The notes beneath the pieces were generated by a model. The model saw nothing but the letters and a program-made list of their open reading frames with translations. It ran no database searches and was not told where the DNA came from. The position numbers and the translations under genes were made by a program. This document shows, in pieces, positions 1-64,000 of a DNA stretch of 64,000 bases. The stretch is from Candidatus Moraniibacteriota bacterium (GTDB taxonomy: Bacteria > Patescibacteriota > Minisyncoccia > Moranbacterales > GCA-2747515). The stretch is from positions 705,734 to 769,733 of the forward strand of contig CP175956.1 of assembly GCA_046116545.1 (NCBI GenBank), given 5' to 3'. Numbering within the stretch: the first letter of the stretch is position 1; every line of letters starts with the position of its first letter.

Positions 1-489
1 ATTTTCAAACATATCTCTTTCCAACATTTGTTGTACGGTAAAATTACTTGCTAACTCTAAAACTTCAGCTAAATTCAATTTACTTAACCACTCAGAATTA
101 TATTTTATTAAAAAAGGATTTTCCTCATCTTCAAAATCTATGATATTTTTAACTTGATTTCTCCAATCTTTAAAATTTGCTTGAACATCTGCAACAGTTT
201 GTTTCACTCTTGCTGAAGTTTTATCGCTAGGATCTCCAATCATACCTGTAAAATCACCAATAAGGAATATAACTTGATGTCCCAAACGTCTAAAATCCTC
301 CAAAACCAATAGATTTTGAGCGTGTCCTAAATGTAGTGATTTTGCTGTAGCATCAAAACCCATATAAAACTTTAATTTTTCACCACTCAACAGTCTTTCT
401 TTAAATTCTTCTTTTGTAGGCAAAAAATCTTTTAATACCCCCCTATCCAGGATCTCATCAATTTGTTTTTCTAATTTTTTATCTGTCAT
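1..489 (-). CDS. tyrS: tyrosyl-tRNA synthetase, N-terminal part (gene continues beyond window start)
   Basis: Absent from the ORF track because it runs off the edge. Reverse translation from ATG (487-489) gives MTDKKLEKQIDEILDRGVLKDF...FYMGFDATAKSLHLGHAQNL...GDFTGMIGDPSDK...FTVQQMLERDMFEN. It has the class I HIGH motif (HLGH) and a TyrRS-type GDPS-K motif. Confidence 0.8.
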   Translation of the reverse strand, partial: MTDKKLEKQIDEILDRGVLKDFLPTKEEFKERLLSGEKLKFYMGFDATAKSLHLGHAQNLLVLEDFRRLGHQVIFLIGDFTGMIGDPSDKTSARVKQTVADVQANFKDWRNQVKNIIDFEDEENPFLIKYNSEWLSKLNLAEVLELASNFTVQQMLERDMFEN

Positions 490-507
490 AATATTATTTA
501 TAATAAA

Positions 508-540
508 GGTCCAACATTCGGGCAATCCGAAGGTTGGACC
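508..540. repeat. palindromic element, variant copy of the GGTCCAAC...GTTGGACC family
   Basis: ggtccaacattcgggcaatccgaaggttggacc: same 8-nt arms as the copies at 30813, 32534 and 38464, with a different centre. Confidence 0.6.
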
Positions 541-593
541 TTGAATGCACACAATAATTGAACTAAATTTCACTTTTTATCTGTTATAATACA

Positions 594-621
594 ATCATAC
601 TAGTATAAACACCCTTTTGCA
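594..621 (-). promoter_or_regulatory. putative sigma70 promoter for tyrS
   Basis: On the minus strand: TTGCAA (616-621), 17-nt spacer, TATGAT (594-599). It lies about 100 nt upstream of the tyrS ATG. Confidence 0.4.
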
Positions 622-659
622 AGTTGCTAAATTCTTTAATTAAAGTACTTTATCAGCTA

Positions 660-689
660 TTGACAAAATTTACATGATATGCTAATATG
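660..689 (+). promoter_or_regulatory. near-consensus sigma70 promoter reading into the GC-rich ORF-less island
   Basis: TTGACA (660-665), 18-nt spacer, TAATAT (684-689). It is divergent from the tyrS promoter. Confidence 0.5.
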
Positions 690-695
690 CATTGT

Positions 696-1695
696 TGACG
701 TAAAAAACGTCACAAATACATTAACAATTGAAAAATGACTTAGAGACAAATTTCAAAGGAGTCTATCATCTCTGTGGTGAAGAATATACAATTATGTATT
801 CGTATATCTATAAATATATGATACATAATTGTATATTTTTCCCAAATACCTATAAAAGGCACGCCTGTGCCACAAATCAAAGGAGGTGATTTTAAATGAG
901 GAGTCCGCCAATGCAGAACATTCAATCTATTAAAGTAATGTGAATCTACCCCGGCCGCCGGCACACGCCATAAAGTTGCGGTGCCAAACCCGCGCTCCCA
1001 ACCTGTCGCAAGGGAGCATTATAAAAAAAGCGATAAATTCCGGACGTGCCTATATTGAAAACGGCCTTATCCGGAAAGGAGAACACATGAAAATTCCCTG
1101 CCACCAGCGACGATGCTGGCATAGGTGGTTTGGTTAGCTGTTTCAAAAATGAATTACTGTCTACAGTATCAAGTTAGAAGGTCAAAATATGACCACTGTA
1201 GATATTCATTACTGTTGTAATTCATGGCCCGCAGCCGTGTCCGATTTTACGGACAAGCGGGAAAACATACAAATTACACAACCGTTCGTTGACTCCCAGC
1301 CGGCATTCGCCCTATAGGCGGTGCTGACATGGAAGATTTGTCTCTAGTTTCATCTACACTATAAAGCTCACAAACGATTTAGTGAAACAAATCACCGTGA
1401 GCGTAGTAGAGATAGAATTATCCCCACCGCCTCAAACCCGGCCACAGTCGCATCGGGCATTACGTACTCAAGTTTACAAAGAGAGCACGTACGCACCCGC
1501 TGCTATGATTCTGAGAGGCCCCGTAAAAAGGCACAACTGTTTGATGATTTTATCCTGTCCATACCATGACCGCCCCAAATATAATTTGGAGCCGGCCAAG
1601 CAATTTGGAAGGATATATCACAAGTAGTGCCACGCTGGTTGGGAGTCATTTTTTTAAATGTATTGAAATATAACGGGACCATTAGCAAAAGCTTT
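696..1695 (+). ncRNA. candidate large structured non-coding RNA (unclassified)
   Basis: About 1 kb with no credible ORF. GC content is strongly elevated (long stretches near or above 50%) in an otherwise ~30% GC window. It lies between a consensus promoter (660-689) and a hairpin plus T-tract (about 1650-1700). Only short mutually overlapping ORFs on both strands are present. Confidence 0.3.
896..943 (+). CDS. 15-codon mini-ORF (MRSPPMQNIQSIKVM) behind a perfect Shine-Dalgarno sequence
   Basis: AAAGGAGGTGA at 878-888, 9 nt spacing to ATG at 896, stop TGA at 941-943. It sits inside the candidate RNA. Confidence 0.2.
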   Translation: MRSPPMQNIQSIKVM

Positions 1696-1700
1696 TGGCC
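1650..1700 (+). terminator. weak intrinsic terminator-like hairpin plus T tract
   Basis: cgggacc...caaaagcttttg...ggccccg followed by tttttctttatc. Confidence 0.3.
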
Positions 1701-1733
1701 CCGTTTTTCTTTATCTATTTTTATTTTATACTA

Positions 1734-1763
1734 TTGACAAAACAATGAAAATCTGCTATTATT
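1734..1763 (+). promoter_or_regulatory. sigma70 promoter for the 1790 gene
   Basis: TTGACA (1734-1739), 18-nt spacer, TATTAT (1758-1763), about 26 nt before the ATG. Confidence 0.5.
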
Positions 1764-1789
1764 TTTAGTTAAGTTTACAATATATATAC

Positions 1790-2293
1790 ATGACAACAAC
1801 AGAACGACTAAAACAGCATATCGAAGATTTAGAAAAACGTAAAATTGCGTTATTTTTCAACGTACAAAATACTGCAGCCACAATTAATGGTCGTGTTTAC
1901 AATTACTATATAATAATAAGTCTTGCTTCTCTTTTTGTGCTACTTGCAGGACAACTAACTACTGGCAGAGATTCTTTTTTGATATTTTGGAGCGGCTTAT
2001 TTGCATTCACTGCATTAGTTATTTCACTTGCTCAATATCTTTTTGCCTTAGATAAAATATCAGGAAAATTATACAAAAATATTTGCTCTATTTACAAAGG
2101 CTACGATGATGAATTTTATCTACTGAAGAAATTTAATACTGGCGATATCGAAGAAGACATCATTAGACAATTTTACGTAAACAAATCAAAAGAATTAGAA
2201 AGATATGAGTGTCACGTTGCCACACCAAATTGGTTTATATGGGTAAACATTTCACTTCTTGCTGGAGCAATAATTTTACTAATGCTTGCATAA
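1790..2293 (+). CDS. hypothetical membrane protein
   Basis: 167 aa with several hydrophobic helices. It has its own promoter and a downstream hairpin. Confidence 0.5.
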   Translation: MTTTERLKQHIEDLEKRKIALFFNVQNTAATINGRVYNYYIIISLASLFVLLAGQLTTGRDSFLIFWSGLFAFTALVISLAQYLFALDKISGKLYKNICSIYKGYDDEFYLLKKFNTGDIEEDIIRQFYVNKSKELERYECHVATPNWFIWVNISLLAGAIILLMLA

Positions 2294-2314
2294 GCATTGT
2301 TCCTATAAACAAAA

Positions 2315-2352
2315 AACCGATATAAATTTTAGATTATACCGGTTTTTATTTT
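2315..2352. terminator. bidirectional terminator hairpin between convergent genes
   Basis: aaaaaaccgatataaattttagattataccggttttt: stem with an A-run on one side and a T-run on the other. Confidence 0.4.
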
Positions 2353-2390
2353 GTTCAAAATATTAACTAAACTTCACCTTGTCTATTATA

Positions 2391-2966
2391 TTAATAATTC
2401 ATGCTTTGAATTTCAAAATACGATTGAGGATGTAAACATGCTGGACATTTTGTTGGAGCTTCAACACCCTCATGCAAGTATCCACAATTACGACATTTCC
2501 ACACGATTGTCTCCCCAACTTTGAAAACATTTCCATCTTCAAGATTTTTATATAATTTTCGATAACGATCTTCATGAGCCTTTTCAACCTCTGCAATTTT
2601 TTCAAATGTTACTGCAATTTCTACAAAACCTTCTTCACGAGCAGTCTCCGCAAATGCTGGATATAATTCTGTCCATTCTTCATTTTCACCATCTGCAGAT
2701 GCTTTAAGATTGTCCAATGTTGTTCCAATCTTTCCTGCTGGATATGTTGCCGTAATTTCTACCATTTCACCTTCAAGAAACTTAAAAAATCTTTTTGCAT
2801 GTTCTTTTTCATTTAAAGCTGTTTCTGTAAAGATAGCTGCCATCTGTTCCAAGCCCTCTTTTTTAGCAGCACTAGCAAAATAATCATACCTCATACGTGC
2901 TTGTGACTCTCCAGCAAATGCTTTAAGTAAGTTTTGTTCTGTTTTTGTTCCTTTTATTGATTCCAT
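2391..2966 (-). CDS. rbr: rubrerythrin
   Basis: Ferritin-like diiron N-domain (E...EXXH pattern) plus C-terminal rubredoxin-like CRNCGY...CPACLHPQ. Confidence 0.85.
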
Positions 2967-2996
2967 AATCTATATATCTTTAAAAATTATAATTAA

Positions 2997-3911
2997 TTAC
3001 ATATTTTCAAATACTGGTATGATTTGTTTTTTACGAGATACTAATTTGTCTACAAATAAAATATCATCTTTATTTTCAGCTTCAAACAATCTTGTAAATA
3101 ATGCAATTTCTTCCTCGCCTGCACCAAGTGTATAACTTTTTTCATCCAATATATCCACAATAACAAAAAATACACCTTGTAATTTATCAGCTGCCTTAAT
3201 ATCCTTTAATTTTGCAACAATCTCATCTTTTCTATCTAATCCAAAGTCAACATTAGTAGTTTCCATTACACCAATACCATATTCACCATCTTTAAATGTA
3301 AATGATTTATAGTCTAATCTTATTAACTCTTCAACTTCAATATCTCCCAAATTACTTTTTGCATTAAATAATTTCAAACTAAACTCTTCCAAATCATCAA
3401 TTCCAACAATATCATTTAACTTATCAGCCAACATCTTATCGACATCTGTTGTCGTAGGTGAACGGAAAAACAAAGTATCAGAAATAATACCTGAAAGCAA
3501 AAGGCCAGCAATACTCTTTGTAAGCTCAGTATTTGTATCAAAATATTTCTCAGCAATAATAGAACAAGATGAACCAAGTGGTTTTATGAAAATTGAAATT
3601 GGCTTATCTGTTTCAATTTTCACCTTATGATGATCAATAATTTCTACAATATCAAGATCTTTAATATTATCAATACTTTGCTTTTCTTCATTATGGTCAA
3701 GTAAGATAATTTCAGTACCATGTGGTAATTCAGTAATCTGCTCTGGTGCATCCACACCAAACTGCTCCAAAACAAATTCTGTTTCTTTATTTAATTTTCC
3801 TAGTGCAAACGCTTGAGCCTCTACACCCTGTTTAGCAAGAAAATTCTGATAAGCGATCCCACTACAAGTAGTATCTGTATCTGGATTTTTATGCCCTATA
3901 ATATGTTTCAT
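2997..3911 (-). CDS. ppaC: manganese-dependent inorganic pyrophosphatase (family II, DHH-DHHA2)
   Basis: N-terminal HKNPDTDTTCS and DHNE motifs; C-terminal VSRKKQIIPV, typical of PpaC. Confidence 0.85.
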   Translation of the reverse strand: MKHIIGHKNPDTDTTCSGIAYQNFLAKQGVEAQAFALGKLNKETEFVLEQFGVDAPEQITELPHGTEIILLDHNEEKQSIDNIKDLDIVEIIDHHKVKIETDKPISIFIKPLGSSCSIIAEKYFDTNTELTKSIAGLLLSGIISDTLFFRSPTTTDVDKMLADKLNDIVGIDDLEEFSLKLFNAKSNLGDIEVEELIRLDYKSFTFKDGEYGIGVMETTNVDFGLDRKDEIVAKLKDIKAADKLQGVFFVIVDILDEKSYTLGAGEEEIALFTRLFEAENKDDILFVDKLVSRKKQIIPVFENM

Positions 3912-3962
3912 GTTTTTTCTTTATTAACAAATAATTGAATTTCATGTAATACCCTGAGACTT

Positions 3963-4034
3963 GTCATTCCGTAAAATAATATTTATTGCAGAACGAAGTG
4001 ATGCATTATAAATATATTTGTACGGAATCTGTAC
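3963..4034. repeat. hairpin repeat element, GTCATT family, subfamily A (paralog at 55345-55414)
   Basis: GTCATTCCGTAAAAT ... TTTGTACGGAATCTGTAC. Both termini are shared with the copy at 55345; the centre has diverged. Confidence 0.6.
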
Positions 4035-4078
4035 GAATAATTTAAGATGAACTAATGCTTAACCTAATACAAATAGTA

Positions 4079-4390
4079 TCACAAACTATCTTTTTTGCGA
4101 ATCATTCTACCTTTAATATTTTCATATTCTCGGTCTTCATTCTTTTTCATCTTTACAATAAGCTCCTTTTCCAAATCAATTCCCAGCATTTCAGAAAGCC
4201 CTAATAAATAAATAGCAACATCAGCTAACTCTTCCCCTACATTATCATCCTTTTTATACCAAGCAAGCCAAGCCTCATTGACCTCACTATTCATAAGACA
4301 AAATTCCATTGATACATCATCAATATTGAAACCCTTTTCCACTTTATTTTCAAAAGCCTCTGCTTGTAATTTTTTTAAATTAATTGTCAT
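4079..4390 (-). CDS. MazG-like nucleotide pyrophosphohydrolase (small single-domain type)
   Basis: EVNEAW and EELADVAIYLL metal-binding motifs typical of the MazG/NTP-PPase all-alpha fold. Confidence 0.6.
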   Translation of the reverse strand: MTINLKKLQAEAFENKVEKGFNIDDVSMEFCLMNSEVNEAWLAWYKKDDNVGEELADVAIYLLGLSEMLGIDLEKELIVKMKKNEDREYENIKGRMIRKKDSL

Positions 4391-4457
4391 GTGTTTATAT
4401 TAAAAAATATTCAACTAAAAATTCATTCTCAATTTACTTCCTATAAAATTATCATAC

Positions 4458-4793
4458 TTAAACTTCTTTCTTTAGATTATCTTTTTTAACTATTTTTATA
4501 CCTTTTACTCCAAAAATAAATAAAAGTATAATTACTATTTTTAAAATATAATTATCACTTATACTTATAAAGTCTCTAGTCATAGGAGTAATTGTCCCAA
4601 AAATTAAGTGACTTAAAATACTAATTGGCAAAGTTAAAAATAACCAACTTTGCTTTGGCACATAAATTCTCATTTTCAAAAAAATTCTTGATAATAACGG
4701 CGAAAGTAACCAAATGCCCACAAAGGCTACTATAAAATCAAAAATAGCATACTCCCCTATACGAAATTGTCTCAAAAATTCTAACAAACTCAT
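4458..4793 (-). CDS. hypothetical small membrane protein
   Basis: 111 aa with 3 predicted TM helices. Confidence 0.45.
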   Translation of the reverse strand: MSLLEFLRQFRIGEYAIFDFIVAFVGIWLLSPLLSRIFLKMRIYVPKQSWLFLTLPISILSHLIFGTITPMTRDFISISDNYILKIVIILLFIFGVKGIKIVKKDNLKKEV

Positions 4794-4889
4794 ATTTTAC
4801 AAAAATTAATGATATATTATAAAATTTATTATTCACACCCTAATCATCCACCATCCAAATTACACTTCATTCTGAGCCAACTAAATCCT

Positions 4890-5414
4890 TCATAATAAAG
4901 TCTGATTTGAATTAATCTTTTCTATTTTTAATAATTTCTTTTTGACAGAGAGTCCCCCACCGTATCCACCCAGGCCTCCACCACTTTCAATAACTCTATG
5001 ACATGGAATCACAAGTCCAATTGCATTTGCACCATTAGCTGATGCAACAGCTCGTACAGCTTTTTCATTATTTATACTTTTTGCTAATTCTAAATATGAT
5101 ACCGTTTTACCATATTCAATATTCCTAAGAGCATTCCAAACTTGTTTTTGAAAGTCAGTACCCACTGTGATTATTGGCATATCAAATTCTTTTCTCTCTC
5201 CAACTAAATATTCATCAATTTGTATTCTTATATCTTTCAAAATCCCATCATTTTTTTCGATAAATACAGCATCAAAGCCCTTTTGCAATCTGTTATCTAC
5301 AATATTTCTCATTTTTCTATATTGAAAATCCAGCAAACATAATTTATCATTATATGAGCCTAAAATCAACTCTCCTATACTCGTTTTATAATATTGAATA
5401 TTTATGTTACTCAT
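4890..5414 (-). CDS. ogt: methylated-DNA--protein-cysteine methyltransferase
   Basis: Active-site PCHRV motif in the C-terminal DNA-binding domain. Confidence 0.85.
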   Translation of the reverse strand: MSNINIQYYKTSIGELILGSYNDKLCLLDFQYRKMRNIVDNRLQKGFDAVFIEKNDGILKDIRIQIDEYLVGERKEFDMPIITVGTDFQKQVWNALRNIEYGKTVSYLELAKSINNEKAVRAVASANGANAIGLVIPCHRVIESGGGLGGYGGGLSVKKKLLKIEKINSNQTLL

Positions 5415-5447
5415 ATTATTAAAATTTGCTATTAGATTATATACTAT

Positions 5448-5789
5448 CTATTCATCAATAACATCTTGCACTCTTTTTGATTCATCTGATTTTGTAAGAG
5501 TTAATCTAACAACACTGTCTTCTATCGCCTTTAAATCATGTGGTACATCTCCTTCCAATGCTAATAAAGCACCTCTTTCCAAATTTAACATTTCACCTTG
5601 TACACCAAAATCAATTTTACCCTCAACAATTTCAACAACAATTGCAAAAGGTGTTTGATGTTTATTCATTATCTGACCTTCCTTCATAACTATTCTTATT
5701 TCCTTGGTAAATTGTGTTTCAAATAATACATTTATTACAGGCTTATCTTCTGTATAATTCAAATTTTCTAATAAATCTGCTGTTTTCAT
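5448..5789 (-). CDS. cupin-domain protein
   Basis: 113 aa small beta-barrel pattern (G-x-H...E...G), cupin_2-like. Confidence 0.5.
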   Translation of the reverse strand: MKTADLLENLNYTEDKPVINVLFETQFTKEIRIVMKEGQIMNKHQTPFAIVVEIVEGKIDFGVQGEMLNLERGALLALEGDVPHDLKAIEDSVVRLTLTKSDESKRVQDVIDE

Positions 5790-5848
5790 AATAATATAAC
5801 TTTTAAAATTTAATCTTTTTTCTTAAATGACAAGTATAGTATAACACA

Positions 5849-5892
5849 AAAAAATCCCCGCACTGCTTTACATCAGGGATTTTTTGATTTTT
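5849..5892 (-). terminator. intrinsic terminator downstream of the 5904-6452 gene
   Basis: aaaaatcccc...gggattttttgatttt: stem followed by a T-run when read on the minus strand. Confidence 0.5.
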
Positions 5893-5903
5893 ATAAATTC
5901 ATA

Positions 5904-6452
5904 TTACTCACCTTGAACCTCTGCGAAGTAAAGAATATAACCATTCAAGTCCTTAATAACAAATTCATCAGCTCCATACCAGGTCTTATGCAAGTCTTTT
6001 ACAATCTCAACTTTATTTTTTACTTTTTCATAAAAATCTTTTGTATCCTGCATAGAAATATATAGAGTGAATGTTCCGCCAATTTCTCGCCCTTTCATAT
6101 CTTGTAATTCTGCAATAAACCCATCCTGCCTTTGCAACATTATCTCAACCTCACCATTTTTAAGCATTGCCCAGACAAGCGGTTTTCCAGTAGCTCCATC
6201 CCCTTTTTCTTCATCTATTACCATCACAGTCTTAAATCCTAAATTATTTTTGTAATAATCAACAGTTGCGTTCACATCAGCAACCATCATGTTTGGTGAA
6301 ATTTTTTTCATAGTTTTTGTAGTTAAATGATTAATTGACTCATTAGAACTTTGATTGGACCCATAGTTACTGCACTTCAAAAAATTAAACACAGTCAAAG
6401 TAACAATTGTTACTCCCATGGCCAGGATTAATAATCCCCAAAGTTTTTGCAT
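5904..6452 (-). CDS. VOC/glyoxalase-bleomycin-resistance family protein with N-terminal membrane anchor
   Basis: N-terminal TM then a glyoxalase-like betaalphabetabetabeta module (VADVNATVDYY...GGTFTLYISMQD...VKDLH). Confidence 0.55.
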   Translation of the reverse strand: MQKLWGLLILAMGVTIVTLTVFNFLKCSNYGSNQSSNESINHLTTKTMKKISPNMMVADVNATVDYYKNNLGFKTVMVIDEEKGDGATGKPLVWAMLKNGEVEIMLQRQDGFIAELQDMKGREIGGTFTLYISMQDTKDFYEKVKNKVEIVKDLHKTWYGADEFVIKDLNGYILYFAEVQGE

Positions 6453-6509
6453 AGTTTTTTAACATTATTTATTAAATTACTATTTTATTATACCTATTTC
6501 AACTAGTTA

Positions 6510-7271
6510 TTAATTGTACAAAATCGACATAGTCTCATTACTCGGATTATTACCCGTTAATTTTTTATAATCACGATTAAAATGTGCTTGATCAAAATAC
6601 CCCGAAGACAATGCTACTGTAATCAAATTCTCTAAACCTTCTTTAGAAATTTTTTTATGAGCTTTTTGAAACCTCATAATACGAGCAAATTTTTTTGGTG
6701 TTAACCCCATTTTTTTGCTAAAAACTCGTTCTAGATTTTTAGAGGACAAACCATAAATACTTGATAACTTATCAATCATCATATTTGGATTATCGGTCAA
6801 ATCTATTAAAGCGTGCAGAAAATCATCATTCAACTCATGCTCTTCAAAAATATTTTCAAGTAATGGTGTAATTATTGAAACAATCTCATCATTTTCTGCA
6901 AATATATCAATACTCAACTTTTTGTAGATGTCTTCATTTAATTTCCTTAATTCAATCATACTATTAGTTAATTTACTCATATCAGTACCGAGTAAATAAA
7001 ACAAAATTCCAGGTTTGAAACGAATTCCAAAAAATTCCATACCACTAGGAATTGGTATTAGTTGAGCTTCTTCCATAATACCCGTTACAAAAGTATCATT
7101 GACTCCTTCTAATTTTTTAGAGTTATTAAGATAAAATATAATATCACTGCACCCATCAGGTACAACTGGCCAATTTATCACCTCCCCTAAAGTATTTCTA
7201 GAAAACCAAAAAGCATCAATATATTTTTGCAAATTGCTATTTGGTTTAAATTCTATAAGCTGAGTTATCAT
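6510..7271 (-). CDS. AraC-family transcriptional regulator
   Basis: C-terminal AraC-type HTH (KLSSIYGLSSKNLERVFSKKMGLTPKKFARIMRFQKAHK). Confidence 0.75.
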   Translation of the reverse strand: MITQLIEFKPNSNLQKYIDAFWFSRNTLGEVINWPVVPDGCSDIIFYLNNSKKLEGVNDTFVTGIMEEAQLIPIPSGMEFFGIRFKPGILFYLLGTDMSKLTNSMIELRKLNEDIYKKLSIDIFAENDEIVSIITPLLENIFEEHELNDDFLHALIDLTDNPNMMIDKLSSIYGLSSKNLERVFSKKMGLTPKKFARIMRFQKAHKKISKEGLENLITVALSSGYFDQAHFNRDYKKLTGNNPSNETMSILYN

Positions 7272-7274
7272 TAT

Positions 7275-7532
7275 TTATTTTTCAATTCTATCAACAGTTA
7301 TAATTCTAAAAGTATTTGAATTTATAGTTATTTTAATATTATTTTCTATGTTGGTAACATAGAAATTTTTCCCAATTTTTGAGAAAGACTTTATTTCAGT
7401 TTCATTTAAAATTTTAGATATCAATTCTTCTATTTGTTTTTTTGAAAATTTGATATTAAGTTTTTTATTTATTCTCTCATAAACAAGTTCTGTATAACAA
7501 ATATTATTTAATATTTCTTTTTTATCTATCAT
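7275..7532 (-). CDS. hypothetical protein
   Basis: 85 aa, 4 nt downstream of the AraC gene, likely co-transcribed. Confidence 0.4.
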   Translation of the reverse strand: MIDKKEILNNICYTELVYERINKKLNIKFSKKQIEELISKILNETEIKSFSKIGKNFYVTNIENNIKITINSNTFRIITVDRIEK

Positions 7533-7753
7533 TGCAATATGTAAATCAGATTTTTTATAAACATTATCCCCACGTAAAGTTTTTTTAATCTTCTAGTATT
7601 TAATTACATCCCTTTGTGGTGCAATTTCCTTTTTGTAATTTGTGGTTTTTTTGAATTTTTGTTCTTTGTGCCCCTCCTTTATCAAATCACCATAAGTTTT
7701 TTTGCCAACACTTTCATTAAACCAATCTAATAAGTATATTATAGCATAAAAAA

Positions 7754-7792
7754 AGTCCAACTCTTTATTTATAAAGAGTTGGACTGTATGTT
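7754..7792 (-). terminator. intrinsic terminator (14-bp perfect stem)
   Basis: agtccaactctttatttataaagagttggact followed by a T-run on the minus strand. Confidence 0.6.
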
Positions 7793-7812
7793 CTGCTTTT
7801 CATAACATTGTG

Positions 7813-8016
7813 TTACATAACATTTTCACAATAATATTTTCTATGTATTGCAGCCATCTTACTACCATCAGGGTCAATGACTTTTATCATTTTACTTATC
7901 TCCTCTATCGAAGAGACATCATCAGATGTATTTCGTTGTTCAAAAGATTTGTTTCGTCGCTCCCAAAAATCCATCATGTGCATACGTACATGCATTGGTT
8001 GTATAACTTTAGCCAT
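7813..8016 (-). CDS. hypothetical small protein (start revised to MAKVIQ...)
   Basis: GGAGG lies 7 nt upstream of the ATG at 8014-8016. The ORF-track start at 8118 lacks an RBS. Confidence 0.4.
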   Translation of the reverse strand: MAKVIQPMHVRMHMMDFWERRNKSFEQRNTSDDVSSIEEISKMIKVIDPDGSKMAAIHRKYYCENVM

Positions 8017-8136
8017 AATTATCCTCCAATGTTCATTGTGAAACAACGTTAATTTTCTCTCTATTAAAATTATACCACAAAATTCAAAACACATCTCAAA
8101 TGAAATGTGTTTATACAATATTCTTGCAACTGATAT

Positions 8137-8667
8137 TTATTCAAGAACTAATTTTTTGTATTCAAATCTATTTAGATTATCTGCTATGTCTTGATAACCT
8201 TTACCACAAACCATGCCACCAGCAATAAAATCTTCCTCAGTAACGTCAGCAAGACAAAAATCAGGCATCTGAAAATTATCTTTTTCATCTATAGATTCAA
8301 ATTCAACATCCACAAGAATAAGTCCTTTTAAAGCATCCTGAAAAATATCAAACTCAACAATTGTCCCATTATAATCATAATTATATCTTATTTTACGCAC
8401 TCTCTTTCCTTTAATCTGTTGATTTAATGCATCAAATTCTTTTTCAGTAAGAACTATAGTCTGCTCTCTAGCATGTGAATGATCTCCTTCATCAATAAGC
8501 TCTTTTTTTGTTAATTCAAAGTTATCACCATCTTTACGCAATCTTAAACTGGGATGCACACTTGCTTTTGGGATATACACATCAATAATTTCCTTAAACT
8601 TACATTCACCTAAATTTTGAGGAAGTTCTTTCGCTAAATATGTTTTTTCTATTTCAATCATATACAC
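8137..8667 (-). CDS. CYTH-domain protein (triphosphate tunnel metalloenzyme family)
   Basis: N-terminal EIEKTY motif and RLRKDG..ELTKK pattern typical of the CYTH/CyaB-ThTPase fold. Confidence 0.55.
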   Translation of the reverse strand: MYMIEIEKTYLAKELPQNLGECKFKEIIDVYIPKASVHPSLRLRKDGDNFELTKKELIDEGDHSHAREQTIVLTEKEFDALNQQIKGKRVRKIRYNYDYNGTIVEFDIFQDALKGLILVDVEFESIDEKDNFQMPDFCLADVTEEDFIAGGMVCGKGYQDIADNLNRFEYKKLVLE

Positions 8668-8696
8668 ATAAATAAATTATTCTAATTAAACAATTG

Positions 8697-9050
8697 TTAA
8701 TTACCTAATTCTCCACAATGAAAAAAATAATTACATCGATCACTTGAATCAAGGGTAATTAAGTAGACGCCTCTAAAAGTCTTGGTGTTATTATCATCAT
8801 CTGTATATATTAATTGCCATTTAACTGTATATTTGTCATTAACAGCAGAAAACACTTCAGTTTCAATAGAAATATTTTGTTGTCCTTTAACATATTCCCA
8901 TTCTTTTCTTAAATTACCAAAACTAGATACTTTTAAAAATGGTGTTTCCCAATATTCAACATCTTTTGAAAATAGACTTAGTACTTTTTCAATGTCATGT
9001 GTTTTCCAAGACGACTGAAATTGACTTAACCATTTCTCTATTTTTTTCAT
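8697..9050 (-). CDS. NTF2-like (SnoaL/DUF4440-type) small protein
   Basis: 117 aa; W/F-rich alpha+beta cone pattern. Confidence 0.4.
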   Translation of the reverse strand: MKKIEKWLSQFQSSWKTHDIEKVLSLFSKDVEYWETPFLKVSSFGNLRKEWEYVKGQQNISIETEVFSAVNDKYTVKWQLIYTDDDNNTKTFRGVYLITLDSSDRCNYFFHCGELGN

Positions 9051-9152
9051 ACAAACTTAGGACTTATTAAGAATATTAAATACTATTTTGTACAACTAAT
9101 TTTTATATGGAAAATTGTACATTAGTAAAATTATCTATACATTACAGAAATT

Positions 9153-9527
9153 TTATTTTAATCCCAATCGTTTCTTGGCAATTTTGTATTGTTTTGAATT
9201 TAATTGTCCGTTGGCTCGCATCTCTTCTATTTGCTTAGCCATTTCCTCTTTACTTTCACCATCAGCTCCACCTTGTTTTGCAAATGCTTGTGCAAATACT
9301 TCTTGTCGTTTCTCAGGTGACATTTTTTTAAGTCCTTTAAGTGCCATCTTTTGCATTCGTCCCATTTTGGGCATTCCTGGCATATCTCCAGCAAGCATTT
9401 GGTCTATCATTTCATCTGTGATTTCAGGCATTTGACCACCAAGCATTTCTTCAGCTTGTTTTTTTGCAACTGCTGGTTCAATTTCTTTTTTCTTTTCTTT
9501 CTTTTTGAACATGTCCTTAAATCCCAT
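9153..9527 (-). CDS. hypothetical Met/Lys-rich protein
   Basis: 124 aa with a GDMPGMPKMGRMQKM segment reminiscent of the Ffh M-domain tail. Last gene of the secD-secF string. Confidence 0.4.
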   Translation of the reverse strand: MGFKDMFKKKEKKKEIEPAVAKKQAEEMLGGQMPEITDEMIDQMLAGDMPGMPKMGRMQKMALKGLKKMSPEKRQEVFAQAFAKQGGADGESKEEMAKQIEEMRANGQLNSKQYKIAKKRLGLK

Positions 9528-9553
9528 ATTTCTATTATTTTAAATATTATTAC

Positions 9554-10477
9554 TTATTCATCATTTCCTTGTGCATTTTTTTGCACATTATAAATTGATA
9601 CAACTAAAGCTGTTGCTATAAACATTGATGAATATGTACCAATTAATACACCTATCAACAACGCCAATGAGAAATTAAACAATGAATCTCCTCCAAATAA
9701 AATTATCGGGAGTAATACCAAAACAACTGTAAATGAAGTATTAAATGACCTCGCAAGTGATTCGTTCAATGATTTATTTACTAATCCTTCAAAGTCAGTA
9801 ATTGACCTAGTCCTAAGAACATTTTCGCGAATTCTATCATAAACAACAATTGTATCATTTACACTATAACCAAGTATTGTCAAAAGTGCTGCTACAAACG
9901 GAACACCCACTTCTATATCAAAAAAATATCCAAGTGTTGCAAATATACCTAATGTAATAATTATATCGTGCGAAAGTGCAGTTACAGCACCTATCCCATA
10001 ATACCAAGATGATACTGGTACAGATACCTTACGAAATGCCCATGCAATATAAAGTAATATTGCGATGGTTGCAAATATAATTGCCTTTATCGCATTTGCT
10101 TTTAATTGTTTTGAAACAGTTGCTCCTATAAAATCAGCCTTTAATTGAATGCTTCCTTCATCAATTTCAGTCACTGCAACAATCACCTTTTGATTAAATT
10201 CTTCATCTGATTGTTTATATCTGATAATAATACTCTTTCCGTGATCTCCTTCACTTCCTGAAACTACAAAGCTATCATCACAATCTGCATCAATTTTTTC
10301 ACATATTGCATCACGTGTAATTTCTTTATCAGCACTCACAGAAAACTCCATAAGCGTACCACCTACAAAATCAATACCCGGCTTAATGCCCCACATAGCA
10401 ATTGCAAATACACTAAGTCCAACTAAAACAGCTGACAAAACATATGTATATTTTCTTTTTCCTATAATATTTAACAT
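9554..10477 (-). CDS. secF: protein-export membrane protein SecF
   Basis: Typical SecF N-terminus and periplasmic loop, then 5 TM helices. Immediately downstream of secD. Confidence 0.85.
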   Translation of the reverse strand: MLNIIGKRKYTYVLSAVLVGLSVFAIAMWGIKPGIDFVGGTLMEFSVSADKEITRDAICEKIDADCDDSFVVSGSEGDHGKSIIIRYKQSDEEFNQKVIVAVTEIDEGSIQLKADFIGATVSKQLKANAIKAIIFATIAILLYIAWAFRKVSVPVSSWYYGIGAVTALSHDIIITLGIFATLGYFFDIEVGVPFVAALLTILGYSVNDTIVVYDRIRENVLRTRSITDFEGLVNKSLNESLARSFNTSFTVVLVLLPIILFGGDSLFNFSLALLIGVLIGTYSSMFIATALVVSIYNVQKNAQGNDE

Positions 10478-10480
10478 AAT

Positions 10481-12184
10481 CTATTTTTTATTCTGATTTA
10501 GTTTTTCCTTAACATTAGGCATTATTAACCATTGTCTCTTTTCTAACCATTCTCCAGCTACATATTTCATGATAATCTTTACAATTACAATTGCTGTAAA
10601 CATTGACACTAGCACACCGATTATCAAGATAAGTGCGAAACCTTTTACAAAACCAGTTCCCATGGCCATTAGTATCAATGAAGTAATAATTGTTGATAAA
10701 TTACCATCTCGTATAGATGGCCATGCTCGACGAAAGCCTTCATCAACTGCCCTTTTGATATTCTTACCCATTCTTAGCTCTTCTTTAATTCTTTCAAAAA
10801 TAAGTACATTTGCATCCACTGCCATACCTACAGAAAGTACAAGCCCTGCTATCCCAGCCAAAGTCAACGTAATTGACATGGGAGTAAGGCCTGAGAGTTT
10901 AAATATTGAAATAAGTGTTGCCGCATAAATACCTAGAGCCACCGAAGCAATAATCCCAAAGAATCTGTAATACAAAATCATATAGATCATAACCAAGACT
11001 AACCCTAACAAACCAGCTCGCATACCTTTTTGCAACGCTTCTGCTCCAAGAGTCGCTTCAATGCTTTGTTGAGATACTAGCTCAAAGGGCACTGGCATAG
11101 CACCCTCATTCAAACTTCTAGCCAGCTCTTTTGCTTCTTCTATTTCGAAATTTCCTGAAATAACAGCAGTTCCATCAACTATCTCAGCCTGTACAGTAGG
11201 CGCACTAACAACCTGATTGTCAACATAGATTGCTACTGTTTTACCAAGATTTCTCTTTGTAATGTCAGCAAACATCTTTGCACCATCTGAATTAAAAGAC
11301 AATGTAACTTGTGGTTCAGATGCTCCAACTCCATTGCTATACCCAGCCATTGCATTATCTAAAAATTCCCCAGTTAAATCAGTGTTTTTATAAGGATCTG
11401 CAGGCACAGTCATTTTTGCAAACAAAATGTGTTGACCTTTTACTTCTCTGTCATCACCCTCACCCCGAGATTCTAATTTCTTTATAATATGCCAACCAAA
11501 ATCAGTCTCAACTAATTCTTGATTAGTATCACCATCATTCATGTCCTCATTAAACAACACATCATCAAATTCTGGTACATATTGACCTCTTTTTACAAAT
11601 TCAAGCTCACCGCCATTTTCTGCACTTCCTGGGTCCTTACTAAATTCTTTTGCTAACTCAGAAAAATCTTCACCATTTTTTATTCTTTCCAATACAGCAT
11701 CAGCTTCTTCTTTGTTCTCTTCATTCATTGGCGCAAGCATTTCCTCCATTTGTTTTTTATCATTTTCAACCTCTTCCTCAGTCTTTTCTTCTTTAAATTG
11801 CAAAATAGGTGCTTTTTGTATCACATTTTTAACATCCTCAGCATTTTCAACACCAGGGATCTCTACAGTCATAAACGTATCACTACCTCGCTCTGCCAAC
11901 CATACAATAGGCTCTCCTACACCATATGCATTAATTTTTCGCTCTGCTGCTGCTTGTACAGCGTCCTTTGCAGCATCTTTTTGATCATTTGGCGTATTTG
12001 ACAAATCTAACAAATACTCAAGATGTAACCCACCTTGCAAATCAAGTCCTAAATTAATTGCTACTTTATCAAACTTACTTTGAATATTTTCTGGCATATA
12101 CTGAACAAATGGCAATGCTATAATTGCCATAATAAGAGTAAACACCACTACATATATAAACTTTCTTCTATTTTTCTTGTACAT
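10481..12184 (-). CDS. secD: protein-export membrane protein SecD with an inserted parvulin-type PPIase domain
   Basis: SecD hallmarks (DLQGGLHLEY; P1-head segment TVAIYVDNQVVSAPTVQAEIVDGTAVISG; 6 C-terminal TM helices). A PpiC/parvulin signature (FSELAKEFSKDPGSAENGGELEFVKRGQYVPEFDDVLF...FGWHIIKK) is inserted at residues ~150-245. Confidence 0.85.
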   Translation of the reverse strand: MYKKNRRKFIYVVVFTLIMAIIALPFVQYMPENIQSKFDKVAINLGLDLQGGLHLEYLLDLSNTPNDQKDAAKDAVQAAAERKINAYGVGEPIVWLAERGSDTFMTVEIPGVENAEDVKNVIQKAPILQFKEEKTEEEVENDKKQMEEMLAPMNEENKEEADAVLERIKNGEDFSELAKEFSKDPGSAENGGELEFVKRGQYVPEFDDVLFNEDMNDGDTNQELVETDFGWHIIKKLESRGEGDDREVKGQHILFAKMTVPADPYKNTDLTGEFLDNAMAGYSNGVGASEPQVTLSFNSDGAKMFADITKRNLGKTVAIYVDNQVVSAPTVQAEIVDGTAVISGNFEIEEAKELARSLNEGAMPVPFELVSQQSIEATLGAEALQKGMRAGLLGLVLVMIYMILYYRFFGIIASVALGIYAATLISIFKLSGLTPMSITLTLAGIAGLVLSVGMAVDANVLIFERIKEELRMGKNIKRAVDEGFRRAWPSIRDGNLSTIITSLILMAMGTGFVKGFALILIIGVLVSMFTAIVIVKIIMKYVAGEWLEKRQWLIMPNVKEKLNQNKK

Positions 12185-12251
12185 AATATAAAAAAATAAC
12201 CGCTACTGAGATTACCAAACCATTGTACTACCCCACCAAATAAAATGCAAA

Positions 12252-12287
12252 TTTAAAAAATAATGCCAGCATATAATATGCTGGCAT
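12252..12287 (-). terminator. intrinsic terminator
   Basis: gccagcatataatatgctggc: 10-bp stem, T-run on the minus strand. Confidence 0.55.
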
Positions 12288-12313
12288 CTAGCTTCATTTT
12301 TTTATAACACTTT

Positions 12314-12907
12314 TTATTTTACTAAATTTTGCATCATAGCTGATATATCTTGAAATTGTATGTCTGAGGGTATTTCGAACTTCTTTTCATCAAGCTTCCA
12401 AGACTTGCATACAAATTTTATATCTTCATTATTATAAAAATCTGCACCTGTAGGACTTGTATCATTTTGCACTACCGGCATTTTATTAGCCATTGCCTCC
12501 ATATCTGACATATTAGATTTTACACCATGATTTGAAGCACTACTCCACACATACATAAATTCCCTATTAATTATAGCCGTACTATCCATAATACCTACTT
12601 TGCCCTCTATACGTGCCTCACCTGTTGGAGATGCATACAGCACATATTGTGCCTTTCCATCATCACTCGCATAACTACATTTTGCTGTTTTTCCAGCATC
12701 CATCAACTCTTTTAAACTACCGTTAAAACTCTTTTCTGCAACTTTAGCAATTTCTTGTGGCTTGTTTTCTTGCACTTTTTTATCCTGTACTACAGATTCA
12801 ACATTTTTTACACTGTTTTTCTCCTTGCTTAAGCCTTGCATACCATTACAACCACTTAATACAAAAAAAACACTTGCCATAGTTAGGATTCCTAATTGCT
12901 TCTTCAT
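12314..12907 (-). CDS. lipoprotein (hypothetical)
   Basis: Signal peptide with lipobox LSGC. Confidence 0.6.
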   Translation of the reverse strand: MKKQLGILTMASVFFVLSGCNGMQGLSKEKNSVKNVESVVQDKKVQENKPQEIAKVAEKSFNGSLKELMDAGKTAKCSYASDDGKAQYVLYASPTGEARIEGKVGIMDSTAIINREFMYVWSSASNHGVKSNMSDMEAMANKMPVVQNDTSPTGADFYNNEDIKFVCKSWKLDEKKFEIPSDIQFQDISAMMQNLVK

Positions 12908-12913
12908 AATTTT

Positions 12914-13423
12914 TTATTTAATAACTTTATTATCTTCCAATTCTTTATTTGCCTCTATTAAAATATTTCTTGCATTTTTAAATGTTAGTTTATTCAACCC
13001 GTCTTCAAATTTTAACCATTGAAATTTTTGATGTTCATGTGAAATTACCACATCTTCATCCATAGCTTCTACTAAATAAAAAATTGCTTTTTTATAAATA
13101 TAAATACAACTTTTATCTTTTTTTCGATCAATTAGCTCTTGTCCACGAGCTTTGTATGAAAATTTCATATATTCACGAAAACTATTTATCACTCTAACAT
13201 GTGAAATCCCAGTCTCTTCTTCTATTTCTCTTTTCATTGTTTCTTGCTCGCTTTCATTGTCTTCAACTTTCCCACGAGGAAACTCCCAATGTCCATTACG
13301 ATATTTCATTAATAGAAATTCAATTTTTCCATGTGTAATACGAAAAACTATCGCACCAACTGATTTTTCAAATGCGATACAATAAGGAGCTAAAAATTGT
13401 GGAAATTGTCTTCTTTTTATCAT
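12914..13423 (-). CDS. NUDIX hydrolase
   Basis: Canonical Nudix box GKVEDNESEQETMKREIEEETGI. Confidence 0.8.
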   Translation of the reverse strand: MIKRRQFPQFLAPYCIAFEKSVGAIVFRITHGKIEFLLMKYRNGHWEFPRGKVEDNESEQETMKREIEEETGISHVRVINSFREYMKFSYKARGQELIDRKKDKSCIYIYKKAIFYLVEAMDEDVVISHEHQKFQWLKFEDGLNKLTFKNARNILIEANKELEDNKVIK

Positions 13424-13446
13424 AATAATTATTATACCACTTTAAC

Positions 13447-13486
13447 AAAAAAATAAAAACACCAACATTAACTAATGTTGGTGTTT
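13447..13486 (-). terminator. intrinsic terminator (13-bp stem)
   Basis: aacaccaacattaactaatgttggtgtt flanked by an A-run and a T-run. Confidence 0.55.
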
Positions 13487-13500
13487 ATTTTTAAGCGGGC

Positions 13501-13776
13501 TCAATTAAGTCGCATGGAAGCTCCTGGCACACAAAAGTCATCCCTTGCAATATCCCTAATTGGAAGTAATATATCATCTTTTTCTTGACACAATACACAT
13601 TGATGAGTTCTGACATTCTTTGCATTCATGTTAAGTGGTGCAACAATTTTTCTACACGCTATAAATTGTTCCTCACTACACGCACGACAAGGTGTTATCA
13701 GATCATCTGTGCGACAACCTTTCAAAACATTACAAGCACGACATTTGATAAAGATTTTATCTTCATCTGTTTTCAT
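13501..13776 (-). CDS. Cys-rich zinc-ribbon-like small protein (start revised to MKTDEDK)
   Basis: AAAGGAG RBS before the ATG at 13774-13776; multiple CxxC pairs. Confidence 0.45.
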   Translation of the reverse strand: MKTDEDKIFIKCRACNVLKGCRTDDLITPCRACSEEQFIACRKIVAPLNMNAKNVRTHQCVLCQEKDDILLPIRDIARDDFCVPGASMRLN

Positions 13777-13817
13777 TACTTTTCTCCTTTTTTTGTTAAA
13801 AAACTTTTTAACTTCAT

Positions 13818-16466
13818 TTATTTTCCACAACACTTCTTATATTTTTTGCCACTGCCACACGGACAATCATCATTTCTTCCAACTACTTCTTCTTTTTTAA
13901 TTGGCTTTTCAAACTTCGGTACATTTTGCATCATCTGTTGCTTCTCTTGTTCTGCTGCTTCAGCAAATTGTTCTGGATTTTCACTTGCACCAGAAAGCTC
14001 CATAGAACCAGCCATCTGACTCATAGCGCTCTCACCTGGAGTTACAATACTTGCACGAAAAATAGTATGTAATACTGTGTGACGAATATTTGCCACTAAT
14101 TGTGAAAACATATCAAAAGCTTCTTTTTTATACTCAATAAGAGGATCCTGCTGTCCATAACCACGCAACCCAATACCTTGTCGCAAATGATCAATAGCAT
14201 CAAGATGATTCATCCAATGTTGATCTACTGTACGGAGCAGTATGGATTTCTCAATTGCTCGCATAGGCTTATCACCATTTTCTTGTTCTTTTGCACTATA
14301 TGCAACTTTTGACTCCGCAAAAACATATTCTATCACTTCTGATATAATTTCTCGATCATCCTTACTATTATCTGCAATTATCTCTTCTGTTTTTTTAACA
14401 GCATTCTCTGAAAAAGGAAATATCGCTCGAACATCAGCTACTATATTTTTCACTTCCCAACTATGTCTCTCGCCTATTGTATGTGCACCAATCAACTCTT
14501 CCAATTCCTCATGCAATAAATCCAATATCTCAGTCTTCACTTCATCACTCTGCAATGCCATTCGCCTCTTTTCATAAATAACTTCACGTTGTTTATTTAC
14601 AACATCATCATAATCCAAGACATGCTTACGAATATCAAAATTGAATCCTTCTATTTTTGACTGAGCTCCTTCAATTTGTTTTGAAATCATCTTATTTTGA
14701 ATTGGTTGATCTTCTGGGAGACCTAATCTCTCCATAATATTTTTAAGCTTATCACCACCAAAACGAGTCATCAGCTCATCATCAAGTGAAATATAAAATT
14801 GTGTCGTACCAGGATCTCCTTGACGCCCTGAACGCCCTCTCAACTGATCATCGATTCTGCGAGCCTCATGTCTTTCTGTTCCTATTATATATAGTCCACC
14901 AACTTCTTTAACACCTTCTCCCAACTTTATATCAGTTCCACGACCAGCCATGTTTGTTGCAATCGTTACAGAACCTTTTTGTCCAGCATCTGTTATAATT
15001 TGAGCTTCTTTCTCATGAAATTTAGCATTCAATACACTATGTGAAACACCTGCTTTTTCAAGTGCTTTAGACAAAGCCTCTGATTTTTCTATTGCCACAG
15101 TACCCACCAAAACTGGCTGACCTTTTGCGTTCAATTCCTTAATCTTTTCTGCTATAGCATTAAATTTCCCTCTTTCATTTTTATAAACAACATCTGGCAA
15201 ATCATTTCGAATCAAATCTTTATTTGTAGGTATTTCCATCACTTCAAGACCATATACTTTTTGCAACTCTTCTGCACTTGTACTAGCTGTACCAGTCATA
15301 CCAGATAGTTTCTTATACATCCTAAAATAATTTTGAAATGTAATCGTTGCAAGTGTACGAGACTCTCTTTGCACTGTCACTTTTTCTTTTGCTTCAATTG
15401 CTTGATGTAAACCATCACTATACCTACGACCCTCTTGGGCCCGTCCAGTAAATTCATCAATGATAATTACCTCACCATCACGCACCATATAATCCTTATC
15501 AATCTCAAAAAGATATTGTGCTTTCAAAGACTGTTCCAAGTGATGTACGTATTGAATCTTTCCTTGTTCATAAATATTACCGACATTAAGCACATCTTCA
15601 ATTTTTTCAATACCTTTATCTGTAATTGCAACGCTACGTAATTTTTCATCAACTGTAAAATCTTCTTCTTGAACCAATCTTGGTACAATTCCAGCAAACT
15701 GTTGGTATAACTTTGTAGATTCAGAATCAGGTGCAGAAATAATAAGAGGAGTACGAGCTTCATCTATCAAAATCGAGTCAACTTCATCAACAATTGCATA
15801 GTTCGGAGTTCTTTGTGACAATTGTTCTTTTGATTGCGCCATATTATCACGCAAATAGTCAAAACCAAATTCATTATTAGTTCCATATGTAATATCAGCC
15901 GCATAAGCTTCTTTTTTTTCTACAGCATTTAAATTTTCCATTTCAATATCAACTTCGTTATCATCAACATTGTTTGCTTCATATAGAAAACCACCTTCAT
16001 GCGTAATACACGCAGTTTGAAGTCCTAGTTTTTCATATACAACACCCATCCAATTACAGTCACGCTTTGCAAGATAATCATTTACTGTAACAACATGCAC
16101 CCCTTTGCCTGTAAGAGCATTCAAGTAAATTGGCAAAGTTGAAGTCAGTGTTTTACCCTCACCAGTTTTCATCTCAGCGATCTTTCCTTGATGAAGTACA
16201 ACACCACCAATAAGCTGGACATCATAATGACGCTCACCCATAGCTCTATCTGCTGCCTCACGCGTTAGCGCAAATGCTTCCGGTAAAATATCATCAACAG
16301 TTTCTCCATCTTTCAATCGTTTTTGAAAATCTTTTGTTTTTTCTTTTATGTCTTCATCAGATAGTTCCTTCATTTTCGGACCCAGATCATTAATTGCATC
16401 TACAATAGGCTGCATTTTATTAATTTGTTTTTCATTTGAACCAAATAATTTTTGAAAAAGTGACAT
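13818..16466 (-). CDS. secA: preprotein translocase ATPase SecA
   Basis: 882 aa with DEAD-like motor motifs and the C-terminal zinc-binding tail CPCGSGKKYKKCCG. Confidence 0.95.
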   Translation of the reverse strand: MSLFQKLFGSNEKQINKMQPIVDAINDLGPKMKELSDEDIKEKTKDFQKRLKDGETVDDILPEAFALTREAADRAMGERHYDVQLIGGVVLHQGKIAEMKTGEGKTLTSTLPIYLNALTGKGVHVVTVNDYLAKRDCNWMGVVYEKLGLQTACITHEGGFLYEANNVDDNEVDIEMENLNAVEKKEAYAADITYGTNNEFGFDYLRDNMAQSKEQLSQRTPNYAIVDEVDSILIDEARTPLIISAPDSESTKLYQQFAGIVPRLVQEEDFTVDEKLRSVAITDKGIEKIEDVLNVGNIYEQGKIQYVHHLEQSLKAQYLFEIDKDYMVRDGEVIIIDEFTGRAQEGRRYSDGLHQAIEAKEKVTVQRESRTLATITFQNYFRMYKKLSGMTGTASTSAEELQKVYGLEVMEIPTNKDLIRNDLPDVVYKNERGKFNAIAEKIKELNAKGQPVLVGTVAIEKSEALSKALEKAGVSHSVLNAKFHEKEAQIITDAGQKGSVTIATNMAGRGTDIKLGEGVKEVGGLYIIGTERHEARRIDDQLRGRSGRQGDPGTTQFYISLDDELMTRFGGDKLKNIMERLGLPEDQPIQNKMISKQIEGAQSKIEGFNFDIRKHVLDYDDVVNKQREVIYEKRRMALQSDEVKTEILDLLHEELEELIGAHTIGERHSWEVKNIVADVRAIFPFSENAVKKTEEIIADNSKDDREIISEVIEYVFAESKVAYSAKEQENGDKPMRAIEKSILLRTVDQHWMNHLDAIDHLRQGIGLRGYGQQDPLIEYKKEAFDMFSQLVANIRHTVLHTIFRASIVTPGESAMSQMAGSMELSGASENPEQFAEAAEQEKQQMMQNVPKFEKPIKKEEVVGRNDDCPCGSGKKYKKCCGK

Positions 16467-16598
16467 AATTTTTTTGTATAAATAAATATGATCTGTTTTA
16501 AGCTAACAGATTCTTTACTTACAGATTCTATCAAATAACCCTTAAGGAGTCAAAATAAAAAACCAAAAGATGTTATCTTTCGGTTTTATATATTCTTA

Positions 16599-17192
16599 TT
16601 ATAAGAAATGTTTATTGTAATATTCAAAAACATCTTTTGGTAGTTTTTTATACCTCTTTTTTATAATATTTCTTTTTAATTCTATGCTCATCCTGAGACG
16701 ATCATGCTCTACTCTATATCGCACTTCGTTCCTAAGTTTCATAAAATCATTAAAGCCCTCAATGTACATAAGTAAAATATTTTCAAGACTACACGTAAAA
16801 AAAGTACACAAACGTTCTGGAGTTATGTCACCTTTTAAATGCCTGGATAATAACTGAAGTGTGATTAATTTATTACTAGACATGCTCCATAATTGAATTC
16901 TATTCATAAATAAAAGATGAACATCAACATTTTTATCCAGAGATACAAACCATGTTTTGATAACAGAAAATCTTTTTACTACATAATCTGACTTCCTGTT
17001 TAATATAGTTACATTTGCCTCAACAAGAGCCTTTGCATCAAATCCCAATTTGTACAAATTATCAAAACGTACTTCAATCTTATCGCATCCGCATAATGAT
17101 TTCGTATGCTTTGACATTGCTTCAATACTTTTTATTGATAAGCCTGCCTTAACAAGTTCAGCTCTTCGTCTATCAATAACTTCTTGTTTCAT
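16599..17192 (-). CDS. hypothetical protein
   Basis: 197 aa with no recognisable motif. Confidence 0.4.
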   Translation of the reverse strand: MKQEVIDRRRAELVKAGLSIKSIEAMSKHTKSLCGCDKIEVRFDNLYKLGFDAKALVEANVTILNRKSDYVVKRFSVIKTWFVSLDKNVDVHLLFMNRIQLWSMSSNKLITLQLLSRHLKGDITPERLCTFFTCSLENILLMYIEGFNDFMKLRNEVRYRVEHDRLRMSIELKRNIIKKRYKKLPKDVFEYYNKHFL

Positions 17193-17303
17193 TGGTTTAT
17201 TTCCTCCTCTTCAAAAAAGAAATTTAATTTTTAAAATTAACTAAAGCAACTTCACATTATATTGTGAAGTTACCTTTTTGTCAATTCCTATACTATAAAA
17301 ACT

Positions 17304-17507
17304 TTATGCCGTAAACCTATCATCTCCATGAGTATTATCTACTTTTCCACTAGACTTTGCTTGTGCTGTTTGCTTCATCACATCAGAAAATCCTTTTACA
17401 GCTTCTAAAACATCTGTTGGTATCATCCAAATTGTTGTAACAGCACACTTCTCATGCTCTGCCTCTAATTTTTTTGATATTGTTCTTTTTAATTCTTCTG
17501 GAATCAC
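17304..17507 (-). CDS. hypothetical small protein
   Basis: 67 aa, 10 nt downstream of dxr. Confidence 0.3.
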   Translation of the reverse strand: MIPEELKRTISKKLEAEHEKCAVTTIWMIPTDVLEAVKGFSDVMKQTAQAKSSGKVDNTHGDDRFTA

Positions 17508-17516
17508 AATAACAAT

Positions 17517-18668
17517 TTAACAAAATTCTTCAATTTTATTAGTTGACCAATTGATTGCTTTTTCTATATCTTCTAACGTTGGATTTTTCACAACCTCATG
17601 TACATCCATAACATCTTTTATAACTCGTGGTATTTCAAGGTATTCACATTTACCGCTCAAAAATTTTGCAACCATTGCATCATTTGCTGCATTCATAACT
17701 GCTGGCATTGTGCCACCAGATTCCATAGCCTCAAATGCATACCCTAGACATGGAAATCTATCCAAATCAGGTTTTGCAAAGGTATACGATGTATCAAATC
17801 TATGTCTTTTCACAGCCTCTCCCCATCTATCAGGATAACTAAGAGCATACTGGATTGGCAATTTCATATCAGGCTCAGATATCTGTGCAATTATGGAATT
17901 ATCAGAATACTCTATCATAGAATGAATCATGCTCTCAGGATGGATTACAACTTGTATATCTTTTGGCTCTACATCATACAGCCACATAGCCTCAATCACC
18001 TCAAATCCCTTATTCATAAGTGTTGCAGAGTCTATAGTAATCTTCTGTCCCATATTCCATGTCTTATGACCGAGTGCATCTTCTATGGATACATCAGACA
18101 TTTCTTCTTTTGTATAATCCCTGAGAGCTCCACCAGAACAAGTAACTACAAGTGAACGAATTGTTTTTTTATCCTCACCATTCAAACACTGAAATAACGC
18201 ACTGTGTTCAGAATCAATCGGCATAAGCATCACATTATTTTCTCGTGCTTCTCTCATAACAATCTCACCAGCTGCCACGAGAGTTTCTTTATTTGCAATT
18301 GCAACATTTTTCTTCACTCTTATCGCCTCAATAGTAGCTCTTATAATAGTAAGTCCCACAGTTGCAGTTATGAAAGTGTCGTAACCATCCATCACAGCAA
18401 TTTCCTCCAACATCTTCGGACCAGTCAAAACTTTTACATTTGTTTTATTTTCTAACTTTTTTGCCTTTTTCTCATCATGAACTCCCACAATTTCAGGTTT
18501 GAATTCTTCAATCTGTTCCAAAAGTAAATCAATATTATTACCACCAGCAGAAAGTGCAAATACTTTCAATTTATTAGGATATTTTCTAACAACATCTAGT
18601 GTCTGTGTCCCCACAGATCCAGTACTCCCCATAAGTGCTATTTTTTTCATAAACTCATATATTATCAA
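17517..18668 (-). CDS. dxr: 1-deoxy-D-xylulose 5-phosphate reductoisomerase
   Basis: N-terminal GSTGSVG NADPH motif and Dxr-specific C-terminal regions. The true start is probably the internal MKKIALMG at 18650. Confidence 0.9.
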   Translation of the reverse strand: MIIYEFMKKIALMGSTGSVGTQTLDVVRKYPNKLKVFALSAGGNNIDLLLEQIEEFKPEIVGVHDEKKAKKLENKTNVKVLTGPKMLEEIAVMDGYDTFITATVGLTIIRATIEAIRVKKNVAIANKETLVAAGEIVMREARENNVMLMPIDSEHSALFQCLNGEDKKTIRSLVVTCSGGALRDYTKEEMSDVSIEDALGHKTWNMGQKITIDSATLMNKGFEVIEAMWLYDVEPKDIQVVIHPESMIHSMIEYSDNSIIAQISEPDMKLPIQYALSYPDRWGEAVKRHRFDTSYTFAKPDLDRFPCLGYAFEAMESGGTMPAVMNAANDAMVAKFLSGKCEYLEIPRVIKDVMDVHEVVKNPTLEDIEKAINWSTNKIEEFC

Positions 18669-18679
18669 TTAGCTTTAAG

Positions 18680-18800
18680 CACATCCACTCCCCCTTTTTA
18701 AGGGGGAGATGTCCGAAGGACAGAGGGGGTTTTGCAACAATTAAAAATTACATATTCTACAACCACCCCCGGGTCCCCTCCTTTAAAATGAGGGGAGGAT
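18680..18800. promoter_or_regulatory. cluster of GC-rich hairpins in the dxr upstream region
   Basis: Three hairpins: ctccccc-tttttaa-gggggag (18688-18708), gtccgaaggac (18711-18721), and tcccctc-N9-gagggga (18774-18796). Complementary G5/C5 runs are also present. Confidence 0.3.
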
Positions 18801-18855
18801 TTTCTTAATTATTAATTAAAATAAAACTCTCCATAAAAATAGAGAGTTTCAAATA

Positions 18856-19590
18856 TTATCTTAAATAATGTTTCAACGTATAAATCCAATCTTCATCAAT
18901 GTCACCATTTGCAGCATCTGATTCTTTTTGTGTAAGTAACCACTCCAACCATCCTCTATTAGTGCGAGCTACATCCGCAATCAGTTCACCTCTATGCTTA
19001 CCAAATGTTAATCTCTTTATAAGCAATGGCTCACTTGTAATTTTCATCATTTTCTCAATTACTTCAGCATGTGTACTGTCTCGCATCATTTTGTCATACA
19101 TCCTCTCAAATACAGCAGCCAATACTCGCACATCACCCAAAGCATCATGAGCTACAACATTATCCAATTCAATTCCAAGATAATATCTCAAGTACTGCAA
19201 CCTATAAGCAGGTATCTCACTCTTTACATCCAAAGCCTGTGCAACCTTATATGTATCAATAGTCTTTCCTACTTTCAAATTTTCTCTCTCAACCATTCCT
19301 ACATCATAAGGAGCATTATGAGCTATAAAAATAGTCTCATCTTTATCTAAAATTTCTTTTAACCCATCATAAAATTTAGATCCTTGAAATTCTTCCTTCC
19401 CTTCAAGGTGTTTGTTGGTAATATGAGTAACCTCCATAGCCTCCACCTCCATATCACGCCCAGGACTAAACATTGCCTCTTTTTCAGTCCCCTCAAAATC
19501 ATAAGCAACCTGCACAAGTCTATCTTCTTCAGTAAGTCCTGTCGCTTCTACATCAAGAAATAATAAGTTCTTACTTTTTTCTTTATTCAT
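18856..19590 (-). CDS. DEDDh-family 3'-5' exonuclease (DnaQ/ExoX-like) with a C-terminal KHRG...WLEWLL module
   Basis: Exo motifs FLDVEATGL, AHNAPYDVGM and HDALGDV; ExoX-like C-terminal extension. Confidence 0.75.
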   Translation of the reverse strand: MNKEKSKNLLFLDVEATGLTEEDRLVQVAYDFEGTEKEAMFSPGRDMEVEAMEVTHITNKHLEGKEEFQGSKFYDGLKEILDKDETIFIAHNAPYDVGMVERENLKVGKTIDTYKVAQALDVKSEIPAYRLQYLRYYLGIELDNVVAHDALGDVRVLAAVFERMYDKMMRDSTHAEVIEKMMKITSEPLLIKRLTFGKHRGELIADVARTNRGWLEWLLTQKESDAANGDIDEDWIYTLKHYLR

Positions 19591-20491
19591 TTAATTTGTC
19601 TTTAATATCAATAGTGGAAACTGTAAAGCCTTCTTTTTCTACTTGTGTTATGAAATCAGTTTTATATTTGTCAAATATATCATTCTCGGATATGTCCTCA
19701 AGTAATATTGACCGCAACTCTGATCCAGCAGAGGAAAATACATATGCACTCATTCTAAATAATTTTTTACTCTTGTTATCATGTGATATTAGAAATAATT
19801 GCTTACCAATCTTGATTTTAAGTGGTTTCGACGAAAAAATATCAATATTATAACTCAAAGTTGTTGACTGGCTAAATAGCCCTAATGATGCCAAATGCAA
19901 ATATTCATCAAAGCCTAATTTATACTTTTCTAGTGATTTTCTCCCACCTCCCTGTATTGCCATAAGACCCGATTCTGTTGATAAAGCAATAAAATTTTTA
20001 AAGGTCAATAGATCATTTCTTGACAATACTTTCATTATTTCTAAAAGACTAAAGGAAAATGTGCCTGGTTTTTGAATTTCATCAGATAAAATTTTTGCCA
20101 AAACAGCCTGCATTTCTTCCCTACTTATGTCTTGAGCAATATTCAAAAATCTAGAAGTCCAATCTACGTCTACTGGCACATCTGACACCTCTCGGCCTTC
20201 AAGGTTGTCTCTAGATTGTACAATAATATTTTCTAAATTAATTTGCTTGTTATACTGTTCAATCGCAAATCTTTTTTCAGCACGAGACAATATTTCCAAT
20301 GCTTCACTCTGCCCTTCCGCTTGCGCGATAATTTTTTGTTTTTCTGCCTCAGATTCAGTCACCGAAATCCTCTTAATTTTTTTTGCATCAAACTCAAAAA
20401 CTCTGTTACCTACAACACCCACTCCCTCAGAAACTGTCTCAATTAATTTAACAACTGGCTTTTCAAGTCCAGTTAAATTTTGAATATCCAT
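19583..20491 (-). CDS. hypothetical protein, DUF2806-like N-terminal region
   Basis: N-terminal KLIETVSEGVG followed by a Glu/Ala-rich helical segment (IIAQAEGQSEALEILSRAEKRF). Its stop overlaps the start of the exonuclease gene by 8 nt. Confidence 0.4.
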   Translation of the reverse strand: MDIQNLTGLEKPVVKLIETVSEGVGVVGNRVFEFDAKKIKRISVTESEAEKQKIIAQAEGQSEALEILSRAEKRFAIEQYNKQINLENIIVQSRDNLEGREVSDVPVDVDWTSRFLNIAQDISREEMQAVLAKILSDEIQKPGTFSFSLLEIMKVLSRNDLLTFKNFIALSTESGLMAIQGGGRKSLEKYKLGFDEYLHLASLGLFSQSTTLSYNIDIFSSKPLKIKIGKQLFLISHDNKSKKLFRMSAYVFSSAGSELRSILLEDISENDIFDKYKTDFITQVEKEGFTVSTIDIKDKLNE

Positions 20492-20610
20492 AACAAAAGT
20501 TATACAATAATACTAATTAATTTTCCTTAACCAAAAATCACTTTTAAAATTTCTTCTTCATTGTACTTTTTTCCAACATTTTTTGCAACAATTCTATAAT
20601 ATTCTAAATT

Positions 20611-21219
20611 TTATTCCCTAATTACTTCAATATTATCCATATCCATCAAATTCACAAGTCTTGATGGTTTTTGTTTTGGTAATATACCTGCATCTACCAC
20701 AATATCTGGTTTTACGTCTTTGAAATATTTATCTATTTCAGAAATGTCTTCCAATTCTTTTTTACCAGTAATATTAAGACTTGTAGAAACGATTGGAGCA
20801 TCTAGTACTTTTATCAAGTGTAATAAAAATTCACTTTTTGGTAACCGTACTGCAATTCCTTGGTCTTCACTTATTAGTTCTTTTATTACATTATTATTCC
20901 TACCTTTCAATATCACTGTTAGAGCACGTTCTTTTGACCATTCTTTTTTCAAATAATCATATTGTCGTTTAGACAAAAAACAATATTTTCTAATCATGCA
21001 AAAACTTCGCACTAATGATATTAAGTGCTTCTGTTGCTGGGGTGTGCGTTTCTTGATTTTATAAATCTTATCAATCGCATTTTGACTCGTTGCAATAGCA
21101 CTAAAACCATATACAGTTTCTGTCTGCAAAACCACAACATTCCCATCCTTTATCCTACCAGCAACAATCTCAACATCATCACTAGAAAAATCATCTAGAT
21201 CTATTTTTATAATTTCCAT
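20611..21219 (-). CDS. tsaC: L-threonylcarbamoyladenylate synthase (YrdC/TsaC family)
   Basis: ETVYGF motif and YrdC-like fold pattern. Confidence 0.7.
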   Translation of the reverse strand: MEIIKIDLDDFSSDDVEIVAGRIKDGNVVVLQTETVYGFSAIATSQNAIDKIYKIKKRTPQQQKHLISLVRSFCMIRKYCFLSKRQYDYLKKEWSKERALTVILKGRNNNVIKELISEDQGIAVRLPKSEFLLHLIKVLDAPIVSTSLNITGKKELEDISEIDKYFKDVKPDIVVDAGILPKQKPSRLVNLMDMDNIEVIRE

Positions 21220-21222
21220 CCA

Positions 21223-24200
21223 CTATACAACAATGCTGATAAGCTTTCCTTGTACAAAAATTACTTTTCTTACTTCTTTCCCGTCTATGTGTTTTTGTAC
21301 ATTTTCACTTGCTAATGCTTTTTCTGTTGCTTCTTCTTCTGTTATTCCTGTTGCTACACTTATTTTATCTCGTACCTTACCATTTACTTGTACAACTAGT
21401 TCTATTTCATCATCTACCAAATACTTTTCATCATATTCTGGCCAACTTTCTTCTATCAAAAATGTATTATTGCCCATCTCACTCCATAACTCTTGTGTTA
21501 AGTGTGGTGCAAAAGGTGACAGTACTTTTAAGAATTTACCAAAGTCTTCACTAGAAATACTTTTTTCAGTCTCTATTTCATTTGAAAGCATCATCATTGC
21601 ACTTATTGCTGTGTTGTATTTCATGTCTTCTATATCTTCTCCTACTTTTTTGATTGTTTTGTTTAATGTTCCTTTTAGCTTTTTAGATGTTTCAGCTTCT
21701 GTCCATTCACTATGATAAATCTTCCAAATCCTCTCCAAAAACTTTCTCGGACCAACAAGTCCATCAGTACTCCAAGCAACTGACGCATCAAATGGTCCCA
21801 TGAACATTTCATATACTCTGAATGTATCAGAGCCAAACCTATCGATTATATCATCAGGATTTATAACATTACCCCAACGCTTACTCATCTTACGTCCATC
21901 CTCTGCCATGATAAGTCCAACTGTCTGTAATTTTGAAAACGGTTCGTCATATGAAACAACTCCTATGTCATATAAGAACTTATGCCAAAATCGTGCATAA
22001 ATAAGATGTCGTGTAGCATGTTCTGCTCCACCTACATAAAAATCAACTGGTGACCAATATTTTTCTTTATCTTTATCAATTAATGCACTATCATTTTTTG
22101 GATCAATATACCTCAAGTAATACCAACTAGACCCAGCCCATTGTGGCATAGTATTTGTCTCACGCTTAGCCGGACCACTACACTCAGGACACTCAGTATT
22201 CACCCAGTCGTCAATTGCAGCAAGTGGTGATTCACCTGTTCCCGTTGGCTCATAGCTTTCCACCTCTGGAAGTATTAACGGTAGTTCATCTTCTGGCACA
22301 GTAACAACTCCACACTTCTCACAATGAATTAAAGGGATAGGTTCTCCCCAATACCTCTGACGACTAAACACCCAATCACGAAGCTTATAACTAGTAGTCA
22401 TTTCACCACCAGCCTTCTGCGTAATTGCTTCTTTAGCATCTTCTGAATCCATGCCATCAAATTCTCCAGAATTAACCATGATACCCGTTCCTGTAAAAAC
22501 TTTATCATTATTTATTTTATCCCACATAAATCTTTGACCTCCTGCTACAATTGCACTCTCCACTTCTTTCGCTGTCATCCATACGATATCATGTTTTACT
22601 TTTTCTTCATCACTTACTACATTTTGTTCATCACTTTCTAATTCAAAATAAAATGATTCAAAATGTGCAAATCTGTTAACATTTTTTGGATTATGAAAAA
22701 ACTTACTATGTGATTTACCTAAATTTTTAATCAATTTTAAATTTTTATAACCAGTCTCTTCTAAAATCTCAGTTCGTGCTGCTTCTTGGGCAGTTTGACC
22801 TTCTTCAATTCCTCCTGTAATAAATGTAATCCAAGCTACTTTCTTCCACTTTAATGTTAAATATTTATCTTCTTCCCAATGTTTCACAATTGCGGTAATT
22901 GTATCTCTTTCTATAAATTCTAAATCTTTTTTTGGTGCACTACTTTTTGTTTTATCTATAAATAATGGTTCTACAACTTCTTGCATATCAACGTCATATT
23001 TCTGAGCAAACTCAAAATCACGCTCATCATGAGCAGGTACTGCCATAATTGCACCAGTTCCATAATCAGCCAAAACATAATCTGCAATGAAGATTGGAAT
23101 TTCTTCGCCATTAACTGGATTTACTGCCATCACACCCTCAAGCCTTACACCTGTCTTTTCTTTTCCTTCAGCAGTTCGCTCAATCTCAGTTTTTGCTTGT
23201 GTTTGCTTTTGATACTCTGCAACTTCACTTCTATTTACAATCTCTAATTGTTCAAGTAACCCATGCTCAGGAGCAAGTACCATATAAGTAGCACCATATA
23301 AAGTATCTGGACGTGTTGTAAATACTTTGATGGATTTACCATTATCACTTTTACCTCCAACAGAACTCAGAGACAAACTATGACTGAAATCTAAAATTTC
23401 AACTATAACCTCTGGGAGTTCTTGTTTTATCAGCTTACTACCAAAATGCCCTTTATTATCAAATTTCAAAAATTTTGCATCTAATCCTTTTGCATTTTTC
23501 TCTCCATGTTCAAATGGCACCCAATCATCATCATGCGAATGAAGCACAACAAAATCATCACAATGTTGTTTAATTTTTTCAAAATCATATCCATCTTCAG
23601 TATAAAATCCATGTGTATTTTCTTTTGTATGTTTATCATCAATTTTTGCATAATTAGCAGCAACCAAAATAACTTTTTTGACTTTAAAATCTTTTGGCTG
23701 TTTTTCTAACCATCTCAAAATTGCAACACCTCCACGAGAATGTCCTATTAAAACTGTATTTTTGTTTGGCTTCAATTCGTCCAATTGAGCTAACCATTCA
23801 TCCATGTATGGATTTTCAGCATTCTTCAGAACTGGTGCCACAAATAAAATACCTTTTTTATTCATTTCTTCAGCAAGCCATAAATACCACTTTTCTTGTG
23901 GGTTTGTGTCCTTTCCATGCATCAAAATAACGTTTTCTTCTTGTTCTACGACTTTTTTTTGCAATAAACTTAAAATTTCTGGCACTTCTTTAACATTTTC
24001 ATCCTCACTCATGTGTCCATATTCTTTTAATATCTGAATATTAGCAATATCACCAAAATTTTCAATATAATACTCTCTTATCTCATCTGTAATCCAACCA
24101 TCCTTTTCACCAAAAATACAATTCATGTATGTAACATTTTGCTTTACCATTTCAATGTCTAAATTTCTATCTTGATAATTTTTAAAAATAATTAGTTCTT

Positions 24201-25263
24201 CTTTTGTTAATTTTTCTTTGAATTGTTCAAAATATAAACTATCTGGTTTTTCAAAACCAACGGGAGCGACAAGAACAAGGTTTTTTATCTTATATTTTTC
24301 TGCTAATTTCATCGCCAAAAGTCCACCCATACTATGTCCAACAACAGAAAAATCTTGAAGATTATTTTTTGCAATTTTTTCTTCTATAAAATTATACCAC
24401 TCATCAAAATCTGGCGTATCCGTATTTGGTGCATCAAACGCAAATACTCTGTGACCATCTTTTTCTAAAGAATCTTTTAACCACGGAATAAAATCAGTTT
24501 TTGAGCTACTTTCCCAACCATGTAAAATTAAAACATTTTCTTTTAATTCTTCATTCTTAATTCTAAATTCTATATTTGCTCCCTCACTTCGTCCTATCCA
24601 ATTCCTCTGTGATTCTTTGATGCTTTCTTGCCAATCAAGTTTATCTATGTCAGCGAGCATCCTATCTGCATAATCCGTAATTTTTATAACCCATTGTGGA
24701 ATTTTCTTTTTCTCAATCGGTGTATCACATCTCTCACAACAACCATTCTCTAAATCTTCATTTGCAAGTCCCGTTTTGCACGATGGGCACCAGTTAATCG
24801 GTTCATTTGATTGAAATATTAATCCCTTTTTATACATCTGAATAAAAGTCCACTGAGTCCATTTATAAAACTCTGGGTCTGTAGTCGAAATCTCTCGCTC
24901 CCAATCATAATTAAGAGAAATCTTTTCTAATTGTTTTTTAAAGGTTGCAATATTTTTATCCGTTCCTATACGTGGATGTACTTTATTTTTAAGTGCATAC
25001 TGTTCAGCAGGAAGTCCAAAAGCATCCCACCCCATTGGATGAAGTACATTGAAATTTTGCATTTTTTTATACCGAGAGATAATATCTGTTGCAATATAAC
25101 CCTTAGGATGACCCACATGGAGTCCTTCTCCTGATGGATATGGAAACATATCAAGAATATAAAATTTCTCTTTATCAGAGTCCTCTGTCGTTTTATAGAC
25201 ATTTGACTCATTCCATTTTTTACGCCATTTATCCTCAATTTCTTTGTGCTTATAGATTTTCAT
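21223..25263 (-). CDS. leuS: leucyl-tRNA synthetase with inserted tandem alpha/beta-hydrolase domains and a Nudix-like domain
   Basis: HIGH (HVGHPKGY) and KMSKS (KMSKRWGN) motifs; bacterial LeuRS blocks NWIGRSEGA and TTRPDT...AVPAHDERDFEFAQKY. Residues ~236-645 hold two YdeN/RBBP9-type serine-hydrolase domains (GHSMGG, GHSRGG). Residues ~781-920 hold a Nudix-like domain (WITFITGGIEEGQTAQEAARTEILEETGY). Confidence 0.9.
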   Translation of the reverse strand: MKIYKHKEIEDKWRKKWNESNVYKTTEDSDKEKFYILDMFPYPSGEGLHVGHPKGYIATDIISRYKKMQNFNVLHPMGWDAFGLPAEQYALKNKVHPRIGTDKNIATFKKQLEKISLNYDWEREISTTDPEFYKWTQWTFIQMYKKGLIFQSNEPINWCPSCKTGLANEDLENGCCERCDTPIEKKKIPQWVIKITDYADRMLADIDKLDWQESIKESQRNWIGRSEGANIEFRIKNEELKENVLILHGWESSSKTDFIPWLKDSLEKDGHRVFAFDAPNTDTPDFDEWYNFIEEKIAKNNLQDFSVVGHSMGGLLAMKLAEKYKIKNLVLVAPVGFEKPDSLYFEQFKEKLTKEELIIFKNYQDRNLDIEMVKQNVTYMNCIFGEKDGWITDEIREYYIENFGDIANIQILKEYGHMSEDENVKEVPEILSLLQKKVVEQEENVILMHGKDTNPQEKWYLWLAEEMNKKGILFVAPVLKNAENPYMDEWLAQLDELKPNKNTVLIGHSRGGVAILRWLEKQPKDFKVKKVILVAANYAKIDDKHTKENTHGFYTEDGYDFEKIKQHCDDFVVLHSHDDDWVPFEHGEKNAKGLDAKFLKFDNKGHFGSKLIKQELPEVIVEILDFSHSLSLSSVGGKSDNGKSIKVFTTRPDTLYGATYMVLAPEHGLLEQLEIVNRSEVAEYQKQTQAKTEIERTAEGKEKTGVRLEGVMAVNPVNGEEIPIFIADYVLADYGTGAIMAVPAHDERDFEFAQKYDVDMQEVVEPLFIDKTKSSAPKKDLEFIERDTITAIVKHWEEDKYLTLKWKKVAWITFITGGIEEGQTAQEAARTEILEETGYKNLKLIKNLGKSHSKFFHNPKNVNRFAHFESFYFELESDEQNVVSDEEKVKHDIVWMTAKEVESAIVAGGQRFMWDKINNDKVFTGTGIMVNSGEFDGMDSEDAKEAITQKAGGEMTTSYKLRDWVFSRQRYWGEPIPLIHCEKCGVVTVPEDELPLILPEVESYEPTGTGESPLAAIDDWVNTECPECSGPAKRETNTMPQWAGSSWYYLRYIDPKNDSALIDKDKEKYWSPVDFYVGGAEHATRHLIYARFWHKFLYDIGVVSYDEPFSKLQTVGLIMAEDGRKMSKRWGNVINPDDIIDRFGSDTFRVYEMFMGPFDASVAWSTDGLVGPRKFLERIWKIYHSEWTEAETSKKLKGTLNKTIKKVGEDIEDMKYNTAISAMMMLSNEIETEKSISSEDFGKFLKVLSPFAPHLTQELWSEMGNNTFLIEESWPEYDEKYLVDDEIELVVQVNGKVRDKISVATGITEEEATEKALASENVQKHIDGKEVRKVIFVQGKLISIVV

Positions 25264-25324
25264 AATTAAAAATACGATAAAGTTATATCTATAACCTTAT
25301 CGTATTTTGATGTTTTTTTCAAAC
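25263..25324. repeat. 62-nt direct repeat copy 1 (terminator-like hairpin element)
   Basis: taattaaaaatacgataaagttatatctataaccttatcgtattttgatgtttttttcaaac. Hairpin atacgataag/cttatcgtat plus a T-run. About 90% identical to the copy at 26315-26378. Confidence 0.7.
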
Positions 25325-25657
25325 ACCTGTCGTATTGCGAGGAAGCCCCGCTATCCTACACACATATTCGTACCAACCCTCATCTCTGTTTTGATGCTCA
25401 TATGGAAATATTTTTGTGATTATATTAATATCCACAATATCCTCATCACACAACTCCCCTTGGGTCGGAGGATGCTTTTTTTGTTTGTAATAATTGCGTA
25501 AAAACAGAATGACCTCCCAACATCCAGCATCTTTGATGTGACAATCTGGAAAATGACTTCTACTCCACTTTTCATTCCAATCACAAAACCTTAGCAAGTA
25601 CCCATAACTATCGCTATCATAATCTTCTCTTAAATCATCATACGTATTAACGGCCAT
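25319..25657 (-). CDS. hypothetical protein
   Basis: 112 aa, Cys/Trp/Tyr-rich, inside the repeat-bracketed cassette. Confidence 0.4.
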   Translation of the reverse strand: MAVNTYDDLREDYDSDSYGYLLRFCDWNEKWSRSHFPDCHIKDAGCWEVILFLRNYYKQKKHPPTQGELCDEDIVDINIITKIFPYEHQNRDEGWYEYVCRIAGLPRNTTGV

Positions 25658-25724
25658 AATAATTACCTCCTTGATAGCAAGCTTCTGATTTTAATGTTAA
25701 ATTACTTAGTTTTTTTCAAATACA

Positions 25725-26177
25725 TCAGAATTTTTGACGCATCGGCCTTTTACCTGTAATTTTTTTATCTACCGCGTCAAGGATTAAATCTTCCCCGCCA
25801 ATCCATACACTACCTGATTCACTACTACTGAGGTAGTAACCTTGTGAAGAGCTTAGAAACTCTTCTGCAAGTTGATGGTACTGAAGCATGTTAGTACTGT
25901 TATGTTTATGTGCATATAAGATTGCACTTATCATCGCATGTGATCCTGGTTTAATAAAAATCACACAGTCCGTATTACGATCAATAATTGGCCAAAGCTC
26001 ACATACACGCAAGATTTGCGCAAGATCACACCATGTACGTACAAAATCATTTCGCTGAAAAATCGGCACACAACCTCCACACTCTTTTACAAGATGAGCA
26101 TACAACCAATCTTCAAGTTGTTTGCTTACATTGAATTTTTTAACAAATTCATCAATCGTTATAACAATTTCTTTCAT
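25725..26177 (-). CDS. hypothetical protein
   Basis: 150 aa with no recognisable motif. Confidence 0.4.
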   Translation of the reverse strand: MKEIVITIDEFVKKFNVSKQLEDWLYAHLVKECGGCVPIFQRNDFVRTWCDLAQILRVCELWPIIDRNTDCVIFIKPGSHAMISAILYAHKHNSTNMLQYHQLAEEFLSSSQGYYLSSSESGSVWIGGEDLILDAVDKKITGKRPMRQKF

Positions 26178-26314
26178 CTCTTTTCCTCGAATATGTATAT
26201 AATTTAAAAAAATATTATAAAAAATATAAAAGAACCAACTAAAAAGTATATCACTTGTTATCTATTTCGTCAATGATTTTTACAACTAATTTCTTTATGT
26301 TTATAAATTTCTAT

Positions 26315-26378
26315 AATTTAAAATACGATAAGATTATTTCTATAACCTTATCGTATATTTTGATGTTTTTTCAAGTCA
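26315..26378. repeat. 62-nt direct repeat copy 2 (terminator-like hairpin element)
   Basis: taatttaaaatacgataagattatttctataaccttatcgtatattttgatgttttttcaag. Confidence 0.7.
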
Positions 26379-26859
26379 ATATTTTTTGCCTTAATGAATC
26401 AAATACAGATTTTGCAAGAACAATGGATAGTGGTAAGCACACAAAACATGATGCTAAATATGAAATCCACTCTACTACAATCCCAGAACTAACATCATCC
26501 ATGATAACAGCATCCCAACAAATAAATGATGATATCGTCACAATACTAACTCCCACAATAATAGATAAACCACCAACAAACATCTTTGACCACCATGATT
26601 TCAAAGATAACCCTATATCTAAATCATCCTCAAGTATAATGACAAGAGGAAAAATAATCGATGCTACTATGTAACACACAATCCCTATTGCTCCAAATAG
26701 CATTCCCAGCCAATCATTTGCAAAAACATTATCAGTTAAATATACACTAACCATTCCAATAATAGCAATAACTGGAATTACTATAAGTATTATGCAATTA
26801 TGTACGAACATATGTGCAAATATTCCTACATAATCACCTTCAAATTGATATACTGACAA
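26371..26859 (-). CDS. hypothetical integral membrane protein
   Basis: 162 aa with 4 hydrophobic helices. Preferred over the overlapping plus-strand ORF 26255-26674. Confidence 0.45.
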   Translation of the reverse strand: MSVYQFEGDYVGIFAHMFVHNCIILIVIPVIAIIGMVSVYLTDNVFANDWLGMLFGAIGIVCYIVASIIFPLVIILEDDLDIGLSLKSWWSKMFVGGLSIIVGVSIVTISSFICWDAVIMDDVSSGIVVEWISYLASCFVCLPLSIVLAKSVFDSLRQKILT

Positions 26860-26903
26860 AATATTAATAAATAATATGCCAAAAGTGATTATACAAAGTG
26901 TAA

Positions 26904-27188
26904 CTATATGCCTCTTACGCTTGGTTGTAAAATGCCCGTAATGAATATTTCTTGCTCATTTATCCTTACATTCTCACCTTTCCACAATTTCTTTTTTTGC
27001 TCTAAACTCAAAATGATGTCTTTTGGTACAGGCTCTGTTGCAAATTCTCCAATTTTTGTCCAATTTTCTACAATTATAGTACCATCCGCCTGTGTAACTT
27101 CTTCAAATTTTTGTACATCACCTGCAAAAACATTGTTAGCACACAAAATGCTAATCACTACAACTATTATCTTTAATATTTGCAACAT
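26904..27188 (-). CDS. small secreted protein (hypothetical)
   Basis: Signal peptide ending VFAGD. Confidence 0.4.
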   Translation of the reverse strand: MLQILKIIVVVISILCANNVFAGDVQKFEEVTQADGTIIVENWTKIGEFATEPVPKDIILSLEQKKKLWKGENVRINEQEIFITGILQPSVRGI

Positions 27189-27253
27189 CTTCTCTCCCCC
27201 TTTTAATATGAGTTCATTTCTTCATTGTTAAATTACGATAGTTCAATATACCA

Positions 27254-28258
27254 TTATTTATTATCACCGTCAATCACATCAGTCTCATCAACAATCTCCC
27301 CAACTAACTCCTCAATGATATCTTCTAAAGTTATAAGTCCGACGAGATCGTTATCTTGTTTTGATTCTACCAAAAACATATGAGAATGTTTTTTATTCAT
27401 CATACGAAATACTTTTTCTATTTCTAAATCTTCTTTTACGTATTGAACATCTGATACAAACTCTCCAAGTGGTTTATCACGCTCATCAGAGTTCAAAACT
27501 TTCATAATAGTATTTACATGTATATATCCAATCATCTTATCTTCATTGTCTCCCTCATATACTGGATAACGTGAATGTCCTATTTGTGATACTTGGTATG
27601 ATATCTGTTCTACTGGTACAGTAGCTGATAATGCAATAATTTTTTCAAACGGCATCATTACATCAGATACTACAATATCATCAAACTGAAAAATATTTTC
27701 AATCATCTCATGTTCTGATTTGTCTATAATTCCATGTTCTACACCTATACGACTGAGAGTTCGTATTTCCTCTTCACTAACTATCTCAGCAGCACTATCA
27801 ACACCCACAGCTTTGTGTAAATACTTACTCATACGATGCAATACAAAAACAACAGGTATAAAAATTACATACATAACATATATTGGCCACGCTGTAATTT
27901 GTGCTATTTTTTCATTTTTTGCTATTGCAAATGATTTTGGTATTATCTCACCAAAAATAAGAATGAAAATTGTAGTTACACCAGTAGCAATCCCCAATGC
28001 AGCACTTCCAAAAAACCTCCCAGCAACAACCGTTGCATACGATGCAGTAAAAAGGTTTACTATATTATTTCCAATAAGAATCGTTATTAATAATCGTTTA
28101 GGTTTTTTCTTTAAGTTATCTATAATATCAGAAGCAAATTTCTTTTTTGTCACCATTAAATGGACTTTTGCTGGAGTAAGCGAAAAAAACGCAGTTTCCG
28201 CACTCGAAAACAACGCTGATAATAATATTAAAACTGTAAAAATGACCACATCACTCAT
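27254..28258 (-). CDS. CNNM/DUF21-CBS membrane protein (TlyC/CorC family)
   Basis: DUF21 transmembrane domain followed by a CBS pair. Confidence 0.75.
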   Translation of the reverse strand: MSDVVIFTVLILLSALFSSAETAFFSLTPAKVHLMVTKKKFASDIIDNLKKKPKRLLITILIGNNIVNLFTASYATVVAGRFFGSAALGIATGVTTIFILIFGEIIPKSFAIAKNEKIAQITAWPIYVMYVIFIPVVFVLHRMSKYLHKAVGVDSAAEIVSEEEIRTLSRIGVEHGIIDKSEHEMIENIFQFDDIVVSDVMMPFEKIIALSATVPVEQISYQVSQIGHSRYPVYEGDNEDKMIGYIHVNTIMKVLNSDERDKPLGEFVSDVQYVKEDLEIEKVFRMMNKKHSHMFLVESKQDNDLVGLITLEDIIEELVGEIVDETDVIDGDNK

Positions 28259-29695
28259 TTATTTCTCTCTAAACATCCAACCAAACAAGCTGAATGAACT
28301 ATTATATTTATCTACAAAATCATACACATCTTTTTTATTTTTTTCAATAGAGTTAATATTTTTTTGTGCAGAGCCTCTTATAGCATCATCACCAATTAAC
28401 TTTATTTTTTCATTTGCTCTTTTTAATTTCGCATCATAATTTTGAATATTCAAAGCCATCTTTCTTAATTCACCATAATCAGGCCCAATAACAAATATAA
28501 ACACCGATGGTCTACTCTCAACTTTCTCTTTAGAAATAATATCCTCATTATTTATTCCACTTGTCTTCATGGTTATTTCTTCAATTTCTCTTTGGATATT
28601 TTTATCTTCCTGCATTTTTTTTCTCAATTCCTCCTGAGCTTTTCTTTTATGCTCTTCTTCTGTTTCTTGCTTATCGATTTCATCTTGCGTTTTCTGTTTC
28701 TCTGCCTCTTGCTCCGCCAATGTTTTTTGCTGAGCTTCATGTTTAGATTTGCTATATTGTTCTATTTCTTTCTTGGTTCTTGTTGCATTTACAATTTTTT
28801 CTTCTGCAAAATGACAAGTCTCAGAAAATTCTCCGTCTTTATTGCTATAAACCTTATTTGCAAGCATTTCCATTGACTTTGTCCAATAATCCACACCAGG
28901 ATTTCCTCCACTTGGTGCCTTGCAATTTATACCATAATCACTATTGCTAGTTATTGTATTGTCTTTTATTTTTACACCACCAATTTTACCTGCACTCTCA
29001 TAATATTGTGCAGCTATTCCACTTGCCTTATTCTTCTTTATTTTATTATCATAAATTTTCAAATCAGATTTTCCAACTATAACTTCAATACCACTTTCTC
29101 CATTACCAGAAATTAAATTACCACTTATAATTCCATCCACATTCGCTCTTATATCAATACCCTCTTCATCATTGTCATAGACATCATTATTTTTGATTTC
29201 AACATTTTTGCCTCTCTGAAGATACATAGCCTTTCCATTACCATATATCATACAATCTTTTACAGTTAACTTTCCATTTCCAACAGTTTCTATTCCTATT
29301 CTGGCATCTTTAATTTTTGAATCTTCTATTTTTACGCTTGCATTATTACTAACATCAATACCACGTCCAGATACAGTTACACTTCTAATAGACGATTCGT
29401 CGTCCATTGTGACTTTACCTGTAATTATAACATCATCCTTATCATCTCCTTCCACATAAACATTTTCTCCTATAGTAATATCTTCATTATATGTCCCTTT
29501 CTGTACGAGAATATCATCACAATCTTCATCAAGCGCCTCATCAATATCCTTATACGGCTCATCACTGCTACCATCGCCATCATCATCCGCATCTTCATCA
29601 ACATAACAAGTATCTGACGCAATCACAAAAACCGGATTAACAAATAAACCGGCTGACACAATCACTATAAAAAGAAATGTGATAATTAATTTCAT
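28259..29695 (-). CDS. secreted parallel beta-helix repeat protein with C-terminal coiled coil
   Basis: Signal peptide, PbH1-like repeats (GNG/NN ladder), then a long charged Glu/Lys/Gln-rich helical region. Confidence 0.55.
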   Translation of the reverse strand: MKLIITFLFIVIVSAGLFVNPVFVIASDTCYVDEDADDDGDGSSDEPYKDIDEALDEDCDDILVQKGTYNEDITIGENVYVEGDDKDDVIITGKVTMDDESSIRSVTVSGRGIDVSNNASVKIEDSKIKDARIGIETVGNGKLTVKDCMIYGNGKAMYLQRGKNVEIKNNDVYDNDEEGIDIRANVDGIISGNLISGNGESGIEVIVGKSDLKIYDNKIKKNKASGIAAQYYESAGKIGGVKIKDNTITSNSDYGINCKAPSGGNPGVDYWTKSMEMLANKVYSNKDGEFSETCHFAEEKIVNATRTKKEIEQYSKSKHEAQQKTLAEQEAEKQKTQDEIDKQETEEEHKRKAQEELRKKMQEDKNIQREIEEITMKTSGINNEDIISKEKVESRPSVFIFVIGPDYGELRKMALNIQNYDAKLKRANEKIKLIGDDAIRGSAQKNINSIEKNKKDVYDFVDKYNSSFSLFGWMFREK

Positions 29696-29789
29696 AATGA
29701 TATTATATCACAAACAAGTTTTAAACACTATTTTCTATAGACAATCTACTATTTTTATGCTATGTTTATTTTATTATTGATTAATGAAG

Positions 29790-30178
29790 TCCTTTATACA
29801 AAGGATAGGAATATCGAGTTGAGGGTTATCCATCCCTCTAATTTTCTCTCTCAGCAAAGGCGTCACTGATAAAAGAATGGTGATCATTGCCTCTTCATTG
29901 AGGAGTGTCACTATCATACGCGGTCGTCAAATAGACTAATGTATTACCGTCAATTGTGCACCTCTCATTTAAAGAAATTTAATTGAGAGATTGATACTGA
30001 ATGGGTGTTGATTCAAAAAAAGGATCACGGTAACTCCACAAATAGTCTTTTATAAGAAATTTAATTTTTTATTTAAAGATCAGAGAGCCCAGATCGAATT
30101 CCATGACTCGAGGGTCTGGCTGAGCATTATTCAATGATACCTAAAGCATATGTATGCACCATATGCTTTTTTATTTTG
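29790..30178 (+). ncRNA. candidate non-coding RNA (unclassified), ORF-free, ending in a strong intrinsic terminator
   Basis: 580-nt region without any ORF of 60 aa or more; somewhat elevated GC; plus-strand terminator at 30144-30178. Short RNase P-like strings (CACGGUAACUCCAC...AAAUAG) occur but no consistent model. Confidence 0.25.
30144..30178 (+). terminator. intrinsic terminator (plus strand)
   Basis: aaagcatatg-tatgcac-catatgcttt followed by tttattttg. Confidence 0.6.
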
Positions 30179-30204
30179 TCATCATAGCTATAATCATACA
30201 TTTG

Positions 30205-30240
30205 AATAATAGAAAATGACCACAGTAGCTGTGGTCATTA
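30205..30240 (-). terminator. intrinsic terminator for the 30278-30667 gene
   Basis: atgaccacag-tagc-tgtggtcat: 10-bp stem, then ttttctatt on the minus strand. Confidence 0.6.
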
Positions 30241-30277
30241 AATCTAGCGCTAACTTCTTTTGTAAATTTTAATTATG

Positions 30278-30667
30278 TTATTCATCAAAATATGGTGACT
30301 TCCATGATGGATTGCGATTCTTTAATTCATCCGATATACCAAAATAAATACATGTATTTCCAACTTCAGCCTTACCTTTGTCTTTACATTGTTTTGTGAC
30401 ATCATCACAAATTGGCAAACATTCACTTTTTTCTAACCCATACTCACGATATTCTGCCATTAAAGATTCACATTGGAGATGGCACATAACCTCATCTTCA
30501 CTTTGAGGAGGCTCAGAAAGCCGAGAACCAGCAATTGTATCCACTGATGTTTTTATACCTTGTCCTATTGCTGCTTGTTCTTCTGGTGTTTTGTCACAAC
30601 CACCCAGAAGTCCAATTGCAAAAAATACTATACCAACGGCAAATACTTGATAAGTTTTATTTTTCAA
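30278..30667 (-). CDS. lipoprotein with Cys-rich C-terminal region (hypothetical)
   Basis: Lipobox LLGGC plus 8 further Cys residues. Confidence 0.55.
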   Translation of the reverse strand: MKNKTYQVFAVGIVFFAIGLLGGCDKTPEEQAAIGQGIKTSVDTIAGSRLSEPPQSEDEVMCHLQCESLMAEYREYGLEKSECLPICDDVTKQCKDKGKAEVGNTCIYFGISDELKNRNPSWKSPYFDE

Positions 30668-30812
30668 AATAATTCACCTCCTGCCATAATTTTTGTTTTT
30701 ATTTGTACTACTAACTTTTATATTTAATACTGTATCATGCAAAAACACTAATAACAACAACTAGCCACATTAAAAATAAGTCATTGACTTATAGTATTTT
30801 TTCTATCAAAAA

Positions 30813-30843
30813 GGTCCAACCTAGGGTCAACCCTAGGTTGGAC
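30813..30843. repeat. palindromic element GGTCCAACCTAGGGTCAACCCTAGGTTGGAC
   Basis: Near-perfect 31-bp palindrome just downstream of the sortase gene. Confidence 0.7.
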
Positions 30844-30859
30844 ATTGTCTCATTAATAC

Positions 30860-31873
30860 CTATACTTCTTCAAGTTGTGCTTTCACCATAATTCTACGAG
30901 CGTTTGTACCAAGTGGCCAACAAGTTGTAAGTGTTAATTCCTGTGATTGCGTATCAGCAAATATACGACTATCATCTGGAGCAACCTCCTCGTTCAAGGT
31001 TACAACATATTTATAGTTAATCTCTTTTCCATTTTGTTGTTTTGTTTTTACTATTATCTCATCGCCATCAGTAAGATCATTGAGATTTTTAAAAATATTA
31101 TCATAAATCCCCTTTGACCAAATATAATTACTGCTATGTCCTGCCACATACATATTTCCACGTCTACCAGGCATTGCAGTGCCTGGATAATGTATTACAC
31201 CATCATTTAAATCTTCTTGTAACTTCTCTTCTGCTGCATCATTAGATAATACAACTGGCACCTCTACATTTATTTTATTTATTTCTACAATTATTTCTGG
31301 ACGAATATCTCCCAATGCCATGGGATCATACCCATTATTCACCTCATCACCGTCACTATATCCATCACCGTCTGTGTCAGATTTTTTTGGATCTGTTCCA
31401 AATATATATTCATCATAAATAACCAATCCATCATTATCACTGTCATCAAATTCATCACTAACTAACAATCCCATGTTATCAATCTCCCACTTATCTGGTA
31501 TATTGTTTGAATTTGTATCCATAAGTCCACTTCCATTTGGAGAATAGCCATTTTCTATTTCATCACCGTCACTATATCCATCACCATCTGTGTCAGATTT
31601 TGTAGGGTCCGTCTTATATTTATACTCAGCGACAAGTGATAAACCATCATTATCAATATCAAGCTCTGCATCTATAAAATTATTAAGAGTTACATCATAT
31701 TTAGTCAACCATTCCTCAGGCACGCCAAAATCATCCTTATCACGAGGATTACCCTTATCATTTGCAACTGGCACAATAGATTGATTTACTCGACCAAGTA
31801 TCCCACTCAACAGAGAAAAAACTATTATAAAGGTTACAAAAAAAGCAATTGTTGATATTAAAAACCTTTTCAT
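30860..31873 (-). CDS. sortase-family transpeptidase with N-terminal TM anchor and two thrombospondin-type-3-like Ca-binding repeats
   Basis: C-terminal sortase motifs YVAGHS and TLTTCWP. Two copies of KSDTDGDGYSDGDE (DxDxDG Ca-binding loops). Confidence 0.75.
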   Translation of the reverse strand: MKRFLISTIAFFVTFIIVFSLLSGILGRVNQSIVPVANDKGNPRDKDDFGVPEEWLTKYDVTLNNFIDAELDIDNDGLSLVAEYKYKTDPTKSDTDGDGYSDGDEIENGYSPNGSGLMDTNSNNIPDKWEIDNMGLLVSDEFDDSDNDGLVIYDEYIFGTDPKKSDTDGDGYSDGDEVNNGYDPMALGDIRPEIIVEINKINVEVPVVLSNDAAEEKLQEDLNDGVIHYPGTAMPGRRGNMYVAGHSSNYIWSKGIYDNIFKNLNDLTDGDEIIVKTKQQNGKEINYKYVVTLNEEVAPDDSRIFADTQSQELTLTTCWPLGTNARRIMVKAQLEEV

Positions 31874-31923
31874 ATTCTAATATTATTTATCAGCCTATTT
31901 ATAATATTCCCATTTACCCCCAT

Positions 31924-31953
31924 GTCATTCCTGCGAAGGCAGGAATCTTACGG
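31924..31953. repeat. short hairpin member of the GTCATT family
   Basis: GTCATTCCTGCGAAGGCAGGAATCTTACGG: 8-bp stem with a GAAG loop. Confidence 0.5.
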
Positions 31954-32127
31954 TAGACAACATGTTGACCAAATTAATCATAATAAGCAATAATACCACA
32001 TTAAAACCACTTTGTCAAACACATATGCTTGACAATTACTCTTTTTTATGCTATTTTTAAACATCGTACCTAGTACGACACATAATTAGAAAAGTTTTAT
32101 AACAACTCAATATACGGAGGATTACCT

Positions 32128-32334
32128 ATGCAAGCTACCTCAAAAAAACCACCTCATTACATTTGTCCAAATAATTGTGAGGAAGTTTATTTTTATCAAG
32201 ATGGACTACTTGAGGCGACTCGAACTTTTGATGAAGATGGTACAGACATGGCTGATGAAACATTTGATTTCTCAGCAAAAACAGAAATGAAATGTTTTCA
32301 CTGTAACTCTGTTGCCATTATCAATAAATCCTGA
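32128..32334 (+). CDS. small zinc-ribbon protein (hypothetical)
   Basis: GGAGG RBS 8 nt before the ATG; CPNNC...CFHC pairs; a terminator follows. Confidence 0.5.
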   Translation: MQATSKKPPHYICPNNCEEVYFYQDGLLEATRTFDEDGTDMADETFDFSAKTEMKCFHCNSVAIINKS

Positions 32335-32364
32335 CTTGTTTATTAAGTTATAGAAAAATATAAA

Positions 32365-32410
32365 CCGCCAGACAACATATACATGTTACTGGTGGTTTTT
32401 TCTTTTTTTA
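32365..32410 (+). terminator. intrinsic terminator
   Basis: ccgccag-N17-ctggtgg followed by ttttttctttttttac. Confidence 0.55.
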
Positions 32411-32417
32411 CTACATC

Positions 32418-32519
32418 GTCATTGCGAGTGTCGCCATCTTTTGTGCCACAAGCGAAGCAATCTCATTAAGTTTAAAAATATCTTAACGAGATTGCTTCGT
32501 CGTACCTCCTCGCAATGAC
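32418..32519. repeat. MITE-like nested-hairpin element (GTCATTGCGAG...CTCGCAATGAC), family copy C
   Basis: 11-12 bp terminal inverted repeat and inner stem gaagcaatctc/gagattgcttc. The 3' 33 nt are identical to the copy at 58527-58559 except for one base. Confidence 0.7.
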
Positions 32520-32533
32520 CCAAAAGACAAAAA

Positions 32534-32565
32534 GGTCCAACCTAAGATCGACCATAGGTTGGACC
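32534..32565. repeat. palindromic element GGTCCAACCTAAGATCGACCATAGGTTGGACC
   Basis: Copy of the GGTCCAAC family, 14 nt from the MITE-like element. Confidence 0.7.
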
Positions 32566-32585
32566 TTGTCCAGCTAAAATAAAAC

Positions 32586-33692
32586 CTAAAAATTCTTTCC
32601 AATATACTCCATCAACTTACTTCCCTGTAATTCCTGTGTTGCTGCGCCTGCTCTTATGAAAAATTCTTCTTTTTGCCCTTCTTTTAAAAAAACGGGTACA
32701 TCCGAACTAAAACAATCTATTCTAAATACTTGTTTATCATCTATATTAACTACTTCAGACTGTATTGAGCTAGCGAATTGCTCCCCTATATGTTGATTAA
32801 ATAAATTTGTAAAATGTAATTGAAATTTATCATTATTTATAAAATTATCTTTTCCTAACCCTAGCACGTCCCCACCATCATTAACGCCTACAAACAATAT
32901 TCCGCCTTCAGCATTCAAAAACGCACAAATAGTTTTAAGAACTGCATGCTCTATTCTCTTATCCTTCTCATCTGTATGCAAATTCACTCTCAAAGTTGAT
33001 TTGAATTCTACTGTGTTATTTTCCCCTGATTTTATTATTCTTACACTATCATCACCCATTGATTTTAATTTTCCTCCGTGCGATGGATTTGTGGCAAAAA
33101 ACTTTCCCATAAGCTTACCCATGATATTATTTGACCCATTTTCCAAATACTGATATCCAGCAAATGACACTATGAGTGCCCCTACCATAATACTTGCTAC
33201 AGCCCCTATTTGATTCCACACAGAATCTGTCTGCATATTACCTCCAGAAACTAAAGCCTCTATAATATTTTCAAATATGATCCAAAGCAAACTAAATGCT
33301 ATAGAAAAAGTGAATGCAAAAAGTGAAACAAAAAAAGGACTTAATCTAAGTGAATTTTTATGAAATTTATTCATAGCATAAACTAACATAAACGCAATCA
33401 TTCCAAATAACGCTCCACTAATAACATGCATTACGACTTCAAATAAAAGTGATTGCGTATGCACAAAAATAAGTTCGTCAACAATCAAAGACATACCCAC
33501 AAACAATGCTAGTGCTATCTCAATTTCTTGTGGATATCTAACTGTAGACTTTCGAAAAAAGAAACGTAATCCGAAAATAGCTAAAATCGTAATGATTGAA
33601 AGAAAAAATGTAACCCAACTTTCTCGCAAAAAAGCAAGTGTAGTCAAGCTAACTAATAAAAAATATATAAAAAAATAAACTAAATTTTTCAT
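32586..33692 (-). CDS. membrane protein with C-terminal AlbA_2/Schlafen-like domain
   Basis: About 190-aa polytopic N-terminal region, then ENNTVEFKSTL...LKTICAFLNAEGGILFVGVNDGGDVLGL, matching the AlbA_2 (PF04326-like) core. Confidence 0.5.
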   Translation of the reverse strand: MKNLVYFFIYFLLVSLTTLAFLRESWVTFFLSIITILAIFGLRFFFRKSTVRYPQEIEIALALFVGMSLIVDELIFVHTQSLLFEVVMHVISGALFGMIAFMLVYAMNKFHKNSLRLSPFFVSLFAFTFSIAFSLLWIIFENIIEALVSGGNMQTDSVWNQIGAVASIMVGALIVSFAGYQYLENGSNNIMGKLMGKFFATNPSHGGKLKSMGDDSVRIIKSGENNTVEFKSTLRVNLHTDEKDKRIEHAVLKTICAFLNAEGGILFVGVNDGGDVLGLGKDNFINNDKFQLHFTNLFNQHIGEQFASSIQSEVVNIDDKQVFRIDCFSSDVPVFLKEGQKEEFFIRAGAATQELQGSKLMEYIGKNF

Positions 33693-33694
33693 AA

Positions 33695-33859
33695 TTAATC
33701 CTTTTTTATTTCTTCTGTTTCATCATCAACTAAAAATGGGGATGGTTCTTTATTTTCAGTTGTTACATTATTTACTTGTTTATTTTCAGTTACATCTTGC
33801 TGTATGTCATCTGTTAAATCTAATTTTCCACCACCAAACATTTTTGAAAAAAATCCCAT
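33695..33859 (-). CDS. possible 54-aa acidic small ORF immediately upstream of the AlbA_2 gene
   Basis: MGFFSKMFGGGKLDLTDD... Its stop lies 2 nt before the next ATG; no clear RBS. Confidence 0.15.
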   Translation of the reverse strand: MGFFSKMFGGGKLDLTDDIQQDVTENKQVNNVTTENKEPSPFLVDDETEEIKKD

Positions 33860-34015
33860 ATCTTTATAAAACTAATTTAAATAAATACTATATTATCTAC
33901 CCAGTATACCACATGAAGTTCTGCTGACAATGCATGTATTATTTAGTATATTTATTTGTTATACTTATTATAAATAATATAATTTTTGTACATTACAAAC
34001 AAAAGGAGAAACTTC

Positions 34016-34447
34016 ATGCAAAGAATTCCCTACACACCCCTTAATAAAAATATAATTCCAATACAACCAATACATCTTATTAAGTTGGGTAAAAAACAAA
34101 ATTCAACACATCCAGATCCTGAATTAGCTGCAAAATTGTTAGCCAAATCAAAACCATTAGTTACTGGAGGAATGAATCTTAGTTTAATCTTAGGGAGATA
34201 TGTCCCTGTAGTAACTATTTTAAAACTAAAAGAAGCAAATATTCACGGCTGGACATTACAAAAAGAATCAAATGAGTATTTCTTAGAGTATTTTGAAAAC
34301 GGCTCTGATTGTCCCTTTTGTGAACTAAAGTTAACTAATGATTCTCCTTTTTTTCTTGCAGGAGTAACTGATTCATGTTGTGAAGCCACAACAAATCCTT
34401 CTGTAATCATAGGTGTTATAGACTATGTACTTTCACATATGCCTTAA
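34016..34447 (+). CDS. hypothetical protein (start revised to MQRIPYTPL)
   Basis: AAGGAG RBS 7 nt before the ATG at 34016; CPFC and CC pairs. Confidence 0.45.
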   Translation: MQRIPYTPLNKNIIPIQPIHLIKLGKKQNSTHPDPELAAKLLAKSKPLVTGGMNLSLILGRYVPVVTILKLKEANIHGWTLQKESNEYFLEYFENGSDCPFCELKLTNDSPFFLAGVTDSCCEATTNPSVIIGVIDYVLSHMP

Positions 34448-34454
34448 CACAAAA

Positions 34455-34488
34455 AAAAGCTCTTCAACATAATTGTTGAAGAGCTTTT
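34455..34488. terminator. bidirectional terminator (14-bp perfect stem)
   Basis: aaaagctcttcaac-ataatt-gttgaagagctttt. Confidence 0.65.
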
Positions 34489-34514
34489 AACTTTGCAGCA
34501 AAAATAATTATAAA

Positions 34515-35063
34515 TTATTTTTTAGTAGCATAATACATAACTATTATTTCCATTCCAGCAAATACTGCGTATACACCAACTAGAGTTCCTATAAGCAACG
34601 CTGATGCAACAAGTATTTTTGTCAAAACCATAACAGCTAACAAAATTGAAATAAGTCCACTTGTTAGCATCCAACCCCAATGAGCTGGCCTAGTAGCAAC
34701 TGACATGATTGATTTTGACACACCATCAACCAAGAATAATACTCCCAAAAATACAGTTATCGTCACTATTGAAACTATTACTTTTGACACCATCATCAAT
34801 CCCAATACAAATGCCAATATACCCAACAGCATACCTAACCAAACTTTACCATTCTTTCTATCCATGATTGCTCCTATAAATTGCATGATTCCACCAAAAA
34901 GCAAGAACCATCCAAAAAATATAGCTGTTAAATAAGTTGTAGGCACTGGTGACATAATTGCAAACATCCCTGAGAATACCAAAAGTATCCCAAAAGCCAA
35001 TGACCATCCGTCCATTTTTCCTTCTACTGCTTGCGGTGAAGCAGTTGCACATGTTTCTCCCAT
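34515..35063 (-). CDS. HdeD/DUF308-family membrane protein
   Basis: Repeated short TM hairpins with G-rich turns typical of DUF308. Confidence 0.5.
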   Translation of the reverse strand: MGETCATASPQAVEGKMDGWSLAFGILLVFSGMFAIMSPVPTTYLTAIFFGWFLLFGGIMQFIGAIMDRKNGKVWLGMLLGILAFVLGLMMVSKVIVSIVTITVFLGVLFLVDGVSKSIMSVATRPAHWGWMLTSGLISILLAVMVLTKILVASALLIGTLVGVYAVFAGMEIIVMYYATKK

Positions 35064-35119
35064 ATTTTTTTATTATTAAATTAATATTATTTATACTATA
35101 TCACTCATTATTACATTTT

Positions 35120-35162
35120 ACAATAATAAATAACTATATTTTCATATAGTTATTTATTTTAA
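35120..35162. terminator. bidirectional terminator
   Basis: aaataactatat-tttca-tatagttattt flanked by A and T runs. Confidence 0.55.
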
Positions 35163-35172
35163 ATGCCCTCTA

Positions 35173-35799
35173 CTACTTAGCTTCTCCAGGACCTGCCATT
35201 GTTGCAGGATCTTCAAAACAACTATTTTGTTCATCACTCCACACACCACCTGCTTCAGCACAATCTTTTTTATCATTTTCTATTGCACTTTCATCCATAC
35301 AACGTGCTGGCTTCATAGTTTCTGGTGTGCACGCCATTCGTGTACATGCCATTGGCATTCCAAGTTCTCCTACCTTACAATTATTACATCCGTCAAACCA
35401 AGACTGACATCCTGCTGTTACAGTATTTCCATTTGCGTCAACAATAACATCTCCATTCATAACTTCGACACAGCTCAAACTTTGATCTGTTCCTTCCATT
35501 GACAGAGTTGCCTCACCTTGATGAGTCCAAAATGTTACTTCTCCATCGCTATATTTTGCGCCTGATGCAGCTTCAACATTTGGTAATGTCATTTCTTGCC
35601 CTGATATATAAACAGTTGCTGTACTTGGTTCTACATCATTATTAAAATCCGCCTTCACATCTTCTCCTTCACAATCATACGTCACAGCACTTTCACTTGG
35701 TTGCGTCACAACATTTTCTTCTACATCTTTATCTTGTCCTCCACATCCCACTAAAAATATTAGCGCAGCTACTGCACTAACAATCACTTTTTTGTTCAT
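35173..35799 (-). CDS. lipoprotein with MliC-like domain and C-terminal Cys-rich WFDGCNNC module
   Basis: Lipobox LVGCG; SGAKY...FWTHQGEATL (MliC signature); then CQSWFDGCNNCKVG...PMACTRMAC. Confidence 0.6.
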   Translation of the reverse strand: MNKKVIVSAVAALIFLVGCGGQDKDVEENVVTQPSESAVTYDCEGEDVKADFNNDVEPSTATVYISGQEMTLPNVEAASGAKYSDGEVTFWTHQGEATLSMEGTDQSLSCVEVMNGDVIVDANGNTVTAGCQSWFDGCNNCKVGELGMPMACTRMACTPETMKPARCMDESAIENDKKDCAEAGGVWSDEQNSCFEDPATMAGPGEAK

Positions 35800-35884
35800 A
35801 GGTTTTTATCTTTATTAATTATATTACCTCCTATAATTACTATAATAAAACACACTCACAAAAATGCAAGTGTGTTTTACTACT

Positions 35885-35908
35885 GTCATACCTGCACAGG
35901 CAGGTATC
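35885..35908. repeat. short hairpin member of the GTCAT family
   Basis: GTCATACCTGCACAGGCAGGTATC, paralogous to the copy at 31924. Confidence 0.45.
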
Positions 35909-36021
35909 TTTCTATTATTTAAAGCAATTATATACTTTTTATAAGATTCCTGCCTTCAATCCAGGTTGTCTCTATCTTGAGCAAAACTCAATTCACCTTG
36001 ATGCAGGGATGACATACTTTC

Positions 36022-37443
36022 CTAATCATTTTCTGGTTTATCTCCACAATAAAATTTCAAGTATGGAGAAAATTCTGAATAACTATCTAGTGTTGTACAA
36101 TCATCACAATAACTATAAGCATATTCTGTATAATAATATGTATCTTCATCAATGTGGAATGACACCTCAACATCATCACCATCATCATCCGGTTCTTCTT
36201 TTCCAGAATGTTCTTCATTACCATGTTTTTCATCTCCTACTAATATCCAATACGCACGTGCACTATCTACACCAGGATACTTTAAAGTCACTTTATATTC
36301 ATTGTCATCTCTATCTTCGCAAGACACAACAACTGGCTGGCTTGTTGGGTCATCCAAACTCATTTCAGTATTAATTGTCAAATCAATACCTTTATCTGGT
36401 GCTGTTGTATGTTCTTGATGTGATGTTGCTTTTTCTTCACCTTTTCGAAAAAGTTTAGCACGAACATCATATTCTACACCAGTCTTGGCATCTGTGTAAA
36501 CCCACTTTCTTTTACTTTCTGCTGGAAATGAATCAACTTCTGTAAACCCACCTGCACCGTCCTCTCGAACCTGCACAGAAACAGTGCTATCACTCTTATA
36601 ACTACCATTCAATGTCACTGTACCACTCAGAGGCGTTTTTGTTGGCTCTGTTATGGCACTTGATTCCAAAGAAAGTACGACATCATTCTGAGGAACAACT
36701 GCATCCACATTATTCGATGAACCTAAATAATTCCCATTTACGTCATACAATTCTGCTTGTACTTTATAATCAACTTTTGCCAAAGCATCATCCCATTCCC
36801 AATTATTTGTCGCAGCAGCAGGAAGTCCTACAAGTTGTTTTGTAAATTTATAACCATTTGCAACAACTTGTGAATCTGCATCTGACAAATCTTGCACAGG
36901 AGCTGTAAAAATTGTATAGGTCGACCCACTTGGAATATGTCCTGCAATATTCAATGAACCTGCAACAGTTTTATTTGCTGATGCATTCACACTATCTTCT
37001 GGTAACTCTTTCCAAGTTACAGTAAGTACTAAATCAACATCACTTGCTGGAGCAGTAACTGTTACTACATGTGATTCTGTTATCTCTTCTCCCTCTATAA
37101 CAAGGACTGCTTTTAGATCATATAATTTATTTGCATCAAGTTCATCTATCATCCAAGTTCCGCCATTTGTAAGTGACGGCGTTATAGCAGCATCTACTGA
37201 CTCAAATACTGCTCCAGTATTATGCTCACGAATCTTAAAATCTATTGAACCCTCATCTCCTTGTTCTGGCTTTAATGAGTTAAATGATATATCACCACTT
37301 ATTCTAACAGACCCTTGATCAATGTCTTCTTCATTATCAGTATTGGCTTTATTACCAAAAATAAGCCAAGCAATGACAAACGTAATCACAATAGCTCCAA
37401 GTACCATCCACATGGATTTTTTTTGTTGTTCATCCATAAACAC
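36022..37443 (-). CDS. large surface/secreted protein with N-terminal TM anchor (hypothetical)
   Basis: 473 aa, Thr/Ser/Asp-rich beta-rich region, C-terminal acidic and Cys cluster. Confidence 0.5.
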   Translation of the reverse strand: MFMDEQQKKSMWMVLGAIVITFVIAWLIFGNKANTDNEEDIDQGSVRISGDISFNSLKPEQGDEGSIDFKIREHNTGAVFESVDAAITPSLTNGGTWMIDELDANKLYDLKAVLVIEGEEITESHVVTVTAPASDVDLVLTVTWKELPEDSVNASANKTVAGSLNIAGHIPSGSTYTIFTAPVQDLSDADSQVVANGYKFTKQLVGLPAAATNNWEWDDALAKVDYKVQAELYDVNGNYLGSSNNVDAVVPQNDVVLSLESSAITEPTKTPLSGTVTLNGSYKSDSTVSVQVREDGAGGFTEVDSFPAESKRKWVYTDAKTGVEYDVRAKLFRKGEEKATSHQEHTTAPDKGIDLTINTEMSLDDPTSQPVVVSCEDRDDNEYKVTLKYPGVDSARAYWILVGDEKHGNEEHSGKEEPDDDGDDVEVSFHIDEDTYYYTEYAYSYCDDCTTLDSYSEFSPYLKFYCGDKPEND

Positions 37444-37559
37444 AAGTATATTATTAAATTAATCTCATTTCATATTAACATTAATCAAAAATTACGCAAT
37501 AAAAAATATTACAATATATACCCCGTTCGAATCCTATTGACCCAACTCGATTTTTGCAA

Positions 37560-37607
37560 AATAAAAGAGCTTTATATTAAATAATAAAGCTCTTTTATGA
37601 TTTTTTA
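37560..37607 (-). terminator. intrinsic terminator
   Basis: aaagagctttat-attaaat-aataaagctcttt then a T-run. Confidence 0.55.
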
Positions 37608-37629
37608 CAACTAAACTATAATTGTATAA

Positions 37630-38166
37630 TTATTTTACAGCATTTGTTGTAGCTGTAGCATCTGTAGTAGTATCAGTTCCACACTGAGTCTCAAGTTCAG
37701 TGATTTCTGCATTTACTAAAGTAACTTGTTCTTGAGTTTCTGTTAATTCTGTATTTTTACCTTCCATAAATACATCTACTTTGTCACTACATTCAGGCAC
37801 TGAAAGTCCTGGATTCAAATTTCTGCATGTTTCAATTGCAAAATCTGGACTTTGTTCTACTTTACCTTCTAAATTCTCTAGAGCTGCTACGTGAGCATCT
37901 AGTAACACCAATTGAGTTTTCTTTAACTCTAATTGTTGTGCACAACTTTGTTCTTCCAATTTTTCAGCCTCTTCAACCATCATTTCTGCTCCTTTTTCCA
38001 AATCTGCTTTTGCTTCATCTATTTCTACCTGTTGAGTTGCTAATTCATCTTGCAACCCTGCAATTTCTTTTTCTACATCAGCCTGTGATGTATCACTTTC
38101 TCCACAACCAGTTAATGCCACTATTGCGAACATAGCAACTGATAAAATTACGATCTTTTTATTCAT
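37630..38166 (-). CDS. coiled-coil lipoprotein (hypothetical)
   Basis: Lipobox LTGCG; Glu/Leu/Gln-rich heptads. Confidence 0.55.
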   Translation of the reverse strand: MNKKIVILSVAMFAIVALTGCGESDTSQADVEKEIAGLQDELATQQVEIDEAKADLEKGAEMMVEEAEKLEEQSCAQQLELKKTQLVLLDAHVAALENLEGKVEQSPDFAIETCRNLNPGLSVPECSDKVDVFMEGKNTELTETQEQVTLVNAEITELETQCGTDTTTDATATTNAVK

Positions 38167-38463
38167 AGTTATTTTTTATTAATGATTAACTATTTATATC
38201 TAGATTATACAAAACTTTATTTTTTTATGCAATATTAAAACCAAAGATTCCTGCCAAAATAATTATTAATATATCACATCTTAATTTTGCTCACCAATCA
38301 TATTGCCAAAACCTATTTTCTGTGTTATGATACATCGTTATGTTATTATAAATTTACATTGTTAAATCCAAGCTGAAAAATGTCTAGATATGAGATAGAT
38401 AATGTATAATGAAAATAACTATTATTTAGTAAGTAATCTTGATCTACTTATAGTCTCCCCTAA

Positions 38464-38495
38464 GGTCTAACCTAGGGTCGACCCTAGGTTAGACC
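38464..38495. repeat. perfect 32-bp palindrome GGTCTAACCTAGGGTCGACCCTAGGTTAGACC ending 10 nt before the 38506 ATG
   Basis: The sequence equals its own reverse complement; central GTCGAC flanked by CCTAGG. It sits at the minus-to-plus strand-switch region. Confidence 0.75.
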
Positions 38496-38505
38496 TTTAT
38501 ATAAA

Positions 38506-39771
38506 ATGAAAAAAATATCTGAAAAATATGATGTAGTTGTAATAGGTGGCGGACCATCTGGCATGATGTGTGCTGGACGAGCTGCTGAGCTTGGTGCACG
38601 TGTTTTATTGTTGGAAAAAAATGCATCTCTTGGCAATAAGCTTATGCTTACAGGTGGTGGCCGATGTAATATTACTAATGCTGATTTTAATACTGATTCA
38701 TTTTTGAATAACTTTGGTGATGCTAAAAAATATCTCTTTTCCCCATTCTCACAATTTTCTGTTGAAGATACTTTTGACTTTTTCCAACAACGTAACCTTC
38801 CACTAGTAACAGAGGCTAGAAATCGTGTTTTTCCAGAAACACAAAATGTACAGGATGTATTTAATGTTCTAACACAATACATGAAAGATGGCAGTGTAAC
38901 CGTAAAAACTAATACGCAGGTTTTATCACTAGAACGTGATGATAAAAAAATATTGCTAGTAACTGATACGGACCATAATAAATATGAAGCTAATAGCTTT
39001 GTAATTGCAACTGGCGGGCTTGCTGCTCCAGAAACAGGTGCTACTGGTGCTGGGCTTAACTTTTTAGAAAAGATGGGTCATAAAGTTCATGCTTCCAATC
39101 CAAATTTAGTACCACTACGAACAAGTGCTAAGTGGGTTAAAAACCTTTCGGGAATCACATGGTCTTTCATGAAAATACGATTCGTACAAGATGACAAAAC
39201 TCAAGTTCGCAAAACTGGTAAAATTCTCTTTACTCACTTTGGTGTTTCTGGACCACTTATCATAAATTCAGCTAGTGAAGTTAAAGAACTGTTGAAAAAA
39301 GGACCTGTCACAGCAGTTATTGATCTATTTCCTGACACTGATGAAAAAGTTCTCGATAAACGAATCATCAAATTATTTGAAAAAAATCAAGATAAAAAAT
39401 TGAAAAATCTTTTACCTGAAATGATTTTTAAAAGTATTGCCCTTGAGATACTGGCTATGCCCCATTTAAAGCTAAGTTATACCGAAGCAAAATTCATAAC
39501 AAAAGAGAAAAGAAAAGCTCTTGTACACACATTAAAAAATCTCACATTTCCTATTACAGGTACTTGTGGGATGGACAAAGCGATTGTTGCTGATGGTGGT
39601 ATAGAGTTATCAGAAGTTGATTTCAAAAATATGACTTCACGTAAATATTCGAATCTTTATCTAACTGGTGATATACTAAATATAAATAGACCTTCTGGCG
39701 GTTTTTCACTACAACTATGTTGGACAACTGGATTTGTAGCAGGAACCGATATTGGAAATAAAACAAAATAA
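38506..39771 (+). CDS. HI0933-like FAD-dependent oxidoreductase (aminoacetone-oxidase family flavoprotein)
   Basis: N-terminal VVVIGGGPSGMMCAGRAAELGARVLLLEKN dinucleotide-binding motif; GGGRCNITN typical of the HI0933 family. Confidence 0.8.
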   Translation: MKKISEKYDVVVIGGGPSGMMCAGRAAELGARVLLLEKNASLGNKLMLTGGGRCNITNADFNTDSFLNNFGDAKKYLFSPFSQFSVEDTFDFFQQRNLPLVTEARNRVFPETQNVQDVFNVLTQYMKDGSVTVKTNTQVLSLERDDKKILLVTDTDHNKYEANSFVIATGGLAAPETGATGAGLNFLEKMGHKVHASNPNLVPLRTSAKWVKNLSGITWSFMKIRFVQDDKTQVRKTGKILFTHFGVSGPLIINSASEVKELLKKGPVTAVIDLFPDTDEKVLDKRIIKLFEKNQDKKLKNLLPEMIFKSIALEILAMPHLKLSYTEAKFITKEKRKALVHTLKNLTFPITGTCGMDKAIVADGGIELSEVDFKNMTSRKYSNLYLTGDILNINRPSGGFSLQLCWTTGFVAGTDIGNKTK

Positions 39772-39789
39772 ACTTCATCTCATTACATT

Positions 39790-41016
39790 ATGAACGAGCT
39801 ACTAAAAGAAACTCAATCACACATCAAAGAAACTTTACAGCTGACCAGTAAAAGTCTTTACAAAACCATTGAGTTTCAATTGCTTTTTAAGATTTTTTAC
39901 ATAAGTATTTTTATATTTATTATCAATTTTTTAATTGGTACTTTTTTAGATGTTATTGATTTACTCATTACAAAAATGCGACTTGGAGAAGCATTGAAAG
40001 ACATTCCCATTATTTCTCTTTTTGATTTTAATATTATTTTTGTATTATTAACTTCCCTTTTTATAATTATATATATCTACCTACTTGAAAAAAATGGTGT
40101 AATTATAATTACTAGCAATTATTATAGAAATAATTTTATATCTTTTTTCAAAACATTATTATTATCAATTAGAAAAACTCCCCGCTTCATATTTAGAAGA
40201 TTGTATGAAATGCGAATTATTATACTTATATATGTACTAATGTATATATTATGGAAAATTCTTGAACTTTTTTCATTGCCTGAACTTATAATGACAACTC
40301 TATCAATATTTTTAGTTTTATATGGCGCAGGTATATTTTTTGCAGTTTTATTTAGATATACATTTACAGCTTACACAACATGTCTAGAACCAGATGAATC
40401 TTACCAAGAATTCAATGAAAAAATGCCCTATAAATTCCTAAGAAAAAGAACGTATGCAACATCTATCTTTTATATTACATTTTTTATAGGAGCACTCTTA
40501 TGGCTCTTTATATTTTATGGCATAACCCAAGTATTACTACATCTTGTTTACTCTTACCCCGAAGCAATTTCTATTGCATTTGCATTTTTCATAGCATTCA
40601 CGATTATGAGTGTACTGATAATGCTTTCAATGTTCAAAACATTAAAAGTCTCTCTTATGACAATTCTATATTATGAAGAGAGAAAACGACAAAACAAACA
40701 CATTGAAATGAAACATGCTCAAAAACAACCGCTTCTATCAAAAAATATTTACATGGCACTTATAACAATTTTAGTAATAGCACTTTTTGGAGGAGTCTTT
40801 ATTACAACAACTATAAAAACAAAGACTGATTTAATAATAACTAATGCACAAGCTTACATAGAAGAAGTACGAGAAAATAATACATTACATGAGATAGATA
40901 TTGAAAATATAAATTTACAGTATATACTAAAAGAATCAATATCTAATGATACATCAACATTGGAAACTATTGAGAGGGTGATTTTTACATTCTTAGCATA
41001 TATTATTATTAAATAA
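39790..41016 (+). CDS. polytopic membrane protein (hypothetical)
   Basis: 408 aa, about 9 TM helices, very Ile/Phe/Leu-rich. Confidence 0.5.
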   Translation: MNELLKETQSHIKETLQLTSKSLYKTIEFQLLFKIFYISIFIFIINFLIGTFLDVIDLLITKMRLGEALKDIPIISLFDFNIIFVLLTSLFIIIYIYLLEKNGVIIITSNYYRNNFISFFKTLLLSIRKTPRFIFRRLYEMRIIILIYVLMYILWKILELFSLPELIMTTLSIFLVLYGAGIFFAVLFRYTFTAYTTCLEPDESYQEFNEKMPYKFLRKRTYATSIFYITFFIGALLWLFIFYGITQVLLHLVYSYPEAISIAFAFFIAFTIMSVLIMLSMFKTLKVSLMTILYYEERKRQNKHIEMKHAQKQPLLSKNIYMALITILVIALFGGVFITTTIKTKTDLIITNAQAYIEEVRENNTLHEIDIENINLQYILKESISNDTSTLETIERVIFTFLAYIIIK

Positions 41017-41022
41017 ATTTCT

Positions 41023-42501
41023 ATGGAACCAGAAGTAACAATGATAGAGAGTGGACTTGTTCTTTTAGGGACAATAGTATTTTATGTATACTGGGTCATC
41101 GCACTTTTTGTAATACTTATGGATGAAGATCGTGAATCAACAAGTGTTGTCTCTTGGTTATTGATAATTTTTATATTTCCAATATTTGGTTTTGTTCTAT
41201 ATCTTTTATTTGGCTACAATCACAGACATAAAAAAATGATAGAAACGAAACAACCTCCTGAGAGTAAAACTGTGATGACTTACAATAATCTAGTGGAACG
41301 TTTTCAAAAGAAAGCCTCCTCACTTAAAACTGTACCAGATGAGGCATCTCTGAAATTAGCGACACTTGTAAAAAGTAGTTGTGACTCAATAGTGACAACA
41401 CATAACACATTAAAGATTTTAAACTCTGGACAAGAAAAATTTGATTATCTCTTAAAAGATTTAAGAAAAGCAAAAAGTTTTATCCATATGGATTACTTCA
41501 TATGGAGGGATGACAAATTAACAAAAGAAGTAAAAGATATTTTAATTGAAAGAGCAACAGATGGTGTTGAAGTTCGTATAATAATGGACTCACTTGGCGC
41601 GTTAAGACTACGTCGCAAATATATTAAAGAACTGAAAACACATGGAATCAAAGTCCATTTATTTTATAATATATTTTCCCCTTCAAAAATACTTTTTTTC
41701 AATCATCGCTCCCATAGAAAAATTGTAGTTATAGATGGAATCATCGGATACACTGGAGGTATGAATATGGGCCAAGAATATATTGATGGAAAACCCATGT
41801 ATACAAGCTGGCGAGATACGCATTTACGATTAACTGGAGAATCTGTACTACTTTTACAAAAAATCTTTATAGAAAACTGGTATGACATGTCCCGAGAAAA
41901 CTTATACCATACACGTTATTTTCCATATGCTACTGAAAACTTACCTGAACAAGAATTACCTATACAAATAGTTCACTCAGGTCCAGACAGTACATGGCCA
42001 TCTATCCAAAAAATGTATTTTTCTATGATAAACTCTGCGACAAAATATGTTTATATTCAATCCCCTTATTTTGTACCAGACAAAAGCATTATTTCTGCTA
42101 TCTCTACAGCTGCTCTAAGCGGTATTGATGTACGAATAATAGTAACGGGAGTGCCAGACAAAAAAATACCCTATTGGACTGCTTTCACTTACTTTAGAGA
42201 TATTTTACAAGCTGGTGGTAAAATCTATCATTACAATGCGGGTTTTATGCATTCAAAAAGTATAGTCATTGATGACAAAATTGGCTCAATTGGAACAACT
42301 AACATGGATATCAGAAGCTTCAAGTTAAACTATGAAGTTAACACTTTATTTTATGATGAACACAAGACTCACGAAATGAAAAATATATTCAAAGCTGATT
42401 TAAAAAATTGTACAGAATTCACATTAAAAGATTATGAAAATATTAGTAGACTAAAACAAGTGCGAAATTCAATGGCAAGACTTGCATCTCCATTGCTTTA
42501 G
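41023..42501 (+). CDS. cls: cardiolipin synthase (PLD superfamily, two HKD motifs)
   Basis: Two N-terminal TMs; HRKIVVIDGIIGYTGGMN and HSKSIVIDDKIGSIGTTNMD HKD motifs. Confidence 0.85.
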   Translation: MEPEVTMIESGLVLLGTIVFYVYWVIALFVILMDEDRESTSVVSWLLIIFIFPIFGFVLYLLFGYNHRHKKMIETKQPPESKTVMTYNNLVERFQKKASSLKTVPDEASLKLATLVKSSCDSIVTTHNTLKILNSGQEKFDYLLKDLRKAKSFIHMDYFIWRDDKLTKEVKDILIERATDGVEVRIIMDSLGALRLRRKYIKELKTHGIKVHLFYNIFSPSKILFFNHRSHRKIVVIDGIIGYTGGMNMGQEYIDGKPMYTSWRDTHLRLTGESVLLLQKIFIENWYDMSRENLYHTRYFPYATENLPEQELPIQIVHSGPDSTWPSIQKMYFSMINSATKYVYIQSPYFVPDKSIISAISTAALSGIDVRIIVTGVPDKKIPYWTAFTYFRDILQAGGKIYHYNAGFMHSKSIVIDDKIGSIGTTNMDIRSFKLNYEVNTLFYDEHKTHEMKNIFKADLKNCTEFTLKDYENISRLKQVRNSMARLASPLL

Positions 42502-42514
42502 ATATATATTTCCA

Positions 42515-42556
42515 CAAAAAAAGCTACCATACTTTAAAGTATGGTAGCTTTTTTAA
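42515..42556. terminator. bidirectional terminator (17-bp stem)
   Basis: aaaagctaccatactttaaagtatggtagctttt. Confidence 0.65.
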
Positions 42557-42560
42557 AATC

Positions 42561-43475
42561 TTATTTTTCTTCCCAAGGTCTTATGCATTCTTGTTTTTCT
42601 TCACTCCAACTATACCCAGCTGAACCGATACAACCATGTTCATCTTTATCATTCCCCACCATTTGTTCTTCTGGTGTAATTTCTTGCACCGTTGTCTCAA
42701 GAGGAGTTACATCCATCAAAACAAAGTCTGTTGTACCTATGCCTTTTGTTGAATATTGCTTTGTGATTTCTATAGTTGGCTTTGCACTCATCGGTTCATC
42801 ATCTTCACGAACAAGGTATGTCACATGAATCATGCGTCCATCAACTTTAAGTTCTTTAATTACAATACGATCACCCAACAAATATGTCCCATCAGCTGCA
42901 AGATATGTTCCATCTGGTTGCTGAATGATTGCACCCACATAATAAAATGTACCACTTCCTCCAGGATCTTGCGTAAGTACAACAGCGCCATCAAGCGTTG
43001 CACCTGTCCCCTGTTGCAAATCACCTTCTGCCATAAAATCAGTTGTCTGTGTAACAATTTTTGTTGCAGAACCTGGAGCAGCCTCTTCTTCAGATTTTCC
43101 ATCTACTAGTGTAACTTCTTCAATTTCTATTCTATATGTTGCATTTTTAATACCAACTTCAACCTCATCAGACACTGATTCTATTTCAGTTGGCGCATCA
43201 CTGCTACCATCTTCATATTCTGCACAGTATGGCTCTTGTGTTTGTGCACATGCCATCATAGTGCACGCCATTGGACCATCTGGATTTGCTCCAACACTAC
43301 ACATATTACACCCATCAAACCATGATATACAACCTTCTGGTGGAGTTGCTCTGTCATTTGTAGGATTTTCAACATCGACATCCTTTGGAGGTTCGACTTG
43401 TTCTGACGTATTACTTCCACATCCCGCCAAGAATATAATGACTGCAAACACAGGTATAATTATTTTTTTATTCAT
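42561..43475 (-). CDS. lipoprotein with N-terminal Cys-rich WFDGCNMC module
   Basis: Lipobox LAGCG; CISWFDGCNMCSVG...PMACTMMAC, paralogous to the module in the 35173 gene; C-terminal CIGSAGYSW...C. Confidence 0.55.
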   Translation of the reverse strand: MNKKIIIPVFAVIIFLAGCGSNTSEQVEPPKDVDVENPTNDRATPPEGCISWFDGCNMCSVGANPDGPMACTMMACAQTQEPYCAEYEDGSSDAPTEIESVSDEVEVGIKNATYRIEIEEVTLVDGKSEEEAAPGSATKIVTQTTDFMAEGDLQQGTGATLDGAVVLTQDPGGSGTFYYVGAIIQQPDGTYLAADGTYLLGDRIVIKELKVDGRMIHVTYLVREDDEPMSAKPTIEITKQYSTKGIGTTDFVLMDVTPLETTVQEITPEEQMVGNDKDEHGCIGSAGYSWSEEKQECIRPWEEK

Positions 43476-43573
43476 ATATTTTACTTATTTATTTGATAAT
43501 ATTTTAAGTATACAATATTTACAAAACAATACAATAATGTTAAATTTTATCTATAAAACGTTACTAATTTATT

Positions 43574-45175
43574 ATGAAAATACCTCAAAAATGGAATGTG
43601 TTAATCATTCTTTCTCTTGCTATGTTCATTGTTGTTATTGATACAACAATTATGAATGTTGCCATTAACGCTCTTGTCGAAGACTTAAATACAACTATAA
43701 CAGGAGTACAAACAGCCGTAACTCTATATGCACTTGTAATGGCATCTCTTTTTATTACTGGTAGCAAAATTGGTGATATAATTGGACGTAAAAAAGCATT
43801 TATCATTGGTTTACTGATTTATGGAGTTGGTACAACAATGACTGCATTTTCACAAAATCTGGGTATGTTAATGTTTGGTTGGTCAATCCTTGAAGGTATA
43901 GGCGCTGCACTAATGCTTCCAATTCTCCAAACACTTCTTCGTGGAAATTATTCAAAAAAAGATTTACCACTTTGTTACGGTGTTATAGGTGGTGTTGCTG
44001 CTGTAGGCGCTGCACTTGGACCAATTGTTGGTGGATATTTAACAACCTATCACAGTTGGCGTTGGGCATTTATAGGCGAATTAATTATTGTTATTATTGT
44101 ATTAGCATTTATTAAAATAATTAAAGACGTTGCTTATGAGTCTCCAATAAAACCTAAATTGGACCTAGTTGGAGTTTTTCTTTCAATTGTTGGTCTTTCT
44201 TCTATAATCTATGGAATTATACAGGCACAAACATATGGATTTTGGATGGCACAACAACCATTTATGATCAATGGACAAGAGTTTGCACCATTTGGGCTTT
44301 CTATCACACCAATTCTAATATTCTTTGGAATTACTGTTCTTGCGATTTTTGGATGGTGGCAATTACGACGAGAAAAAAACAATAAAGCACCACTTATTCG
44401 AATGTCCATGTTCAAAACTTCTGGACTAAAACCAGGTCTCACAATTGCTTTTATACAATCATTTGCACAAATGAGTGTTTTATTTACTTTACCGCTTTTA
44501 TTACAAATTAGTTTTAGTTTTGATGCTTTTGAAACAGGTGTCATCATGTTACCTCTTTCAATTGGATTACTGATTGCTTCTCTATTTGGTGCAAAACTAG
44601 CACAAACAATGTATCCTCGTACAATTATTTTAATTGGTATTTCTCTTATGGTTGTTGGAACATTTGTACTTCTTCACAATATTACGGAGTCATTAGATAC
44701 AACCAAGTTATGGCCAGGCCTTCTAATTATTGGTTCAGCAATGGGACTTGTTGTATCACAAATTATCAATGTTATCCTTTCACTTGTTAAACCAAATGAA
44801 ACAGGAGAAGCAGCATCTCTCATTACAACATTTCAACAACTTGGAACATCCCTTGGAACTGCAATAGCTGGTACTATTTTAATGATATCACTATCTGCAT
44901 CTGTTGCTTTACAAGTTAATGGCAATGAAATATTCACAGAAGAACAACAAGCTACTGTTATAACTGCAACAGAACAAGGAATTGAATTTGTTAGCAATGA
45001 CTACGTAGAAAACGCCTTACAAGATCAACCAGAAAATATTACAAATGAAATAATTAGCATCAATGAAACAGCACGTATTCATGCAATTAAAATGACTCTA
45101 TTTGCGATTGCAATTATTACAACTTTTGGAGTTATTGCAACACTATATCTACCAAGAAAAAAACTTTTCACTTAG
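43574..45175 (+). CDS. MFS transporter, DHA2 (14-TM EmrB/QacA-like) family
   Basis: 533 aa, 14 predicted TM helices, MFS motif A (GDIIGRKK). Confidence 0.75.
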   Translation: MKIPQKWNVLIILSLAMFIVVIDTTIMNVAINALVEDLNTTITGVQTAVTLYALVMASLFITGSKIGDIIGRKKAFIIGLLIYGVGTTMTAFSQNLGMLMFGWSILEGIGAALMLPILQTLLRGNYSKKDLPLCYGVIGGVAAVGAALGPIVGGYLTTYHSWRWAFIGELIIVIIVLAFIKIIKDVAYESPIKPKLDLVGVFLSIVGLSSIIYGIIQAQTYGFWMAQQPFMINGQEFAPFGLSITPILIFFGITVLAIFGWWQLRREKNNKAPLIRMSMFKTSGLKPGLTIAFIQSFAQMSVLFTLPLLLQISFSFDAFETGVIMLPLSIGLLIASLFGAKLAQTMYPRTIILIGISLMVVGTFVLLHNITESLDTTKLWPGLLIIGSAMGLVVSQIINVILSLVKPNETGEAASLITTFQQLGTSLGTAIAGTILMISLSASVALQVNGNEIFTEEQQATVITATEQGIEFVSNDYVENALQDQPENITNEIISINETARIHAIKMTLFAIAIITTFGVIATLYLPRKKLFT

Positions 45176-45213
45176 TGAAAAATTAAATATTATCAATCTT
45201 ACATTCTTTATAT

Positions 45214-46632
45214 ATGTATACAAAAATAAAACAAGTTTATATACTTCCTGCAATAATTTTGATATTTATTTCATTCTCTCCTTCAATTGCATCTGCAGAC
45301 TCTGTAAAGCTTCTAGAAGATCCACATGAAGCTTGGCAAGCACGTATTGACCTCATTGAACAAGCACAAGACACAATTGAAGTTGAATACTATGCAATTG
45401 AACCAGATACCGCTGGAAAAATTTTCATAGGTTCACTTTATGAGGCCGCTAATCGTGGTGTAAAAGTGCGTATTTTAATAGGCGGTCTCACACATTCTAC
45501 TATTCCAGATGAAGCAATTGGTGTGCTAATACAACATCCCAACATAGAATTACGATTTCACAATACTTTGGAAAAATGGTATAAACCATCTCACTGGCTC
45601 AAAGCACTTCATGACAAAGTGTTACTTGTTGATGATAAATATTTAATTAGTGGTGGACGCAATATTGCAGATAAATATTTTGATATGACACCACCCGAGA
45701 AACAACAAACAATTGACCGAGATGTATTATTCGTTGGTGCTGAAAATTCTGATAATATCCCAATGCAAGTAAAAAAATATTTTAATAATTTGTGGATGAG
45801 TAGATACGTATCCCTCACACCAACCGAAAATCACATTACAAAACCTTGCAAAGGAACTCCCCGATTTTTATACAATGATTTTATCATATGTACTTATGAC
45901 AAATGGAAACTTTCAAACAAAATACCACAAACAAAAGAGGACTTACAAATATTTTTGAATCAATATAAACAAGAGCACCCTGAACAATTCGATACAAAAA
46001 CTAACTGGGCACAACAAACACAACCAGTTAACTCAATACGATTTGCACATGACCCAACAGATGTGCCAAAAACATACAAGAATGGAACTTCCCTAGCCCT
46101 AGCTACAGAACTACGTAACGCAAAAAAATCAATACTATACTTTACACCATACATAGTAAAAACAAGAAGTTTTTTGGAAACTGCCGAAATTGCAAAACAA
46201 AATGGCGTTAAACAAACAGTTCTTACTAATTCTGCTTACTCTGGTGCAAATGTTTTTGGTATGGCTGGCACAGAGCTAGATTATAAAGACTTTCATAGTA
46301 GTGGACTTGAATATTGGACATGGCAAGGATTCCACAGCATGCACCACAAAACATATATAATTGATAATCACATTACAATTTCTAGCACATTTAATTACGA
46401 CCCTAGAAGTCAAAATCTCAATACAGAAATGCTTTTTATAATTGATGATGCAGATTTCACAAAAATTGTACAAGAAGCAAATCAAGTACTTTTTGATAAC
46501 GCTCTACAATTAGATACCCAAGGTAACACAATTCCAAGAGATGATGTCACAGAAGAATCTACTACATTTATTGATAATATTATTATGTTTCTTGCAAAAA
46601 TACCCTTTCCAATTATTCGTTGGGCAATTTAA
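45214..46632 (+). CDS. secreted phospholipase D-like protein (two HKD motifs)
   Basis: Signal peptide; HDKVLLVDDKYLISGGRNI and HHKTYIIDNHITISSTFN. Confidence 0.7.
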   Translation: MYTKIKQVYILPAIILIFISFSPSIASADSVKLLEDPHEAWQARIDLIEQAQDTIEVEYYAIEPDTAGKIFIGSLYEAANRGVKVRILIGGLTHSTIPDEAIGVLIQHPNIELRFHNTLEKWYKPSHWLKALHDKVLLVDDKYLISGGRNIADKYFDMTPPEKQQTIDRDVLFVGAENSDNIPMQVKKYFNNLWMSRYVSLTPTENHITKPCKGTPRFLYNDFIICTYDKWKLSNKIPQTKEDLQIFLNQYKQEHPEQFDTKTNWAQQTQPVNSIRFAHDPTDVPKTYKNGTSLALATELRNAKKSILYFTPYIVKTRSFLETAEIAKQNGVKQTVLTNSAYSGANVFGMAGTELDYKDFHSSGLEYWTWQGFHSMHHKTYIIDNHITISSTFNYDPRSQNLNTEMLFIIDDADFTKIVQEANQVLFDNALQLDTQGNTIPRDDVTEESTTFIDNIIMFLAKIPFPIIRWAI

Positions 46633-46651
46633 TATTAATACTACATATATA

Positions 46652-46688
46652 CAAAAAAACAACTGCCCTTAAGCAGTTGTTTTTTATC
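46652..46688. terminator. bidirectional terminator
   Basis: aaaaaaacaactgcccttaagcagttgttttttat. Confidence 0.65.
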
Positions 46689-46700
46689 AAAAGATATTCT

Positions 46701-47027
46701 TTATTTTTTCTTTTTCTTTGATGCTCCTACAGCCGCTGCTGTTGCAGCTGCTGCCAATGCCGCACCTACTGCAGCTGCTATTGCAGTTGCCTTATGTGGA
46801 TTTTTCTTTATATAACTAGTTGCTTTTTTATCTACAGCAGCTAATTGCTTTTTAACTTTTGCAGCTTGTTTATCTGCATTTTTTTTCATTTTTATAGCTT
46901 CTACTTTTGATTTCTTCTTAGCCTTTGCTGCATCTGCCACAGCTTTTTTCTTAAGTGCTAATGCTTTTTTCTTTGCTACATCAGTTTTTGTTGCCTTTTT
47001 CTTTGCAACCTTCTTTTTTGCTGCCAT
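46701..47027 (-). CDS. Lys/Ala-rich histone-H1-like basic protein with hydrophobic Ala-rich tail
   Basis: AKKK/KKAV repeats over about 75 aa, then ATAIAAAVGAALAAAATAAAVGA and a KKKKK tail. Confidence 0.45.
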   Translation of the reverse strand: MAAKKKVAKKKATKTDVAKKKALALKKKAVADAAKAKKKSKVEAIKMKKNADKQAAKVKKQLAAVDKKATSYIKKNPHKATAIAAAVGAALAAAATAAAVGASKKKKK

Positions 47028-47138
47028 TGTTTATTTATTACTTATTAACAAATAAATTATAACATATTTTACAATAACATGCATGGACAACACCCTTGAA
47101 ATAAAGTATTATTTAAATATTATTATTGATTTTTATTT

Positions 47139-47441
47139 ATGAAAAAACCCAGTTTTACAACAAAAGTACCCGTACCCTTACTAATTGTTTTTACATGGAT
47201 ATTAATTGGAATGTTCACAATGCACCGATTAGAAGATTGGACGTGGATTCAATGCTTTTACTATTCTGTTATCACACTTACAACTGTTGGCTATGGTGAT
47301 TTTGTTCCATCAAGTGATCCTAGCAGACTTTTTGCTGCATTTTATATACTGATTGGCGTTACCATTACTCTTGGTGCTCTAGGATATATTGGTTCACGAT
47401 ACCTTGAAAAAAGAAAAGATTCTCATTGGTCACAAAAATAA
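47139..47441 (+). CDS. minimal two-TM potassium channel (Kcv/KcsA-pore-like)
   Basis: 100 aa: TM1, pore helix, selectivity filter TTVGYGD, TM2, with almost no cytoplasmic domains. Confidence 0.8.
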   Translation: MKKPSFTTKVPVPLLIVFTWILIGMFTMHRLEDWTWIQCFYYSVITLTTVGYGDFVPSSDPSRLFAAFYILIGVTITLGALGYIGSRYLEKRKDSHWSQK

Positions 47442-47460
47442 TTTCATCAAATTTCATACT

Positions 47461-48516
47461 ATGCAAAAACGTACACCACAAACAGAACAATATATAACTA
47501 TTGGATTTTTCATCTTACTTAGTATTTTTGGTTTTGCTGCATTTATTTCTACACAAAAATATATAGGAATGTTTTTTATAGCATTTGTTGTAACAATTGT
47601 TCTACACCCCGTTTACAAATGGCTCCTAAAAAAAGTACACTATAAAATAATTGCCTCTTTCATAACTATGGTATTTTTTATAATTATATTAATAATACCT
47701 TTATCAGTTATTGGATTGGTTGCAATAAATCAAGGAATTTCATTATTTACAGATTTAACTCAAAATATATCAATAGTTAAAACTAGTACTGAAATCACTA
47801 ATTTCATTACTACAGATTTATTTCCTGCAATTAATACAACCAGCGAATTTGATATTGAACAACTAATACAAAACACAACATTGAACATACTTGGACTACT
47901 ATCTGGAGCTGCGTTTTACTTAATTAGTAATGGGATGATTCTACTGATTGAATTTGGTATATTTTTATTATTTTTAACTTTTTTCTTTCCTGAAAAAGAT
48001 ACCTTATTAAATCAATTAACAAAAATTGCACCACTAACAGCTGAAGAAAGCTCTAGATTTGTAAATAGATTTGCTGCAATAACTAAAAAGCTATCTGTAA
48101 GTATTATAATTGTACCCCTGGTACAAGGAACACTTATGTGGTTTATATTTATGTTACTTGATGTTCCTGGTGCTATTTTCTGGGGCGTTGTTACTGGTGT
48201 AGTATCCTTATTTCCTGTTATTGGCGTATCCCTTATATGGATTCCTGCAACAATCATCTTTGCCATACAAGGCGACTGGATTAACGCTTCTATAATTGGA
48301 TTATACGGACTTATAATAATGAATTTTTCCGATAACCTGGTTCGTGCATGGCTACTCAAAGGTAAGGAAACGCAAGTGCCTGAACTTGTCACATTACTTT
48401 CTGCAATTGGCGGAATCTTTGCTTTTGGATTCTTCGGACTTTTTTACGGACCAGTCATAGTGGTAACATTTCTAGCTCTACTAGACATCTACAAAACAAG
48501 AATCGAAGCAAAATAA
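47461..48516 (+). CDS. AI-2E family transporter (UPF0118/TqsA-like); start revised to MQKRTPQ
   Basis: 8-TM architecture with the characteristic Gly/Pro-rich C-terminal half; the original start overlapped the channel gene. Confidence 0.65.
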   Translation: MQKRTPQTEQYITIGFFILLSIFGFAAFISTQKYIGMFFIAFVVTIVLHPVYKWLLKKVHYKIIASFITMVFFIIILIIPLSVIGLVAINQGISLFTDLTQNISIVKTSTEITNFITTDLFPAINTTSEFDIEQLIQNTTLNILGLLSGAAFYLISNGMILLIEFGIFLLFLTFFFPEKDTLLNQLTKIAPLTAEESSRFVNRFAAITKKLSVSIIIVPLVQGTLMWFIFMLLDVPGAIFWGVVTGVVSLFPVIGVSLIWIPATIIFAIQGDWINASIIGLYGLIIMNFSDNLVRAWLLKGKETQVPELVTLLSAIGGIFAFGFFGLFYGPVIVVTFLALLDIYKTRIEAK

Positions 48517-48559
48517 TTCTCAACCAATTCATTATTTCCATTACAATATATAGCCATTA

Positions 48560-48600
48560 AAAAACAGACTCAATATTAAGTCTGTTTTTCATTTTTAGTT
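48560..48600. terminator. bidirectional terminator
   Basis: aacagact-caatatta-agtctgtt then ttttcattttt. Confidence 0.5.
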
Positions 48601-48605
48601 TAAAC

Positions 48606-49844
48606 TTATTTTTTAGATATCATTCCTTTAAATTTCTTTTTAAGGACTTCCCTATTTTCGTAAAGTTTAACTCCACCAAAAGCTAGTGAACTAAGAATTG
48701 TCATCCATACACCTATCACAAAACTAAGTTTCACTATACCAGTGACAATATACTCAACAATAAACTTTATACTATTAGTAAGGAGTGCTGCCTCTGCACC
48801 TGTTAATATATTTGTCCCCAGTACGATATTTTCAAATGGTATCACTCCAAGTAATAGCTTTGAAAGCAATATATAATGCAATACTGCTATAATAGCAATT
48901 GTTAATCCTGATGCAAATGTTATTGTTATTGTCTGTACAGTTCTACCTCCTGACTCTTTTCTATAAATTGCAAATCCACCAATTACCACTGATAAGAATA
49001 ATACAAAATAAGACCATTTTAAAATACCTTGTACATCCTGTCTCACATCAATTGCAATTTGTTTAATCTGTGCAATGGCATAACTAACATTGTATACATC
49101 TGTAAGTAATTCGTTCACACTAGAGTTCTGAGCCAATTCCTGAGCTCCTGAGCCAACCTTATCAACCACTGTACCAATTCCAGAATTTTTCATACTTTCA
49201 TTCATAACCATATCTATTTGTTCGGTAGTACAAGTCACCTCTGCTATATTCCCATTTGCAATTCTCAAAATATTTGCATTTACCTCATTCATACTTTTAC
49301 ATTCAGGTAAATTCTGAACTCCAAATGCATTTTTTGCAACATTTCCTAAAATTTGAGTAAAATTACTTTCTTTTATTCCTTCAATTTGTTCAGGAGTTGG
49401 TATATAACCAAACGCCTCATGAGCGTCTATTTCTCCCTTTAACCACTGTAAATCCGTCTCAATAGTTTTTTCAGTCACATTCTGAAATACGTCAGCTAAA
49501 CCGATCTTACCAAAAATATTTGATACCAAATCTGGAGTTTGTTTTTCTATAACTGTATCAAGTACAAAAGATAGTGCTGTATTTGCCAAGGTGTTATTTT
49601 TTACTGGTTCAGGCATTAAATTATTAACAAGATCTTTTTCCCAAGCAATAATCGCTTCAGAAACATTCCTTTCAATAACATTAGCTACTATTTCATAAAT
49701 ATGAGATTGATTAAGTGCTTCTTTGTATAATTCTTCATCAAGTGCTCTTTTATAAACAGTTATCGTAAATATTGACAACGACATCAATACTATAGATGCA
49801 ACACTAAGTACCCTTACCAATATTTTGTTTTGTTTTTTGGTCAT
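48606..49844 (-). CDS. hypothetical membrane protein (N-terminal and C-terminal TM clusters)
   Basis: 412 aa; soluble middle region. Confidence 0.45.
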   Translation of the reverse strand: MTKKQNKILVRVLSVASIVLMSLSIFTITVYKRALDEELYKEALNQSHIYEIVANVIERNVSEAIIAWEKDLVNNLMPEPVKNNTLANTALSFVLDTVIEKQTPDLVSNIFGKIGLADVFQNVTEKTIETDLQWLKGEIDAHEAFGYIPTPEQIEGIKESNFTQILGNVAKNAFGVQNLPECKSMNEVNANILRIANGNIAEVTCTTEQIDMVMNESMKNSGIGTVVDKVGSGAQELAQNSSVNELLTDVYNVSYAIAQIKQIAIDVRQDVQGILKWSYFVLFLSVVIGGFAIYRKESGGRTVQTITITFASGLTIAIIAVLHYILLSKLLLGVIPFENIVLGTNILTGAEAALLTNSIKFIVEYIVTGIVKLSFVIGVWMTILSSLAFGGVKLYENREVLKKKFKGMISKK

Positions 49845-49909
49845 AAATATATATTATTAATTATTATCTATATAATAAATCATATACACTGAAGTATCAA
49901 GAAAAATAA

Positions 49910-50947
49910 TTAATCACACTTATTTTTTCCAGCTAATTGTCCACAAGCACCATGAATATCATCTCCAATGCTTTTCCTTATCGTACAAGCTATTCCACCT
50001 CTTTTTACTAAATCCTTAAATCTTTGCACACTACCCGCAGTTGATGGCATAAATCCCTCATCAATTGAATTATATTTTATAAGATTGACAATTATCAACT
50101 TCTTGTCTCCAATTGATCTTAAATATTTTGTAAGCGCTATTGCATCTTCATTGCTATCATTTATACCATTAAGCATTATATATTCTATAAACAATCTCCT
50201 CTTATTCTTTGACAAATAATATTGCAATGACTTCTTTAGTCTTTCCAAATTATACGCTTTATTTACCGGCATATACTTATCTCGCTTTTCATCAAAAGCA
50301 AAATGAAGTGAAATAGCTAAATTAATCTGTCCAAACGCATCTGCGAATTTCTCAATACCAGGAACTACACCAGAAGTTGAAACAGATACTCCACGATTTG
50401 GAAAATTGCATAAACTTTCATCTGTTAATGCCTCAATACTTTCTTTCACATTCTCCCAATTCATAAATGGTTCTCCCATACCCATATACACAATATTTGT
50501 ATATGTACCCGCTATATCATTCTCTCGTAAATATCCTCGCCAAAAAACAGCCTGACTTACTATCTCATCAGTAGTTAGGTCTCGCCCAAGTCCAAGTTTA
50601 CCAGTAGCACAAAAATCACATGCCATCGCACAACCAACTTGAGATGAAATACATGCGGACCAAGTATCTGGCTTTGGAGAAATAAGAACAGATTCAATAA
50701 CATTTCCATCTTTGAGCTCAAATAATGCTTTTATTGCTCTTTTGTCACCAGACACAACAACTTCTTTAACGCTAAATGGATAAACATCCAATTCTTCACT
50801 TAACATTTTTCGCAAATCTTTTGAAATGGTCGTGATCTCATCAAAACTGCTAACGCCATCATAAAAAACAGCTTTCGTAATTTGCTTAAATCTAAATGCT
50901 GGTTGTTTATTGTCTTCTAAGACTTTTTCTAATTTTTTATAATCCAT
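49910..50947 (-). CDS. rlmN: 23S rRNA/tRNA adenine-C2 methyltransferase, radical SAM (RlmN/Cfr family)
   Basis: Radical SAM cluster CAMACDFCATG plus the RlmN-type downstream Cys. Confidence 0.8.
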   Translation of the reverse strand: MDYKKLEKVLEDNKQPAFRFKQITKAVFYDGVSSFDEITTISKDLRKMLSEELDVYPFSVKEVVVSGDKRAIKALFELKDGNVIESVLISPKPDTWSACISSQVGCAMACDFCATGKLGLGRDLTTDEIVSQAVFWRGYLRENDIAGTYTNIVYMGMGEPFMNWENVKESIEALTDESLCNFPNRGVSVSTSGVVPGIEKFADAFGQINLAISLHFAFDEKRDKYMPVNKAYNLERLKKSLQYYLSKNKRRLFIEYIMLNGINDSNEDAIALTKYLRSIGDKKLIIVNLIKYNSIDEGFMPSTAGSVQRFKDLVKRGGIACTIRKSIGDDIHGACGQLAGKNKCD

Positions 50948-50965
50948 AAATATATACTCAAATAT

Positions 50966-51014
50966 GTCATTACGAGAAATCGCTACAACAACGACATATT
51001 CTCGTTAGAATGAC
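50966..51014. repeat. short hairpin member of the GTCATT family (copy E)
   Basis: GTCATTACGAGAA...TTCTCGTTAGAATGAC. Confidence 0.55.
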
Positions 51015-51018
51015 ATTA

Positions 51019-52014
51019 TTATTTTAATAATGTGTTACCCGATGGTGTTAATTTCACTTGATGTTCTTCAAATGTAATTGTATCCTTATCAGTGTCAAAA
51101 GTGGTTTGAACTAACAAACCTTGTTTTGTTTCTTCTGAAAAATATTGATCAAATATAAAATTACCCAAAGAATAATAAATTGTCTTACCTTTATATACTT
51201 CTTTTTCTTGAATAACATGAGGGTGTGAACCAATAATAACATCTACACCCGAATCAATAATTTGATGTGCAATATTTTGTTCATTTTGTCGTGAAGATGT
51301 TTTATATTCTTCACCCCAATGTGTATAAGCAACAACAAAATCTGATTTATCTTTTACATTTTGAATATCATCCAAAGCATTTGGAAGAGCATTTTTAACA
51401 AATTGATTGTAATTAATAAATGCAATTTTTACACCATCAAAATCTTGTATAAAATATCTCTGTTCATCTTCTACGCCAGTATCACCAAAATAATATAAAC
51501 CACCTGCACGCATAAAGTTTTTCGTCTGCGCAATACCTTCCACTCCAAAATTACCAATGTGATTATTACCCAAGTTAACAATACAGAAATTATTATCCTT
51601 TAACATTTGTACACTACTAGAATCAAACGTAAAACGATAATTATCTGGTGAACCAAATTCTGAATTAACCGACACTGAATCATTTTTTGTAACTGGGCCT
51701 TCCAAATTTGCAACAACACAATCACTCTCATTAAATAATTCCGTCATATCAGAAATAATATATCCATATCCTTTATTTTCACCAGTTTGACGGATATATC
51801 TATCAAACATCATATCGCCACCAAAAAGAATTTTTACAGGTTCCCTATCCTCAATAGCATTAATTGCAATTACTGACATATTTTTTTCATCTTGTTGATA
51901 TTTAATATTTGATATACTTAATACCTTTAACGGTTGCACACTTTGAAAAGCAAAAAATACTAGAAAAATTCCAGTAAGTGAAAGCGCGAATATAGTAATA
52001 ATAATTTTATTCAT
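51019..52014 (-). CDS. CapA/PGA_cap-family metallophosphoesterase (poly-gamma-glutamate capsule-type)
   Basis: Signal anchor; VANLEGPVT, NLGNNH and GSHPHVIQ metallophosphatase motifs. Confidence 0.7.
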   Translation of the reverse strand: MNKIIITIFALSLTGIFLVFFAFQSVQPLKVLSISNIKYQQDEKNMSVIAINAIEDREPVKILFGGDMMFDRYIRQTGENKGYGYIISDMTELFNESDCVVANLEGPVTKNDSVSVNSEFGSPDNYRFTFDSSSVQMLKDNNFCIVNLGNNHIGNFGVEGIAQTKNFMRAGGLYYFGDTGVEDEQRYFIQDFDGVKIAFINYNQFVKNALPNALDDIQNVKDKSDFVVAYTHWGEEYKTSSRQNEQNIAHQIIDSGVDVIIGSHPHVIQEKEVYKGKTIYYSLGNFIFDQYFSEETKQGLLVQTTFDTDKDTITFEEHQVKLTPSGNTLLK

Positions 52015-52089
52015 TAGAAAAAGTATATCACAAATATCATATTTTTTCCATGCTTTAATGTGTAACCACTCACACTTCTAAACAAATGC

Positions 52090-52235
52090 GTCTTTGCGAG
52101 CAACTGTAACATTATATATGCCAAAGCGAAGCAATCTTAGCTTTATATATAATGTAAACTTTCAGAGGGATGATTATTCTGGACAGATAGCTTACTTCGC
52201 AAGACATGTTGATTATTACTTCTGCTCGCAAAGAC
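52090..52235. repeat. MITE-like nested-hairpin element, family copy F
   Basis: GTCTTTGCGAGCA...TGCTCGCAAAGAC: 13-bp terminal inverted repeat; inner aagcgaagcaatct is shared with copy C. Confidence 0.65.
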
Positions 52236-52342
52236 ATATTTGAGGTGTGAGGGGTTACTTTGATGTATACTTAAAAATCTAACAAAAAAGATTCAAACTG
52301 AAATTAATCCCAGTTTGAATCTTTCAAAAATCATTAAGCCAA

Positions 52343-52948
52343 CTATACTATTGGATTTTGATTTTCTGCTTGAATAGTTTCTTCTGGTTGATGTGGAGTT
52401 TGTGGAGGAGTATTTCCATCATCTTTCTTTTGTCCATCTGGTCCTATATACTCAGCTGATCCAAATGCTAATACTGGAACAATTATAATATTTACTACTG
52501 GAACTAAGAAAAAGAGTATCCACCACCAAGGCTTTCCGAATGATTTAAATAATGCAAGCCACATCATTATAGCAACTACAATGTTTACAAAAGGTATGAA
52601 CATTAACAATAACCACCACCAAGGCTTTCCAGCAATTCCTAAAAGCACAATTGTATTATAAATTGGAATAATTGCTTTCCAACCATCTTCACCTGCCTTT
52701 GTAAATATCTTCCACAATGACGCAATCATAAGTGCCATCAATGCAAACATAAATATAAACCACACTACAAATATTCCCGCTCCCATCGCCATCGCTGCAC
52801 CATCAATATCTCCCATTGGTATAGAATCCATTGAGCCTGTTTCCATATAATAATCAAACTCTGCCATATCATCCATATACAGTTCCGGCGTTACTCCCAT
52901 TGTATCGTCCATATAAAGTTCTGGCACTGCGTCCATTGTATCATCCAT
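52343..52948 (-). CDS. DUF5684-like membrane protein with N-terminal tandem acidic repeats
   Basis: GKPWWW-LL-F-P-VN-I motif twice; N-terminal MDDTMDAVPELY / MDDTMGVTPELY repeats. Confidence 0.5.
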   Translation of the reverse strand: MDDTMDAVPELYMDDTMGVTPELYMDDMAEFDYYMETGSMDSIPMGDIDGAAMAMGAGIFVVWFIFMFALMALMIASLWKIFTKAGEDGWKAIIPIYNTIVLLGIAGKPWWWLLLMFIPFVNIVVAIMMWLALFKSFGKPWWWILFFLVPVVNIIIVPVLAFGSAEYIGPDGQKKDDGNTPPQTPHQPEETIQAENQNPIV

Positions 52949-53001
52949 ATATTTATTTATTATATAATTACATTTTCATTATATCATGATATACGTTTTT
53001 A

Positions 53002-53172
53002 TCAATCATTTTTACAATTTTCAACTATACAAATTGGATGTCCTCCTGGATTCTTACCACCTCCCATATCTAAACATATATCATTATACTGAAATTTCTG
53101 CCATTGCATTCCAAGTACAAATGAAAGCCCTATACAAACAAAACCAATGCTTACCAAGAATAATTTATTCAT
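53002..53172 (-). CDS. possible 56-aa small secreted/membrane protein (not in ORF track)
   Basis: MNKLFLVSIGFVCIGLSFVLG... with a hydrophobic N-terminus and 3 Cys. Below the 60-aa track cutoff. Confidence 0.25.
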   Translation of the reverse strand: MNKLFLVSIGFVCIGLSFVLGMQWQKFQYNDICLDMGGGKNPGGHPICIVENCKND

Positions 53173-53334
53173 AATATCTTATATTACTTACTTACACTTA
53201 TTTTTTATCATGATTTTACTAAATATCTTTCCTCTACCTAACATCACTCCTTCACCGTCAAACATATCTTTCAATACAAATTGATTATTTTTCATCTCAT
53301 CTTCTCCAACACAAATCACAGATAGAATATTTCC

Positions 53335-53787
53335 TCATAAACAATCTTGATTTATAATTTCTTTAATATTAGTAATTACTTTATTTGGTTTATCTTCCAC
53401 ACATTTTTCTTTCATATTTCTAAATTTACCATTTCTAAACCAAATTGTATTAACTCCACATATATTTCCATACCGAATTTCCTCATGCAAATAATCACCT
53501 ATGACATAAACTTGTTCTGTTTTTACTCTTTCCTCTTTAATGATTCTTTTAAATAATTGTACATTTTTTTTATCAACAAATAATACTTCTTTGAAATATT
53601 TTTTTATTTTAAATTGCTCCAAAATCAATTCTCGCTTTTCTTCTCCTTCATTCCTAGAAATGAGATAGAGTATATTGTTTTTTTCAGAATATAGTTTTGT
53701 TAATACATCAAAAGCTCCTGATATAAGTTCCTTATTTTCAGGATTATAAATTGTTCTATTAAAATCAAAAATTATAACTTTTTTCAT
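53335..53787 (-). CDS. HAD-like hydrolase (divergent motif I)
   Basis: IIFDFNRT near the N-terminus and VIGDY (motif IV-like). Confidence 0.45.
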   Translation of the reverse strand: MKKVIIFDFNRTIYNPENKELISGAFDVLTKLYSEKNNILYLISRNEGEEKRELILEQFKIKKYFKEVLFVDKKNVQLFKRIIKEERVKTEQVYVIGDYLHEEIRYGNICGVNTIWFRNGKFRNMKEKCVEDKPNKVITNIKEIINQDCL

Positions 53788-53805
53788 AATACTATTTATA
53801 TTAGC

Positions 53806-53832
53806 ATAGCCACATAGAATTTCTATGTGGCT
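53806..53832. terminator. hairpin terminator
   Basis: agccacatagaa-tt-tctatgtggct. Confidence 0.5.
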
Positions 53833-53852
53833 ACCTTATTATTGAGAAGAAT

Positions 53853-55022
53853 TCACTCCAAAATTGCAGGTAATTGTATGCAATCAGGAGCACCATGAAC
53901 AATTCTATCTGGACGACCTGTGATATCCAATCCCAAAATACCATCTTTAGTGATTTGAGCTGTTATCCTAAGATAATATTTTTTCATCTTTATCTTGCCT
54001 AAATTATCAAAGATTTTTAATTCCAAAGATTCTTGTTCAACTTGTTTTTGCAATACCCAAGAAGCTTTTTTTGCCTTGGAACATTGCTCAAGTTGTTTTG
54101 CAAATTTTTCAGCATCTAAGTCAGAAAAAAGAATTCCTTTCATACCTGATGACATAGTAGCCTTTAAGATAGATGCTCCCTCTATATCAACTTCATGTCG
54201 TTTACTCACTAATTGTGTTTTGGGAATGAAGTTTTCCATTCCATCACAATTAGATAAAAAAGGTAAGAAACCTTTTGCACCTAAATATGCTTTTGGTGGA
54301 AAAAAAGTTTCACATTCATCCAATAAATTTGCCCTCACATCTTTTGAACACCTGGTCAAAGAGTCCGGTATAATTACCGCCTTCTTAGGACTTCTGGTTT
54401 CAAGTTCACTCTCTACTACTAACGGCATATCTATTCCATAATTTACTAGAAGTTTTTGCATAACTTCAAATGCAGGAAGATAATAGAACTCCTTTTCAGA
54501 GTAGATATACTCATACCTTTGACCACGAAGCATCTTTGCAAATCCTTTCAGTCCAGAATACTGTTCCAAATCAAGATTTTTTACAGTCTCATCAAGAATC
54601 GCCATAAATGCAAGTCCTCGAGGATTATATGCATCTACCTCTGCAATTTTGAAATCACCTTTAGGTGTCTGCATCAAATCTAACTTCATCACTTTTGGAA
54701 TACCAGCAGAAAAAACACCTGGCTTAGCTAATCCATTGCAAGCTCTACTCGCTAGACTAAATAACTCCTGTTCATATCTGTCCCGTGGTTTATTTTTTGC
54801 AATCTCAATCAGAACTTTGTCCAACGTTTCAATTGCAGCATAAACTGATTTAGCAATTACTAACAACTGCTCCTGTTGTTGCTTTGTAACCAAATAAGCA
54901 CATGGTGACAAAATATAATTATGACGCCTCCTTTTTTCTGGTGTATCCCAGAGTCCACATTCAATCAAAGATTGTTCGATGTCACTTTTTTCCATTTTCA
55001 AATCAACAAATTGCTTGTTCAT
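53853..55022 (-). CDS. hypothetical protein (start revised to MNKQFVDLKMEK)
   Basis: GAGGAG RBS 6 nt before the ATG at 55020-55022. The ORF-track N-terminus (to 55181) runs through a terminator-like hairpin (gccctttcagaaagggc) and lacks an RBS. Confidence 0.45.
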   Translation of the reverse strand: MNKQFVDLKMEKSDIEQSLIECGLWDTPEKRRRHNYILSPCAYLVTKQQQEQLLVIAKSVYAAIETLDKVLIEIAKNKPRDRYEQELFSLASRACNGLAKPGVFSAGIPKVMKLDLMQTPKGDFKIAEVDAYNPRGLAFMAILDETVKNLDLEQYSGLKGFAKMLRGQRYEYIYSEKEFYYLPAFEVMQKLLVNYGIDMPLVVESELETRSPKKAVIIPDSLTRCSKDVRANLLDECETFFPPKAYLGAKGFLPFLSNCDGMENFIPKTQLVSKRHEVDIEGASILKATMSSGMKGILFSDLDAEKFAKQLEQCSKAKKASWVLQKQVEQESLELKIFDNLGKIKMKKYYLRITAQITKDGILGLDITGRPDRIVHGAPDCIQLPAILE

Positions 55023-55344
55023 TATTTTCTCCTCAATTTTTAAAAAACGTGACACTTCCAAGCCTATCTTAGAAATATCTTGCCAGGCCGTTCGCGACAG
55101 GCCCAGCAAAACATTTCCAAAATACAAAAAAGCCCTTTCAGAAAGGGATTGAGTATTTTTACAAGTATATTTATTACACACACGAAAACATAAACCAATC
55201 TCTTCCTAAAAGAGTTGAGTATGCCGCCAGTTATTCTTTTGTGTAATTTCTTTATTCATATTAATTATATTTATAACACATATAAAATATTTGTCAAATT
55301 CATAATTTTATTTCAAATCTTAATTACAAACAATAATGAGATTT

Positions 55345-55414
55345 GTCATTTCGTAAAATATATTTTCTCTGTGAGGTATGAACAGATAGAAAATCATTTG
55401 TACGGAATCTATAC
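55345..55414. repeat. hairpin repeat element, GTCATT family, subfamily A copy G
   Basis: GTCATTTCGTAAAAT...TTTGTACGGAATCTATAC; termini shared with 3963-4034. Confidence 0.6.
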
Positions 55415-55504
55415 TTTAATATTACAGCAAAAATTCCGAATGATGAGTTACTTTTATTACTAATTGTAAGTTAGGATTGGGTTAAAAATTAGGATTTTTA
55501 AATT

Positions 55505-56158
55505 TTAATCCCAACTATCACCACTATCTCCTGTAATTAGAATTTTATCTCCCAAGAATTTTGGTTTAGCATTAAAATTCACATTCAAAAAAGCCTTCAC
55601 TCTTGCAACACTTTCTCTAATTTGATTTCTTTCTTTGTCACGGTAATCTCTTTTATCTGCTATAGTTCCACTATTTTTAATATCTAGAGAATTTGCGATG
55701 TACACAGCCCTTGGTAAATGAAATTTCTGCGTAACAATAATCATAGAATCAACTTCAAAAATATCTCTTGCACGATAAACACTGTCATAAGTATCAAACC
55801 CAGCATGATCTGTAAAAATATCCTCTTGTGAAACTTCTTTATTCATCAAGTAATCTTTAATAGCATTAACTTCATCATACTGACTTGTCCCATGATCACC
55901 ACTAATCAAAATCTTATCAACCTTTCCATCTTCATACAATTCAATAGCTGTAAGTGCCCTATCCTCCATAATATGACTCAATCTCCCATCATCATAAACC
56001 CTAGCACCAAGTAAAAGTGCTGTTTGCTGTTTTGGTACATTCTCCAACTTAAAAAATATTTGCCCATTACTAGATTTAATAACATAAAAATTAATTGCAA
56101 AAAAAACTATTACAACAACAATGCTCAACCATAATATAATTTTCACAACTTTATTCAT
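55505..56158 (-). CDS. SanA/YdcF (DUF218) family membrane-anchored protein
   Basis: N-terminal TM; DUF218 core (LLLGARVYDDG...ILISGDHGT). Confidence 0.7.
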   Translation of the reverse strand: MNKVVKIILWLSIVVVIVFFAINFYVIKSSNGQIFFKLENVPKQQTALLLGARVYDDGRLSHIMEDRALTAIELYEDGKVDKILISGDHGTSQYDEVNAIKDYLMNKEVSQEDIFTDHAGFDTYDSVYRARDIFEVDSMIIVTQKFHLPRAVYIANSLDIKNSGTIADKRDYRDKERNQIRESVARVKAFLNVNFNAKPKFLGDKILITGDSGDSWD

Positions 56159-56169
56159 AAATACTACAT

Positions 56170-57039
56170 TTAAAACTCATCAACAAAAAAATCCCGATAC
56201 CAAAGTTGCAAATTCTTTTTTGTTTTTTCTAATTCCTCGATTGATTCAAAAATACCAAAAACTGTTGGACCTTTTCCTGATATGGATGTAACTCGTGCGC
56301 CAAATGCCTGCATTGCATTTTTTATTTCTCCTATTACATAACATTGCTCTTGTGCAACAAATGCAAAATCATTATATACATATTGCACGATATCATCCAA
56401 TGTATGATGACTTTCTTTCATACTAAGTGTAATATTTTTTCTGTCATCATCACTCATAAACCATTGTCTTTGGTCTAACTGTCCGTATGCCCATGGCGTA
56501 CCAATTTCTTCTTTTGGATTTACTACAAGTATTGACAATTGAGGGAAATCAAAAAGGCTCTCCACATCTTCTCCAGTTCCACTTACATAAGCAGCGAATG
56601 CATCTTGAAGAAAAAATGGAATGTCCTTACCTACTTCAGATGCTATTTTAACAAGTTCTTCATTACTAAGTTTATCTTCAAAATACTCATTAAGCGCCAA
56701 AAGCACACTTGCGCCATCAGAACTGCCACCACCCAAACCGGCCAACATCGGGATTCTTTTTGTAATTATCATTTTCACACCAACTCGCCTCCCAATTTTA
56801 GCAAAATACTTCTGTGCAATTTTCCAACAAATATTTTGCTCATTTGTTGGCACATCAGGATTATCACACTCAATCGAAATACTCTCACTATCCTCATCAA
56901 ACTCAATAACCACAGTATCATACAAGTTTTGAGATTTCACCATAATAGACCGAATCTCATGAAATCCATCAGGATATTTCTTTACAACCTCCAAACAAAG
57001 ATTAAGTTTCGCCGGCGCCGTCATTTGAATCTTTTTCAT
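56170..57039 (-). CDS. ispE: 4-diphosphocytidyl-2-C-methyl-D-erythritol kinase
   Basis: GHMP kinase motifs PAKLNL and PMLAGLGGGSSDGAS. Confidence 0.85.
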   Translation of the reverse strand: MKKIQMTAPAKLNLCLEVVKKYPDGFHEIRSIMVKSQNLYDTVVIEFDEDSESISIECDNPDVPTNEQNICWKIAQKYFAKIGRRVGVKMIITKRIPMLAGLGGGSSDGASVLLALNEYFEDKLSNEELVKIASEVGKDIPFFLQDAFAAYVSGTGEDVESLFDFPQLSILVVNPKEEIGTPWAYGQLDQRQWFMSDDDRKNITLSMKESHHTLDDIVQYVYNDFAFVAQEQCYVIGEIKNAMQAFGARVTSISGKGPTVFGIFESIEELEKTKKNLQLWYRDFFVDEF

Positions 57040-57089
57040 ATATTTTTATATTAACCTTTATTAAATGAGACTAATGTTCTCAATTGATA

Positions 57090-57962
57090 TTATACCAATA
57101 AAAACACTCCGATAATAACTAATATTGCAGCAATACTTCTTTTTATTGGATCATTTTTTTCTTTCAAAAACAGATACCCCACCAATACATTCAGAGCAAC
57201 AACGACTGAACTAAGCGGTGCCACCACCGAAACCTGTCCTTGACGCAACGCCATTAGATAAAATAATATTGCAAATGCAAAACTTATCCCTGTAATAAAG
57301 TAGTGTTTTTGAGTATCCTTATTGAGATTGTATTCTTTTTTTAAATTATGAATATCTTTACGTTCCACAACAAATACAATAACTGCTGGCAACGCAAATG
57401 TTACTAGCAAATAAAGTGCGAGGTTGAAGTGTTTAGAAATAGCAACATCAATAGACAACGCCGTAGCCATTGCTAATGCCGCCACAATAAGCAAAACTAC
57501 ATACTTATTAAATACAAAAACACCTTTTTTAAATGTAATTATTATACCTCCTAAAATAATCAGAATCGCTCCAATAGCATTTTCCAAACTTACATATTCT
57601 TTAAAAATAAATACTCCATACAACATAAGGAAAACCTTTGAAAGCTGAGTAAGAACTGAGACCTCTGATACATCTAAATGTTTAAATCCTACAGCCTTAA
57701 ATCTATCGTTAACCGTATAAAACAAAATCGCCAAAACAAGCCATGCATAAATTGTCCAATCCATTGGCAATTTCATTTTAAAGAAAGGAATTAACAACAC
57801 AAAGACTGCACTGACTACACTAAAAACAACAATTAACATACTTGCAGTGTCTTCCGATTTTTTCGCAATTAAACGATACGACTGATTAAAAATCACCATA
57901 AATAATATCGCTAAAACCAAATTCACTTGCCAATATTGAAAAATTTCTAACATAAATATCAT
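57090..57962 (-). CDS. EamA-family (DMT superfamily) transporter
   Basis: 290 aa, 10 TM helices in two 5-TM repeats. Confidence 0.65.
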   Translation of the reverse strand: MIFMLEIFQYWQVNLVLAILFMVIFNQSYRLIAKKSEDTASMLIVVFSVVSAVFVLLIPFFKMKLPMDWTIYAWLVLAILFYTVNDRFKAVGFKHLDVSEVSVLTQLSKVFLMLYGVFIFKEYVSLENAIGAILIILGGIIITFKKGVFVFNKYVVLLIVAALAMATALSIDVAISKHFNLALYLLVTFALPAVIVFVVERKDIHNLKKEYNLNKDTQKHYFITGISFAFAILFYLMALRQGQVSVVAPLSSVVVALNVLVGYLFLKEKNDPIKRSIAAILVIIGVFLLV

Positions 57963-58438
57963 TTTTTAATTAAGCTCACAATCACAAAAACCTGTACACC
58001 TTCACCCCTACCAAACGCTGTCATGCCTTCTCCTGTTGTTGCATTTATTCCAATGTTGGTAATATCTGTTTTCAAGATTGGTACAAGATTCTGTTTAATT
58101 TCATCTTCAATCGGTAATATCTTTGGAGTTTTACACTCAACTGATATTCCTACGTTATTTATTTCAAAACCAACTTCTTTCATATGACTAATAGCTACTT
58201 TTAAATATTCTGCACTATCTGTGATTCCATCTTTACACATATCATCAGAATATGTTGAGAAATTTTTTCTTCCAAGTGATTGCTCAATAGCCGCACAAAG
58301 TGCATGCATTATTACATCACCATCTGAATTCCCCTTAAATCCAATAACATCATCAACTTGCACTCCACCAAGCACACATCTTTTATTTTCATCTTCACCA
58401 AACGGATGAGAATCTTGTCCTATTCCTACTCTAAACAT
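57959..58438 (-). CDS. ispF: 2-C-methyl-D-erythritol 2,4-cyclodiphosphate synthase
   Basis: GIGQDSH...D...H zinc-site motifs; 159 aa; overlaps the EamA start by 4 nt. Confidence 0.85.
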   Translation of the reverse strand: MFRVGIGQDSHPFGEDENKRCVLGGVQVDDVIGFKGNSDGDVIMHALCAAIEQSLGRKNFSTYSDDMCKDGITDSAEYLKVAISHMKEVGFEINNVGISVECKTPKILPIEDEIKQNLVPILKTDITNIGINATTGEGMTAFGRGEGVQVFVIVSLIKK

Positions 58439-58467
58439 AAATTTAGTATATTAATGATTGCTATATC

Positions 58468-58559
58468 GTCTTTGCGAGGAGCGTTTAGCAACGTGGCAAT
58501 CTCAATAAGCACATCAGATACCTTACAGAGATTGCTTCGTCGTACCTCCTCGCAAAGAC
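58468..58559. repeat. MITE-like nested-hairpin element, family copy H
   Basis: GTCTTTGCGAGGA...TCCTCGCAAAGAC, inserted between ispF and ispD. The 3' 33 nt match copy C. Confidence 0.7.
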
Positions 58560-58560
58560 A

Positions 58561-59253
58561 CTACAGTTGGCTCAATATCACTTCAGCAAGTGCTAGGTCA
58601 ATTGGTGTAGTTACTTTAAAATTATTATCAGATGCTTCCACAATAACAACAGCTCCTCCAAGCTCCTCAACAAGTGACACATCATCAGTTCCTAAAAAAT
58701 CTTTTTTATCTGCCCTATCAAAAGCATTTAATGCTAGCTCCAATTGTATTGCTTGTGGTGTCTGCATGTTCCAAAGTTCACTTCTATCTATTACACCCTT
58801 CGATACATTATCTTCATTAACTTTTCTTATTGTATCCTTTGTTTTATGTGCCACTACTGCTGCTCCACCATTTCTTGCTGCTTCTGCTACACATTTTATT
58901 TCTTCAGCACTTACAAATGGATTCGCTCCATTATGAAATAACACAACAGTATCAGAATCATCATAATTATTAGCAACACATGTAACTCCATTATGTCCTG
59001 AATTTTGACGTTCCTTTCCTCCTGCGATAATATGTGATACTTTTTCAAATTCAAATTCATCTATAAGTTCCTGCATATCAGTAATTTCATTTTCTTTTGC
59101 CACAATAACAATCTCATCAATGTCCTCAGACCTCTCAAAATTATCTATGGTATAAAAAATAAGCGGTTTCCCGCCCAATTCCAAAAACACTTTATTTTTA
59201 TTGGCTCCCATTCTCTTTCCCATGCCAGATGCAAGGATAATCGCAATATTCAT
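58561..59253 (-). CDS. ispD: 2-C-methyl-D-erythritol 4-phosphate cytidylyltransferase
   Basis: N-terminal ILASGMGKRMG nucleotidyltransferase motif. Confidence 0.85.
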   Translation of the reverse strand: MNIAIILASGMGKRMGANKNKVFLELGGKPLIFYTIDNFERSEDIDEIVIVAKENEITDMQELIDEFEFEKVSHIIAGGKERQNSGHNGVTCVANNYDDSDTVVLFHNGANPFVSAEEIKCVAEAARNGGAAVVAHKTKDTIRKVNEDNVSKGVIDRSELWNMQTPQAIQLELALNAFDRADKKDFLGTDDVSLVEELGGAVVIVEASDNNFKVTTPIDLALAEVILSQL

Positions 59254-59295
59254 AAATTATAAAAAAATGAGTTATTAACTACCATTATACCACAA

Positions 59296-59330
59296 AATAA
59301 AAAATGCTTATTTTATAAGCATTTTTCATA
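59296..59330. terminator. bidirectional terminator
   Basis: aaaaatgcttat-ttta-taagcattttt. Confidence 0.6.
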
Positions 59331-59339
59331 AGACATTCC

Positions 59340-59669
59340 TTAAAAAACAATGTCATCCATATCAATATCCGTAGGCACATTTCTTTCCAAGTCTTTTGGT
59401 GGTTGTGGCTGTTCTCCTGCTTGTGGTTGTTGTGACTGCTCTTGTTGGCCTCCACCTTGACCTCCTTGAGGTTGCCAATCATTCACCTGTGCATACCAAC
59501 TTCCCTTTTGTGACTCTTTTATATCTATATTAATCCATTCACCAGATTCTCCTTGCAACCAATTTATCAATTCTTCTCTTTTAATAGATAAACTACCCTT
59601 CACAAAATCAGGTGCATTTTGATGTGGTTTCTTCACCATTAACCCATCTACAAATTTCACTTCACTCAT
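59340..59669 (-). CDS. hypothetical protein with Gln/Gly-rich linker and acidic C-terminal tail
   Basis: C-terminal DIDMDDIVF resembles an SSB-type acidic tip; QGGQGGGQQEQSQQPQ linker. Confidence 0.4.
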   Translation of the reverse strand: MSEVKFVDGLMVKKPHQNAPDFVKGSLSIKREELINWLQGESGEWINIDIKESQKGSWYAQVNDWQPQGGQGGGQQEQSQQPQAGEQPQPPKDLERNVPTDIDMDDIVF

Positions 59670-59726
59670 AAAAATATATTACTCAATTAACTTCTATCCA
59701 TATTACCACAACTCTCTTACAAATTG

Positions 59727-60455
59727 CTAATTAAATTTTTTCCACTCACCTTCAGAAATAACAGTCACTTCCTCATCAATAACTTTGACAGCGGTATTAT
59801 CATCAATTACATAAAAGGCTCCTTGTATATCTTTTGCTCTTTGATCTAAATTATCAACACTGACATTTGGAAAGTGTGGAGAACCTAAATGTGGAATAAT
59901 TGAAAAATCAACAAATTTCATGCCCTCACTTCTTTGACGCTCATCAGAATACTCTCCATACAATTGCTCCGACATATTCAAAGCCAAATCATTACATGTA
60001 ACCATACTTCCCGCACTCACACCAACGTACACCTTCTCCCTCAACATCTCAGGTAACAATTCTTGCAACCCAGACTTTGTCATCCAATACATCAAATGTG
60101 CTGTATTTCCACCCTCTACATATAAAACATCTGCATCCTGCAACCGTGGAAGCCATACATTTTTAGAAATTGCAGAGATATCTACAATATCAATTGATTT
60201 GAATCTGAGATTTTTTAACCTAATTAGATCTTTTATAAACCAATTAGTTTTGTCTCCACCTTCAACATTTGCCGCCGTAGGTATAAATGCAATATTTAAC
60301 TCTGCAAATGGTTTTCCTGTCAATTCCAATAAAGCAGCCACAATAGATTCATTTGACAGTCCTGCTGATGTTAGTAATAATTTCATACAATATTTTTCAA
60401 AACTTATACTCCCAGTGTAACTTATTTTTATTTCTATGTCATTAATAAATTCCAA
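59727..60455 (-). CDS. peptidase S51 family (dipeptidase E-like) protein
   Basis: GGNTAHL and GVSAGS motifs. The true start is probably MKLLLTSAGL, about 23 codons in. Confidence 0.7.
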   Translation of the reverse strand: MEFINDIEIKISYTGSISFEKYCMKLLLTSAGLSNESIVAALLELTGKPFAELNIAFIPTAANVEGGDKTNWFIKDLIRLKNLRFKSIDIVDISAISKNVWLPRLQDADVLYVEGGNTAHLMYWMTKSGLQELLPEMLREKVYVGVSAGSMVTCNDLALNMSEQLYGEYSDERQRSEGMKFVDFSIIPHLGSPHFPNVSVDNLDQRAKDIQGAFYVIDDNTAVKVIDEEVTVISEGEWKKFN

Positions 60456-60480
60456 AAAAACCGGTAAAACCGGTTTTTTA
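60455..60480. terminator. bidirectional terminator
   Basis: aaaaaaaccggtaaaaccggtttttt. Confidence 0.6.
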
Positions 60481-60504
60481 GTATATAATATTCAACTACT
60501 TTGT

Positions 60505-60840
60505 TTATTTCTTCTCAACAGTTGTATCATTAATTTCTCCAGCTTTTGCATTAGTGGCAACTGACCGTAGTCCACAGCTAGCACCTCTTTTTGCAGCATA
60601 CATTTGACTAGTTCCAATCACCTGACTATTCTTTGCCTTAAGCACAAAATGAGCTTTACCGTTCTTTGCTTCTTTCACCTCAAACATTTCTTTTTCCTGA
60701 CTATTCTTTGCTACTGATGCAATTCCATTTTTGCAAGCAGCCTTTGTTTTATATCCTTCTGAAGCCAAAATTGGCTCTTTATTCTTAGCTAATAATCGAA
60801 ATCGAAACTCACCAGCCTTGTCCTTATATATTTCAAACAT
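60505..60840 (-). CDS. YegP-like tandem DUF1508 protein
   Basis: Two copies of the FE-YKDKAGEFRFRL / F-LKAKNSQVIGTS motif. Confidence 0.75.
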   Translation of the reverse strand: MFEIYKDKAGEFRFRLLAKNKEPILASEGYKTKAACKNGIASVAKNSQEKEMFEVKEAKNGKAHFVLKAKNSQVIGTSQMYAAKRGASCGLRSVATNAKAGEINDTTVEKK

Positions 60841-60929
60841 AATTTTACATTTATTTACATATTATTTTCTCATTGTAACATGCAAGTAAATATTTGCAAT
60901 AATATAGGCTTATATTTTTGTAATTAAAA

Positions 60930-60990
60930 AACCGAATTCACATTCATGAATTCGGTTTCCAAATTTTGCACTTACTTTAGTGCAAAATTT
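60930..60990 (-). terminator. tandem hairpin terminators downstream of the 60989-61726 gene
   Basis: accgaattca-cattca-tgaattcggt and aattttgcac-ttactttag-tgcaaaatt. Confidence 0.55.
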
Positions 60991-61726
60991 AAAATAAAAT
61001 TGACAATTTCATTGAAACTTCAATAGATTGTTTCTGATCCAACCAAACGCCATCTTTTGTATTAAAACAAGATGGTGATGTTAAGACTGGTTCTACACAA
61101 AAATACTCTTCTGCATCACCCCACAAATACAAACAAGTATCATAATCATATCCAGATAAAATCATCTTGATACGAAATTTACCGGTATCAATAATAATTT
61201 CATCGTTTGAATTAATTTTGACACACTTTGCCTTTGTAGAAACATCCACTACATGTTTTTCTCCGTTGATAAAAACATCTCTCTTGCCATCTGATTTAAA
61301 ATAAGGGTGAAAGGCAATATTTATTGGCATCTCCCCCTCACTAGACACTCTATATAACTTTAATCGAGTATCTAATATATCCTCATTGCGATGAGATGTC
61401 ACTTCGTGAGCAATATTTGCCACTAACCACCAAGGAAAACTCTTATATTCTCCTTTATATGATTTATGTGATGCAACTTTTGCCTGAGTCTCATGATTCC
61501 ATGTGGTTTCAAGATTTCGAAACCAACCATGCTGTGAAATATCTTCAAATCCCTCTGGCGATGAACCAAAAAATGGACAACAAATTGGAATACCTCCTCG
61601 CTGTTTCTCACCAATATACCGAAAAGGATAAATAATATCTTCACCCTCAAGTGACCATTTGGTCAGTGTTGCACCAACATCTGAAACATTAGCAATGCCT
61701 TCTCCTGCAGAAATTATAGCTTCCAT
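60989..61726 (-). CDS. aldose 1-epimerase-like / D-hexose-6-phosphate mutarotase (YeaD family)
   Basis: GGIPICCPFFG and QHGWFRNLETTW motifs. Confidence 0.65.
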   Translation of the reverse strand: MEAIISAGEGIANVSDVGATLTKWSLEGEDIIYPFRYIGEKQRGGIPICCPFFGSSPEGFEDISQHGWFRNLETTWNHETQAKVASHKSYKGEYKSFPWWLVANIAHEVTSHRNEDILDTRLKLYRVSSEGEMPINIAFHPYFKSDGKRDVFINGEKHVVDVSTKAKCVKINSNDEIIIDTGKFRIKMILSGYDYDTCLYLWGDAEEYFCVEPVLTSPSCFNTKDGVWLDQKQSIEVSMKLSILF

Positions 61727-61879
61727 TTCATCTCTCCTCTATTTTTTATGCAAAATGCATTTGTTATTAAACAACTTTAATTAACATACTATAATACATC
61801 AAAACATCCATATAGTCAATAGCTGCAACAAAAAACCGCCTCAACCTTTTTGGTATATTAGCGGTATATGTATTGACCA

Positions 61880-62086
61880 TTAGATTTTTCTCTTGGCAAT
61901 GACATGTTGAAATTCTTTTTGCTCTTTCTCCACTATGCTTCTCGCACAATCTGTACACATACTAAAACATTCTTGCATAAAAATTTTCTCACAAGAAGGA
62001 CAAAGTACTTCCCTAATCTTTTTTGTCTCTCTAACAATTTGCATAACATGCTCCATACAATATATTTTCCTGCGATAAAACAGCAC
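61880..62086 (-). CDS. small Cys-rich zinc-finger protein, paralog A
   Basis: VLCPSCEK...CFSMCTDC. Its 3' end and downstream 40 nt are paralogous to the neighbouring gene. Confidence 0.4.
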   Translation of the reverse strand: MLFYRRKIYCMEHVMQIVRETKKIREVLCPSCEKIFMQECFSMCTDCARSIVEKEQKEFQHVIAKRKI

Positions 62087-62109
62087 ACTTCTATCCCTGT
62101 TTTTTAATT

Positions 62110-62518
62110 TTAACAGTATATATACGCACCATCAGATTTTTCCCATGGCAGTGGTATATTATAATTCTTTTTGAACCATTTATATGTTTTGACTTTATCA
62201 CCACCATTACAGCGGTGTTCCAAAAAATCATGAACAAAATCAAAAACATCTCCACTATGACCACATCCAAAGCAATGAAATGTACATGTTCCTTTTATGA
62301 AATGGACATAATATTACAAAATCACCACGACCAGAAGAATATATATTTCTATGTTTCTTCCTAATCTTTAGCCCTAATTTTAATAATACTTGCCATCCAA
62401 CTTTTACTGCAATCTCCCTAAAGTATGAAGGAGGTGTTTCCATTTTATGAAAAGACATGCTCAACCTCCTTTTTGATTTTAAATAACAAAAAATATCTCT
62501 TATCCTGACTCCAAACAT
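62110..62518 (-). pseudogene. CHC2-type (primase-like) zinc-finger protein, paralog B, split by a frameshift in an A4/T4 run
   Basis: Frame 1 ends ...ILCPFHKRNMYISLLWMWS*. The +1 frame continues ...GTCTFHCFGCGHSGDVFDFVHDFLEHRCNGGDK... to a stop at 62110-62112. CPFH and HCFGCG..GD..F together form a zf-CHC2 signature. Confidence 0.4.
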
Positions 62519-62659
62519 TCAGAGCCAACCATACATCTATAACCCATACACCGAAGATCCTCAGTTCGTGGCATGGACAAGAGAAAAACTGACTCCTTCC
62601 GGCTATTTGTGCAATACGGTTACTATATATCATTAAGTTAGATATTTCAACTCTCTCAA

Positions 62660-62702
62660 TAAAAAATATAAAAGGACATTTTCAGTATGCTGAAAATGTC
62701 CT
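62660..62702 (-). terminator. intrinsic terminator
   Basis: aggacattttcag-tatg-ctgaaaatgtcct then a T-run on the minus strand. Confidence 0.6.
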
Positions 62703-62713
62703 CTAAGACAAAC

Positions 62714-63505
62714 TTATTGTTCAAGTATCCACCTGAAACAATATCCTAATCCAATTGTATGTTTATAATCTGAAACAAATAGCGACCTATTTTTTAATTC
62801 TTGAGATGCATTATTAACTGCAAGATGTATTACATCATGGTCATTTATGATATCCATATCAGAATCACCTATCATAAAAAATTGTGCATTTGGATACTTT
62901 TGCTTTAAAAATAAATATCCAGATGTTTTTGAAACAATTGCAATACTACTTATTGCAATTCCATATTTATGATTATAAACAAAATCACCTAATGCCTGCG
63001 GCTTGTCACATAGCAATAAAGAAGTTAAGCATTGTCCACTCCACTTCTCATCAATATACAACTTTCCTTCACCATCAGTTATCAGAAAAAACATTGAAAT
63101 TGACATTCGTCTAAATTTATCAATTAAAATAAATTTAGTATTAGGCTGTAATCCCTTGTGCTCTCTAACTAGTATTGGAGCGTCACATTCAAGAATGCAA
63201 CAATCAAATTTAGAAAACACTCTTTTCATCTCATGTATATACTGACTAATATCAATATCTTTATGTGTGAAATCAATATTATCAAAATACTTAATAACAG
63301 CTCCATTTTCACCAATCACAATATCACTACTAACTCCTATAGATTGCTCGAAAAAAGTAGCCAATCTTTCTACTGGAGTATCTGAATTTGGTACAATATA
63401 ACTTACCTCACTTAGTTTATTGGCAATATTGCAAATATCTCCTGTTGTTTCATATCGCTTATTTAAAACAACTCCATCCAAATCAACCATTGTAATTTTA
63501 TCCAT
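62714..63505 (-). CDS. HAD-IIB (Cof-like) hydrolase
   Basis: MVDLDGVVLN (motif I) and MIGDSDMDI (motif IV). Confidence 0.6.
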   Translation of the reverse strand: MDKITMVDLDGVVLNKRYETTGDICNIANKLSEVSYIVPNSDTPVERLATFFEQSIGVSSDIVIGENGAVIKYFDNIDFTHKDIDISQYIHEMKRVFSKFDCCILECDAPILVREHKGLQPNTKFILIDKFRRMSISMFFLITDGEGKLYIDEKWSGQCLTSLLLCDKPQALGDFVYNHKYGIAISSIAIVSKTSGYLFLKQKYPNAQFFMIGDSDMDIINDHDVIHLAVNNASQELKNRSLFVSDYKHTIGLGYCFRWILEQ

Positions 63506-63545
63506 TTGTTCAGTCCTCTGTGCAAAGTTTAACGAACTATTTCTA

Positions 63546-64000
63546 CTAAATATACTTTTCTATTCTCTCTATATACACATCATAGCCATCTTTCATTTCA
63601 TCATAAAGCCATTTCCGTTTTTTTGATGTGCAATACTCACACTTACATGCGAGATAAACACTATACCAGAAAAACACTGTTAAGTCAATCAATTGCCTAT
63701 TTATTATTTTTCTATTTATATAACTTTCAATTTCTTGTTCAATCAATATTTTAGCATTCATCAATGAACTATCACTAAATAATTCTCTGTGTTCCATTTC
63801 TTTTCTTAGAATTGTGACATAATAACCAGCAAGATCCACACTTACATTTCCCATACAAAGAGATTTGTCCAAATAAGGCATTGCATTTCTAGGATCTATA
63901 AAACGAACTGGATTATCCTTTGTTAAGTTTATAATAATATTGCCAGCAGTTAAATCTTTATGTGCTAAGCTTCCAATTGCATTATTTATAAATATTTTTT
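63546..64000 (-). CDS. protein-kinase-like fold phosphotransferase, C-terminal part (ORF open to window end)
   Basis: In-frame upstream of the ORF-track Met the frame stays open: ...INNAIGSLAHKDLTAGNIIINL...VRFIDPRNA, resembling the HxDLxxxN catalytic loop and DFG-like IDP of APH/Kdo-kinase-type enzymes. Confidence 0.4.
   Translation of the reverse strand, partial: KIFINNAIGSLAHKDLTAGNIIINLTKDNPVRFIDPRNAMPYLDKSLCMGNVSVDLAGYYVTILRKEMEHRELFSDSSLMNAKILIEQEIESYINRKIINRQLIDLTVFFWYSVYLACKCEYCTSKKRKWLYDEMKDGYDVYIERIEKYI

Follow-up and report, generated by a model that had tools for sequence, protein, structure and literature searches.

What is encoded by the GC-rich kilobase that lies next to tyrS in this Candidatus Moraniibacteriota genome? 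The organism belongs to the CPR (candidate phyla radiation), a vast group of bacteria that are ultra-small, depend on hosts and have strongly reduced genomes, and large structured non-ribosomal RNAs are rare in bacteria generally. The initial annotation of the 64-kb stretch of DNA analysed here (the window) proposed a large structured RNA. We find that positions ~695–1712 of the plus strand probably constitute an independent accessory gene for an undescribed RNA of ~1 kb, which is predicted to be highly structured, mostly untranslated and so far seen in one clade only; from sequence comparison, we put the probability of this reading at roughly 60%. In the literature that we searched, no RNA of this kind is described for the CPR.

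A predicted transcription unit next to tyrS

As first described, tyrS adjoins the element. It is encoded to the left, on the minus strand; its start codon occupies 487–489, and the element is transcribed away from it. Three features delimit the predicted unit.

660–688 (+): sigma70 promoter with extended −10 (TTGACA at 660–665, 17-nt spacer, TGcTAATAT)
695–1712 (+): whole predicted transcript, ~1,020 nt, from promoter to U-tract
1673–1712 (+): intrinsic terminator, hairpin ACGGGACC...GGCCCCGU then the U-tract UUUUUCUUU

The TTGACA/TAATAT pair reported earlier is present, but its spacer is 17 rather than 18 nt and the −10 box ends at 688; TAATAT occupies 683–688, TG occupies 680–681, and the promoter scores 10/12 in a consensus scan. 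Transcription is inferred to start about 7 nt past the −10 box and to end at the U-tract. The pattern TTGACAAAWT-N8-TATGCTA is kept in all six variants of the element described below. A hairpin with T-tract had been placed at about 1650–1700, ahead of a separate promoter for the next gene, and both are indeed found. The hairpin at 1673–1712 was missed by our consensus terminator scan because its loop is itself structured; L084 and L025 share this hairpin, while L006 has another hairpin followed by a U-tract. The next gene (1790–2293) has its own promoter at 1734–1762, which scores 11/12 in the consensus scan. With a sigma70 promoter and a terminator, each conserved in homologues, the element has the predicted make-up of an independent RNA gene. 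The direct repeat CTATTGACAAAA (657 and 1731), considered as a target-site duplication, corresponds to the −35 region of the two strong promoters; the same box is also seen at unrelated promoters (L061, L081) and is therefore not counted as evidence.

The GC-rich island is equally evident. Windows of 200 nt have a GC content of 0.42–0.50 over ~800–1700, versus 0.26–0.33 in the flanks, and the 400-nt windows 801–1200 (0.422) and 1201–1600 (0.472) are the top two of 160 in the 64 kb, the next-highest having 0.415. Positions 880–1700 form the GC maximum of the window. The first ~190 nt of the predicted transcript (696–880) are AT-rich, so the island begins near 880 and not at 696. No GC-skew switch occurs at the island, which argues against a replication origin.

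The region was also said to lack long ORFs, and this is the case: the longest ORF has 81 amino acids, and only short, overlapping ORFs are found on both strands. The 10 stop-to-stop frames of the region give no Pfam match, and a 99-codon frame has no homologue among 5.8 billion proteins. With no long ORF, no Pfam match and no protein-database similarity, we reject a protein-coding gene or pseudogene. Phage and plasmid DNA collections contain no match to the region.

Comparison with known RNA families

None of the families suggested earlier accounts for the element. The proposal of a ~1-kb RNA stands as regards predicted structure and rightward transcription from 660–688 to a terminator at ~1700, but every family named with it (RNase P RNA, tmRNA, SRP RNA, group II intron, OLE, GOLLD and ROOL) fails to match in Rfam, as do HEARO and raiA. 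A scan of the 64-kb window with Rfam 15 gives nothing at gathering score in the region, and relaxed searches give nothing near gathering score, either over 500–1900 (E ≤ 10, relaxed filters) or in four homologous loci (E ≤ 5). Low-scoring matches at 775–845 are to generic microRNA-precursor models and fall on the AT-rich hairpin H2; the few weak matches elsewhere (e.g., preQ1-II and L20 leader) have E > 1 and lie far under the gathering scores.

Individual candidates were rejected as follows. RNase P RNA (RF00010/RF00011; gathering score 100 bits) gives no match even at E ≤ 10; the same model finds it in L010, L011 and L069 (114–168 bits), so the models work in this phylum. For tmRNA there is no Rfam match, and ARAGORN finds no tRNA or tmRNA gene in the 64-kb window. 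SRP RNA, 6S RNA, group I and II introns, GOLLD, ROOL, OLE, HEARO and raiA have no covariance-model match. A T-box leader, considered because tyrS adjoins, has no Rfam match either, and transcription proceeds away from tyrS. A CsrA/RsmA sponge is not indicated, since GGA is not enriched (15, 20, 14 and 8 observed, versus 13, 15, 17.5 and 7 from shuffles).

Could the element nonetheless be a very divergent RNase P RNA, tmRNA, SRP RNA, group I or II intron, GOLLD, ROOL, OLE, HEARO or raiA RNA? Its size and GC richness are compatible with this idea, and it contains short look-alike strings (GAGGAGUCCGCC; GGAGCCGGCCAAGC). Against this stand the empty result at E ≤ 10 with relaxed filters, the silence of ARAGORN and the ready detection of RNase P RNA elsewhere in Moranbacteria. 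Moreover, the element is missing from close relatives and is therefore not an essential RNA. We regard a divergent member of a known family as extremely improbable.

Homologues and distribution

Five further variants occupy the same position in relatives whose TyrS is 78–89% identical (L084, 89%; L025, 82%; L095, 82%; L096, 80%; L006/L097, 78%). Two homologues were found by a TyrS-based search of genome contigs. Full-length homologues measure ~1,000 nt (L084), 1,083 nt (L006) and 557 nt (L025). We refer to the variant inside the window as W. Common to the variants are the promoter, a covarying 5′ hairpin, the invariant motif UACAUUAACAA, an AT-rich hairpin of 25–30 bp, a central domain and, enclosed by a 15-bp helix, a GC-rich 3′ domain.

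Close relatives with TyrS identities of 81–84% (L085, L087) have an empty site, implying that the gene is accessory and dispensable. Keeping a 1-kb accessory RNA in a genome of ~1.3 Mb implies a real benefit. No second copy is present in the 64-kb window, and a search of 767 kb of related loci with covariance model R1 (hairpin H5, below) gave no additional copies. In viral contigs, a central-domain pattern gave four matches, all of them chance matches inside phage coding genes, and a 3′ pattern gave none. Metagenome scans returned nothing and then the known L096 contig alone, from a collection that lacks the JGI contigs of the window sequence and L084. GC islands near tyrS in other loci are not copies of the element: that of L018 is coding sequence, and those of L010, L011 and L069 are RNase P RNA. 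So far, the element is confined to a genus-level clade of Candidatus Moraniibacteriota.

The build of the element is mosaic, L084 combining a W-like core with an L025-type H2. This mosaic, modular build and the presence or absence of the element among close relatives went unremarked in the initial annotation.

Predicted structure of the RNA

Comparison of the variants shows a predicted modular architecture, consisting, in order, of a 5′ hairpin with UACAUUAACAA; a long AT-rich hairpin; a Shine-Dalgarno (SD) sequence with a mini-ORF; a central domain with a long-range helix; an asymmetric-loop hairpin; and a 3′ domain closed by helix P3. The leader contains the first of these.

696–712 (+): H1, 5′ hairpin UGACGU-AAAAA-ACGUCA, with covariation
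714–727 (+): invariant single-stranded motif AAAUACAUUAACAA, boxA-like (UACAUUAACAA identical in 6/6 variants)
731–740 (+): leader segment AAAAAUGACU, can pair with the trailer AGUCAUUUUU at 1644–1653
765–773 (+): CU-rich segment AUCAUCUCU, complementary to SD1 (AGGAGGUGAU) and paired in the MFE fold of W
776–843 (+): H2, near-perfect AT-rich hairpin of ~29 bp with one G·U, from fold prediction
858–871 (+): H3, GC hairpin GGCAC-GCCU-GUGCC, from fold prediction

In H1, four of seven pairs are changed on both sides, 97% of cells are paired, and no pair is broken across the six variants; none of 500 shuffles reached its covariation score. A hairpin of 25–30 bp occupies the position of H2 in every variant, with differing sequences except that L084 and L025 share one, and hairpins of other sequence stand at the position of H3 in L006, L084 and L096. 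In the MFE fold of W, leader segment 731–740 pairs far downstream, near the 3′ end. Its partner may be trailer 1644–1653, a weak assignment made by hand pairing; the corresponding segments of L006, AGAUGACU and AGUCAUCU, differ by one compensatory change. The pairing of the CU-rich segment with the SD can be drawn in L084 and L096 and is not clear in L006 and L025.

The motif that follows H1 resembles boxA, and a boxA role is suggested by this likeness. The obvious comparison is with boxA leaders of rRNA operons (boxB-boxA-boxC) and CRISPR arrays (PMC7665894, PMC5725501, PMC10250234). As in those leaders, a hairpin and then an invariant U/A-rich motif ending in UUAACAA come after a strong promoter, the leader precedes a long, apparently untranslated transcript, and leader-trailer pairing is possible. 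Unlike them, AAAUACAUUAACAA fits the boxA consensus GYUCUUUAANA (PMC5725501) at only ~8 of 11 positions, this consensus being gamma-proteobacterial and perhaps not that of the host; any NusB/NusE site here is putative. There are no rRNA genes in the window or the related loci, and L061 and L081 have a similar promoter and motif in front of ordinary protein genes. Since boxA elements protect untranslated transcripts (PMC7665894, PMC5725501), the hairpin and boxA-like leader might let RNA polymerase remain processive along the whole of this long untranslated RNA, as happens in rRNA operons and CRISPR arrays. If genuine, this leader would offer a first view of antitermination signals in the CPR.

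The remainder of the RNA is dominated by two GC-rich domains.

946–1137 (+): central GC-rich domain, closed by long-range helix Pc (CUACCCCGGCCGCC at 946–959 with GGUGGUUUGGUUAG at 1124–1137)
1039–1075 (+): hairpin UCCGGACGUGCC...GGCCUUAUCCGGA within the central domain, from folding; a near-identical hairpin occurs in L096
1104–1119 (+): H4, hairpin CCAGC-GACGAU-GCUGG, just 5′ of GGUGGUUUGG; 5 pairs, one compensatory
1159–1203 (+): H5, a 9-bp stem, a conserved asymmetric loop AUCAAGUUAGAAG and an inner stem; 15 pairs, 3 compensatory
1228–1261 (+): H6, GC hairpin CCCGC...GUCCG-AUUUUA-CGGAC...GCGGG, from folding; specific to W
1290–1648 (+): 3′ GC-rich domain, closed by the 15-bp helix P3 (UGACUCCCAGCCGGC at 1290–1304 with GCUGGUUGGGAGUCA at 1634–1648)

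Pc forms in the MFE fold of W, with 12 of 14 positions paired and three G·U pairs; in L084, a change of GCC to AUC still pairs (by hand). The H4 stem of L096 is GAAAGG/CCUUUC. In 767 kb, covariance model R1 matches only W, L084 and L006/L097. The compensatory changes in H1, H4 and H5 mark the element as a predicted structured RNA in the general sense, although the covariation statistics are thin, since just six variants, all from a single locus in a narrow clade, are available. In four variants 98% of P3 is paired, and its covariation does not exceed that of shuffles. Its imperfect pairs comprise six G·U and no A·C on the plus strand, which places the RNA on that strand. Overall, then, the comparison shows helices that appear to be kept by compensatory or G·U-compatible changes on the plus strand. 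The segment 860–1710 folds with a z-score of −6.0 on the plus strand; overall, folding is no worse on the minus strand (z = −7.2). Inside P3, the interiors range from 155 to 359 nt, have a GC content of 0.48–0.59 and are unalignable between variants, and in four variants they fold better than shuffles (z = −2.8 to −4.0). Thus the 3′-domain interior seems to diverge freely while staying GC-rich and well folded.

These observations bear on the idea that the locus is a DNA-level element (a cassette that moves or recombines, or GC-rich foreign DNA in decay), the apparent helices being inverted repeats. Presence and absence among close relatives, as well as the mosaic variants, would fit such an element. 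So would the identity of L005 and L006, which extends to the −35 box and then stops, the many assemblies that break directly upstream of tyrS, the inverted copies of a ~95-nt repeat that flank the L084 gene, and the resemblance of P3 to 15-bp terminal inverted repeats. However, all six imperfect P3 pairs are of the kind that RNA tolerates on the plus strand, Pc uses G·U pairs as well, and the promoter, leader and terminator have been conserved together, as a single transcription unit. GC richness and foldability also persist in interiors that have no sequence in common. P3 lacks a target-site duplication in four variants, no transposase is seen and the window holds a single copy; on these grounds, and with no copy elsewhere in the 767 kb, we specifically reject a MITE or transposon. 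A DNA-level explanation is, in our judgement, improbable.

SD-led mini-ORFs

Two short ORFs lie within the otherwise non-coding element. Neither had been noticed previously, although both are conserved in position and each is led by an SD sequence.

879–889 (+): SD1, AAAGGAGGUGA, an 11-nt Shine-Dalgarno sequence
896–943 (+): mini-ORF 1 (MRSPPMQNIQSIKVM), led by SD1, with stop codon UGA at 941–943
1087–1137 (+): mini-ORF 2 (MKIPCHQRRCWHRWFG), led by SD2 (GGAAAGGAGAA at 1073–1083), with stop codon UAG

SD-like sequences are rare in the window (5 of 46 long genes), yet each of the five variants covering the mini-ORF 1 region has both an SD and an AUG. The peptides are not conserved: across variants the first SD-led ORF encodes 10–45 amino acids, the 10-residue form of L096 being its single WFG-type ORF. 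An SD-led ORF ending in ...WFG-stop encodes 16 amino acids in W, 18 in L084, 48 in L006 and 10 in L096. In short, the mini-ORFs keep their position and not their sequence. The mini-ORF 1 stop codon falls 0–2 nt before the 5′ strand of Pc in W, L084 and L006 and overlaps the 5′ strand of P3 in L025; the mini-ORF 2 stop codon sits in the 3′ strand of Pc. Between W and L084, mini-ORF 2 differs within the H4 loop, so that amino acids change and the stem is retained. L096 has an extra SD-led ORF of at least 32 codons, which runs off the contig.

Two forms of recoding were considered and set aside. A frameshift fusion of mini-ORF 1 to mini-ORF 2 would be feasible only in W, where the frame is open back to mini-ORF 1 (67 codons); in L084, L006 and L096 the mini-ORF 2 frame is open for 43, 48 and 29 codons, short of mini-ORF 1. 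Because mini-ORF 1 stops with UGA in W and L025 and with UAA in L084 and L006, selenocysteine-type recoding is rejected.

Given that the mini-ORFs keep their positions, the actual output of the gene might be the peptides, or the act of translating them. Its purpose would then lie in either or both peptides (e.g., the Trp/Arg-rich ...RWFG), and the transcript would be a small-protein mRNA whose structured UTRs are unusually long. The retention of SD and AUG in a genome region where so few genes have an SD speaks for this possibility, as do the mini-ORF 2 frame and ...WFG-stop end retained in four variants and the additional ORF of L096. On the other hand, neither sequence nor length is conserved in either ORF (10–48 amino acids for mini-ORF 2), the changes between W and L084 hit the H4 loop and the amino acids and spare the stem, and the conserved ...WFG-stop nucleotides double as the 3′ strand of Pc. 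The 48-residue form has no homologue in a large protein database, and more than 85% of the transcript is non-ORF sequence that nevertheless stays GC-rich and folded. We consider a peptide product unlikely.

The mini-ORFs also recall the leader-peptide attenuators and arrest peptides trpL, pheL and tnaC. As in these, a short ORF of variable length has a conserved, Trp/Phe-rich C-terminus and ends in or beside a strand of an alternative helix; unlike in these, no regulated gene follows in the element's transcript, and no terminator/antiterminator pair can be assigned. The element could still be a long cis-acting leader of the downstream gene (1790–2293), which encodes a 167-residue membrane protein, acting through terminator read-through. 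In W, L084 and L025 it is found directly upstream of that gene and is oriented like it, and it has the leader-peptide-like mini-ORFs with Trp and Phe codons beside alternative helices. But the strong terminator is followed by the gene's own 11/12 promoter, ~570 nt of structured RNA intervene between mini-ORF 2 and the gene, and L085 and L087 have the same gene and promoter without the element. An attenuator is therefore very improbable.

Relation to other large RNAs and a possible mode of action

An independent RNA gene, our preferred reading, can be set beside several known systems. The element may represent a new family of large structured RNA, possibly with a dual function. Like the ornate bacterial RNAs OLE, GOLLD and ROOL, for which cryo-EM structures are available (PMC12286853), it is 0.6–1 kb long with many helices, forms a GC-rich island in an AT-rich genome, is patchily distributed, and has its own promoter and terminator and no protein product. 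Unlike them, it has no sequence or structure match, carries SD-led mini-ORFs, has a 3′ interior that is unconserved between close relatives, and is known from one CPR clade and one locus. Multimers have been seen for ROOL and GOLLD. Each new class of this kind (OLE, GOLLD, ROOL, raiA) has opened questions about how RNA acts without protein. Here, the conserved closing helices, the diverging yet well-folded interiors and the mini-ORFs at helix strands form an unusual trio that provides testable handles.

RNAIII of Staphylococcus aureus is a dual-function RNA of 514 nt that encodes delta-haemolysin, a conserved peptide. The element resembles it as a large, multi-hairpin RNA with a short, putatively translated ORF, and differs in that its peptides are unconserved; there is no homology between the two RNAs.

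The hok/sok-type mRNAs are compact, highly folded type I toxin mRNAs. The element is likewise highly folded, with a possible pairing of its 5′ and 3′ ends and a sequestered SD (through the pairing of SD1 with the upstream CU-rich segment), and its locus is accessory and strain-variable. A structured mRNA of this type, folded back on itself and encoding a toxic peptide, might also be read from the hydrophobic stretch in the 48-residue form of L006. However, the peptides are mostly not hydrophobic toxins, those of W, L084 and L096 being short and cationic and not resembling membrane peptides; we identified no conserved antisense promoter or antisense RNA; and known type I toxin mRNAs are two to three times smaller than 1 kb. 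A toxin-antitoxin-like locus is highly improbable.

Within the reading as an RNA gene, the arrangement of the mini-ORFs suggests how such an RNA might work. The mini-ORFs bracket Pc, the closing helix of the central domain. A ribosome finishing mini-ORF 1 would cover the 5′ strand of Pc, so that the domain would open and SD2 would be exposed; one that terminates or pauses at ...W-F-G-stop would occupy the 3′ strand. With ribosomes on either strand of Pc, ribosome traffic would thus set the fold of the RNA. An effector or scaffold role would most probably fall to the GC-rich 3′ domain. A bolder version, which we consider unlikely, would make the element a new class of large translation-gated RNA in CPR bacteria: ...RWFG-stop would be the conserved, arrest-like end of one mini-ORF, the supply of Trp and Phe might also influence the fold, and the 3′ domain would be an effector that diversifies rapidly, differs from strain to strain and moves between strains as a cassette.

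Boundaries of the element and database searches

The best explanation of the element, a predicted RNA gene of about 1 kb at ~695–1712, is a new family of large structured RNA, so far confined to one clade and carrying mini-ORFs whose positions are conserved, a reading drawn from sequence comparison. The initial annotation had a consensus sigma70 promoter pointing into the region, a hairpin plus T-tract closing it at about 1650–1700, and a separate promoter for the next gene. All three are borne out, with a promoter spacer of 17 nt.

489 leftwards, minus strand: tyrS, left neighbour of the element
~594–630, minus strand: promoter-like sites of tyrS
660–688, plus strand: sigma70-type promoter (TTGACA, 17-nt spacer, TAATAT), TG two bases 5′ of the −10 box, scan score 10/12
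1673–1712, plus strand: terminator (hairpin and U-tract), end of the element
1734–1762: promoter of the downstream gene, scan score 11/12
1790–2293: downstream gene, 167-aa product without Pfam domain

The description of this region as a GC-rich island with only short ORFs likewise holds. GC content is ~0.28 before the island, 0.42–0.50 over ~800–1700 and ~0.29 after it, and the two most GC-rich 400-nt steps of all 64 kb are 1201–1600 (0.472) and 801–1200 (0.422), the third reaching 0.415. The longest ORF on either strand is 81 aa.

Membership in a known RNA family, as first suggested (RNase P RNA, tmRNA and long SRP RNA among the candidates), is less likely. Rfam 15 gave no match at gathering score across the 64-kb window (no rRNA, riboswitch or other family), and ARAGORN found neither tRNA nor tmRNA there. 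At E ≤ 10, matches within 500–1900 were nearly all to generic microRNA-precursor models on an AT-rich hairpin (775–845), none near the gathering score; four homologous loci (E ≤ 5) likewise gave mostly microRNA-precursor matches, again none near it. Rfam models readily recover RNase P RNA elsewhere in the phylum, at three loci, so the models do work in CPR genomes and do not account for the negative result. The initial annotation had also considered a pseudogenised protein remnant, of which we found no trace: ten stop-to-stop frames of the element have no Pfam match (E ≤ 1), and a search of 5.8 billion proteins gave no relative of the longest frame (99 codons). Phage and plasmid collections contain no DNA resembling the element.

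Variants in relatives

Homologues were gathered from the tyrS neighbourhoods of relatives. The nearest TyrS proteins all belong to Candidatus Moraniibacteriota (Moranbacteria) and other Patescibacteria, which assigns the window to a CPR bacterium of ~31% GC; a JGI metagenome and two NCBI metagenome assemblies contain contigs identical to it. Five further variants of the element lie between tyrS and the 167-aa gene, with orientation kept. This constant position would suit a cis-leader role, which is nonetheless less likely, the element having its own terminator and its downstream neighbour its own promoter.

Variants of the element (locus; TyrS identity to the window; extent)
W: window; 100%; ~1,020 nt
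C: L084; 89%; ~1,000 nt
B: L025; 82%; 557 nt, short form without central domain
E: L095; 82%; covers first ~100 nt only
D: L096; 80%; covers first 473 nt only
A: L006/L097; 78%; 1,083 nt

All variants share the promoter TTGACAAAWT-N8-TATGCTA, a hairpin directly after the predicted start site and the invariant motif UACAUUAACAA; a 25–30-bp AT-rich hairpin is also common to them. Full-length copies also have the helix UGACUCCC..CCG / CGG..GGGAGUCA, followed by the terminator. W and C form a mosaic in which near-identical blocks alternate with blocks without any similarity. Because of this mosaic, and because C combines an AT-rich hairpin of the B type with a central domain of the W type, the comparison points to recombination among variants.

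RNA structure and strand

The initial proposal of a large structured RNA stands in part. In the covariation check, the 5′ hairpin H1 (696–712) is paired in 97% of cells across five variants, with both sides changed in four of seven pairs and a score reached by none of 500 shuffles; a hand alignment that includes D contains no broken pairs in six variants. RNAalifold (W, C and A) recovers hairpins H4 (1104–1119) and H5 (1159–1203) with four compensatory pairs; the asymmetric loop of H5, 13 nt long and reading AUCAAGUUAGAAG in W, is conserved. P3, the 15-bp helix closing the 3′ domain (1290–1304 with 1634–1648), is 98% paired in four variants, but its covariation does not exceed the shuffle control, because all its changes are transitions through G.U.

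P3 has six imperfect pairs, every one of them G.U on the plus strand and none A.C. G.U pairs are also used by Pc, the helix closing the central domain (946–959 with 1124–1137), and by the AT-rich hairpin. Overall, the minus strand folds slightly better (z = −7.2 versus −6.0). The G.U pairs, promoter and terminator together put the predicted RNA on the plus strand; a DNA-level explanation of the element is less likely. Among W, C, A and B the interior of the 3′ domain (155–359 nt) is unalignable. All four versions fold more stably than their dinucleotide-shuffled counterparts (z = −2.8 to −4.0) and are GC-rich (0.48–0.59), a composition that would not persist in a 31% GC genome unless under selection.

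Mini-ORFs

The main rival reading is that the products are small peptides. SD-like (Shine-Dalgarno) sequences precede only 5 of 46 long genes of the window, while an SD with AUG is found in all five variants covering that part of the element. A few small genes in the window also have a very strong SD, e.g. at 25672, 30683 and 62428.

879–889, plus strand: SD1, AAAGGAGGUGA, 11 nt, then AUG
896–943: mini-ORF 1, led by SD1
1087–1137: mini-ORF 2, led by SD2

The peptides of mini-ORF 1 are wholly different (15 aa in W, 16 in C, 11 in A, 45 in B). In W, C and A its stop lies 0–2 nt 5′ of the Pc 5′ strand; in B, the short form, it overlaps the P3 5′ strand. Mini-ORF 2, also preceded by an SD, has the ending ...WFG-stop in four variants: W (16 aa), C (18), A (48) and D (10), the last being the one ORF counted in D and assigned here by its WFG ending. 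All four keep the in-frame start. The 3′ strand of Pc consists of the final codons and stop of mini-ORF 2. Between W and C, amino-acid changes fall in the H4 loop and the stem is kept, so the main constraint at H4 appears to be the RNA fold, not the peptide. In our reading, translation may contribute to the working of the RNA; we do not take these features as a sign of a conserved protein product. A toxin–antitoxin role is less likely.

Variant D has a third ORF led by an SD (MLKENPIMSAIRSWLDTAVNAIMRAAVVVLPG...), a candidate protein gene that begins 3′ of the conserved UCCGGACGUGCC hairpin and is cut off by the contig end (L096 1–96, minus strand).

A possible boxA-like leader

An invariant U/A-rich motif ending UUAACAA begins 1–5 nt after H1, and both sit directly after the strong promoter, ahead of ~1 kb of mostly untranslated RNA. 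The hairpin-then-motif order resembles that of rRNA leaders (boxB-boxA), and boxA elements also shield some mRNAs, as well as CRISPR arrays, against Rho (PMC7665894). The motif matches the gamma-proteobacterial boxA consensus GYUCUUUAANA (PMC5725501) partially, at ~8 of 11 positions. By analogy, the element may carry a boxA-like antitermination leader.

In two more distant Moranbacteria (L061 89–270, L081 329–500), a near-identical strong promoter is accompanied by GUACAUUAAAAAUU and by a hairpin that is conserved (…CCCAGUUUUUGCCUUUAGUUAGUGAUCUAAUUUGAGGCAGAAAUCGGG…). There, the similar promoter and GUACAUUAAAAA precede genes for putative secreted proteins, judged from N-terminal sequences, which fits a general transcription signal and not an RNA-specific one. 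Possibly, this leader is a shared element of highly expressed transcripts.

Strain variation upstream of tyrS

Empty sites are found in L085 (TyrS 81%) and L087 (84%), where tyrS and the 167/168-aa gene are only 148 and 226 nt apart; in both, the tyrS promoter region passes directly into that gene's promoter. Upstream of tyrS, L005 and L006 have the same sequence to the last base before the element's −35 box and differ beyond it; this is also where L004 departs from the window. Contigs of L004, L005, L086, L088, L094 and L095, from many samples, end 60–420 nt upstream of tyrS, as would be expected where strains differ; past the break point, near-identical strains differ in sequence. This region is a hotspot of strain-level variation. 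At TyrS identities of 73–74% and lower, relatives lack the element and have different neighbours, and no second copy was found in the 64-kb window. By this distribution the element is a predicted accessory gene.

In L084, the RNA gene and the tyrS promoter lie between two inverted copies of a ~95-nt repeat (3499–3593 and 4781–4881), one of them within the tyrS leader; the copies are complementary over two stretches, of 43 nt (91%) and 46 nt (74%). The repeat looks like a MITE, in a composite-transposon-like arrangement.

Other observations

The tyrS 5′ leader (490–600, minus strand) contains a strong hairpin, GGUCCAACCUUCGGAUUGCCCGAAUGUUGGACC (508–540), then UUUAUUAU, just 5′ of the start codon. 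This leader (114 nt; fold z = −4.25) matches no T-box or other Rfam family, and could be an attenuator or autoregulatory site for TyrRS. RNase P RNA lies 1–3 kb from tyrS in three other Patescibacteria (L010 6973–7384, L011 7294–7705, L069 2728–3124); in the two Moranbacteria among them it scores only 114–116 bits, just over the 100-bit gathering score. In the relative L086 (3224–3595), pheS and pheT are separated by an inserted gene with bAvd / 23S_rRNA_IVP domains, which mark the accessory protein type of diversity-generating retroelements. Finally, precomputed Pfam matches place PPIase (Rotamase) domains fused to SecD/SecF domains in SecD (window 10481–12184; L001 18692–20395).

What the first reader, a model, noticed from the sequence alone, without database searches (positions are those of the whole stretch)
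23331..24558. Leucyl-tRNA synthetase carries two tandem RBBP9/YdeN-type serine-hydrolase domains at the entry to its editing domain
Directly visible: after the conserved NWIGRSEGANIEF block, about 410 residues are inserted before the editing-domain block TTRPDT (bacterial LeuRS has about 12 residues there). The insert holds two alpha/beta-hydrolase units with nucleophile elbows GHSMGG and GHSRGG. Both match the YdeN/RBBP9 (Ser_hydrolase) pattern (HG...W..WL, P.P..W, HS.GG, D..VP, GHF). The full protein is 1346 aa versus about 800-880 for typical bacterial LeuRS. A hydrolase next to the CP1 editing site suggests an extra ester-hydrolysing (deacylation-type) activity, but that is inference. I know of no described LeuRS with this architecture.
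Basis: partly seen in the sequence, partly recalled or inferred. Interest (0 to 1): 0.85.

Follow-up and report, generated by a model that had tools for sequence, protein, structure and literature searches.

The report
LeuRS carrying inserted serine hydrolases
The leucyl-tRNA synthetase of an uncultivated ultra-small (Patescibacteria/CPR) bacterium has two different RBBP9/YdeN-type serine hydrolases and a NUDIX hydrolase spliced into surface loops of its editing domain; the same small hydrolases sit in many other housekeeping proteins of ultra-small bacteria and archaea, a pattern I could not find described in the literature.

Summary
ORF 21223-25263 (-) encodes an uninterrupted 1346-aa bacterial-type LeuRS. 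About 403 residues (aa 242-644) sit in the turn of the beta-hairpin just before the TTRPDT editing motif. The insert holds two alpha/beta hydrolases. Each matches Pfam Ser_hydrolase, models at pLDDT ~92, and has YdeN and RBBP9 as best structural neighbours. Each keeps a Ser-Asp-His triad.

The two units are 27% identical and belong to different clades, so this is not a tandem duplication.

The architecture is one state of a mosaic. Orthologous Patescibacteria LeuRS at the same chromosomal locus carry no insert, NUDIX only, or one or two hydrolases of at least five clades, plus HAD, Ham1 or GNAT domains, at about four hot spots. The same hydrolase clades occur free-standing and fused to FtsY, uL22, eS19, Fmt, PheRS-beta, UvrB, NUDIX and others, in CPR bacteria and DPANN archaea.

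LeuRS synthetic and CP1 editing motifs stay intact with or without the hydrolase. The best reading is captured, catalytically live accessory hydrolases hosted in a permissive loop. An extra tRNA-deacylation role is possible but unsupported.

The parts
21223..25263 (-). leuS ORF: 1346-aa bacterial-type leucyl-tRNA synthetase with three inserted domains
   Evidence: TIGR00396 scores 1020 bits. HIGH motif is HVGH at aa 49-52; KMSKS motif is KMSKR at aa 1125-1129.
24541..25263 (-). LeuRS N-terminal catalytic core, aa 1-241, ending with NWIGRSEGANIEFRIKNEELK (first strand of the CP1 hairpin)
   Evidence: aligned to Tt LeuRS 3-242..
23944..24540 (-). Hydrolase unit A (aa 242-440), clade A. Triad is S311 (24331-24333), D388 (24100-24102), H417 (24013-24015). 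It starts directly after K241 with no linker.
   Evidence: PF06821 at 1.7e-15. AF2 pLDDT 91.9. Foldseek best hits are YdeN 1uxo at 3.8e-13 and RBBP9 at 3.9e-11. The triad is invariant in 23/23 clade-A units.
23386..23943 (-). Hydrolase unit B (aa 441-626), clade B. Triad is S509 (23737-23739), D579 (23527-23529), H606 (23446-23448). E548 (23620-23622) aligns with RBBP9 Glu108, the alpha-amine anchor.
   Evidence: PF06821 at 5.9e-18. PDB sequence hits RBBP9 at 4.2e-15 and YdeN at 8e-14. AF2 pLDDT 91.7. Foldseek 1uxo at 6.5e-16 and 7oex at 7e-15. Triad conserved in 29-30/30 and E548 in 24/30.
23332..23385 (-). Low-complexity return linker, aa 627-644 (DFSHSLSLSSVGGKSDNGKS). It is related to the 'SC/RLRGNDN' linker kept in relatives after units of other clades.
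   Evidence: pLDDT below 50..
22969..23331 (-). CP1 editing domain, first part (aa 645-765): second hairpin strand IKVF, T-rich motif TTRPDT, and GTGAIMAVPAHDERD
   Evidence: PF13603 at 1.1e-59. Aligned to Tt 243-363. Motifs checked.
22504..22968 (-). NUDIX domain inserted inside the editing domain (aa 766-920). The Nudix box is GGIEEGQTAQEAARTEILEETGY.
   Evidence: PF00293 at 1.3e-13. It replaces Tt 364-374. E832, E835 and E836 are invariant in 76 homologous inserts. This copy has Q823 and T831 where most have E and R.
21223..22503 (-). Rest of CP1, second half of the Rossmann fold, anticodon-binding and C-terminal domains (aa 921-1346)
   Evidence: aligned to Tt 375-579 and 637-876. PF08264.

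Best explanation
This is the working leucyl-tRNA synthetase of a Moranbacteria-type Patescibacteria (CPR) bacterium. Its CP1 surface loops host three captured accessory enzymes.

Shown:
- Two different RBBP9/YdeN-type serine hydrolases, of clade A then clade B, lie in the turn of the beta-hairpin that precedes the T-rich editing motif.
- A NUDIX domain lies in a second loop of CP1.
- Both hydrolases keep complete Ser-Asp-His triads. These triads are invariant or nearly so across their clades, whatever protein hosts them.
- The LeuRS synthetic and editing motifs are intact.

Inferred:
- The units derive from free-standing ~185-aa hydrolase genes that are common in CPR bacteria and DPANN archaea.
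- They were captured repeatedly, and swapped, at a few permissive hot spots of LeuRS and of other large housekeeping proteins. This parallels the repeated capture of the CAAD/Curt1 module by cyanobacterial class I synthetases.
- Each unit folds on its own, tethered by a flexible ~18-residue return linker, and acts as an independent esterase or aminopeptidase.
- For unit B the likely substrate is an alpha-aminoacyl ester or amide with a free amino group. This rests on conservation of the RBBP9 Glu108 equivalent and on the known RBBP9 activities: valacyclovir hydrolysis and N-terminal aminopeptidase.
- The fusion provides constitutive co-expression and co-localisation with an essential enzyme. 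It does not add a step to leucine proofreading.
For: Identity and integrity of the host:
-. In the 120 closest relatives, HVGH is present in 120, KMSKR in 117, TTRPDT in 99 and VPAHDxRD in 112.
- Frequencies are similar with the hydrolase (25/33 TTRPDT, 29/33 VPAHDxRD, plus one VPSHDERD in the H set and two in the noH set) and without it (74/87, 83/87).

Identity of the units.

Selection on catalysis, independent of host:
- Clade A: S311, D388 and H417 in 23/23.
- Clade B: S509 in 29/30; D578, D579 and H606 in 30/30.

Clean loop insertion: K241|...|I645, with insert-free orthologues reading ...NEELK|IKVFTTRPDT. The return linker is disordered.

Orthology of variants: the gene order NosD, CNNM/CBS, DsrC, leuS, Sua5, RNase T, Dxr is kept in relatives that have no insert, NUDIX only, a clade-C unit, or clade B+D units.

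Mosaic of inserts:
- Among the top 120 LeuRS clusters, 18 have no insert, 39 have NUDIX only, and about 34 have a hydrolase. Hydrolases lie at site 2 (this hairpin) or at site 4 (after the HCEKCG motif).
- Other relatives carry HAD, Ham1, GNAT or PDDEXK domains.

Recurrent capture, from NJ bootstraps:
- Clade A 106/110, clade B 93/110, clade C 110/110, clade D 109/110.
- The clade-B unit of LeuRS P0058 groups with that of a glycosyltransferase, 108/110.
- All LeuRS clade-B units monophyletic: 0/110.

Other hosts: FtsY, uL22, eS19, Fmt, YidD-Fmt, PheRS-beta, UvrB, NUDIX, Ham1, cytidylate kinase, glycosyltransferase and transglutaminase-like proteins.

Free-standing form predominates among the closest genomic matches: 23 of 32 loci. 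The clade has at least 573 loci, spread over CPR and DPANN genomes.

Substrate hint: E548 aligns with RBBP9 Glu108. RBBP9 needs a free alpha-amine, anchored by Glu108 (PMC8866121). RBBP9 is a valacyclovir-activating enzyme (Shenoy 2020, as cited in PMC7730578).

Precedent: CAAD was captured independently, at internal sites, by seven class I aaRS, and its removal barely changes catalysis (PMC4893482).
Against: - No activity has been measured for any member of these clades.
- The substrate inference rests on one aligned residue in unit B. Nothing comparable is available for unit A.
- The insertion point is only about five residues before the T-rich strand of the editing pocket.
- A clade-B unit also sits right after the B3/4 editing domain of PheRS-beta.
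- Every fused host found for clade A is a translation or targeting protein: LeuRS, FtsY, uL22, eS19. Functional coupling to translation is therefore not excluded.
- I could not obtain coordinates for a full-length model, so the geometry relative to the editing and synthetic sites is unknown.
- The mechanism that places a whole gene in frame into a loop is unknown. No flanking repeats were found.
- The NJ trees are distance-based and built on ~186 columns.
Confidence: 0.6

Rival explanations
1. The hydrolases are an added proofreading layer for LeuRS: they hydrolyse mischarged aminoacyl-tRNALeu or misactivated aminoacyl-adenylate next to CP1.
For: - The insert emerges from the hairpin directly upstream of TTRPDT.
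- The RBBP9 family hydrolyses an aminoacyl ester of a nucleoside analogue, and N-terminal residues with a free amine.
- The Glu108 equivalent is conserved in unit B.
- A clade-B unit is inserted next to the B3/4 editing domain of PheRS-beta, and another in Met-tRNA formyltransferase.
Against: - CP1 catalytic motifs are not relaxed in hydrolase-bearing LeuRS.
- Close orthologues do without any hydrolase (P0068, P0056).
- The same clades are inserted at a different LeuRS site far along the sequence, at about aa 984.
- The same clades sit in UvrB, a glycosyltransferase, Ham1, NUDIX and cytidylate kinase, and are mostly free-standing.
- Pfam finds no similarity to known trans-editing families such as YbaK, AlaX or DTD.
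Confidence: 0.15
2. The units are translation-coupled aminopeptidases or esterases that act on nascent-chain N-termini or on peptidyl- or aminoacyl-tRNA. They are recruited to whatever translation component tolerates them. LeuRS is one scaffold among FtsY, uL22, eS19, Fmt and PheRS-beta.
For: - All fused hosts found for clade A are LeuRS, FtsY, uL22 or eS19.
- uL22 and FtsY act at the ribosomal tunnel exit (established knowledge).
- RBBP9 is an N-terminal aminopeptidase.
- Clade-B units occur in Fmt, YidD-Fmt and PheRS-beta.
Against: - Clade-B hosts also include UvrB, a glycosyltransferase, Ham1, NUDIX, cytidylate kinase and a transglutaminase-like protein.
- Translation proteins make up a large share of the big conserved proteins in these tiny genomes, so the enrichment was not tested against a null.
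- LeuRS is not known to sit at the tunnel exit.
Confidence: 0.15
3. The inserts are functionless passengers: neutral or selfish insertions, or structural spacers that are tolerated but decaying.
For: - Presence and absence are patchy among close orthologues.
- There is no conserved neighbourhood or partner.
- GC3 in the inserts is slightly lower (0.14-0.20) than in the core (0.24-0.27).
Against: - The triads, oxyanion HG motif and nucleophile elbows are invariant or nearly so across hosts.
- The units diverge at about the rate of the LeuRS core. Unit B is 78% identical to P0055's against 82-90% for the core. Unit A is 60% identical to P0066's against 62-71% for the core.
- The AF2 models are confident.
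Confidence: 0.07
4. An artefact or a removable element: a misassembly or frameshift that joins separate genes, or an intein or intron removed before the mature protein is made.
For: None found. The three deposited contigs carrying it are 100% identical to the window, so they give no independent confirmation of this exact sequence.
Against: - The insert is internal, with LeuRS sequence in frame on both sides.
- The same junction is present in many non-identical relatives from other samples.
- There is no Hint or intein family hit, and the +1 residue is Ile.
- There is no Rfam intron or other RNA family.
Confidence: 0.02

Closest known systems
CAAD (Curt1-like) insertions in cyanobacterial class I aminoacyl-tRNA synthetases (Olmedo-Verd et al. 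2011; PMC4893482)
   Same: A module that also exists as a free-standing gene was captured repeatedly and independently at internal surface positions of class I aaRS, LeuRS included. The captures are confined to one lineage and patchy among species, and the synthetase stays active.
   Different: CAAD is a non-enzymatic membrane anchor of two transmembrane helices, present as one copy. Here the modules are soluble enzymes with intact active sites, up to three per protein. [quoted passage not shown]
RBBP9 / B. subtilis YdeN serine hydrolases (Pfam PF06821; PDB 2qs9, 7oex, 1uxo)
   Same: The same minimal ~185-aa alpha/beta-hydrolase fold without a lid (TM 0.78-0.88). The same HG...GHSxGG...D...H layout. 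Unit B keeps the Glu that anchors the substrate alpha-amine in RBBP9.
   Different: Sequence identity is only 18-26%. Known members are free-standing. Unit A has an extra ~25-residue helical segment after strand 6, and its amine-anchor position is unresolved. No activity is known for the CPR/DPANN clades.
Bacterial LeuRS with canonical CP1 editing domain (T. thermophilus 1h3n/2byt, E. coli 4aq7)
   Same: Full collinear match of the catalytic core, CP1, anticodon-binding and C-terminal domains. HIGH, KMSKS, the T-rich motif and the conserved Asp are all present.
   Different: About 403 extra residues in the first CP1 hairpin and about 155 in a later CP1 loop. There is no equivalent of the T. 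thermophilus segment 580-636, which holds its leucine-specific domain.
IleRS with an N-acetyltransferase domain (NCBIfam NF040702 ileS_w_GNAT)
   Same: A bacterial class Ia synthetase carrying an extra small enzymatic domain. A GNAT also occurs inside some CPR LeuRS (P0283).
   Different: A different enzyme family and host. I did not examine its position or distribution.
Free-standing trans-editing deacylases (YbaK/ProXp, AlaX, DTD)
   Same: These would be the functional analogue if the rival 'extra deacylase' reading were true.
   Different: The fold is unrelated. There is no sequence similarity (no Pfam hit) and no evidence here for tRNA binding.

Membership tests
Bacterial-type leucyl-tRNA synthetase (TIGR00396 leuS_bact) | Whole-protein HMM score above the curated cut-off | tested here: met
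   1020 bits against a cut-off of 548.4. E = 2.6e-219 to T. thermophilus LeuRS.
Bacterial-type leucyl-tRNA synthetase (TIGR00396 leuS_bact) | Class I signature motifs HIGH and KMSKS | tested here: met
   HVGH at aa 49-52 and KMSKR at aa 1125-1129.
Bacterial-type leucyl-tRNA synthetase (TIGR00396 leuS_bact) | CP1 editing domain with the T-rich motif and the conserved Asp | tested here: met
   PF13603 at 1.1e-59. TTRPDT at aa 649-654 and VPAHDERD are present.
Bacterial-type leucyl-tRNA synthetase (TIGR00396 leuS_bact) | Leucylation and editing activity | not testable with these tools
   Needs enzymology. Whether the genome holds a second leuS could not be checked beyond the 64-kb window.
Ser_hydrolase / RBBP9-YdeN family (PF06821) | HMM score above the gathering threshold for each unit on its own | tested here: met
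   Unit A 57.8 bits and unit B 65.8 bits, cut-off 22. PF06821 is the best family for both.
Ser_hydrolase / RBBP9-YdeN family (PF06821) | Minimal alpha/beta-hydrolase fold closest to YdeN/RBBP9 | tested here: met
   AF2 pLDDT 91.9 and 91.7. The top Foldseek PDB hits are 1uxo, then 2qs9/7oex/9fcr, for both units, with TM 0.71-0.88.
Ser_hydrolase / RBBP9-YdeN family (PF06821) | Ser-Asp-His triad with a GxSxG elbow | tested here: met
   S311/D388/H417 and S509/D579/H606. They align to RBBP9 S75/D138/H165 and are invariant or nearly so in each clade.
Ser_hydrolase / RBBP9-YdeN family (PF06821) | Alpha-amine anchor (RBBP9 Glu108) implying aminoacyl substrates | tested here: inconclusive
   Unit B has E548 aligned to Glu108, conserved in 24/30. 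Unit A could not be aligned reliably in this segment.
Ser_hydrolase / RBBP9-YdeN family (PF06821) | Hydrolase activity on esters or amides | not testable with these tools
   Needs assays with purified protein.
NUDIX hydrolase (PF00293) | HMM above threshold and the Nudix box Gx5Ex7REUxEExGU | tested here: inconclusive
   51.5 bits against a cut-off of 21.1. The three glutamates of the REUxEE segment are present and invariant in 76 homologous inserts. This copy has Q for the first box Glu and T for the box Arg.
Intein / Hint domain | Hint-fold HMM match and a Cys/Ser/Thr nucleophile at the first intein residue and at the +1 extein residue | tested here: not met
   No Hint or intein family among the Pfam hits. 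The junction residues are E242 and I645.
aa-tRNA trans-editing domains (YbaK, AlaX, DTD) | Sequence membership in those families | tested here: not met
   No such Pfam or NCBIfam hit in the insert.

The most novel reading that the evidence does not exclude
Ultra-small CPR bacteria and DPANN archaea have repeatedly wired RBBP9-type aminoacyl-ester or aminopeptidase modules into their translation machinery. The hosts include the LeuRS CP1 hairpin, PheRS-beta beside its B3/4 editing domain, Met-tRNA formyltransferase, uL22 and FtsY at the tunnel exit, and eS19. This would create a tethered quality-control or N-terminal-processing activity that has no counterpart in model organisms. In LeuRS it would act on aminoacyl-tRNA or aminoacyl-adenylate next to the editing site.
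Probability: 0.17. Interest if true: 0.85.

Novelty: new variant of a known kind. Interest (0 to 1): 0.62.

Why it matters
Bacterial aminoacyl-tRNA synthetases are textbook examples of conserved architecture. Extra enzymatic domains inside them are rare.

Here an essential synthetase serves as a landing pad for up to three live hydrolases. Its orthologues show fast gain, loss and swapping of such modules at defined hot spots. The same modules are shared between CPR bacteria and DPANN archaea at 55-66% identity and are embedded in many core proteins.

This gives four things:
- A natural map of loops in LeuRS that tolerate insertions of whole domains.
- A tractable system for studying how whole genes are captured in frame into other genes in reduced genomes.
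- A candidate marker of gene exchange between the two ultra-small radiations.
- A set of uncharacterised but clearly selected hydrolases whose substrates may reveal a metabolic or translation-quality need specific to episymbionts.

It also has a practical side. Automatic annotation mislabels this essential LeuRS as 'alpha/beta fold hydrolase'.

Tried and rejected
- DNA repeats around the insert, looked for as target-site duplications or terminal inverted repeats: only short chance-level matches.
- Rfam over 20500-26000 at E <= 0.1, looking for an intron, T-box or other RNA: nothing.
- PADLOC defence models: only a weak CARF6 match (2.7e-5, 21.6 bits) to part of unit A. I judged it a generic alpha/beta similarity.
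- Other copies of the units or of the NUDIX domain in the window: none.
- A joint alignment of the A+B insert with all homologues (A1) was unusable for unit A, because MAFFT stacked clade-A sequences on unit B. I therefore modelled the units separately (A2, A3).
- A full-length model was not attempted. The protein exceeds 1200 aa and the tool returns no coordinates, so the geometry question could not be answered.
- Neighbourhood of free-standing clade-B genes: no recurrent neighbour family.
- The first bootstrap run was invalid because of NaN distances. I repeated it with capped distances.
- Contigs L001 and L002 turned out to be 100% identical to the window. I do not count them as independent confirmation.
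- Six literature searches returned results, and I searched inside two further papers. They covered LeuRS plus Nudix plus Patescibacteria, CPR plus aaRS plus insertion, LeuRS plus CPR, and CPR plus DPANN plus hydrolase-domain fusions. None described this architecture.
- The profile search with A2 also pulled in plain uL22 and LeuRS proteins, because host columns were part of the profile. Only rows carrying hydrolase Pfam families were used.

Full report
**Observation**

The window holds one long uninterrupted ORF on the minus strand, 21223-25263, of 1346 aa.
- It scores 1020 bits on the bacterial LeuRS equivalog TIGR00396, cut-off 548.
- It aligns collinearly with T. thermophilus LeuRS 1h3n in four blocks: query 3-241 with Tt 3-242, 645-765 with 243-363, 921-1120 with 375-579, and 1125-1346 with 637-876.
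- Two segments therefore have no counterpart: aa 242-644 and aa 766-920.
NWIGRSEGANIEF is aa 221-233, TTRPDT is aa 649-654, GHSMGG is aa 309-314 and GHSRGG is aa 507-512. Its coordinates 23331-24558 correspond to aa 236-645.

**What the inserts are**

Scanned on their own, the two halves of the first insert each have PF06821 Ser_hydrolase as their best Pfam family, at 1.7e-15 and 5.9e-18. The second insert is a NUDIX domain at 1.3e-13.

Unit B hits RBBP9 (4.2e-15) and B. subtilis YdeN (8e-14) by sequence in the PDB. Its S509, D579 and H606 are aligned to the RBBP9 triad S75, D138 and H165.

AlphaFold models built from clade-specific alignments are confident: pLDDT 91.9 for unit A and 91.7 for unit B. 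Only the C-terminal linker, about aa 627-645, is disordered.

For both models the best solved-structure neighbours are YdeN 1uxo, then RBBP9 2qs9/7oex/9fcr, with TM 0.71-0.88.

The units are only 27% identical to each other and never group as sisters (0/110 bootstraps). This is not a tandem duplication.

**Where exactly the inserts sit**

An alignment with insert-free close relatives shows a clean loop insertion (P0068 and P0082, whose cores are 73-90% identical to this protein). Those relatives read ...NWIGRSEGANIEFxxKxxxxK|IKVFTTRPDT.... Here 403 residues lie between K241 and I645.

This is the turn of the first beta-hairpin of CP1, five residues before the T-rich editing motif. The N-terminal side has no linker. 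The C-terminal side has an ~18-residue low-complexity linker.

The NUDIX domain replaces a short loop (Tt 364-374) later in CP1.

**Artefact, intron or intein?**

LeuRS sequence is in frame on both sides of the insert. No Hint or intein family is detected and the +1 residue is Ile. Rfam finds nothing in the region.

The deposited contigs that encode the identical protein come from a JGI metagenome and from NCBI MAG GCA_008633355.1, labelled Candidatus Moraniibacteriota. They are 100% identical to the window, so they are the same population and not independent evidence.

The real support is that the same junction, with related but non-identical inserts, occurs in many LeuRS from other samples.

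**The wider picture**

Among the 120 best LeuRS clusters, all of the CPR type, the architecture is a mosaic:
- 18 have no insert.
- 39 have only the NUDIX domain in CP1.
- About 34 carry one or two hydrolase units, either in this hairpin (site 2) or after the HCEKCG motif near aa 984 (site 4).
- Others carry one or two NUDIX domains before the NWIGRSEG block.
- Others again carry HAD, Ham1/ITPase, GNAT or PDDEXK domains.
- Only the window protein combines two hydrolases with the CP1 NUDIX domain.

Relatives with different insert sets occupy the same chromosomal locus: NosD-like, CNNM/CBS, DsrC-like, leuS, Sua5, RNase T, Dxr. They are therefore orthologues.

A tree of 87 hydrolase units resolves at least five clades: A 106/110, B 93/110, C 110/110, D 109/110, plus a large clade found only in LeuRS.
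- The same hairpin holds units of all five clades in different LeuRS.
- The window has A+B, P0055 has B+D, P0058 has D+B, and P0062 has C.
- Across these, a similar 3' linker (SC/RLRGNDN) is retained. This suggests cassette exchange upstream of a fixed landing pad.
- LeuRS clade-B units are not monophyletic (0/110). P0058's unit groups with that of a glycosyltransferase (108/110).

**Other hosts**

The same clades, at 45-64% identity, are embedded in or fused to many proteins:
- FtsY, some copies also carrying a histidine phosphatase domain
- uL22 and eS19
- Met-tRNA formyltransferase, also as YidD-unit-Fmt
- PheRS-beta, between the B3/4 and B5 domains
- UvrB
- NUDIX proteins, in either order
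- Ham1 and cytidylate kinase
- a glycosyltransferase and a transglutaminase-like protein

In species-representative genomes the clade-B profile finds at least 573 loci. They are spread over many CPR lineages and over DPANN archaea (Woesearchaeota, Nanoarchaeia, Pacearchaeota, Micrarchaeota, Altiarchaeota). The closest matches are mostly free-standing ~185-aa genes, 23 of 32 loci.

The representative library counts 741 clusters at E <= 1e-10.

**Are the units alive, and do they replace editing?**

The triads are invariant or nearly so within each clade, whatever the host:
- Clade A: 23/23 for Ser, Asp and His.
- Clade B: 29-30/30.

The units diverge at about the pace of the LeuRS core. Unit B is 78% identical to P0055's, against 82-90% for the core. 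Unit A is 60% identical to P0066's, against 62-71% for the core. Both observations argue for purifying selection on catalysis.

The LeuRS HIGH, KMSKS, T-rich and VPAHDxRD motifs are equally intact in relatives with and without a hydrolase. There is therefore no sign that the hydrolase substitutes for CP1.

**Mechanism**

The best-supported reading is that free-standing RBBP9/YdeN-like hydrolase genes were repeatedly captured into permissive surface loops of large essential proteins. There they fold independently on a flexible tether and work as autonomous esterases or aminopeptidases.

For unit B, the residue aligned with RBBP9 Glu108 is conserved: E548, in 24/30 sequences. Glu108 anchors the free alpha-amine of the substrate (PMC8866121). 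RBBP9 also activates valacyclovir, an aminoacyl ester of a nucleoside analogue (Shenoy 2020, cited in PMC7730578). An alpha-aminoacyl ester or amide is thus the most likely substrate type. This is inference.

The closest precedent is the CAAD module of cyanobacteria. It was captured independently at internal sites of seven class I aaRS, LeuRS included, with little effect on catalysis (PMC4893482).

**Rivals**

Direct participation in LeuRS proofreading stays possible. The points in its favour are the proximity to the T-rich strand, the insertion next to the B3/4 domain of PheRS-beta, and the fact that clade A is found only in translation-linked hosts. It lacks specific support, and it is weakened by the non-translation hosts, the alternative LeuRS sites and the insert-free orthologues.

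A broader role coupled to translation is a lead worth testing. One example would be N-terminal processing at the tunnel exit, for the uL22 and FtsY fusions.

A functionless passenger is unlikely given the conservation. An artefact is essentially excluded.

**Novelty**

Sequences with this architecture have been public since at least 2015. P0123, from Woesebacteria GW2011_GWA1_39_21b, is named 'Leucyl-tRNA synthetase'.

Six literature searches and look-ups inside two further papers found no description of hydrolase or NUDIX insertions in CPR LeuRS, and none of the wider fusion pattern.

I rate it a new variant of a known kind: an aaRS with captured internal modules, carrying members of a known hydrolase family. 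Its interest is moderate to high for specialists in aaRS and in CPR/DPANN biology.

Noticed in passing
window 22504-22968 (-), aa 766-920 of the LeuRS: A NUDIX domain is inserted inside the CP1 editing domain. This is the commonest insert in CPR LeuRS: it is the only insert in 39 of the 120 closest clusters. The three REUxEE glutamates are invariant in 76 homologous inserts. This copy has Q823 and T831 where most have Glu and Arg.
   Followed up: partly
L083 2651-3274; L084 7257-7931; L085 6102-6647: In three relatives with other insert sets (P0068, P0055, P0062), an IS200/IS605-type Y1 transposase gene (PF01797) lies just downstream of leuS (60 and 36 nt in L083 and L085; about 650 nt, after one intervening minus-strand gene, in L084). 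It is absent at that position in the window, where Sua5 follows directly. Any link to the turnover of inserts is unknown.
   Followed up: no
L006 3414-3992 and 3989-4546: A free-standing clade-D-like hydrolase gene (IIIHGCPGDEEKAMDPETRTYDKHWLPW...) lies directly upstream of a free-standing clade-B gene. This is the same D-then-B order as the fused pair inside LeuRS P0058, which hints that gene pairs can be captured together.
   Followed up: no
window 23332-23385; L084 and L085 at the 3' junction of their inserts: The linker returning from the insert to CP1 is similar in relatives (SCLRGNDN, SRLRGNDN, SCVGVNDK; here SSVGGKSDN), whichever hydrolase clade precedes it. It behaves as if it belonged to the landing site rather than to the unit.
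   Followed up: partly
P0181, P0345, P0013 (proteins); loci L005, L017, L021, L024: Genomes labelled DPANN archaea (Nanoarchaeota, Woesearchaeota, 'Euryarchaeota SM23-78') encode bacterial-type LeuRS carrying the same hydrolase units. Their free-standing clade-B genes are 60-66% identical to the CPR ones. This suggests gene exchange between the two ultra-small radiations, or mis-binning.
   Followed up: no
window 25319-25657 (-): A 112-aa DsrC/TusE-family ORF (PF04358) lies immediately upstream of leuS, in an organism not expected to reduce sulfite. It is conserved at this position in relative L085.
   Followed up: no
P0054 database record: NCBI's automatic name for this essential LeuRS is 'alpha/beta fold hydrolase', while JGI calls it leucyl-tRNA synthetase. 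The inserts mislead name assignment, which could make leuS look absent in completeness or metabolic surveys.
   Followed up: no
window 23329-24564 (-), aa 94-186 of the insert: There is a weak PADLOC match to a CARF6 model (E = 2.7e-5, 21.6 bits) over part of unit A. It is probably a generic alpha/beta similarity.
   Followed up: no

Follow-up and report, generated by a model that had tools for sequence, protein, structure and literature searches.

What is a Nudix hydrolase domain doing inside the proofreading domain of a leucyl-tRNA synthetase (LeuRS)? The question is raised by one gene in the 64,000-nucleotide stretch of DNA analysed here (the window), which comes from an ultra-small bacterium of the CPR, Candidatus Moraniibacteriota. 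A preliminary description of the locus had placed a Nudix-like segment with an unusual Nudix box in the LeuRS editing domain, and had counted three additional hydrolase-fold domains on this one synthetase.

An orthodox LeuRS with inserted hydrolase-fold domains

21223..25263, minus strand: leuS, complete, 1346 aa, the sole long open reading frame there; a bacterial-type LeuRS with three inserted hydrolase-fold domains
23332..24540, minus strand: insert 1, residues 242-644, at the N-terminal hinge of the CP1 editing domain (profile position 235); two alpha/beta-hydrolase domains
22969..23331, minus strand: first part of the CP1 editing domain, residues 645-765; aligns to T. thermophilus (Tt) LeuRS 243-363
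22504..22968, minus strand: insert 2, the Nudix domain, residues 766-920, in CP1; replaces Tt LeuRS 364-374
22747..22815, minus strand: variant Nudix box GGIEEGQTAQEAARTEILEETGY, residues 817-839, from the translation and family-wide column statistics
21226..22503, minus strand: rest of LeuRS, residues 921-1346; corresponds to Tt 375-579 and 637-876
12914..13423, minus strand: separate Nudix gene, 169 aa, with the canonical box GKVEDNESEQETMKREIEEETG; PF00293 E=1.3e-15

The leuS product scored 1020 bits against TIGR00396 (leuS_bact), for which the equivalog cut-off is 548.4. A Candidatus Moraniibacteriota MAG protein in the public databases is 100% identical to it, and the NCBI label for this LeuRS is "alpha/beta fold hydrolase". 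Like the LeuRS of T. thermophilus (1h3n) and E. coli (4aq7), the host enzyme is of orthodox bacterial type and keeps the HIGH, KMSKS, Thr-rich and AHDxRD motifs. The synthetic motifs read HVGH (residues 49-52) and KMSKR (1125-1129). The CP1 editing motifs, the Thr-rich TTRPDT (649-654) and AHDERD (744-749), are both present, and their residues were invariant among the 41 Nudix-bearing LeuRS compared. Residues 921-1346 take in the last stretch of CP1 (NSGEFDG), the catalytic domain's second half, which contains KMSKR, and the anticodon-binding and C-terminal domains. The enzyme differs from 1h3n and 4aq7 in that its CP1 is longer by 403 residues at the N-terminal hinge, that 155 residues stand in place of an 11-residue loop, and that the leucine-specific domain is missing, Tt 580-636 having no counterpart in the alignment to 1h3n. 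Since LeuRS retains its synthetic and editing motifs in intact form, the Nudix domain is an addition to the enzyme and not a replacement.

Insert 1 matched Pfam Abhydrolase_1 (E=6e-18) and Ser_hydrolase (PF06821, E=1.3e-32, residues 446-619), with nucleophile elbows at GHSMG (309-313) and GHSRG (507-511). With these two alpha/beta-hydrolases and the Nudix domain, the original count of three additional hydrolase-fold domains holds.

Borders and fold of the Nudix insert

The borders of insert 2 were set by alignment to 1h3n, in which residues 645-765 correspond to Tt 243-363 and residues 921-1120 to Tt 375-579, leaving ~155 residues (766-920) in the place of 11. The insertion point is a variable surface loop of CP1, ~15 residues past the AHDxRD motif. 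In plain CPR relatives the loop at this site has only 9-11 residues, and the segment is thus not an ordinary lineage-specific loop. Both flanks quoted in the preliminary description, AVPAHDERDFEFAQKY and TGTGIMVNSGEFDGMD, occur letter for letter, as does the core sequence given there. The span first assigned (22506-22923, residues ~781-920) identified the right segment but cut off ~15 N-terminal residues, and the Nudix module probably starts at E764.

Taken alone, the insert matched Pfam PF00293 with E=9.6e-14 and 52 bits, well above the cut-off of 21.1; inside the whole LeuRS the score was 47.5 bits. An AlphaFold2 model of the insert (mean pLDDT 96.7, pTM 0.90) is a single Nudix domain with the alpha/beta/alpha sandwich of the Nudix fold, and a Foldseek search with this model retrieved 545 PDB Nudix chains at E<=1e-3. 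In a two-domain model of CP1 plus Nudix (pTM 0.84, pLDDT 90.7), the Nudix domain is predicted to pack against CP1 in a fixed arrangement. A complete Nudix domain within the LeuRS editing domain is supported by the profile score, the predicted fold and the mapping of the insert, and the insertion is almost certainly genuine and inherited.

The variant Nudix box marks a conserved subfamily

The Nudix box consensus spans 23 residues, GX5EX7REX2EEXGU (PMC9283932). The box in the window reads G817-x5-Q823-x7-T831-E832-I-L-E835-E836-T-G838-Y839 and agrees at seven of the nine specified positions. It departs from the full consensus at T831, where the RE pair has Arg, and at Q823, where GX5E has Glu. 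The first of these departures (R-T-E for R-E) had been recognized and is real; the second had been missed.

The same deviation was found in 97 of the 185 family domains examined, which we call Q-type (pattern GX5Q...x-E-U-x-EE) as distinct from the canonical E-type. The metal-binding Glu triad of the box helix (E-U-x-E-E) is kept as E832, E835 and E836, conserved at 100%, 88% and 100% in the Q-type and at 100%, 99% and 100% in the E-type, respectively. Outside the box a basic/aromatic set is conserved family-wide (R786, K860, N863, R864, H891 and W895), and of these R786, K860, N863, R864 and W895 reach at least 90% in both types. Overall, conservation was higher in the Q-type than in the canonical type. 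A neighbor-joining tree, distance-based and midpoint-rooted and so supporting this split and nothing finer, separated Q-type from E-type, with 173 of the 185 domains placed consistently. Since the switch from Glu/Arg to Gln/x divides two clades, the covariation may reflect one single event. Judged by these column statistics, the variant box is the mark of a well-conserved subfamily and not a decaying one-off.

A Nudix family centred on aminoacyl-tRNA synthetases

The family was delimited with an HMM built from 87 site-2 inserts, and members were defined by a full-length (~150 aa) match of at least 130 bits together with R786, K860, N863, R864 and W895. The domain in the window scored 207 bits over model positions 2-150 and carries all five residues. 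Among the 120 closest LeuRS relatives, from Patescibacteria/CPR, 95 carried at least one family Nudix domain, with 134 domains in total. Each Nudix-bearing LeuRS had one to three copies, and the insertions fall at two fixed hot spots, site 1 at profile position 235 and site 2 at 369. In a survey of GTDB genomes, run with a Q-type-only alignment and therefore biased towards Q-type copies, 62 species genomes yielded 43 copies within LeuRS, 3 directly upstream of leuS and 16 elsewhere. When 1.84 billion representatives were searched exhaustively with the HMM, 169 matched at E<=1e-30; among the best 149 of these, 106 had LeuRS segments, 3 more were LeuRS editing-domain fragments and 1 was a ProRS.

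A Nudix domain in LeuRS is thus widespread across CPR rather than a one-off, and it is apparently undescribed: we found no paper on LeuRS-Nudix or other synthetase-Nudix fusions in the open-access literature, which is not proof of absence, and no curated family. An early reading that the LeuRS fusion was unique, drawn from a word-index search with the insert alone that returned only free-standing proteins of 150-220 aa, was disproved by the full-length and exhaustive searches and was an artefact of sensitivity. The name of NCBIfam NF040702, 'isoleucine--tRNA ligase, N-acetyltransferase domain-containing', which appeared among the profile matches, likewise describes a class Ia synthetase with an extra catalytic-type domain; there the added domain is a GNAT and the enzyme an isoleucine--tRNA ligase, in contrast to Nudix on LeuRS.

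Five ProRS clusters from DPANN archaea also carry family members, scoring 141-192 bits and up to 56% identical to the family domains examined, both LeuRS-embedded and free-standing. The Glu triad is kept even where the box loop of the ProRS copies is shortened. Occurrence of the same family in archaeal ProRS ties it to synthetases in general, and by its distribution the family is a compact Nudix group that serves aminoacyl-tRNA synthetases as almost its only setting.

The family also exists as small free-standing genes, Q-type among them, some of which lie immediately upstream of leuS. No recurrent neighbour of the free-standing copies was found other than leuS itself (3 of 19 loci). A Sua5 gene adjoins leuS in the window and also one free-standing copy. 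Such proteins are annotated inconsistently; one free-standing Nudix protein of 157 aa carries the public label "leuS". The EPLFID strand of the free-standing genes was considered as a remnant of CP1, which would have marked them as descended from LeuRS, and this was rejected, since plain LeuRS lack EPLFID and the strand is therefore part of the Nudix module. The preliminary description had also listed a stand-alone Nudix gene with a canonical box at 12914-13423, as confirmed by its PF00293 match. That gene product scored 38 bits against the family HMM, where members score ~200, and by this measure it is a distant generic relative outside the synthetase-associated family.

Proposed function

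The characterised proteins closest to the domain are enzymes that cut polyphosphate chains, and the best sequence match was lupin Ap4A hydrolase (E=1.4e-8). The domain resembles ApnA hydrolases weakly, at no more than 21% identity and mostly in the box itself. The ApnA/RppH/DIPP Nudix enzymes (1f3y, Aquifex 3i7u, T. thermophilus Ndx1, Rv2985 and E. coli RppH) have in common with our domain the fold, a small single-domain size and the metal-binding E-U-x-E-E helix. They differ in being free-standing, whereas the window's domain is embedded in a synthetase, and in having the Glu of GX5E and the Arg of RE that its box lacks. The best structural match was a MutT/nudix protein of Enterococcus faecalis (2azw, 20% identity), also free-standing, whose PDB title names no specific function. 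With identity this low to the ApnA hydrolases and no functional lead from 2azw, any substrate is a guess.

We consider the likeliest function, at a probability of roughly 0.55, to be that of an active pyrophosphohydrolase whose action is coupled to the chemistry of the synthetase. The two components of this proposal stand at different strengths: the Nudix domain is probably tied functionally to synthetases, and it is predicted, with somewhat less assurance, to be catalytically active. It would be a Mg2+/Mn2+-dependent pyrophosphohydrolase, fixed in place on CP1, and it would act on a nucleotide-polyphosphate species that the chemistry of synthetases has in common. ApnA comes mainly from the synthetases and is removed mainly by Nudix enzymes (PMC4734340; PMC9283932). 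An ApnA-like substrate is tentatively put forward, as a guess. The best candidates would be Ap4A and Ap3A, which synthetases make from aminoacyl-adenylate plus ATP or ADP; these might be destroyed at source and ATP recycled, in organisms without de novo nucleotide synthesis.

A broader and rather unlikely extension is that the family represents a novel quality-control or housekeeping step coupled physically to aminoacylation, which would make the CPR LeuRS and some DPANN ProRS multi-enzyme machines. Such a step might remove Ap4A/Ap3A, or similar dinucleotides derived from the adenylate, at the very enzyme producing them. It might instead repair a tRNA 3' end that carries a nucleotide modification (pyrophosphorylation or ADP-ribosylation) and is presented by CP1. 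In either version Q-type and E-type domains could divide labour within the extra catalytic cycle.

Alternative explanations

With both Q823 and T831 off consensus, catalysis could be lowered or abolished, and the Q-type, lacking the Glu/Arg pair, could be a non-catalytic module for ligand sensing, tRNA binding, scaffolding or dimerisation. It might for example serve as the partner of neighbouring canonical E-type domains in other LeuRS: in 12 of the 120 relatives, site 1 holds a tandem of an E-type domain followed directly by a Q-type (or near-Q variant). We regard this as somewhat unlikely. The Q-type is the sole family member in 23 of the 120 LeuRS, the window's included, so that an E-type partner in cis is not required, and free-standing Q-type genes exist. 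Nudix folds that have become non-catalytic, such as the MutY C-terminal domain, mitoribosomal mL46 and the regulators NrtR and AraR, have typically lost the catalytic glutamates, whereas in the family described here these are strictly conserved, at 88-100% within the Q-type, and the basic residues are conserved as in the canonical type.

The preferred reading, of an active domain coupled to the synthetase, must also be set against one in which a house-cleaning Nudix enzyme settled in a permissive CP1 loop and was retained solely for co-expression or for economy in a reduced genome, with no mechanistic link to LeuRS. Other hydrolase-type domains unrelated to Nudix (HAD, Ham1/ITPase, PDDEXK and alpha/beta-hydrolase) are also found at insertion sites in the same LeuRS lineage (among these, only the two alpha/beta hydrolases of the window were mapped to a hot spot), and so the CP1 loops may be merely permissive landing sites. 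The loop at site 2 is itself variable, and in some relatives it contains unrelated inserts of ~30 aa. For 16 of the 19 free-standing copies, no LeuRS lies within 6 kb. Against such a passenger, the family occurs almost exclusively in synthetases (at least 110 of the best 149 representatives) and was recruited independently by class II ProRS in archaea. In addition, free-standing copies abut leuS at four of 20 distinct loci, the model predicts fixed packing on CP1, and the generic Nudix gene of the window falls outside the family. A passenger without a link to LeuRS therefore seems quite improbable.

The remaining explanation, that there is no real domain here and the segment is a lineage-specific loop, an intein or mobile insertion, or an assembly chimera, has a negligible probability and was rejected: apart from the site being a variable loop in other LeuRS we found nothing in its favour, while the Nudix fold is predicted with high confidence, the reading frame is uninterrupted, the same architecture occurs in more than 100 independently assembled proteins, and none of the 28 Pfam hits to the protein and the insert belongs to an intein, Hint or homing-endonuclease family.

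Significance

Aminoacyl-tRNA synthetases are among the best-studied enzymes, and their added domains have repeatedly disclosed new biology. Here a whole bacterial radiation carries one to three Nudix domains in the proofreading domain of LeuRS, often beside esterase-type, HAD or ITPase domains, and the same Nudix family is found in the ProRS of unrelated ultra-small archaea. That a second, unrelated synthetase has recruited the family argues that Nudix chemistry and aminoacylation are functionally linked. Should the substrate prove to be Ap4A-like, the finding would bear on the old question of whether the dinucleoside polyphosphates made by synthetases are signals or waste to be cleared, and the fusion would offer a simple, purifiable system in which to address it.

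Insertion of a Nudix domain into the LeuRS editing domain

The Nudix domain is carried by a single ORF encoding a bacterial-type leucyl-tRNA synthetase (LeuRS); the TIGR00396 score is 1020 bits, with a cut-off of 548. Its synthetic motifs are HVGH (residues 49-52) and KMSKR (1125-1129), and its editing-site motifs are TTRPDT (649-654) and AHDERD (744-749). Alignment to T. thermophilus (Tt) LeuRS (1h3n) gave four colinear blocks (query 3-241, 645-765, 921-1120 and 1125-1346, equivalent to Tt 3-242, 243-363, 375-579 and 637-876) and left two inserts between them, at residues 242-644 and 766-920. Between residues 1120 and 1125 (within 21226-22503, minus strand) this LeuRS lacks the leucine-specific domain (Tt 580-636).

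21223-25263, minus strand: leuS, 1346 aa
23332-24540, minus strand: insert 1 (residues 242-644), two alpha/beta-hydrolase domains at the N-terminal hinge of CP1
22504-22968, minus strand: insert 2 (residues 766-920), the Nudix domain, in place of Tt 364-374
25319-26177, minus strand: two small ORFs (112 and 150 aa) directly upstream of leuS, rich in Cys, Trp and His
12914-13423, minus strand: generic Nudix gene, 169 aa

Insert 1 matched Abhydrolase_1 (E=6e-18) and Ser_hydrolase (PF06821, E=1.3e-32), with the G-x-S-x-G nucleophile elbow intact in both domains; esterase-type domains beside an aminoacyl-ester editing site deserve attention in their own right. Insert 2 starts approximately 15 residues past the conserved AHDxRD motif, and its 155 residues compare with a loop of 9-11 residues (...VISGRxxxDxAYTG...) in plain CPR LeuRS. 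By itself it matched Pfam NUDIX (PF00293) with E=9.6e-14 and 52 bits (cut-off 21.1). The AlphaFold2 model, built on a 52-sequence alignment, had a mean pLDDT of 96.7 and a pTM of 0.90, and Foldseek with this model returned 545 PDB chains at E<=1e-3, the top 50 listed all being Nudix proteins. Profile, fold and alignment thus agree with the preliminary description, which had placed a Nudix-like domain inside the editing domain. The analysis as a whole shows that insert 2 is a real, conserved Nudix-fold module with its metal-binding triad intact and a fixed insertion point in CP1, and that LeuRS is otherwise intact around it.

The best PDB match by sequence profile was lupin Ap4A hydrolase (E=1.4e-8, box region only). 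Identity to solved structures does not exceed 23%, and therefore no specific Nudix subfamily can be assigned; identity to characterised ApnA/RppH-type enzymes is at most 21%. The nearest characterised relatives cleave dinucleoside polyphosphates (ApnA), diphosphoinositol polyphosphates or RNA 5' polyphosphate ends. The separate Nudix gene at 12914-13423 was also correctly recognised, canonical box included, and is distant from the synthetase-associated family, whose members score about 200 bits on the family model compared with 38 bits for this gene.

The genes around leuS are ordinary cellular ones (SecA, SecDF, Dxr, Sua5, an ExoX-like exonuclease). In the SecD/SecF-type protein (10481-12184, minus strand), residues ~154-238 form a PPIase (Rotamase) domain that separates the SecD N-terminal P1 segment from the P1 head; this is another housekeeping protein of the genome into which a domain has been inserted. 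Across positions 1-64000 GC is 28-36% and GC skew strongly negative; the minus strand holds nearly all genes from ~2.4 to 38 kb, and the skew flattens in a plus-strand block at ~38.5-48.5 kb. The 64 kb window showed no tRNA genes.

Two subfamilies distinguished by the Nudix box

The variant box of insert 2 (residues 817-839) reads GGIEEGQTAQEAARTEILEETGY. Against the consensus GX5EX7REX2EEXGU (PMC9283932), the first Glu is exchanged for Q823 and the Arg for T831, with an Arg at the preceding position; E832, E835, E836 and G838 match. These two deviant columns divide the family into 81 E-type domains (Glu...Arg) and 97 Q-type domains (Gln...Ala/Met/Thr/Val/Ser/Glu/Arg), with Gln plus Arg in just one domain and Glu with a non-basic residue in none. 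Neighbour-joining gave the same split for 173 of 185 domains. Identity among Q-type domains is ~50% irrespective of location (site 1, site 2 or free-standing), compared with ~35% to E-type domains. Both subfamilies keep R786, G817, G818, E832, E835, E836, T837, G838, Y839, K860, N863, R864, L875 and W895, and positions conserved additionally in the Q-type include W806, K807, W811, T816, H857, P859, H867 and H891. With so many positions under apparent constraint, the Q-type domain is, on sequence grounds, not decaying. The window's copy is nearest to site-2 Q-type domains of its closest LeuRS relatives (72-77% identity), and is therefore consistent with vertical inheritance.

Distribution among CPR LeuRS

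The majority of the 120 top-ranked LeuRS relatives have PF00293. Alignment of the whole set to a profile made from 15 relatives without inserts revealed two sharply defined insertion hot spots, site 1 (profile position 235, 160-550 aa) and site 2 (position 369, usually ~150 aa). With an HMM trained on 87 site-2 inserts, 134 Nudix domains of the family were detected; they are spread over 95 of the 120 proteins, with a maximum of three in one protein. The Nudix-in-LeuRS arrangement is a lineage-wide feature.

Table. Some of the architectures among the 120 LeuRS relatives
One canonical (E-type) domain at site 2: 21
One Q-type domain at site 2: 20
Q-type at site 1, E-type at site 2: 9
Tandem E+Q at site 1, E-type at site 2: 7
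Non-Nudix domains at site 1, Q-type at site 2 (as in the window): 3

CPR LeuRS with three family Nudix domains, a canonical and a Q-type one in tandem at site 1 plus a canonical one at site 2, reach 1300-1560 aa (among the relatives P0069, P0072, P0073, P0075, P0077, P0081, P0085, P0089 and others).

Nudix-bearing LeuRS can already be found in public databases, where they have automatic Pfam hits and inconsistent names: the protein identical to the window's LeuRS (P0052), which comes from a Candidatus Moraniibacteriota MAG and so places the window on a CPR/Patescibacteria chromosome, is "alpha/beta fold hydrolase" at NCBI and "leucyl-tRNA synthetase" at JGI. A free-standing 157-aa Nudix protein (locus L001, 6001-6474, GCA_028286545.1) is named "leuS". 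Full-text search of the open-access literature brought up no publication describing a synthetase, LeuRS included, with a Nudix domain. In our assessment both the domain and the enzyme are known, and what is undescribed is the lineage-wide, multi-copy architecture that joins them.

Family members outside LeuRS

Q-type patterns matched 62 loci in GTDB species genomes, and almost all of them carry Patescibacteria labels (Moraniibacteriota, Paceibacterota, Nomurabacteria, Kaiserbacteria, Staskawiczbacteria, Colwellbacteria, Saccharimonadales). Q-type-bearing LeuRS in MAGs titled Candidatus Nanoarchaeia (L061) and Gammaproteobacteria (L021, L027) could be mislabelled bins or horizontal transfer. 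The copy lies inside LeuRS at 43 loci, is free-standing and abuts the LeuRS gene start at 3 (as it also does at L002, a locus from another search), and is free-standing with no LeuRS within 6 kb at 16. At loci L002 (6001-9410), L034, L037 and L065 the free-standing gene ends a few bases before a LeuRS gene that holds its own, more divergent Nudix insert; the two look like an operon-like pair.

An HMM search of 1.84 billion representatives found 510 proteins at E<=1e-10, 169 of them at E<=1e-30. The best 149 matches included 106 with LeuRS segments, 3 LeuRS editing-domain fragments, 33 of free-standing size and 1 prolyl-tRNA synthetase (ProRS). This ProRS and four related clusters (P0291, P0321-P0324) are archaeal-type enzymes. 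Their nearest relatives without an insert bear Nanoarchaeota or Woesearchaeota labels, and these ProRS apparently come from DPANN archaea. Their Nudix copies (141-192 bits, up to 56% identity to the family) lie between the anticodon-binding and C-terminal domains; in some the box loop is shortened and the Arg gone, and E-x2-EE is kept in all. ProRS is thus a second, independent synthetase host.

Relation to CP1 and proposed function

The editing motifs are invariant in 41 Nudix-bearing LeuRS, and the Nudix domain is therefore no substitute for editing. A model of CP1 plus Nudix (residues 636-965) had a pLDDT of 90.7 and a pTM of 0.84. Two freely hinged domains of roughly equal size usually give a lower pTM, and the model therefore suggests that the Nudix domain is packed in a fixed position on CP1.

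We infer that the domain is probably an active pyrophosphohydrolase (probability roughly 0.55). The preliminary description had called the box slightly non-canonical, which holds for T831 with its preceding Arg and extends to Q823, and had added that it may be inactive or variant; against inactivity, the glutamates are kept in a conserved subfamily that does not appear to be decaying. A non-catalytic module is possible but unlikely. That the domain is a passenger enzyme in a permissive CP1 loop seems more doubtful still; other LeuRS of the set do carry non-Nudix additions, namely HAD (PF13419), Ham1/ITPase (PF01725) and PDDEXK_3 (PF13366), and the Nudix family has its place in ProRS as well. 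An artefact, an intein or an ordinary loop is scarcely credible for an insert with this profile match and predicted fold.

As an active pyrophosphohydrolase, the domain would act on a nucleotide-polyphosphate common to synthetase reactions. ApnA may be the best candidate, since ApnA arises mainly from synthetases and Nudix enzymes are among the chief routes of its removal (PMC4734340; PMC9283932), although this assignment is tentative and weak. Recruitment of the family by both class I and class II synthetases, together with free-standing copies adjoining leuS, argues that its role is relevant to synthetase chemistry.
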